32,169 bases of DNA from Candidatus Caldarchaeales archaeon (GTDB lineage Archaea; Thermoproteota; Nitrososphaeria_A; Caldarchaeales; Wolframiiraptoraceae). A program made the translations under genes and the position numbers. The notes below the pieces were generated by a model. It searched no databases and was not told the origin of the DNA. It saw only the letters and a program-made list of their open reading frames with translations. Shown one piece after another: positions 1 to 32,169 of this stretch; positions within the stretch are counted from its first letter, which is position 1, and each line of letters opens with the position of its first letter. The stretch is from assembly GCA_039630055.1 (NCBI GenBank), contig JBCNVN010000015.1:1-32169 (forward strand). Direction: 5' to 3'.

Positions 1-8680: not shown

Positions 8681-10222
8681 ATGCATCCAGAGAAGATAGA
8701 TATAATCTTGACAACCGATAGGACGATGATGTCCAATCATCATGGTAAAGAATTTTTAGGATTCATGGCTACAGGTCCACCGATATCCATGCCCGAATTT
8801 ATGTGGATGTGGATAGCTGCACCGAAGATGAAGGTAGACGAATTGGGAAGACCGTGGCAGGCACCCTACGCTCTAAGAGAATTAGAAGCCCTCTTAATAG
8901 ACCATGGTTACAATGCTTCGGTGATAGACCCAGATTACGTAGGTCGATACCTAACCAATGCTAAGATCATGATGTTAAGTCATCATGACTATTTTGCACT
9001 CTGCCCACCTAGCAGTGAGTGGTGGGTCGTCACCAAGAAGGAGCCGGTGAATGCTAGAAGCTTTAGAAGGTTCATGGATAGTCTTCCGATAAGTGAAGCT
9101 AAAAGAAGGGGGCTAAGGATAATCGTTGGAGGACCATCAGCATGGCAATGGCTCTACAAGATAGATATGTGGAGTAGATGGATGGTGGATACTGTCGTAG
9201 ATGGAGAGGGAGAGAGGATAGTTCTAGACTTGGTTGAGAGAGTATATAATGGTGAGCCTCTACCTAGGTATGTATATGTAGGACCAAAAGATGTACCCAC
9301 TATCGATGAGATCCATACGATAAAATACGCTAGCGTCAATGGATTAGTTGAGATAATGCGTGGATGCCCGAGAAGATGTAAATTCTGCTCTGTAACTCTC
9401 AGAGCGCTCCGACACATGCCTCTTGAGAAGATCGAGAAAGAAATAAAAGTTAATGTTCAGCAAGGAGTAAAGAACGGTATACTCCACTCTGAAGACGTAT
9501 TGCTTTATGGTGGTAGAGGATTAGAACTGAATCCAGATGCATTAATAAAGCTTCACGAAACTGCTAGAAAACATCTTAAAGAAGTTGCTTGGAGTCATGC
9601 GGCCCTCGCAACTATCAAAAATGCTGAAGAAGAGCATCGATTGATATCGAAGATCATGGATATTATTAAGAGTGGTGGAGATCAGATATATCTTGGAGTG
9701 GAGGTAGGTTTAGAGACCGGTTCTCCTAGACTGGCTAAGAAGATAATGCCTGCAAAATCTTTACCATATTCTCCAGAGACATGGCCCAGCGTAGTAGAAG
9801 ATGCATTCTCCATAATGCATGAAAACAATATTGTGCCGGCTGCCACCTTGATCCTTGGACTACCAGAAGAGACCCTTGAAGACTTGATGTTAACCGCCGA
9901 GCTAATCGATAGGCTTAGACCATATAGAAGCCTGATCGTTCCAATGTTCTTTGTACCGATGGGTATACTCAAAGATAAAGACTGGTTTACAGAAGTTAAG
10001 ATAAAAGATGAGCATATAGAAGTAATGCGTAGATGTCTATGGCATTCAATATATTGGGCTGAAGACATAATGAATAGATTCTACTTAAAGAAGGCTGGAT
10101 ACTCTCCTCTAAGATTCATGATTAAGCTATTTTTGAAATATGTGAAATGGAAAGGTAGGAGTGTTGAGAAGAGCCTCGGTCTTAAACCTGTAGAGAAACC
10201 GATAGCACCCATAACAAAATAA
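8681..10222 (+). CDS. B12-binding radical SAM protein, likely GDGT ring synthase (Grs) family
   Basis: RGCPRRCKFC (CxxxCxxC), IIVGGP and DGEGE cobalamin-domain motifs. N-terminal ILTTDRTMMS and APYALRELEA resemble the Grs-type archaeal subfamily; this assignment is from recalled motifs and has not been searched. Confidence 0.75.
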   Translation: MHPEKIDIILTTDRTMMSNHHGKEFLGFMATGPPISMPEFMWMWIAAPKMKVDELGRPWQAPYALRELEALLIDHGYNASVIDPDYVGRYLTNAKIMMLSHHDYFALCPPSSEWWVVTKKEPVNARSFRRFMDSLPISEAKRRGLRIIVGGPSAWQWLYKIDMWSRWMVDTVVDGEGERIVLDLVERVYNGEPLPRYVYVGPKDVPTIDEIHTIKYASVNGLVEIMRGCPRRCKFCSVTLRALRHMPLEKIEKEIKVNVQQGVKNGILHSEDVLLYGGRGLELNPDALIKLHETARKHLKEVAWSHAALATIKNAEEEHRLISKIMDIIKSGGDQIYLGVEVGLETGSPRLAKKIMPAKSLPYSPETWPSVVEDAFSIMHENNIVPAATLILGLPEETLEDLMLTAELIDRLRPYRSLIVPMFFVPMGILKDKDWFTEVKIKDEHIEVMRRCLWHSIYWAEDIMNRFYLKKAGYSPLRFMIKLFLKYVKWKGRSVEKSLGLKPVEKPIAPITK

Positions 10223-10251
10223 CTATAATTACATGATATTTGGAGATCGGG

Positions 10252-11058
10252 TTAAACCGTTATCCGAGTACCTAGTTTACTCTCCAATACTGTTAAAGGA
10301 TCTTGGATTAGCCCTGAAGATATTATCGCTTCTCCAACCCCTCCTTGAACAACCTTAGCACACATAAGAGTTTTCCGATTCATTCCAACCCCAATCTTCG
10401 ATTGTATCACTTCTAAATCTTCTATCTTTATCTCTGTAACCAGTTTACCGTCAACGAGTACCCCATCAACATCTGTAAGAAATATAAGCTTATCCGCTCT
10501 TATAGCCTCCGATATCTTAGCTGCAGCCTGGTCAGCATCCACATTTAATAGTTCACCTTCTTCTCCTAAAGCTATTGGAGCTATTACAGGTAGATATCCT
10601 TGGGCGATGAGTCTGAGGAGAAGCTCTGCCTCAACCTCTCTTATCGTCCCCGTATAGCCTCCTGGAACAATCTTCTTCCTATTATTCTCATCCAAGATCA
10701 CGATCTTCTTTTTTCTTTCAGCCTTCATCAGTCCTCCATCTGCTCCAGTTAAACCAATAGACCTTATATTCATATTGTTGAGTTTAGCCACTATCTCTTT
10801 ATTGATCTTTCCAGCCATAACCATTACATAAATTTCTAGCTCCCTCTCATCTGTATACCTGCTTCTTATCCCCTGTGGAGAGATAACGAACCTAGGCTCC
10901 ACACCCATAATCTTCTCATACTTGGTTACAAGGTCTCCCCCACCATGAACGAATACAAACTTTAACCCTCTAGAGATTCTACTCGCCAAACTCTCCAGAA
11001 TATTATCGATATTTTTTTCGAGAGCTCTTCCCCCAACCTTTACAACGATCAAAGACAT
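10252..11058 (-). CDS. lysZ: [LysW]-aminoadipate/[LysW]-glutamate kinase
   Basis: VVKVGG, VHGGG, SRYTD, GGYTG, LNVDAD and TDVDG amino-acid kinase motifs. Confidence 0.93.
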   Translation of the reverse strand: MSLIVVKVGGRALEKNIDNILESLASRISRGLKFVFVHGGGDLVTKYEKIMGVEPRFVISPQGIRSRYTDERELEIYVMVMAGKINKEIVAKLNNMNIRSIGLTGADGGLMKAERKKKIVILDENNRKKIVPGGYTGTIREVEAELLLRLIAQGYLPVIAPIALGEEGELLNVDADQAAAKISEAIRADKLIFLTDVDGVLVDGKLVTEIKIEDLEVIQSKIGVGMNRKTLMCAKVVQGGVGEAIISSGLIQDPLTVLESKLGTRITV

Positions 11059-11144
11059 ATCTTAAGAATCATATTAGAATCCTAGAATATAACTTCTCCA
11101 TCATAGATCTTAACCTGATTGATCCTCCACCAATTATTAGGCAA

Positions 11145-11159
11145 GCCTATTATATAGGC
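11145..11159. promoter_or_regulatory. Palindrome overlapping the lysY TATA box in the divergent lysZ/lysY intergenic region
   Basis: GCCTAT-TAT-ATAGGC is a perfect 6-bp inverted repeat around TTATATA, about 20-30 bp upstream of the lysY ATG. Confidence 0.4.
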
Positions 11160-11177
11160 GGCTATCTGGATTCTCTG

Positions 11178-12230
11178 ATGATCAGGGTAGGGATCGTTGG
11201 TGCAAGCGGATATACTGGTGGAGAGTTCTTAAGACTGCTCTCCCAGCATCGAGAGGTCAAATTAACAGTGGCTACTTCTAGAGAATTTGCTGGAAAACCT
11301 ATATCTTATGTACATGTAAACTTGAGGAGATACTACTCAGACCTTAAGTTTACAAATTTGGAGATTGATGAACTAGCTTCAAGATGTGACTTGGTATTTA
11401 TTAATACTCCTCCAGGTGTCTCTCAGAAGATTACGCCTAGGCTACTAGAGAATGGATTGAAGATTATTGATCTAAGTCCAGATTTCAGACTTAAGAATGT
11501 TAAAGAATATGAGAAATGGTATCAGATGACTCATGAAGCGGTAGACCTACTATCTAAGGCGGTTTATGGTCTGCCTGAGATACATAGAGAAGAGCTAAAG
11601 AATGCAGAACTAGTCGCTTGCCCAGGATGTAATGCAACCGCATCAATACTTGCCTTGTACCCACTACTCGAATCTAACATTATAGATCCATCCCACATAG
11701 TTGTCGATGTAAAAGTAGGAAGTAGCGAGGCGGGTCGCAAGCCCAATCTGGGATCCCATCACCCTGAGAGAGCGAACGTCATGAGGCCTTACAGTGTAGA
11801 AGGACATAGACATGTTGCCGAGATTATACAAGAGCTAAGCCCTCTCACAAGTGATGAGATAGGGATAATATTCGTACCACATGCTGTTGGAGCTGTAAGG
11901 GGAGCCTTAGCTACATGCTATACATGGCTAACGCGAGAAAACATAGATGAAAACATGCTTAGAAGAATATATGCTAGGAGATATGGAAGAGAGCCCTTTG
12001 TAAGAATAGTTGGAGAAGGATTATTCAAGTATCCCGATCCGATAAATGTTGTAGCCTCAAATTATGCAGATGTAAAAGCGGTACCATATGAGAGGAAGGG
12101 GGTAATCGCATTCTGCGCTATAGACAATCTGGTAAAGGGTGCAGCTGGACAAGCCATCCAATGTATGAACATAATCTTGGGGATAGATGAGAAGACAGGG
12201 CTTGAAACCCCGCCTCTAAGACCTATCTAA
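11178..12230 (+). CDS. lysY: [LysW]-aminoadipyl/glutamyl-phosphate reductase (ArgC family)
   Basis: GASGYTG, DLSPDFRL, YGLPE, PGCNAT (catalytic Cys), HHPER, HRHVAEI and IDNLVKGAAGQA motifs. Confidence 0.93.
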   Translation: MIRVGIVGASGYTGGEFLRLLSQHREVKLTVATSREFAGKPISYVHVNLRRYYSDLKFTNLEIDELASRCDLVFINTPPGVSQKITPRLLENGLKIIDLSPDFRLKNVKEYEKWYQMTHEAVDLLSKAVYGLPEIHREELKNAELVACPGCNATASILALYPLLESNIIDPSHIVVDVKVGSSEAGRKPNLGSHHPERANVMRPYSVEGHRHVAEIIQELSPLTSDEIGIIFVPHAVGAVRGALATCYTWLTRENIDENMLRRIYARRYGREPFVRIVGEGLFKYPDPINVVASNYADVKAVPYERKGVIAFCAIDNLVKGAAGQAIQCMNIILGIDEKTGLETPPLRPI

Positions 12231-12272
12231 TCATCAAGTAATCCATCTTTTTAACCTCCAATTTTATAGGCT

Positions 12273-13112
12273 CTAATTCTTTAACTCGGCTTTAATATAT
12301 CTCGCTAGAATCTCGGGAACATTTATCTTCGTCGTAGTCATGAATCCTTTAAACTCGGGAACCCCGTTAACCTCATTCACCAAGTATCTTCCATCTTCGA
12401 GGAAGACATCGACGGCTAAGAACTCACCTCCAACAACTCTAATAGTCTTCTGTATAATATCTTCTAGCTCTGTATCTACTTTATAAGGCTCCATCCTCGC
12501 ACCTAGGGCTACATTACTCCTCCACTCCCCATCGTTCGGAACCCTTACAACCGCTCCGATAATCATATCGCCTATCGATAATACTCTTATATCTCTTCTA
12601 CCCTCCTTGATATACCTCTGTATCATATGGGTTCTACTACTCTGGCTTAACATCATCTCTCTATGCTCTACTATACTCTTCAAGACATTTACATCGCTTA
12701 CAAGTGTGATCAATCTTCCCCAGCTTCCAATCGGAGGCTTATCTACCAGGGGGAAACCTATAATCTCCCCCGCTTTAATTACTGCATTATCGCTGAATGC
12801 TACATATGTCTCTGGGAAGGGTATTCCAGCTTCTTTAAGCTTTGAGAGTGTTAAGATCTTGTCTCCTGCAATCATTATCGAGACATGGTTATTTATAGTT
12901 TTGACATTCATAGATTCCCTTATACATGAGGAATAGACAGCCTTCTGCATCGAGATTGGACGGATAAGAGATATGTTTGGAGGATTATCGATCCATGATA
13001 AAGGACTATACTTCAAGTTTGTAATCTTTACATCCAAGCCAACATCTTTAAGATTCTTGATAATTAGCTTCTCCTCAAGTCTTACGATGTCCAAGATAAC
13101 CTCGACTTCCAC
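12273..13112 (-). CDS. argX: Glutamate--LysW ligase (RimK/ATP-grasp)
   Basis: VRLEEK, RPISMQKA, KPPIGSWGR, WRSNVALG and EVNGVPEFKG motifs. The SM../NVA-type motifs fit ArgX rather than LysX; GTG start. Confidence 0.82.
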   Translation of the reverse strand: MEVEVILDIVRLEEKLIIKNLKDVGLDVKITNLKYSPLSWIDNPPNISLIRPISMQKAVYSSCIRESMNVKTINNHVSIMIAGDKILTLSKLKEAGIPFPETYVAFSDNAVIKAGEIIGFPLVDKPPIGSWGRLITLVSDVNVLKSIVEHREMMLSQSSRTHMIQRYIKEGRRDIRVLSIGDMIIGAVVRVPNDGEWRSNVALGARMEPYKVDTELEDIIQKTIRVVGGEFLAVDVFLEDGRYLVNEVNGVPEFKGFMTTTKINVPEILARYIKAELKN

Positions 13113-13392
13113 CCTACCCTCACTTATAGTTAAAGAATCCTAAGGCTAATATAAATACTTTTAAAATAAAAATTTTGAAAAAAACATTATCTAATGAAGA
13201 TCTTTATGTAAAAGGTTCCTTTTATCAAAAATCTTTAATCATGGCCATCTAGACAGGAGAGGGAAAAGATTCCAACTACTCGGTCTAGATAAATGAATGG
13301 GATGCTCTAGTAGTCGGTCTGAAGCCATACTATATATCTCATGTTAAAATGTTAATAACTTGTTTCATTTCTGGATAATAGGTAATGAGTAT

Positions 13393-14808
13393 ATGGATAT
13401 GGGTGATGAATTAGAAGGTAAGAGAGAAGAGGTTAGGAAGGTTACAGAAGAGATCTTAAAACTGGTTGCTAGAAGGAGGGAGCTGGTCTCAGAGATCGCT
13501 GAGATAAAGAAGAGGTTGAACCTCGATATAATAGATAGAAAGGCAGAGTCCCTCATAATGACTGAATCTCTCAAACTCTCTGAAGAACTAGGACTAGATA
13601 AAGACTCTACGAGGAGACTGGTCTCACTACTTATCTCAGACTCGGTAAAAGCTCAAGAAGAGAAGACTTCTAGAACTCGAGAGATCGGTTTAAGAGAGAT
13701 CTTCTATACAGCTCTCGAACTGCAAAGGTCTGGAAAAAAGATTATAAGACTTGAAGTTGGTGAACCAGACTTCCAAGCTCCACCAGAAGTAATCGAAGAA
13801 GCTTATAGATCTCTAAGAGAAGGTAGATCAAAATATATCTCACCCTACGGATTGTTTGAGCTTAGAGAAGCAATAGCCCAGAGGATGAATAATCTATACG
13901 GCACAGACCTCAAGCCAGAGAATGTTCTGATTACAGGTGGAGGGATAATGGCGATCCGGATAGCCTTAGAAGTCTTAACCAATTATGGAGACGAGGTACT
14001 GGTTCCGGAGCCTGCATGGCCACTCTATAAGCAGATCGCCCAACAGCTTGGTAGAAGATATATAAGATTAAAGACCGAGATGGAGAATGGCTGGGCTCTG
14101 GAACCTGGAGAAATTAGAGGGTATGTTACAGAGGCATCGAAGATATTGATTATAAATTATCCGAACAATCCGACGGGTCGAGCACTTAAGCCTGATGAGC
14201 TGAGAAGTCTAGTAGAGGAAGCGAGAAGCTGTGGATTAACTATAATAAGTGATGAAGTCTATTCCGACTACTATTTCCATGGAGAGAGGGCTCCAAGCAT
14301 CGTCGAGGTGCTCGATGAAGGATATGTCCTGGTAAACTCCTTCTCAAAGACTTGGGGCATGACGGGATATAGAATCGGCTACATGGTCGGGGATAGAGAG
14401 TTTATCGAGAAAGCAGCGATAGCGCTCAGCCTAATGATAACCTGTCTACCTGAGTTCTTACAGAGGGCTGCTCTCAAAGCTCTCGAGAATGAAGAATATG
14501 TTAAGAAGAATGTTGAAGAGACTAGGGAGAGGGTAGAATATATGTTGAAGAAGTTGTCTAGGAGCGATTTAATAGATGTTCGACCACCAGATGGAACATT
14601 CTATCTATTTCCAAAGATAAAGATCCCAGGATTCAATTCATCAGACTTCTCTCTAAAGCTTCTAAAAGATCATGGTGTAGCCGTAGCCCCTGGATCCGGC
14701 TTCGGAGACTACCCACACCATCTAAGACTGTCAGCGGTAAAATCAGTGAGAGAGATAGATGAAGGAATAGAAAAGCTATTACAAGTAATACATCTGCTCT
14801 ACAAATAA
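13393..14808 (+). CDS. Chorismate mutase (AroQ) fused to a class I/II PLP aminotransferase
   Basis: N-terminal helical domain REEVRKVTEEILKLVARRRELVSEIAEIKK...DRKAE...SVKAQ, then GEPDF, NYPNNPTG, SDEVY, SFSKTWGMTGYRIG (PLP Lys) and LRLS. Start is ATG 13393 or 13399 rather than TTG 13360. Confidence 0.88.
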   Translation: MDMGDELEGKREEVRKVTEEILKLVARRRELVSEIAEIKKRLNLDIIDRKAESLIMTESLKLSEELGLDKDSTRRLVSLLISDSVKAQEEKTSRTREIGLREIFYTALELQRSGKKIIRLEVGEPDFQAPPEVIEEAYRSLREGRSKYISPYGLFELREAIAQRMNNLYGTDLKPENVLITGGGIMAIRIALEVLTNYGDEVLVPEPAWPLYKQIAQQLGRRYIRLKTEMENGWALEPGEIRGYVTEASKILIINYPNNPTGRALKPDELRSLVEEARSCGLTIISDEVYSDYYFHGERAPSIVEVLDEGYVLVNSFSKTWGMTGYRIGYMVGDREFIEKAAIALSLMITCLPEFLQRAALKALENEEYVKKNVEETRERVEYMLKKLSRSDLIDVRPPDGTFYLFPKIKIPGFNSSDFSLKLLKDHGVAVAPGSGFGDYPHHLRLSAVKSVREIDEGIEKLLQVIHLLYK

Positions 14809-14982
14809 GGTATAGGGGTAGTTCATAGTTCTTAGGGAGATTTTCGAGTCACATATTCTAGTTTAGCCTTTAAACAATCGAACCTATACAAATATTTGTT
14901 AATGGATTATAATAAATCGATTCTAAGTCTTCTAAGAGATAGTTACTTATTTTTAGAGTAGATAGATATGGAGGCTGCCTAT

Positions 14983-15369
14983 CTATTCATCCTCCTCTCT
15001 AATCTCTTCTATTAGAATGTTCTTCTGCTTCTTTCTGCTTACGATTGCCTCATCTGTTCTCTTAGGAGAGGTATGGGAGTCATCTTTCTTGCCTCCTATC
15101 TCTTCTATAAGAGGTCTACCACCCTCGATAATTATCTCTGCACCAGGATATCTTTCTTCAAGCTCTTTCCTAAACTTCTCAACCTCGACATCTCCAGACA
15201 CTTTAGCTCTGACAACAGTCTTGTCCCCTATCTGAGAGACTTGGATCGAGTAACTTGAACCGAAGCCTTCATGTGATATCTCTGGGAATTCTAAGAAGTC
15301 TTTGAAAATATCTTCACCGAATATTTCGTCGAAGAAGCTCCTCCTACGCTTCTTCATCCCGTTCTTCAT
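14983..15369 (-). CDS. Hypothetical protein resembling the N-terminal region of archaeal Hsp20, without an alpha-crystallin domain
   Basis: RRRSFFDEIF...SYSIQVSQ motif is similar to archaeal Hsp20 N-termini; no complete alpha-crystallin core is visible. Confidence 0.55.
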   Translation of the reverse strand: MKNGMKKRRRSFFDEIFGEDIFKDFLEFPEISHEGFGSSYSIQVSQIGDKTVVRAKVSGDVEVEKFRKELEERYPGAEIIIEGGRPLIEEIGGKKDDSHTSPKRTDEAIVSRKKQKNILIEEIREEDE

Positions 15370-15490
15370 GATACTGAAACCTATATTTATTTCTTAATCT
15401 ATACCGATTTTAAATTGTGGAGAAAAGACCCCGATGCTCAAGAATATATCTATATGAGCTTACATATTGCATCATTATTGAAGCATTATA

Positions 15491-15808
15491 TTATGGTTTT
15501 CTAAGGATAAAGATCTTCTTTCCACCATCTTTATCGTTAGTGTCTTCGGCGACCACCTCCATACCTATCTCTGGGTTATCACAATCTAGTAGGGCCAGTA
15601 CTTTAACATCATGATCGAATTCTGCTAACCCTATCTTGACTGGAGCTTGATATCCTTCACGAGTCGCGTAGATTATAGTATAGCTTACAAGTCTTCCACG
15701 ATTGAGGCCGACCTCTTCAAAGTCAATCGACTTACATCTTATACATCTAACTCTACTAGGTCTAAATACTGCTCCACAATTCTTACATCTATAAGCTTTC
15801 AACATCAT
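15491..15808 (-). CDS. DUF35 Zn-ribbon/OB-fold protein (thiolase partner)
   Basis: CKNCG...CIRC Zn ribbon, GRLVSYTII and IGMEV OB-fold motifs; ATGA overlap with the thiolase stop. Confidence 0.92.
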   Translation of the reverse strand: MMLKAYRCKNCGAVFRPSRVRCIRCKSIDFEEVGLNRGRLVSYTIIYATREGYQAPVKIGLAEFDHDVKVLALLDCDNPEIGMEVVAEDTNDKDGGKKIFILRKP

Positions 15809-16959
15809 CGGGCCACCTCTAGAATACTTACGATAACTCCATTACCATATCCTCCAATATTGCAGGTGAGCCCTCGTTCTGCATCAACCTGTCTCTCTCC
15901 ACACCTTTCCTGAAGCTGCATAAATATCTCAGCGACTTGAGCTATACCTGTTCCACCGATAGGATGCCCTTTAGCCTTTAAACCTCCACTCGTATTCACC
16001 GGCAACTCTCCATCTAGAGCCGTCTTATCTTCTAAAACAGCCTTCCAACCCTCACCCTTAGGAAAGAATCCTAGATCCTCGCATTGGAGTATCTCCAATA
16101 TCGTGGCCATATCATGAACCTCGACCACATGTATATCTTTCGGCTTCCTCCCAGCCATTCTATAAGCTTTCTCAGCCGCTCTTTTTACCGCTGGAAATAC
16201 GTCAAGCCTCTCTCTAGTCTGAATAGAATAGTAGTCTGTCGCAAACCCAATCCCTGATATTATCACCGGCTTATCCATAAGCTTCCTGGCATTATCGAGA
16301 GTTGTGAGGACAACCGCTGCCGCACCATCAGTTATAGGACAATAATCATATAAGCGGAGAGGATCACAGATGATTGGAGAATTGAGAACATCTTCTATCG
16401 TGATCTTCTTATGAAACTGGGCGAGAGGGTTGAGGAGCGCATTATCATGATTCTTAACAGCAACCTTAGCTAAAGCTTCTCGAGGTGCTCTATAAAGCTG
16501 CATATATTGACGTGCGCTGAGAGCAGCTAGAGATGGTAGAGTTATTCCATGAACCCTCTCTTCAGGATGTGTTAAACTAGCAATTATCTCAGCGATCTCA
16601 CTAGAATTTTTAGTCGTCATCTTCTCTCCACCTAATACTAATACATACTCTGAGCCTCCGCTGGCGATCGCCTGCCAACCTAAATATATCGCTGCTCCAC
16701 CACTTCCACTAGTATTCTCGACCTTGATAGCTGCCGCCGGCTCTAGACTGAGCTCGCCTACCAGAGCATTAGCGATACCTGAGATACTGTTGAACTCGCC
16801 GCTAGCCATATTCGCCACGAGTACTTCGTCGAATTCTATACCATCTAGCCCTGCATCTTCTATCGCTTTCAGCCCTGCTTCTGCTAAGAGCTCTATCAAG
16901 CCCTTATCCGTCTTCCCAAACTTTGTCAAACCACATCCGACTACGGCTACAGACGGCAT
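15805..16959 (-). CDS. SCP2-type thiolase-fold protein lacking the canonical catalytic cysteines
   Basis: GGEKM, CPITDGAAAVV, VNTSGGLKAKGHPIGGTG and NIGG motifs are present. VENTSGSG replaces VExACASG, and EVHDMA replaces EVHDCF. Confidence 0.88.
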   Translation of the reverse strand: MPSVAVVGCGLTKFGKTDKGLIELLAEAGLKAIEDAGLDGIEFDEVLVANMASGEFNSISGIANALVGELSLEPAAAIKVENTSGSGGAAIYLGWQAIASGGSEYVLVLGGEKMTTKNSSEIAEIIASLTHPEERVHGITLPSLAALSARQYMQLYRAPREALAKVAVKNHDNALLNPLAQFHKKITIEDVLNSPIICDPLRLYDYCPITDGAAAVVLTTLDNARKLMDKPVIISGIGFATDYYSIQTRERLDVFPAVKRAAEKAYRMAGRKPKDIHVVEVHDMATILEILQCEDLGFFPKGEGWKAVLEDKTALDGELPVNTSGGLKAKGHPIGGTGIAQVAEIFMQLQERCGERQVDAERGLTCNIGGYGNGVIVSILEVAR

Positions 16960-17315
16960 ACAAAATCAACATGCATAGATTTATTTAAAAAATACTTAAA
17001 GATCTTACGTTTAATGCTTAAGAAAGAATAGAGAGATCATCGCTAAGACAGATTTTTTTAGACCTAGTATACGATAAGACTCAAAGAATCCAGAGTATCC
17101 TATGGTGCATCAGCTAAAGACTGTAGAATTCCTTGATGATTCAGTGTTGTAGAGGTTTAATATGGAAGAGTTAAGATCATAGCTTCTTAAATCTACCGAT
17201 ACTATATTAAATCGATACCCAACTCGAGCTAGAGATAAAAATATCTTAAAAGATAATGCTTTTATAAGAATATCATAATAATTCATATATTCCTATAATA
17301 GTATTTAACAGTGAG

Positions 17316-18131
17316 ATGGAGTACAGGAGGTTAGGAAAGACAGAAGTATATCTACCGGTTCTCGGATTCGGAACCTGGGAAGTAGGTGGAAAATTTTTAC
17401 CAGACTATTCTATGGACGATCAAGCAATAGAGATCATCAGAATCGCGGTAAGAAGAGGGATGAAATTAATAGATACTGCTGAGATGTATGCCAGTGGACA
17501 TTCTGAAGAACTGGTAGGAGAAGCTATAAAAGAATTCGATAGAGAAGAAGTATTTATTGCAACTAAAGTATGGAGCTCGAATCTTAGATATGATGATGTT
17601 TTGAGAGCGATGGAGGGAAGCTTGAAAAGACTGAAGATAGATTATGTTGACTTATACCAGATCCATTGGCCGAATCCAGGTATACCATTGAGAGAGACCA
17701 TGAAAGCGATGGAGAAGCTTGTAATAGATGGGAAGACGAGATTCATAGGAGTAAGCAACTTTAATGTGAGAGATATGGAGATGGCCATGTCCTACCTATC
17801 ACGTACAGAGTTAGTATCAAATCAAGTACTCTATAATGTGATCGATAGAGGTATAGAAGAAGAGATACTCCCATTCTGTAGAGAGAACAATATAACCGTT
17901 CTCGCTTATAGACCTCTAGCCAAAGGTTTGGTAGCTAGGGAGCCATATAAGACTAGATTGGAGAATTTTGGGAGAAATTATGGGAAGACAGCTGTACAGG
18001 TAGCTTTGAACTGGGTAATCCGACATGATAATGTAATAGCACTGGTTAAAACGCTGAATCGGCAACATCTAGAAGAGATACTTGGATCTATTGGTTGGAA
18101 GATGACCAAAGAAGACTATGAAGCAATATAG
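17316..18131 (+). CDS. Aldo/keto reductase
   Basis: LGFGTW, IDTAEMY, IATKV, DLYQIHWP, IGVSNF and NQVLYN motifs, with the D/Y/K/H tetrad intact. Confidence 0.92.
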   Translation: MEYRRLGKTEVYLPVLGFGTWEVGGKFLPDYSMDDQAIEIIRIAVRRGMKLIDTAEMYASGHSEELVGEAIKEFDREEVFIATKVWSSNLRYDDVLRAMEGSLKRLKIDYVDLYQIHWPNPGIPLRETMKAMEKLVIDGKTRFIGVSNFNVRDMEMAMSYLSRTELVSNQVLYNVIDRGIEEEILPFCRENNITVLAYRPLAKGLVAREPYKTRLENFGRNYGKTAVQVALNWVIRHDNVIALVKTLNRQHLEEILGSIGWKMTKEDYEAI

Positions 18132-18263
18132 ATAATCGATTTTTAATCTATAGTGTTGTTTTCTAGAAGATCTAGAGTCCACCATTTTCCCATCCTCCAT
18201 AAGCCATTTCTACCTACCCAAAAAATCTCTCTGAGTAAGAGAAAATAGTTGAGATTATTTATA

Positions 18264-18322
18264 GGGCTCAGAGCTTTTAACCATCATCATGGAAATCCGA
18301 CTACCAGGATTCATCAACGCCC
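18264..18322 (-). ncRNA. Box C/D 2'-O-methylation guide sRNA, predicted target tRNA-Lys(UUU) anticodon arm
   Basis: Minus strand reads GGGCG-UUGAUGA(C)-AUCCUGGUAGU-CGGA(D')-UUUCC-AUGAUGA(C')-UGGUUAAAAGCU-CUGA(D)-GCCC. It is 59 nt with 11-12 nt guides, a GGGC/GCCC terminal stem and a TATA-like TTTTAAT about 25 nt upstream. Confidence 0.9.
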
Positions 18323-18429
18323 ATTCAGTATGAAGACTATTCCCGATTAAAACTTTATGCATTTATCAAATCTATGAGATTGATAATTTTTTAATCTATC
18401 TGAACCTCGAGATATACATCGAGATTAGC

Positions 18430-19791
18430 TTAAGTAGATATTGCGCTCTGTATCAACTTTTTTCCATACTCTACTATCTCTCTCAATCTTTCTTCAGTTC
18501 TCGCTTCTGCAGACATCTTTATCTGAGGCATTGTATTAGAAGGTCTGATAAGAATCCATCCATCATCAAAGTATGCTTTAACACCGTCCAGCCTATTCAC
18601 CTTTAATCCTTCCTTCACGAGTTTTTCAGCAATCTTTTCTACTGCTTTCCACTTAATCTCGTCTGGACAGTCGAATACCATAATAGGAGTAGATGGATAG
18701 ATGGGTACCGTATCGACTATCTCTGAAAGCTTAACCTCTAACTTTGATACTAGCTCAGCCATTCTCAGTAGAGCGTAGATTGCATCATCGAATCCCCAAA
18801 CCTCTGGAAAGTAGAGGTGATTGCTCTTCTCTCCGCCTAGAACCGCTCCAAGTCTTCTCATATCTCTAAGCATGAAGGCTCTTCCAACCCTTGTCTCCAC
18901 AGGTTCACATCCACTCTCTAGAATTACCTCGCTTAAAACCGAACTACAGTTTACATCGTATAGAACCTTCCCCCTCTTCTTCAAGTACTTAACGAAGACT
19001 GCGAGAGTTATATCTCCAGGCATAATCCTCCCTTTATCATCTATGAATACAACCCTATCAGCATCTCCATCAAACCCAGCGCCAAAATCTACCTTACCTT
19101 CTTTTACAACTCTCTGAAGATCTCTTAGAGTCTCCTCACTTGGTTCGGGTAGATGTCCTGGGAAGAGACCGTCAGGAACACTATTCAATCCTATAACTTC
19201 TATATCTAATTGTTCAGCGATCTTTGGGAAGACGACGGCTGAAGCTCCATTAGAGTAGTCTACAGCTATCTTTAACCTTCTCTCAACTTCTATCTTCGAT
19301 ATTAGAAACTCGATATACTCTGGTATCAGGTCTCTAGTTACTTCAACACCTTTCCTCTCTGATCTAATCCATCCACCTTCTAGAACCCTCTTCTTTAACT
19401 CCTCCATCCCGCTTCCCTCAGAGACAGTCTCACCTCCTTCTGTAACAAGCTTCATCCCATTCCATTCAGGAGGATTGTGGCTCGCGGTAATCTGTACCCC
19501 GCCCTTCATCTTCCACTGTACTACTCCAAAATAATTTGTAGGTGTAGGGACCAATCCAACATTTACAGTATTACATCCACCCTCTCTCAACCCTTTCGAT
19601 ATACTCTCCATCAATCTTTTACCACTCAATCTAACATCTCTACCTAGTAAGACTTCTCCACTATTTCCGAGCATCGTTGCATAGGATAGTGCCACAGCCT
19701 CTGCAAGTTGATCTGTTAAGTCTTTCCCATATATTCCTCTAATATCGTATGCTCTGAAGACGTTTGGAGAGAACTTGGAAAGGTTACTCAA
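18430..19791 (-). CDS. Phosphomannomutase/phosphoglucomutase
   Basis: FRAYDIRG, TASHNP (phosphoserine), FDGDADR (metal loop), GEKSNH and RPSNT motifs. Confidence 0.95.
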   Translation of the reverse strand: MSNLSKFSPNVFRAYDIRGIYGKDLTDQLAEAVALSYATMLGNSGEVLLGRDVRLSGKRLMESISKGLREGGCNTVNVGLVPTPTNYFGVVQWKMKGGVQITASHNPPEWNGMKLVTEGGETVSEGSGMEELKKRVLEGGWIRSERKGVEVTRDLIPEYIEFLISKIEVERRLKIAVDYSNGASAVVFPKIAEQLDIEVIGLNSVPDGLFPGHLPEPSEETLRDLQRVVKEGKVDFGAGFDGDADRVVFIDDKGRIMPGDITLAVFVKYLKKRGKVLYDVNCSSVLSEVILESGCEPVETRVGRAFMLRDMRRLGAVLGGEKSNHLYFPEVWGFDDAIYALLRMAELVSKLEVKLSEIVDTVPIYPSTPIMVFDCPDEIKWKAVEKIAEKLVKEGLKVNRLDGVKAYFDDGWILIRPSNTMPQIKMSAEARTEERLREIVEYGKKLIQSAIST

Positions 19792-19937
19792 AGCCTTCCA
19801 CCTGACATGATCGGTTTCCCACCATTAAATATACCTAACTCTTGAGAATATCAATGTATTACTATAGAAACATTTTTAGTTATGTATCTGAAAAACTAAA
19901 TTAGTCGGATTTCAGAGATATTATTAAGTGATTGAGA

Positions 19938-20114
19938 ATGGCGAGAGAAAGGATTATTGTAGAGTCGAAGGTTAGAGAACTATTGCCTGAGGGAATTAGA
20001 CTATCATCTGATGCACTTGACGGTCTCGACTCTGTTGTTCGAGAAGTTGTGAAGAGAGCTGTCCAAAGATGTCAAGCAAATGGTAGAAAGACTATAATAA
20101 AAGAAGATTTCTAA
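19938..20114 (+). CDS. Histone-fold protein (short, face-to-face/alpha3-truncated type)
   Basis: MARERIIVESKVRELL...RLSSDALDGLDSVVREVVKRAVQRCQANGRKTIIKEDF. The RKT....D clamp is present and the protein ends right after it. Confidence 0.85.
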   Translation: MARERIIVESKVRELLPEGIRLSSDALDGLDSVVREVVKRAVQRCQANGRKTIIKEDF

Positions 20115-20162
20115 GAATGTGACTTACTATCAACCTCCAACTTTTTCTCTTCCCTCTGCAAC

Positions 20163-21278
20163 CTACTTGAATCTATCTTGCAATTTTTCTAATACTTTCG
20201 GTAGAGTCGTATACTCCATCTCTTCAACCTCAATTCTTGCTGGCATTATCTCTCCCATAGTCCTCATATAGACTGAAACCTTGGCCGCCATCTCTCTACT
20301 ATATTCCCATATAGGATCATCGAATAGATCGATAGGCTCACTGTCATCTATTCCAACCAGTATGCTATTAGATATCTGCCAACCCATACCTATAACTCTC
20401 GGAGGCCCATCAAAATAACTAACCACATTCTGATTTTTTCTAAAGCTTACTGGCATCAATGGTCCATAATGGCTCCCCCTCATCCATCCTGGAACTAGAT
20501 GTGGAGTAATGAATGCTGATAGTACTTCTCCCACTGCTGGAAAACCGGCTTGAGCTCTTACTATTAAGACTGGATCATCTTTCCCAACATATCTTCCCGC
20601 GATAAATGATAATCTAGTCGTAGATGCTGATGCAGCTATCTCATTATCTCTAGCTCTATAAACTCTGGATATAACATACCTATTTACCGTACCTATTAGG
20701 CTGAGGAGATCATAAGATTCTTCAGGGGTTTTGAGCTTGACCGACTTGCCCTCTCTTAGATCCATAACTTCAAAAATGAATCCATCATGAAGTATTGGAT
20801 CGATTACAAGTCCAGCTGTATTGGAAGGATCTGCAAAAATTCTATACAATGGTAGGTTCCATGCTCCAGGACTAGTCTTATCAGCTGCAAAGACTATGAT
20901 CGGATCTGAACCTCTTTCTTCAAATTCTAGTTCAGCAGCACCGGGTCCCATACCTTTAATGTTCCCACTAAACGCATCCTTGAGGAGATCTTGTCCAGCA
21001 GCATATAGTTTTAACGGTTTGCTGATTTTTTCAGTAATCTCTTTGAAGATCCTCCATGCAAGACCATGTACCTCTGGATCATCTTCCCCCCGATTATGCG
21101 TCATGACTAAACCTATATCGTCTCCAACAGAATACACATAGTAGCTTTTTATCAATCCGTTCTCTTTAGCCTCAAGTAGCTTCTCTTTAGCATAGTTTAT
21201 CATCTTTGAAGAAGGGCATACATGCCCTGCAACCGAGCCGACATCCGCCTTTATGACGCTTATGGTAGTTCTAACCAT
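20163..21278 (-). CDS. fbp: Bifunctional fructose-1,6-bisphosphate aldolase/phosphatase (class V FBPase)
   Basis: IKADVGS.AGH, GDD, YAAGQDLLKDAFSGN, GRYVGKDDP, GWMRGSHYGPLMP and EMEYTTLP motifs. Confidence 0.97.
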   Translation of the reverse strand: MVRTTISVIKADVGSVAGHVCPSSKMINYAKEKLLEAKENGLIKSYYVYSVGDDIGLVMTHNRGEDDPEVHGLAWRIFKEITEKISKPLKLYAAGQDLLKDAFSGNIKGMGPGAAELEFEERGSDPIIVFAADKTSPGAWNLPLYRIFADPSNTAGLVIDPILHDGFIFEVMDLREGKSVKLKTPEESYDLLSLIGTVNRYVISRVYRARDNEIAASASTTRLSFIAGRYVGKDDPVLIVRAQAGFPAVGEVLSAFITPHLVPGWMRGSHYGPLMPVSFRKNQNVVSYFDGPPRVIGMGWQISNSILVGIDDSEPIDLFDDPIWEYSREMAAKVSVYMRTMGEIMPARIEVEEMEYTTLPKVLEKLQDRFK

Positions 21279-21292
21279 ACAAAATTCCCCTT

Positions 21293-21307
21293 AGCCGATA
21301 ATCGGCT
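21293..21307. promoter_or_regulatory. Perfect palindrome (candidate operator) just upstream of fbp
   Basis: AGCCGAT-A-ATCGGCT is GC-rich within an AT-rich divergent fbp/htpX spacer, 15 bp upstream of the fbp ATG. Confidence 0.45.
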
Positions 21308-21413
21308 GACTAAGAGAAAAAATTTTGGAGGTCATATATGCTTAAATTGAAAATATTTTGTTGCGATAGATTTTTATCTAGGCTTTTATCGTAATACATA
21401 ATGAGGGTATAAT

Positions 21414-22400
21414 ATGTCTGATGAGTATTCAGTAAGAACTGGTGGAAGAGCAGCTAGACTCTCACTACTTAAGCTTAGACTATCGATGATAGGCGTATGG
21501 GCATTGATAACCTCCTTAGCAACCCTTATACTAGTAGCTGTATTGACCGCACTTGGAATACCATACTTTGGACTATATGGAATAATTGGGTTTGTAGTAT
21601 TCTTCCACTTATTCCAGTGGCTTATCGGACCATATATCATCAATGCCGTCTATAGAGTTAGAGAAGTTAAAGAACATGAGTATCCATGGCTCCATGAGAT
21701 GGTTCAAAGATTATCTAGGAAGAGTGGAATGGATAAACCGCCAAAATTGATGTTGGCCCAGATAGATATACCGAACGCCTTTGCATATGGTAGTCCACTG
21801 ACAGGTGGGATGGTTGCCGTTACAGAAGGTCTTTTAAAGAATCTTGAAGAAGAAGAAGTTGAAGCCGTCGTCGGACATGAGATAGGCCATCTAAAACATA
21901 GAGATATGATAGTTATGATGATGATAAGCATAATACCTGCAATAATCTACTATCTAGGATATACTCTATACCTATCAGGATGGGTCTCGGGAAATAGTAG
22001 AGATAGGGGAGGCGGAGGATTAGGGATACTCATAGGAATAGCCTTGATGGCCCTCAGCTTCATCTTCAACCTCTTCGTCTTCTACATGAGCAGGCTAAGA
22101 GAATATTATGCAGACGCCCATTCTAGTAGAGTGGCCCGAGATGGTGCTAGAAACCTCCAGAGAGCACTTGTAAGAATTATGGTGGCTTCTGGAAGGCTCA
22201 GTAGAAAGGTGAGAGAAGGGCATGAACAGTTTAAGGCATTCTTCATCTCAGACCCAGAGGTTGAGATAAAATCATTCTATAAGGATATAGATAGGCTGGT
22301 TGAAGAGGTCAAGAACCAGAAATCAAGCACACTTGGAGAGATATTTAGTACACATCCACATCCAGCTAAGAGATTACGATTCCTAGACCAATTTATATAA
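21414..22400 (+). CDS. htpX: Membrane zinc metalloprotease HtpX (M48)
   Basis: PNAFAYG, HEIGH (HExxH), SRLREYYAD and FSTHP motifs; several TM helices. Confidence 0.95.
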   Translation: MSDEYSVRTGGRAARLSLLKLRLSMIGVWALITSLATLILVAVLTALGIPYFGLYGIIGFVVFFHLFQWLIGPYIINAVYRVREVKEHEYPWLHEMVQRLSRKSGMDKPPKLMLAQIDIPNAFAYGSPLTGGMVAVTEGLLKNLEEEEVEAVVGHEIGHLKHRDMIVMMMISIIPAIIYYLGYTLYLSGWVSGNSRDRGGGGLGILIGIALMALSFIFNLFVFYMSRLREYYADAHSSRVARDGARNLQRALVRIMVASGRLSRKVREGHEQFKAFFISDPEVEIKSFYKDIDRLVEEVKNQKSSTLGEIFSTHPHPAKRLRFLDQFI

Positions 22401-22458
22401 ATTGTCTCTCGATAGGAGACTAATAACCCTATAGATAATATTAGAAAAATGGCTGACC

Positions 22459-23772
22459 ATGAGTGTAACAAAGATACTTGAAGACCTTGAGTTAAGAAGA
22501 TTCCACTATATTCTCCTAACTATAGCTTCACTAGTCTATGGATTAACCGCTATGAACGTTATGCTGATCGGTCTTCTCTTACCAGCGATTAGAGCTGAAT
22601 GGAGATTAAGCCTTACAGAAGCTGGATACTTACTAAGTTCTGGATATCTTGGAATGTTCTTCGGAGCGATATCAAGCGGATTGATCGCTGACAAGATAGG
22701 TAGAAGATATACTATGATTATAATGATCACTATAGGATCCATCTTTACAGGGTTATGCGGTATCTCTTGGAACTTCTGGTCCATGTCCATCTTCCGAATA
22801 CTTGCAGGGATTGGATTAGGAGGAACCCTTCCTCTTCCAGGAGTCTATATGTCTGAGTATCCTCCTGCAAGATATCGTGGTAGATTCGTAGGAATAGTTG
22901 AGACCGCATGGGTATGGGGTGTACTACTAGGAATAGTTTTGGCCCGAATAATAATGCCTCAGATAGGTTGGAGAAGCGTCTTCACAATATCCTATATACC
23001 ACTACTATTGGTGCCGGTGATCGCATATTATGCTCCAGAATCTCTCAGGTTTTTAGAGAAGAAGGAGAAGATAAACGATATCAAGAAGATACTTGTAAGA
23101 TACAGTCTAGTTAAAGATGTTGAGATGATTAGTATTGGTGGAGGGAGAGAAGAAAAGATTCCAGTTACTCTACTATTCTCCAACATATATCTTAGAAGAA
23201 CGATCGTACTCTGGATGCTTTGGGCAGTCCTAGTATATACTTATCATGGAATCTTCATATGGCTTCCAGAGATATACGTCCGTCTCTTCAATTACGAGAT
23301 AGTTAGAAGCTTGGAATGGGTATTGATAATAACATTCGTTCAGGTACCTGGATACTATAGTGCAGCCCTCATACTAGATAGAGTAGGTAGAAAGGGAGTC
23401 CTCGTATCATATCTAACAATCGCAGGGCTCGGATGCTTACTGCTGGCCTCTACGACCAATCTAGACCTAATACTCTTCTACAGTGCTGTTATATCTTTCT
23501 TCAATCTTGGAGCATGGGCTGGGCTATACACCTATACTCCTGAGCTCTATCCAACGAAGCTTAGGGGTACAGGGTCTGGAACAGCTGCAAGCATTGGTAG
23601 GATTGCAGGGATCCTTGCACCATCTATTACGGGATACTTATTTGAAATTAGCGGCGGAGCGCTTATACTAGCATTTATTGTATTTGCTCTAGCCCATATA
23701 TCTGCTGGTATAATTACTGGGGTATTAGGAGAAGAGACGAAGGGTAGGGTTCTAGAAGAGATCTCAAGGTAA
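22459..23772 (+). CDS. MFS transporter (SV2/aromatic acid/niacin-like)
   Basis: Twelve hydrophobic segments; GLIADKIGRR, SEYPPARYRG, PESLRFL, DRVGRK, PELYPTKLRGTG and ETKGRVLEE motifs. Confidence 0.93.
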   Translation: MSVTKILEDLELRRFHYILLTIASLVYGLTAMNVMLIGLLLPAIRAEWRLSLTEAGYLLSSGYLGMFFGAISSGLIADKIGRRYTMIIMITIGSIFTGLCGISWNFWSMSIFRILAGIGLGGTLPLPGVYMSEYPPARYRGRFVGIVETAWVWGVLLGIVLARIIMPQIGWRSVFTISYIPLLLVPVIAYYAPESLRFLEKKEKINDIKKILVRYSLVKDVEMISIGGGREEKIPVTLLFSNIYLRRTIVLWMLWAVLVYTYHGIFIWLPEIYVRLFNYEIVRSLEWVLIITFVQVPGYYSAALILDRVGRKGVLVSYLTIAGLGCLLLASTTNLDLILFYSAVISFFNLGAWAGLYTYTPELYPTKLRGTGSGTAASIGRIAGILAPSITGYLFEISGGALILAFIVFALAHISAGIITGVLGEETKGRVLEEISR

Positions 23773-23820
23773 AGATCTACATCGAACAACTAACTTTCAA
23801 ATTCTCCTAATATGCTTCTA

Positions 23821-24249
23821 TCAACCTTTCTTAGACTCGTATAGGTCGACCAACCTCTCATTTATTCTATCTATTAGAATCTTTAATTCCTCAATCCTCT
23901 CCTCCATACTCTTTAAAGATTTCTCTAAAATTATCTGGATCGGACCGAAACCCTCATGAATCTCATCACCTATGCTACCATATCTGACTATGAAAGCCTT
24001 GATCTTAGAGTCTGGCTTAGCATCTTCAACTGAGAGTTCTCTAACCTCTGTTGGTGGAGGTGGATTCTTCAGCTTACTTAAAAATATTTCAATATTATCG
24101 TCTTCTCCTTGAGCATAGATTGAGAAGTATCCATCAGGTGTAAATTCGATGTATCCTGTTAGATTCAGATCTCTGGCAAGATCTACTACATACCATCTGT
24201 AACCTGTCCGGAGTATGCGACCTACAACCTTTATCTTTACAGCCTTCAC
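23821..24249 (-). CDS. Acylphosphatase-fold protein with C-terminal coiled coil, probably catalytically altered
   Basis: VVGRILRTGYR (canonical GRVQGVGFR) and GYIEFTPDG (canonical GWVRN..DG), followed by a heptad tail; GTG start. Confidence 0.8.
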   Translation of the reverse strand: MKAVKIKVVGRILRTGYRWYVVDLARDLNLTGYIEFTPDGYFSIYAQGEDDNIEIFLSKLKNPPPPTEVRELSVEDAKPDSKIKAFIVRYGSIGDEIHEGFGPIQIILEKSLKSMEERIEELKILIDRINERLVDLYESKKG

Positions 24250-24285
24250 ATCAATGCCCTCTTCTAAACAATATTTTAGTATTGT

Positions 24286-25734
24286 CTAGTATGCTCTAGC
24301 AATGTATATTACTGTTCTAGCTGTCTGTCCACATGATATACATGGTTTATCAGGATGCTCGGCCACGTCATATCTCTCCCCTCTTATCTCTCCCCCAACA
24401 TGTTCTTTGATCTTCTGTGCACACTCTATAGAACCACACCATGCAGCTCTCACAATGCCTTTATTATCTATGATTCTTGCAGCCTCATCTAACCCTCCAG
24501 CATCTACTACTAATTGATACAGCATCCTCCTACTCTTCTCTCTAATATTCTGAGAAATATCATCCATCAGTCGAGATATTTCTCTAACTATCTCAGACTT
24601 CTTACATTGAATCCTCTCAAGCGTATCTCTCCTAGTCAATGTAACGTTTTCTTCTAAGACCTCTCTTGGACCGACCTCTACTCTTACAGGTACACCCATC
24701 ATCTCCCAATGATAGAACTTCTCACCTGGAGTGATATCCTCCCGGTCATCCAAGACCGTCCTCCACCTATCTTTTAACTCTAGGAATATCTCTCTAGCAT
24801 ATTCTGAGACCTCCTTCTCCTGTCCCTTGAAGAGTATCGGTACTAAGACTATCTGGGTTGGGGCCACAATCGGTGGAAGAACCATTCCTCTATCATCACC
24901 ATGCTGAGCAATTATGGCTGCTAAGACCCTACTATACCCGAAACCGTAGCATAGCTGGTAAACCAGTCCCCTCGACCCATCCCTCTTCTCAAAACTTATC
25001 TCATATGCTTTAGAGAAGTTTTTACCTAGATTATGCACTGTGGCAACTTGGTTAACTCTACCATCTGGATTCCATGCATCGAAGGCTATCGAGTAGACTG
25101 CTCCAGCAAACTTATCAAAATCAGGTCTCTTCAATAGTAGAAAGCTTATACCAACCTCTTCTAATACCTCCCTATAGATCTCTATCGCTTCTTTAACCTG
25201 TCTCTCTGCATCACTTGGAGATTCATGAGCTGTGTGAGCCTCATTCCATGGGATCTCCCTAACCCTATAGAGAGGCCTGGTAGCCTTCGTCTCATACCTG
25301 TAGACGTTCACGCTCTGATGAACTTTTAATGGAAGATCGGAATGACTTCTGATCCATATCTTAAACATTGGGTACATTATCGTTTCAGATGTAGGTCTAA
25401 TGATTAGTCTACGTTCAGCCCCCTTCTCTTCTCTCTGCTCGATAGTGAAGACCTCTCCAGAGAAGCCTTTAATATGCTCCGCCTCTTTCGAGAAGAGCTC
25501 CTCGGTTGCTACGAGAGGGAAGTACATCAGCTTATGACCAGTCTTCTCCAATCTATCTTCTAGCAGCCTCCTAACCTTCTCGATAATGTATGCTCCATTA
25601 TCCATGTATACGAGAAAACCTTTTACTGGATACCTGTTATCAGCTATTCTAGCATTCAGTAGAAGCTCATCGAACCAGCTTGTAAAATTCGTAAACTTCT
25701 TTACAGCCGTTACCAGCTGCTGCCCGCTAGACAT
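24286..25734 (-). CDS. proS: Prolyl-tRNA synthetase (archaeal/eukaryotic type)
   Basis: RYPVKG, RPTSET, YRYETKATRPLYRVRE and QHGDDRG motifs; C-terminal Zn site WCGSIEC...CISC and ARAY end. Confidence 0.97.
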   Translation of the reverse strand: MSSGQQLVTAVKKFTNFTSWFDELLLNARIADNRYPVKGFLVYMDNGAYIIEKVRRLLEDRLEKTGHKLMYFPLVATEELFSKEAEHIKGFSGEVFTIEQREEKGAERRLIIRPTSETIMYPMFKIWIRSHSDLPLKVHQSVNVYRYETKATRPLYRVREIPWNEAHTAHESPSDAERQVKEAIEIYREVLEEVGISFLLLKRPDFDKFAGAVYSIAFDAWNPDGRVNQVATVHNLGKNFSKAYEISFEKRDGSRGLVYQLCYGFGYSRVLAAIIAQHGDDRGMVLPPIVAPTQIVLVPILFKGQEKEVSEYAREIFLELKDRWRTVLDDREDITPGEKFYHWEMMGVPVRVEVGPREVLEENVTLTRRDTLERIQCKKSEIVREISRLMDDISQNIREKSRRMLYQLVVDAGGLDEAARIIDNKGIVRAAWCGSIECAQKIKEHVGGEIRGERYDVAEHPDKPCISCGQTARTVIYIARAY

Positions 25735-25947
25735 GGTCCTCGAACGTTACTTCTACAGCCTAGCTATTAACATTATGTTGAGACTTCTATCTTCTAAGCC
25801 TCTTTTTATAAACCTCGCAACATCTTAAACATCTCCTTATACTGTTGCATGTATCAGGCTAGGCCTATGTAAGATCAGTATAGTGACTTTTCTAGACCAA
25901 CTTTAGTAATGATTAAAATATAGATTGACATTACTAGAAGATAAGGT

Positions 25948-26334
25948 ATGCCTATAGAGAAAGTATTTTTAACGAGAGATGTTGCTGAAGGCTTGTTATT
26001 GATTGCACGGAATACCCATCCAAGAGAGATGTTGATATTACTTAGAGGAAGGAAGAAGAAACAAGATCTAGAGATAGATGAACTACTCTTGGCTCCCCTC
26101 TCAGAACATGGTGAAGACTCATCTTACTTTAGATTAGACCTACTACCACTAGACTTTACGATCGTTGGATTGGCCCACTCCCATCCCTCTGGAAGCCCAA
26201 ACCCCTCAGATGAAGATCTATACCATTTCATAGGAAGTATCATGTTGATACTGACCCCACCCTACAAGACGCTAGAAGATATACATGCATATAATACGAG
26301 AGGTGGAAAGGTTAAGATCTATCTGAAACCTTAA
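25948..26334 (+). CDS. JAMM/MPN+ metalloprotease
   Basis: HPRE (catalytic Glu) and HSHPSGSPNPSDED (HxH-x7-S-x2-D). Confidence 0.9.
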   Translation: MPIEKVFLTRDVAEGLLLIARNTHPREMLILLRGRKKKQDLEIDELLLAPLSEHGEDSSYFRLDLLPLDFTIVGLAHSHPSGSPNPSDEDLYHFIGSIMLILTPPYKTLEDIHAYNTRGGKVKIYLKP

Positions 26335-27035
26335 CGCTTCTCCCATGCTTTAACAGCTGATTGAGCCATCGATGAAAGAACCTTCTTAGGCTCATTAGAT
26401 TTAACATAGGCGCTTGCAAGTAATACACCTTCAGTCCCCAACTCGATGGCTCTAGCTACATCTTCTCCAACAGATATCCCCGCACCACATAGAACGTGAA
26501 CATTGGGATCTATCCTCTTAACGACTTGGACCGCTCCTTTAACAACTTCAGGCTTAGCTTTAGAGACCGATATACCTGTACCTATCAATTCGGGAGGCTC
26601 TATAGCTATCATATCTGGAGATAGAGCTGCTCCAGCTCTCGTCGTCTCTACAGTATCAGTACATAAGAGAGATATCATATTGTTCTCTTTCAGCTTCTTT
26701 ATAACTACTGGGATATCAGCTAAGACCATTCTCTTCTCAGAATGGTTTACTATAGATCCTACCGCTCCAGCCTCCTTAATCATCTCGACCGTGACCCCGC
26801 CTGTCCAGCTTCCAGGAGGAATTGGATCAACATGTTGTGAGAAGATAGGGATGCTGACAGCTTCTACAGCCTTCCTCAATTCTGTTATAGGTGGGGCCAC
26901 AGCTATTCCTACATCGTATTCTCTAGAAACCTCCTCCGCATACTTCGCTAGCTTAACCATTTTTTCACCGATAGATTCAGAATATACTTTAAAGTTTAGA
27001 ACGATTAAAGGAAATTTTATCATGTAATTCATCAA
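26331..27035 (-). CDS. tpiA: Triosephosphate isomerase (archaeal type)
   Basis: NFKVY, NHSE, IEPPELIGTG, CGAGI and GVLLAS motifs. Confidence 0.97.
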   Translation of the reverse strand: MMNYMIKFPLIVLNFKVYSESIGEKMVKLAKYAEEVSREYDVGIAVAPPITELRKAVEAVSIPIFSQHVDPIPPGSWTGGVTVEMIKEAGAVGSIVNHSEKRMVLADIPVVIKKLKENNMISLLCTDTVETTRAGAALSPDMIAIEPPELIGTGISVSKAKPEVVKGAVQVVKRIDPNVHVLCGAGISVGEDVARAIELGTEGVLLASAYVKSNEPKKVLSSMAQSAVKAWEKR

Positions 27036-27424
27036 AACAATTGATATATTAAACCTTTTTCGATAGATCTACCATCAAGAGAAACCTTGAAGTATCTATA
27101 TTTATACCTAGACTATCTGATTTTTAATCAGCTCGAGTCTTCATAGTTTGAGTCTTCTATAAAGAGTCTATGCGATAGACTAGAGATGAAGAATCCTCGA
27201 TATACTCTCACGATCGAACTCGATGAATCCATCGATTTTAGATTAAAGTAGGCATCTACCATAACCTTCTATTTTTTATTGGATAGTATAAGCTTCTATT
27301 AAGCCTGTGGCTTACATCGCCTCCAACTTTTTTCCGAGACTCAATTACAAAAACTTGAACATATGTCTAAATAGGTGATCCGGAAGACTATGACTGAAGT
27401 ATGTCTCGTTATGAATGATAATAG

Positions 27425-27616
27425 ATCTTTAGGATCGAATTATTTAAAAAGTTACTGGTAAGATTTACTGAAAATAAGCTGGAAGAATTAGCGGAGAAAC
27501 GAATAATATCTCGAGGTATTCATCTGAGTATAGGGCAGGAAGCTGTTGCTGTCCGCGTATATGCCGCTCTTAGAGAAGATAGTGGTATAATATGCTCTTT
27601 AGAGATGGCTAGCTAA
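27425..27616 (+). pseudogene. Remnant of a TPP-dependent 2-oxoacid/acetoin dehydrogenase E1 alpha subunit N-terminus
   Basis: Startless frame reads ...ELFKKLLVRFTENKLEELAEKRIISRGIHLSIGQEAVAVRVYAALRED...*. HLSIGQEAVAV (27521-27553) is the E1-alpha signature. There is an in-frame TAG at 27422 upstream and a premature TAA at 27614. Confidence 0.8.
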
Positions 27617-27716
27617 TAATATTTATTCAAGGTATAAGAAAGAATATTTTAATTATAGTTGATGTTAAACGTATGAGAGAATAGTTTACTCTTTGGGGTG
27701 ACGGGGAGAGAAGACT

Positions 27717-28370
27717 ATGGGACGAACCGATTCGGAGAAGAAACCACCTAAACAAGTGGTTACAATATACTCGCCAGAGTATTTTGGATACAAAGAGATC
27801 GGTACCACCTTGGTATCAGAGCCAAAAGAAGCCGTTGGGAGAACCTTGTGGACAAGCCTATACACTATTACAGGAGATTTTACGAAACAGTACTTGTTAA
27901 TAAGATTTAAGATAATTAGGGTTAAAGATGATTTGACAGCTGAGACAATATTTTATGGACATGAGTATGGTAGAGAGTTTCTGAGAAGTCTGGTGAGGAG
28001 AGGAACATCTAGGATAGATGGGATCTTCAATCTCGTTACAAAAGATGGAATCCATATACGTGTACACGCGATAGCTTTTACGGTTAAGAGGCTGGCTCCC
28101 CACAGTTTAAAGGTTAAGCTGATCAGAAAGAGTATGCAGAAGATCCTTGAAGAAGCATCAAAGAATCTAACTCTACCTCAACTAGCACAAGAGATGGTTC
28201 TTGGAAAAACGGCGTCAGACATATTCCAAGAAGCGAAGAAGATTGCTCAACTAAGACATGTCGGCATCATTAAATCTAAAGTATTAAAGGTGCCAGAATC
28301 AATCTATTTAGAAGCTGTTGGAGAGGAGATGCAGACTGCGGCCACATCGGATGGAGGAAAAGTCGATTAA
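27717..28370 (+). CDS. rps3ae: 30S ribosomal protein S3Ae (eS1)
   Basis: SPEYFG, VGRTL, TGDF, GHEYGREFLRSLVRRGTSRID and KSKVL motifs. Confidence 0.93.
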   Translation: MGRTDSEKKPPKQVVTIYSPEYFGYKEIGTTLVSEPKEAVGRTLWTSLYTITGDFTKQYLLIRFKIIRVKDDLTAETIFYGHEYGREFLRSLVRRGTSRIDGIFNLVTKDGIHIRVHAIAFTVKRLAPHSLKVKLIRKSMQKILEEASKNLTLPQLAQEMVLGKTASDIFQEAKKIAQLRHVGIIKSKVLKVPESIYLEAVGEEMQTAATSDGGKVD

Positions 28371-28962
28371 AGAAAGGGTTGCAGAACAAGCTGCTAGAAT
28401 ACTCTATAATAGATTAGCTGAAGAATATATTGTGGCTAAAAAGATGGCCGCACGAGATATTGGTGTAAAAGTTCTCCCAAAGAATATAGATGTAGCATTA
28501 AAGTTGTTGGAGGTTGCATTAGAGAATGAGGGAGAGGGTTATTGGAGGAGGTTGAAGGATATGAGGGCTCAAGCTTTAGAGTTGATGGAGATACTTGCAG
28601 AGTTTAATCCAAGGCTTGTTGGAAGTGTATGGAGGGGAATAATCAAACAAGATAGCGATATAGATATAGAGGTTGACTGTGAGGTTCTTGAACTGGTGGT
28701 TGGGAAGCTTAGAGGTGCAGGGCTCGAGATAAGAGGTATAGAGAGGATAGATCTTCCAGAACCTCTTAGAGAAGGAAGCATAGTAAAGATAAAGACGGAA
28801 ACTAGAGCTGGTCATCAAGTAGAGATAATATTGAAAGAGCATTATTCTTATCTAAATCCTCCTAGATGCGATATATATGGAGATGTAAAGAAAGGCTTAA
28901 CATTAACGGAGTTGAAGAGAATTATGGAGGATGATCCGACCAGGTTATTCTTACCAAGGTGA
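28351..28962 (+). CDS. Pol-beta superfamily nucleotidyltransferase domain protein
   Basis: LVGSVWRG and DSDIDI (GS..DxD) motifs; N-terminal VAEQAARILY...EYIVAKKMAA helical domain. ATG 28351 overlaps the end of rps3ae. Confidence 0.85.
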   Translation: MEEKSIKERVAEQAARILYNRLAEEYIVAKKMAARDIGVKVLPKNIDVALKLLEVALENEGEGYWRRLKDMRAQALELMEILAEFNPRLVGSVWRGIIKQDSDIDIEVDCEVLELVVGKLRGAGLEIRGIERIDLPEPLREGSIVKIKTETRAGHQVEIILKEHYSYLNPPRCDIYGDVKKGLTLTELKRIMEDDPTRLFLPR

Positions 28963-28968
28963 AGATGG

Positions 28969-29328
28969 ATGGATATAGATGAAAAATCATTCAAGAAGCT
29001 TTTCCCAAACCTGTATAGAGAGATGATGGAGAAGAAGATGTCTACCCAGATAGACGAGGTGAGAACATCTATAGAAGAAGGAGAGGCTGAGGCTGAGAAG
29101 AATAGGCTTGAACCATCTATGCCTACACCAATAGATTACCTTAGAAGATGTGAAAATGATCAAGAAGCATTAGAAGTTATAGAGTATTTAGAGAAGCGGG
29201 GTGAGATAACCGTTGAAGAAGCCCTGAGACTTAAGAAGCAGGTTGAAGATTATGGGGTAAGAAGCTTTGGCTCAAAGAAAGAGTGGGGATACTACTCAAA
29301 GAAATATATCGGCGATGTAGACATCTGA
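28969..29328 (+). CDS. DUF2095-family conserved archaeal protein
   Basis: FKKLFPNL, PTPIDYLRRC, EALEVIEYLEKRGEI and GVRSFGSKKEWGYY motifs. Confidence 0.85.
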   Translation: MDIDEKSFKKLFPNLYREMMEKKMSTQIDEVRTSIEEGEAEAEKNRLEPSMPTPIDYLRRCENDQEALEVIEYLEKRGEITVEEALRLKKQVEDYGVRSFGSKKEWGYYSKKYIGDVDI

Positions 29329-29354
29329 TATTAGAGATTGACCTATCTTATTCA

Positions 29355-30563
29355 CTATCCTCTCTTCGCGGCTGAAACTATAGAGATCACATCACCCCAC
29401 TTTAACGTATATTCATCGCCAACCCTAATCCTCTTCTTTGCATCTATAGCATATAGGAAGGTTTTTCCAAGCTCTGTATGTATCTTGTATGCAAGGTCTC
29501 TAGGCTTAGAACCTTTGGGAACGATGTATACATCTGGTAGAATGTTTCCATCGTGGTCGGTGAGCCTCTCCGGGTCTTCTACCGGATAGACTGGGATAAA
29601 GTTTAGAAGCTTAAAGTATGCCTTATTTACGAGTTCTTGGACTCCTGTAGAACCCCAACGCTTGAAGACCATCTCATAGATCTTCTCGAGAACATTCTTC
29701 TGAGCTCTAGTTAAGCGTGACTCATCAACTATCTCGAAATTCTTATCTCCTGGAAGATATTTCACTAGGTTTTTCTCTGATGCAAGCCTCAAGATCCTCT
29801 CAGCCTCGGCGCTTACGGGAACGGTCTCATAACCTGCCTTGACAAGCTTCTCTACACCCTTATCAGCTTCTCTAATATCTATCTTGTTTGCTGCAACCAT
29901 GATCGGCTTCTCCCTCCTAACAAGCATCGAAGTAAACTCGTACAGATTTTCTCTACTCCACTGGCTAGGTTTATAAGGGTTTAACCCAAGCTCACGGATA
30001 GCTTCACGTATTGCATCTAAACCTATACCCAGTCCAGACAACTTCTTCTCCAGTTCTTCTTCAAGCTCTCCAAACTTGTTCTCAACGATCCTACAGATCC
30101 TCTGCCAATCTACTATAAGGATATCTGTCACCCAATATGTAAATTCTTCTTCAACCAGCTTTACATCGTCTACAGGGTCTCCTGTACCAGGTTCTACAGG
30201 GTTTCCATCTGGGTCGGTTGCTCCAGCAGCATCTACAACAACTATCAATGCTGAGGCTTGTCTAATCTCGTCAAGGAACTGGAGGCCAAGGCCTCTTCCC
30301 TTATGTGCACCTCTAATTATCCCTGGACAGTCGATTACTTCTATTGGTATAAATCTTACCCCATCTATACATCTGCTATTCCTAGGGTTATCCCTTACTC
30401 CAAGCTCTCTACAAACACAGTCTATTCTCAGATAGGTTACTCCACGATTAGGTTTAATGGTTGTGAAGGGATAGTTTGCGATCTCCACTGGGGCGAGAGT
30501 CATCGCGGAGAAGAGAGTGCTCTTCCCAACATTTGCTTTACCAACTATACCTGCTAGCTCCAA
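29355..30563 (-). CDS. ychF: Obg-family GTPase/ATPase YchF with C-terminal TGS domain
   Basis: GKANVGKST (G1), YPFTTI (G2), DCPG (G3), NKID (G4) and LAYKIHTELG (TGS). Confidence 0.93.
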   Translation of the reverse strand: MELAGIVGKANVGKSTLFSAMTLAPVEIANYPFTTIKPNRGVTYLRIDCVCRELGVRDNPRNSRCIDGVRFIPIEVIDCPGIIRGAHKGRGLGLQFLDEIRQASALIVVVDAAGATDPDGNPVEPGTGDPVDDVKLVEEEFTYWVTDILIVDWQRICRIVENKFGELEEELEKKLSGLGIGLDAIREAIRELGLNPYKPSQWSRENLYEFTSMLVRREKPIMVAANKIDIREADKGVEKLVKAGYETVPVSAEAERILRLASEKNLVKYLPGDKNFEIVDESRLTRAQKNVLEKIYEMVFKRWGSTGVQELVNKAYFKLLNFIPVYPVEDPERLTDHDGNILPDVYIVPKGSKPRDLAYKIHTELGKTFLYAIDAKKRIRVGDEYTLKWGDVISIVSAAKRG

Positions 30564-30636
30564 ACCCTCACTATCTTATCTATCTCCTCGAGAAATAAAT
30601 CTTTAGACCGATCCAATTATTAGAGAACGGTTCTAT

Positions 30637-30999
30637 CTATGTTCTCCCATATGCTAGTAGGCTGAAGGTCAATAATACTAGTACTATCATGGTGGTCAAG
30701 ATGTATCTGTAATCTCTTATCTTGGCAAAGTAGATCAATGATATGAGAACTCTAAGATATGGTGTAAAGATCATTATCACAATACCGATAGATGATATCG
30801 TATATGCATTAATATATCCTATCTCAAGTATTAGTCTATCTAACGATAGTATCCATTCACGGTCGAAAATTATCTCTAGACTGTATCTATTCTCATAGAA
30901 GTATAAAGCCACTCCTCCTAAGCATAGGGCTAGGCCTGATACGACACCTATTAGCAGAGCATAGCTTATAACGTCTTCTAGAGTATAGATTCTCTTCAT
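30637..30999 (-). CDS. DUF1634 membrane protein
   Basis: ISYALLIGV, GIVIMIFTPYLRV and RDYRY motifs; ATGA overlap with the TauE gene, a known pairing. Confidence 0.85.
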   Translation of the reverse strand: MKRIYTLEDVISYALLIGVVSGLALCLGGVALYFYENRYSLEIIFDREWILSLDRLILEIGYINAYTISSIGIVIMIFTPYLRVLISLIYFAKIRDYRYILTTMIVLVLLTFSLLAYGRT

Positions 31000-31820
31000 G
31001 CTGTAACACCCTTGTAAATCATCTGGACTAATGCATATCCTAAAACCAAGATAAATATGGTCCTCAGGCTCTTGCTACTCAACCTGTTAAGTATTTTTGT
31101 TCCTGCAATCGATCCTAAGAATGTACCTATCAAAATCGGAGAGACTAGGTCTACATATATTAGCCCAGATGATAGGTATGCTATCGCACCGGACAGAGCT
31201 GTTAATCCTATTATGAAGTTGCTGGTCGTCATGGAGACTTTCGGAGGCATCTTAAGAATGTTCTCATGGATAGATACATTGAAGATTCCTGCACCTATAC
31301 CTAGCATTCCTGCAGCGATCCCTGAGGAGACCATGCCCAACCCTCCCAGAGCCGAGTTTGTAACCTTATAGTATACTTCTCTTTTCAGAAATTCATCATA
31401 GTAGCTTCCCTCTAGCTTAAACCATCTCGAGAGCCTGTCTTGCTTAGTAACCGTTGGAATATCTGCTCTAAGCCTTTTCCTGTATATTATGAGAGATACT
31501 ATAATGAATGATGCAAAGATAAAGTATAGTGGTCTAGAAGGTATAGAGAGAGTGATCGTGGCCCCTATTATCGCTCCGGATACTGTAAAGATCTCTAAAA
31601 ACATCGCTACCCTAATATTTGTGAGCCCTTCTCTGACATAGGATGTGGCCGAGCCGCTTGAAGTAACTATCGTTGCAACGATGCTTGAAGCGATAGCATA
31701 CTTGATCGGGACGCCAAGTTGGGTCATCAGAGGTATAAGTATGATGCCTCCTCCTAGGCCGACAAGTGCACCGAGAAAACCTGCAGGCAGTGATATCAAG
31801 ATAAGAGTTAGAACATCCAT
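30996..31820 (-). CDS. Sulfite exporter TauE/SafE family permease
   Basis: GALVGLGGG, AIASSIV, GMLGIGAG and TTSNF motifs; multiple TM helices. Confidence 0.92.
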   Translation of the reverse strand: MDVLTLILISLPAGFLGALVGLGGGIILIPLMTQLGVPIKYAIASSIVATIVTSSGSATSYVREGLTNIRVAMFLEIFTVSGAIIGATITLSIPSRPLYFIFASFIIVSLIIYRKRLRADIPTVTKQDRLSRWFKLEGSYYDEFLKREVYYKVTNSALGGLGMVSSGIAAGMLGIGAGIFNVSIHENILKMPPKVSMTTSNFIIGLTALSGAIAYLSSGLIYVDLVSPILIGTFLGSIAGTKILNRLSSKSLRTIFILVLGYALVQMIYKGVTA

Positions 31821-31867
31821 CTCTAAAGCTCTTTAGGAAGCCTATATATTAGCTATCCTCCTATAAG

Positions 31868-32169
31868 CTATGAGCTTTGAGACTTCTTCTCTTCTCTCTT
31901 AGCTATACGTCTTAATAGAGTATTGGGAAGTTGTACATCCTTATCATTTCTTATCGATGGATGGTTTGGGTCAACTAATACCACTTCAAACCATTTATAC
32001 ATTCCATCTTCCGCAACCCAGTAGGCTCCAAGCGGATATAGGTTTGGATACTTCTTTACTACACGATGTAATGCTTCATCCTTCATGCTTACATTTACCT
32101 TATGTTTAACTACTCCGATCGTCTTCGGTCTTCTACCAGATCTCGGTCTCGGCTTCTGGAATCCACCCC
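31868..32169 (-). CDS. rpl15e: 50S ribosomal protein L15e, 5'-partial
   Basis: Frame is open to the window edge: GGFQKPRPRSGRRPKTIGV...KYPNLYPLGAYWVAEDGMYKWFEVVLVDPNHPSIRND. Confidence 0.95.
   Translation of the reverse strand, partial: GGFQKPRPRSGRRPKTIGVVKHKVNVSMKDEALHRVVKKYPNLYPLGAYWVAEDGMYKWFEVVLVDPNHPSIRNDKDVQLPNTLLRRIAKREEKKSQSS

Follow-up and report, generated by a model that had tools for sequence, protein, structure and literature searches.

A box C/D sRNA conserved in Wolframiiraptoraceae and predicted to guide methylation of wobble uridine U34 in tRNA-Lys(UUU)

The window analyzed here comprises 32,169 nucleotides (positions 1 to 32,169 of contig JBCNVN010000015.1, assembly GCA_039630055.1) from Candidatus Caldarchaeales archaeon. 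It contains a gene for an aldo/keto reductase (17316-18131, plus strand) and a gene of the phosphoglucomutase family (18430-19791, minus strand), and the intergenic region between them harbors an element with the organization of a box C/D sRNA (Table 1). The element is located 108 nt downstream of the phosphoglucomutase-family gene on the same strand and is not overlapped by any open reading frame of at least 40 amino acids in the ORF list of the window. Read on the minus strand, it is arranged as GGGC-G-UUGAUGA-AUCCUGGUAGU-CGGA-UUUCCA-UGAUGA-UGGUUAAAAGCU-CUGA-GCCC. A C...C'...D pattern with suitable spacing is matched a single time in the 32-kb window, the expectation being 0.01 as the mean over dinucleotide-preserving shuffles.

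Table 1. Features of the sRNA locus, with the basis of each assignment
Feature	Position	Strand	Basis
Whole box C/D sRNA, 59 nt	18264..18322	(-)	motifs and covariance model, 75 bits
Terminal stem, 5' half GGGC	18319..18322	(-)	complements GCCC at 18264-18267
Box C, UUGAUGA	18311..18317	(-)	motif pattern
D' guide, AUCCUGGUAGU, 11 nt	18300..18310	(-)	8 bp with D loop of tRNA-Lys(UUU)
Box D', CGGA (variant of CUGA)	18296..18299	(-)	orthologue comparison
Box C', UGAUGA	18284..18289	(-)	motif pattern and orthologues
D guide, UGGUUAAAAGCU, 12 nt	18272..18283	(-)	12/12 pairs with tRNA-Lys(UUU) gene
Box D, CUGA	18268..18271	(-)	same in 29/29 orthologues
Terminal stem, 3' half GCCC	18264..18267	(-)	complements GGGC
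TATA-like A/T-rich UUUUAA, possible own promoter	18347..18352	(-)	by-eye reading, 25-30 nt upstream of sRNA 5' end

With 11 nt (D') and 12 nt (D) both guide spacers are near the expected length of about 12 nt, and box C begins with U at the position where the consensus RUGAUGA has R. Self-folding yields the terminal 4-bp stem only (z = -0.44), and an RNA that is open beyond its stem is in fact expected because guide spacers must stay unpaired. By eye, an A/T-rich element is discernible 25-35 nt upstream of the 5' end in most of 17 homologues; a scan for bacterial-type promoters and terminators, which does not cover archaeal promoters, returned no match. No Rfam family matches the sRNA at gathering thresholds. 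When thresholds are relaxed, nearly all matches are to C/D-box families, all of them far below their cut-offs (the top scores being 23.2 against 36 for SNORD113, 19.1 against 45 for sR1 and 15.7 against 45 bits for snoPyro_CD, to which there is no sequence relationship). The sRNA hence shares the C/D class and belongs to none of the curated families, be it sR1, sR14, snoPyro_CD or others. The genome (80 contigs, 1.54 Mb, 39% G+C, estimated completeness 92%) contains adjacent genes for fibrillarin and Nop5 on contig C26 and a gene for L7Ae on contig C38 (312, 233 and 103.5 bits, respectively) and therefore encodes the methylation machinery.

A BLAST comparison of the region with 40 relatives detected homologues in most genomes of the same genus; three further genera of the family have them, too. 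We built a covariance model from 17 homologues and searched it in 76 genomes of the order Caldarchaeales. Strong matches (52-80 bits) are present in 29 of these, which belong to the Wolframiiraptoraceae and one neighboring family and share ancestry, such that counts across the 29 orthologues are not independent of each other. By genus, strong matches occur in 8/8 genomes of g1, including the one studied here, 12/14 of g2, 3/3 of g3, 3/3 of g5, 2/2 of g11 and 1/1 of g13. A further 34 of the 76 genomes have weak matches only (22-34 bits), and the search found none in the remaining 13. The phosphoglucomutase-family gene lies upstream of the sRNA in five of the 37 loci compared (L062-L098), among them loci of three Ca. 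Geocrenenecus species and one Aigarchaeota archaeon. In the 29 orthologues, box C reads ATGATGA (20), GTGATGA (4), ATGAAGA (3), TTGATGA (1) or ATGACGA (1), i.e. xTGATGA in 25, and box D' reads CTGA (10), CGGA (8), CAGA (5), CCGA (5) or CTTA (1), i.e. with a final GA in 28. Variation of the boxes other than D stays within the forms known for such RNAs. In the terminal stem, 70% of cells are paired across 16 distinct homologues and three of the four pairs change on both sides, measures that were equalled by 15-57 of 500 shuffles; covariation appears to lend weak to moderate support to the stem.

We have hardly any doubt that a genuine sRNA resides at this locus. Boxes, stem, guide and partner genes are those that the class calls for, and judging from sequence we assign the RNA to the free-standing archaeal box C/D sRNAs. 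The original prediction, an unannotated sRNA with C/D'/C'/D layout and a terminal stem, is confirmed by the sequence and the single pattern match in the window, by the ORF and Rfam results and by the 29 orthologues. Its anatomy stands, with two details that had been left unsaid: the minus strand and the CGGA variant of box D'.

As had been surmised, the gene for the proposed target is located outside of the window. The tRNA-Lys(UUU) gene resides on another contig (G000:C45:52512-52626, minus strand) than the sRNA (C7). It is called by the Rfam tRNA model; ARAGORN misreads the same gene as tRNA-His, and its scan of the genome called no gene as tRNA-Lys(UUU). Two introns are present. The first, of about 28 nt, interrupts the 5' strand of the anticodon stem at 30/31 (uncertain by a base or two). 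The second comprises 12 nt (ACCAUGGGGGAA), can be placed at the canonical position 37/38 and ends with GAA. Intron-less orthologues give CCGGG-CUUUUAA-CCCGG as the mature anticodon arm, which replaces the CCUGG/CCAGG stem with A41 that had been assumed; the twelfth paired base is here a base of the intron. CCAGGAU does occur in tRNA-Lys(UUU), albeit within the D loop (AGCCAGGAUA), for which we use the numbering A14 G15 C16 C17 A17a G18 G19. The D arm and loop, CUCAGCCAGGAU, are found in tRNA-Lys(UUU) alone within the tRNA set of this genome.

Within the tRNA-Lys(UUU) gene, GGCTTTTAACCA pairs with the D guide UGGUUAAAAGCU at 12 of 12 positions, one pair being G:U. The gene segment concerned is GGCUUUUAACCA, which offers 12 of 12 pairs in the unspliced and 11 of 12 in the spliced form, where the last base is exchanged for C41. 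The fifth guide base counted from box D stands opposite U34 and forms a Watson-Crick A:U pair at N+5, just as originally predicted. Among 43 tRNA and tRNA-like genes, tRNA-Lys(UUU) is the best partner (the runner-up attains a run of 8 with 3 G:U), and only one of 5000 shuffled D guides matched this gene as well. In a pairing-aware scan of the whole genome, three non-self sites had zero mismatches and at most one G:U, one of them being tRNA-Lys(UUU). The guide mismatches tRNA-Lys(CUU) exactly at N+5 and is thus specific for the UUU isoacceptor.

Table 2. Bases at each position of the D guide in the 29 orthologues, counted from box D, and their partners in tRNA-Lys(UUU)
D-guide position	Bases	Partner
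1	T24, G4, C1	G30
2	C29	G31
3	G29	C32
4-6	A29	U33-U35
7	A26, G3	U36
8	T17, C9, A2, G1	A37
9	T27, C1, A1	A38
10	G29	C39
11	G24, A4, C1	C40
12	A10, T9, C5, G5	C41 or intron

Comparison of the orthologues (Table 2) reveals that positions 2-7 and 9-11 are kept complementary to G31-U36 and A38-C40, with A:U34 at N+5 in all 29. In each of the 12 genomes for which both genes are available, positions 1-7 pair with the genome's own tRNA-Lys(UUU). In seven of the 12, a mismatch opposite A37 limits the unbroken run to 7 bp, a length reached by 149-696 of 5000 shuffled guides, and in these seven the assignment therefore rests on conservation of the flanking positions and not on run length. The D guide of G001 has two adjacent mismatches. 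In tRNAs that read ANN codons, position 37 is normally occupied by t6A, and a guide position free to vary opposite A37 fits a site that would be unable to pair anyway. Position 12 pairs with the first base of the intron in the genome studied here and in G003. We considered this pairing as a sign of action on the precursor and rejected it, as position 12 is random across the 29 orthologues; the match is therefore probably due to chance, and a preference for the precursor over the spliced tRNA is unsupported. In G002, G016 and G022, where intron and exon differ just past the junction, the spliced form pairs better. Taken together, 2'-O-methylation of U34 in tRNA-Lys(UUU) is the most likely function of the D guide. 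Um34, s2Um34 and mchm5Um34 have all been described for tRNAs of thermophilic archaea (PMC7668247).

The D' guide addresses a different part of what appears to be the same tRNA. In the relatives it has the core UCCUGGCUG and pairs with C13-U20a over 10-11 bp in eight of the 12 genomes for which both genes are available. For G008, all 11 pairs with C13-U20a are Watson-Crick, and none of 5000 shuffles was as good. Positions 2-10 are conserved and complementary to the D arm and loop in the 29 orthologues, and position 5 is a G in every one of them. It stands opposite C16, such that the N+5 rule predicts Cm16. This fit, together with a D arm and loop peculiar to tRNA-Lys(UUU), indicates that most members of the family aim the two guides at a single tRNA. 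That the D' guide directs formation of Cm16 in most relatives we consider somewhat more probable than the opposite. The nearest precedent is a probable 2'-O-methyl group at D-loop position 17 in S. acidocaldarius (PMC7668247), and a methyl group at C16 itself was not found in those parts of the literature that were covered.

For the genome studied here the same modification is doubtful. Its D' guide retains eight uninterrupted base pairs (G15-U20a, one G:U), and 184 of 5000 shuffles did as well; mismatches to the D arm are found at guide positions 1 and 3, and the G:U pair falls on position 4. With only these 8 bp left, the D' guide may be weakened or orphan. The three bases next to box D' have changed in this genome as well as in its closest relative, G005 (identical to the SKYB24 record), differently in each, and in G040 a mismatch lies beside the target (3475 of 5000 shuffles as good). 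It is almost an even bet that the D' guide of this genome no longer serves a tRNA at all and is either a drifting orphan or has moved to 23S rRNA. Neither an SSU nor an LSU rRNA gene is assembled in this genome, whose completeness is estimated at 92%, and rRNA targets were therefore examined in the rRNAs of relatives. There, the LSU site GAUACCAGGGU (around position 660), conserved in G002, G003, G007 and G009 and also in G010 and G014, pairs with D' positions 3-11 in nine uninterrupted pairs (8 Watson-Crick and 1 G:U) and places a C at N+5. A 9-bp run in about 4.5 kb of rRNA is, however, not rare, and this candidate site is known from the LSU of relatives. The G005 guide, drifted at the same end to another sequence, fits the LSU site only via four G:U pairs. 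In the genome studied here, the pair at N+5 is still G:C16 and the 8 bp with tRNA-Lys(UUU) are kept.

Some of the weak covariance model matches touch upon the question of whether two guides on one tRNA are peculiar to this RNA. In 21 of the 34 genomes with weak matches only, the hits were aligned and all turned out to be different sRNAs. Nineteen of them carry guides of one type, with GAUCUUGAGCU (or a sequence close to it) ending the D guide and GUCUGACCAGG (or a sequence close to it) forming the D' guide. In the copy from G010, the D guide makes nine uninterrupted pairs with the anticodon loop of tRNA-Leu(CAA), N+5 falling on C34, and the D' guide matches CCUGGUCA, which Leu tRNAs have in their D loops. 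A design with two sites on one tRNA may hence recur on other tRNAs in the Caldarchaeales. As side observations, a tRNA with the loop CUCGAGA gave a longer, G:U-rich run for the same D guide, and the remaining two of the 21 aligned hits have a putative guide that reads as the complement of a UAA anticodon loop. It is tempting to imagine a set of Caldarchaeales sRNAs, each devoted to one tRNA, i.e. Lys(UUU), Leu(CAA) and probably Leu(UAA), in which the D guide would address position 34 and the D' guide the D loop, such that one RNP would grip the unfolded tRNA twice and would meet a tRNA already bearing t6A37. The guide position that is free to vary opposite A37 would fit the latter. We regard this scenario as speculative and rather unlikely in its entirety; if true, it would reveal the order of events in anticodon-loop maturation.

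An sRNA that grips one tRNA at two sites could also be mainly a helper in folding or processing of tRNA-Lys(UUU), which would hold the D and anticodon loops open while splicing or other modifications take place, with methylation being secondary or absent. In favor of this reading, most relatives direct the two guides at a single small RNA, G18 and G19 of the D' site lie buried once the tRNA has folded, and a second sRNA family with the same two-site design on tRNA-Leu exists in the order. Chaperone roles have indeed been proposed for dual guides on rRNA (PMC6009581). We nevertheless deem this explanation improbable, since all 29 orthologues keep a Watson-Crick pair at N+5 in the one guide as in the other, and this is what selection for methylation predicts.

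Even less probable is 16S rRNA as the real or an additional target of the D guide. When the rRNAs of relatives were scanned at up to one mismatch and two G:U pairs, none offered a sense-strand site for the D guide of the respective genome; the sole match of this quality near rRNA precedes the SSU gene of G008 by about 200 nt, within the rRNA locus. The candidate in question is GGCUUUUGC (around position 445 of the SSU rRNA of relatives), found in G001, G007, G008 and G009 (G010 and G014 have a variant of it), which would form eight uninterrupted pairs with guide positions 1-8 and present a U at N+5. A C at guide position 8, as in nine of the 29 orthologues, would improve pairing with the G of the 16S site. 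The same position is, however, also occupied by A or G (Table 2), neither of which pairs with that G, and positions 9-11 with their prevailing T27, G29 and G24 fit A38-C40 of the tRNA and mismatch the 16S site. For the 17 orthologues with T at position 8, pairing with the tRNA reaches up to 10-12 bp, as seen in the five of them with the tRNA-Lys gene in hand, compared with 8 for the 16S site. The latter, moreover, sits within a variable hairpin region. A search of five relatives for GCTTTTGRCC, the exact complement of the D guides containing C at this position, gave matches in coding or intergenic DNA besides the sRNA genes themselves. A 12-nt exact match 30 nt downstream of a tRNA-Thr(CGU) gene in G007 was judged to be due to chance because by our own arithmetic each genome should contain about 0.2 matches of this kind.

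The scheme originally proposed for the D' guide, methylation of C39 in an intron-containing pre-tRNA-Lys with ACU as the end of a 37/38 intron, is refuted. An intron of 12 nt compatible with position 37/38 does exist, but it ends with GAA, the 3' strand of the stem reads CCCGG, none of the tRNA genes detected, those for tRNA-Lys included, contains ACCAGGAU or ACUACCAGGAU, no complementarity puts position 39 at N+5, and the conserved core of the D' guide in the 29 orthologues complements the D loop instead. The accompanying division of labor, with D' acting on the pre-tRNA and D on the spliced tRNA, finds no support, as D-guide position 12, the sole one that could touch the intron, is random.

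As the best explanation of the whole, with a probability of roughly 0.75, we propose a free-standing C/D sRNA whose D guide would address U34 of tRNA-Lys(UUU) and whose D' guide is probably weakened, lost or retargeted in this genome. From the observed motifs, conservation, complementarity and protein genes we infer that the RNA is expressed, forms an RNP and guides methylation. By analogy with characterized members of the class, it would assemble with L7Ae, Nop5 and fibrillarin. The D guide would then pair with G30/G31-C40, that is with the 3' end of the 5' stem strand, all of the anticodon loop and the first bases of the 3' strand, which would place U34 at N+5 for 2'-O-methylation. In most relatives, the D' guide would pair with C13-U20a of the same tRNA and lead to a methyl group on C16. 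In the present genome and its closest relative, the three D' bases beside box D' have drifted, and this second function may have been weakened, lost or redirected.

This kind of RNA is well known and its mechanism is textbook knowledge, and the practical weight of the finding is modest. Its interest lies in the lineage and in the target. The literature covered in part here yielded no description of a C/D sRNA for Aigarchaeota and, in the main-text passages considered, no guide for U34/Um34 of tRNA-Lys. The sRNA thus adds an unannotated guide RNA to a lineage for which we found none described, and it predicts, on the grounds of complementarity and conservation, that tRNA-Lys(UUU) of these hot-spring archaea has a 2'-O-methyl group on its wobble uridine. 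The conservation pattern amounts to a clean natural experiment on the importance of individual guide positions, with 2-7 and 9-11 being fixed, the one facing A37 free and position 12 random.

Guidance of position 34 by box C/D RNAs in an intron-containing tRNA is established for tRNA-Trp of Haloferax and Pyrococcus, the intron of which directs Cm34 and Um39 (PMC7994747). The parallel of a 34/39 pair drawn in the original prediction does not hold. The tRNA-Trp guide is itself part of the precursor it targets, as its intron, and has its second site at position 39, whereas the sRNA described here is intergenic and located on another contig than its proposed target, the second site is in the D loop and the introns of tRNA-Lys(UUU) measure only about 28 and 12 nt. 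It is consequently not of the intron-borne tRNA-Trp type. Also comparable is sR-tMet from Haloferax volcanii, likewise a free-standing wobble-methylation guide, which reportedly directs Cm34 formation in elongator tRNA-Met and is said to act on the intron-containing precursor. It differs from the RNA described here in that the latter has tRNA-Lys(UUU) as its predicted target and a precursor substrate is unsupported.

The free-standing nature of the guide, originally put forward as a contrast to known systems, has precedents in both Pyrococcus and Pyrobaculum. In Pyrococcus, free-standing C/D guides for position 34 have been described for Leu(CAA), Leu(UAA) and Met besides the Trp intron (PMC7994747). 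Like these, the RNA described here is a free-standing archaeal C/D sRNA with an anticodon-loop guide and position 34 at N+5. It departs from them in the target tRNA-Lys(UUU), in the lineage, Caldarchaeales, and in a second guide that in most relatives appears to address the D loop of the same tRNA. In Pyrobaculum, 32 of 110 C/D sRNA families target tRNAs (PMC6009581). Several are predicted to address position 34, among them sR27 and sR46 with U34 of tRNA-Gln and tRNA-Thr, respectively, as targets (PMC6009581), and sR46 is one of four families with two guides able to target one tRNA, an arrangement that Lui et al. describe as rare in Pyrobaculum (PMC6009581). The sRNA of the Caldarchaeales resembles sR27 and sR46 in the predicted ribose methylation of U34 by a free-standing guide, and sR46 also in the dual address on a single tRNA, and differs from them in that another tRNA is the probable target and that it stems from another phylum.

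The gene for tRNA-Lys(UUU), the predicted target of the Lys guide (the box C/D sRNA encoded in the window), is found elsewhere in the same assembly (G000) and is interrupted by two introns, one of about 28 nt at position 30/31 and one of 12 nt at 37/38. ARAGORN labels this gene tRNA-His(GUG), which is a mis-call. Intron content varies among the orthologues in related genomes, which range from intron-less genes to genes with either intron alone or with the two together. The fibrillarin match in G000 comprises an open frame of 229 aa, compared with a profile of 227 positions, and the single TAG within the matched stretch could simply be the stop codon of the gene.

Coordinates of the features discussed (G000, whole assembly containing the window; other G numbers, related Caldarchaeales genomes; C, contig; L, locus)
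Feature	Location	Strand	Remarks
tRNA-Lys(UUU) gene	G000:C45:52512-52626	(-)	L031/L032; outside the window
tRNA-Val(CAC) gene	G000:C31:974-1148	(-)	ARAGORN prediction; intron 84 nt, unusually long
tRNA-Met gene	G000:C16:18442-18603	(-)	ARAGORN prediction; intron 74 nt, unusually long
Fibrillarin match	G000:C26:5710-6390	(-)	
Locus with tRNA-Thr(CGU) gene	G007:C38:18345-21354		L129
Second-family sRNA, example	G010:C4:146760-146844		L178
Third-type sRNA	G021:C35:60175-60259		L169
Third-type sRNA	G067:C10:16058-16142		L175

The G000 assembly, although otherwise 92% complete, contains neither a 16S nor a 23S rRNA gene, so that rRNA targets of its guide RNAs are not directly readable. In relatives, matches to the LSU model (2987 positions) stretch over 3.5-5.5 kb (G003:C31, G007:C54, G008:C44, G027:C1, G030:C1) and those to the SSU model (1478 positions) over 2.0-3.2 kb (G008:C37, G004:C30, G033:C7, G027:C2). 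These excess lengths point to large insertions in the rRNA genes of several relatives, probably rRNA introns. Genome G007 also contains a 12-nt exact complement of its own D guide 30 nt downstream of the tRNA-Thr(CGU) gene, which we judged a chance match.

Among the 21 aligned weak matches to the Lys-guide covariance model in other genera (L167-L187), 19 belong to a second conserved C/D sRNA family, present in genera g4, g6, g7, g8, g12 and g14. In the G010 member, the D guide matches the tRNA-Leu(CAA) anticodon loop and places C34 at N+5, and the D' guide is complementary to CCUGGUCA in the D loops of Leu tRNAs. The same D guide forms a longer but G:U-rich run with a tRNA having the loop CUCGAGA. 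A third type of C/D sRNA resides about 1.5 kb from a second-family member in both G021 and G067. Its D guide reads as the complement of a UAA anticodon loop, and its target is possibly U34 of tRNA-Leu(UAA). As judged from guide complementarity, the second family would share with the Lys guide a two-site design, in which the D guide addresses the anticodon loop and the D' guide the D loop of the same tRNA.
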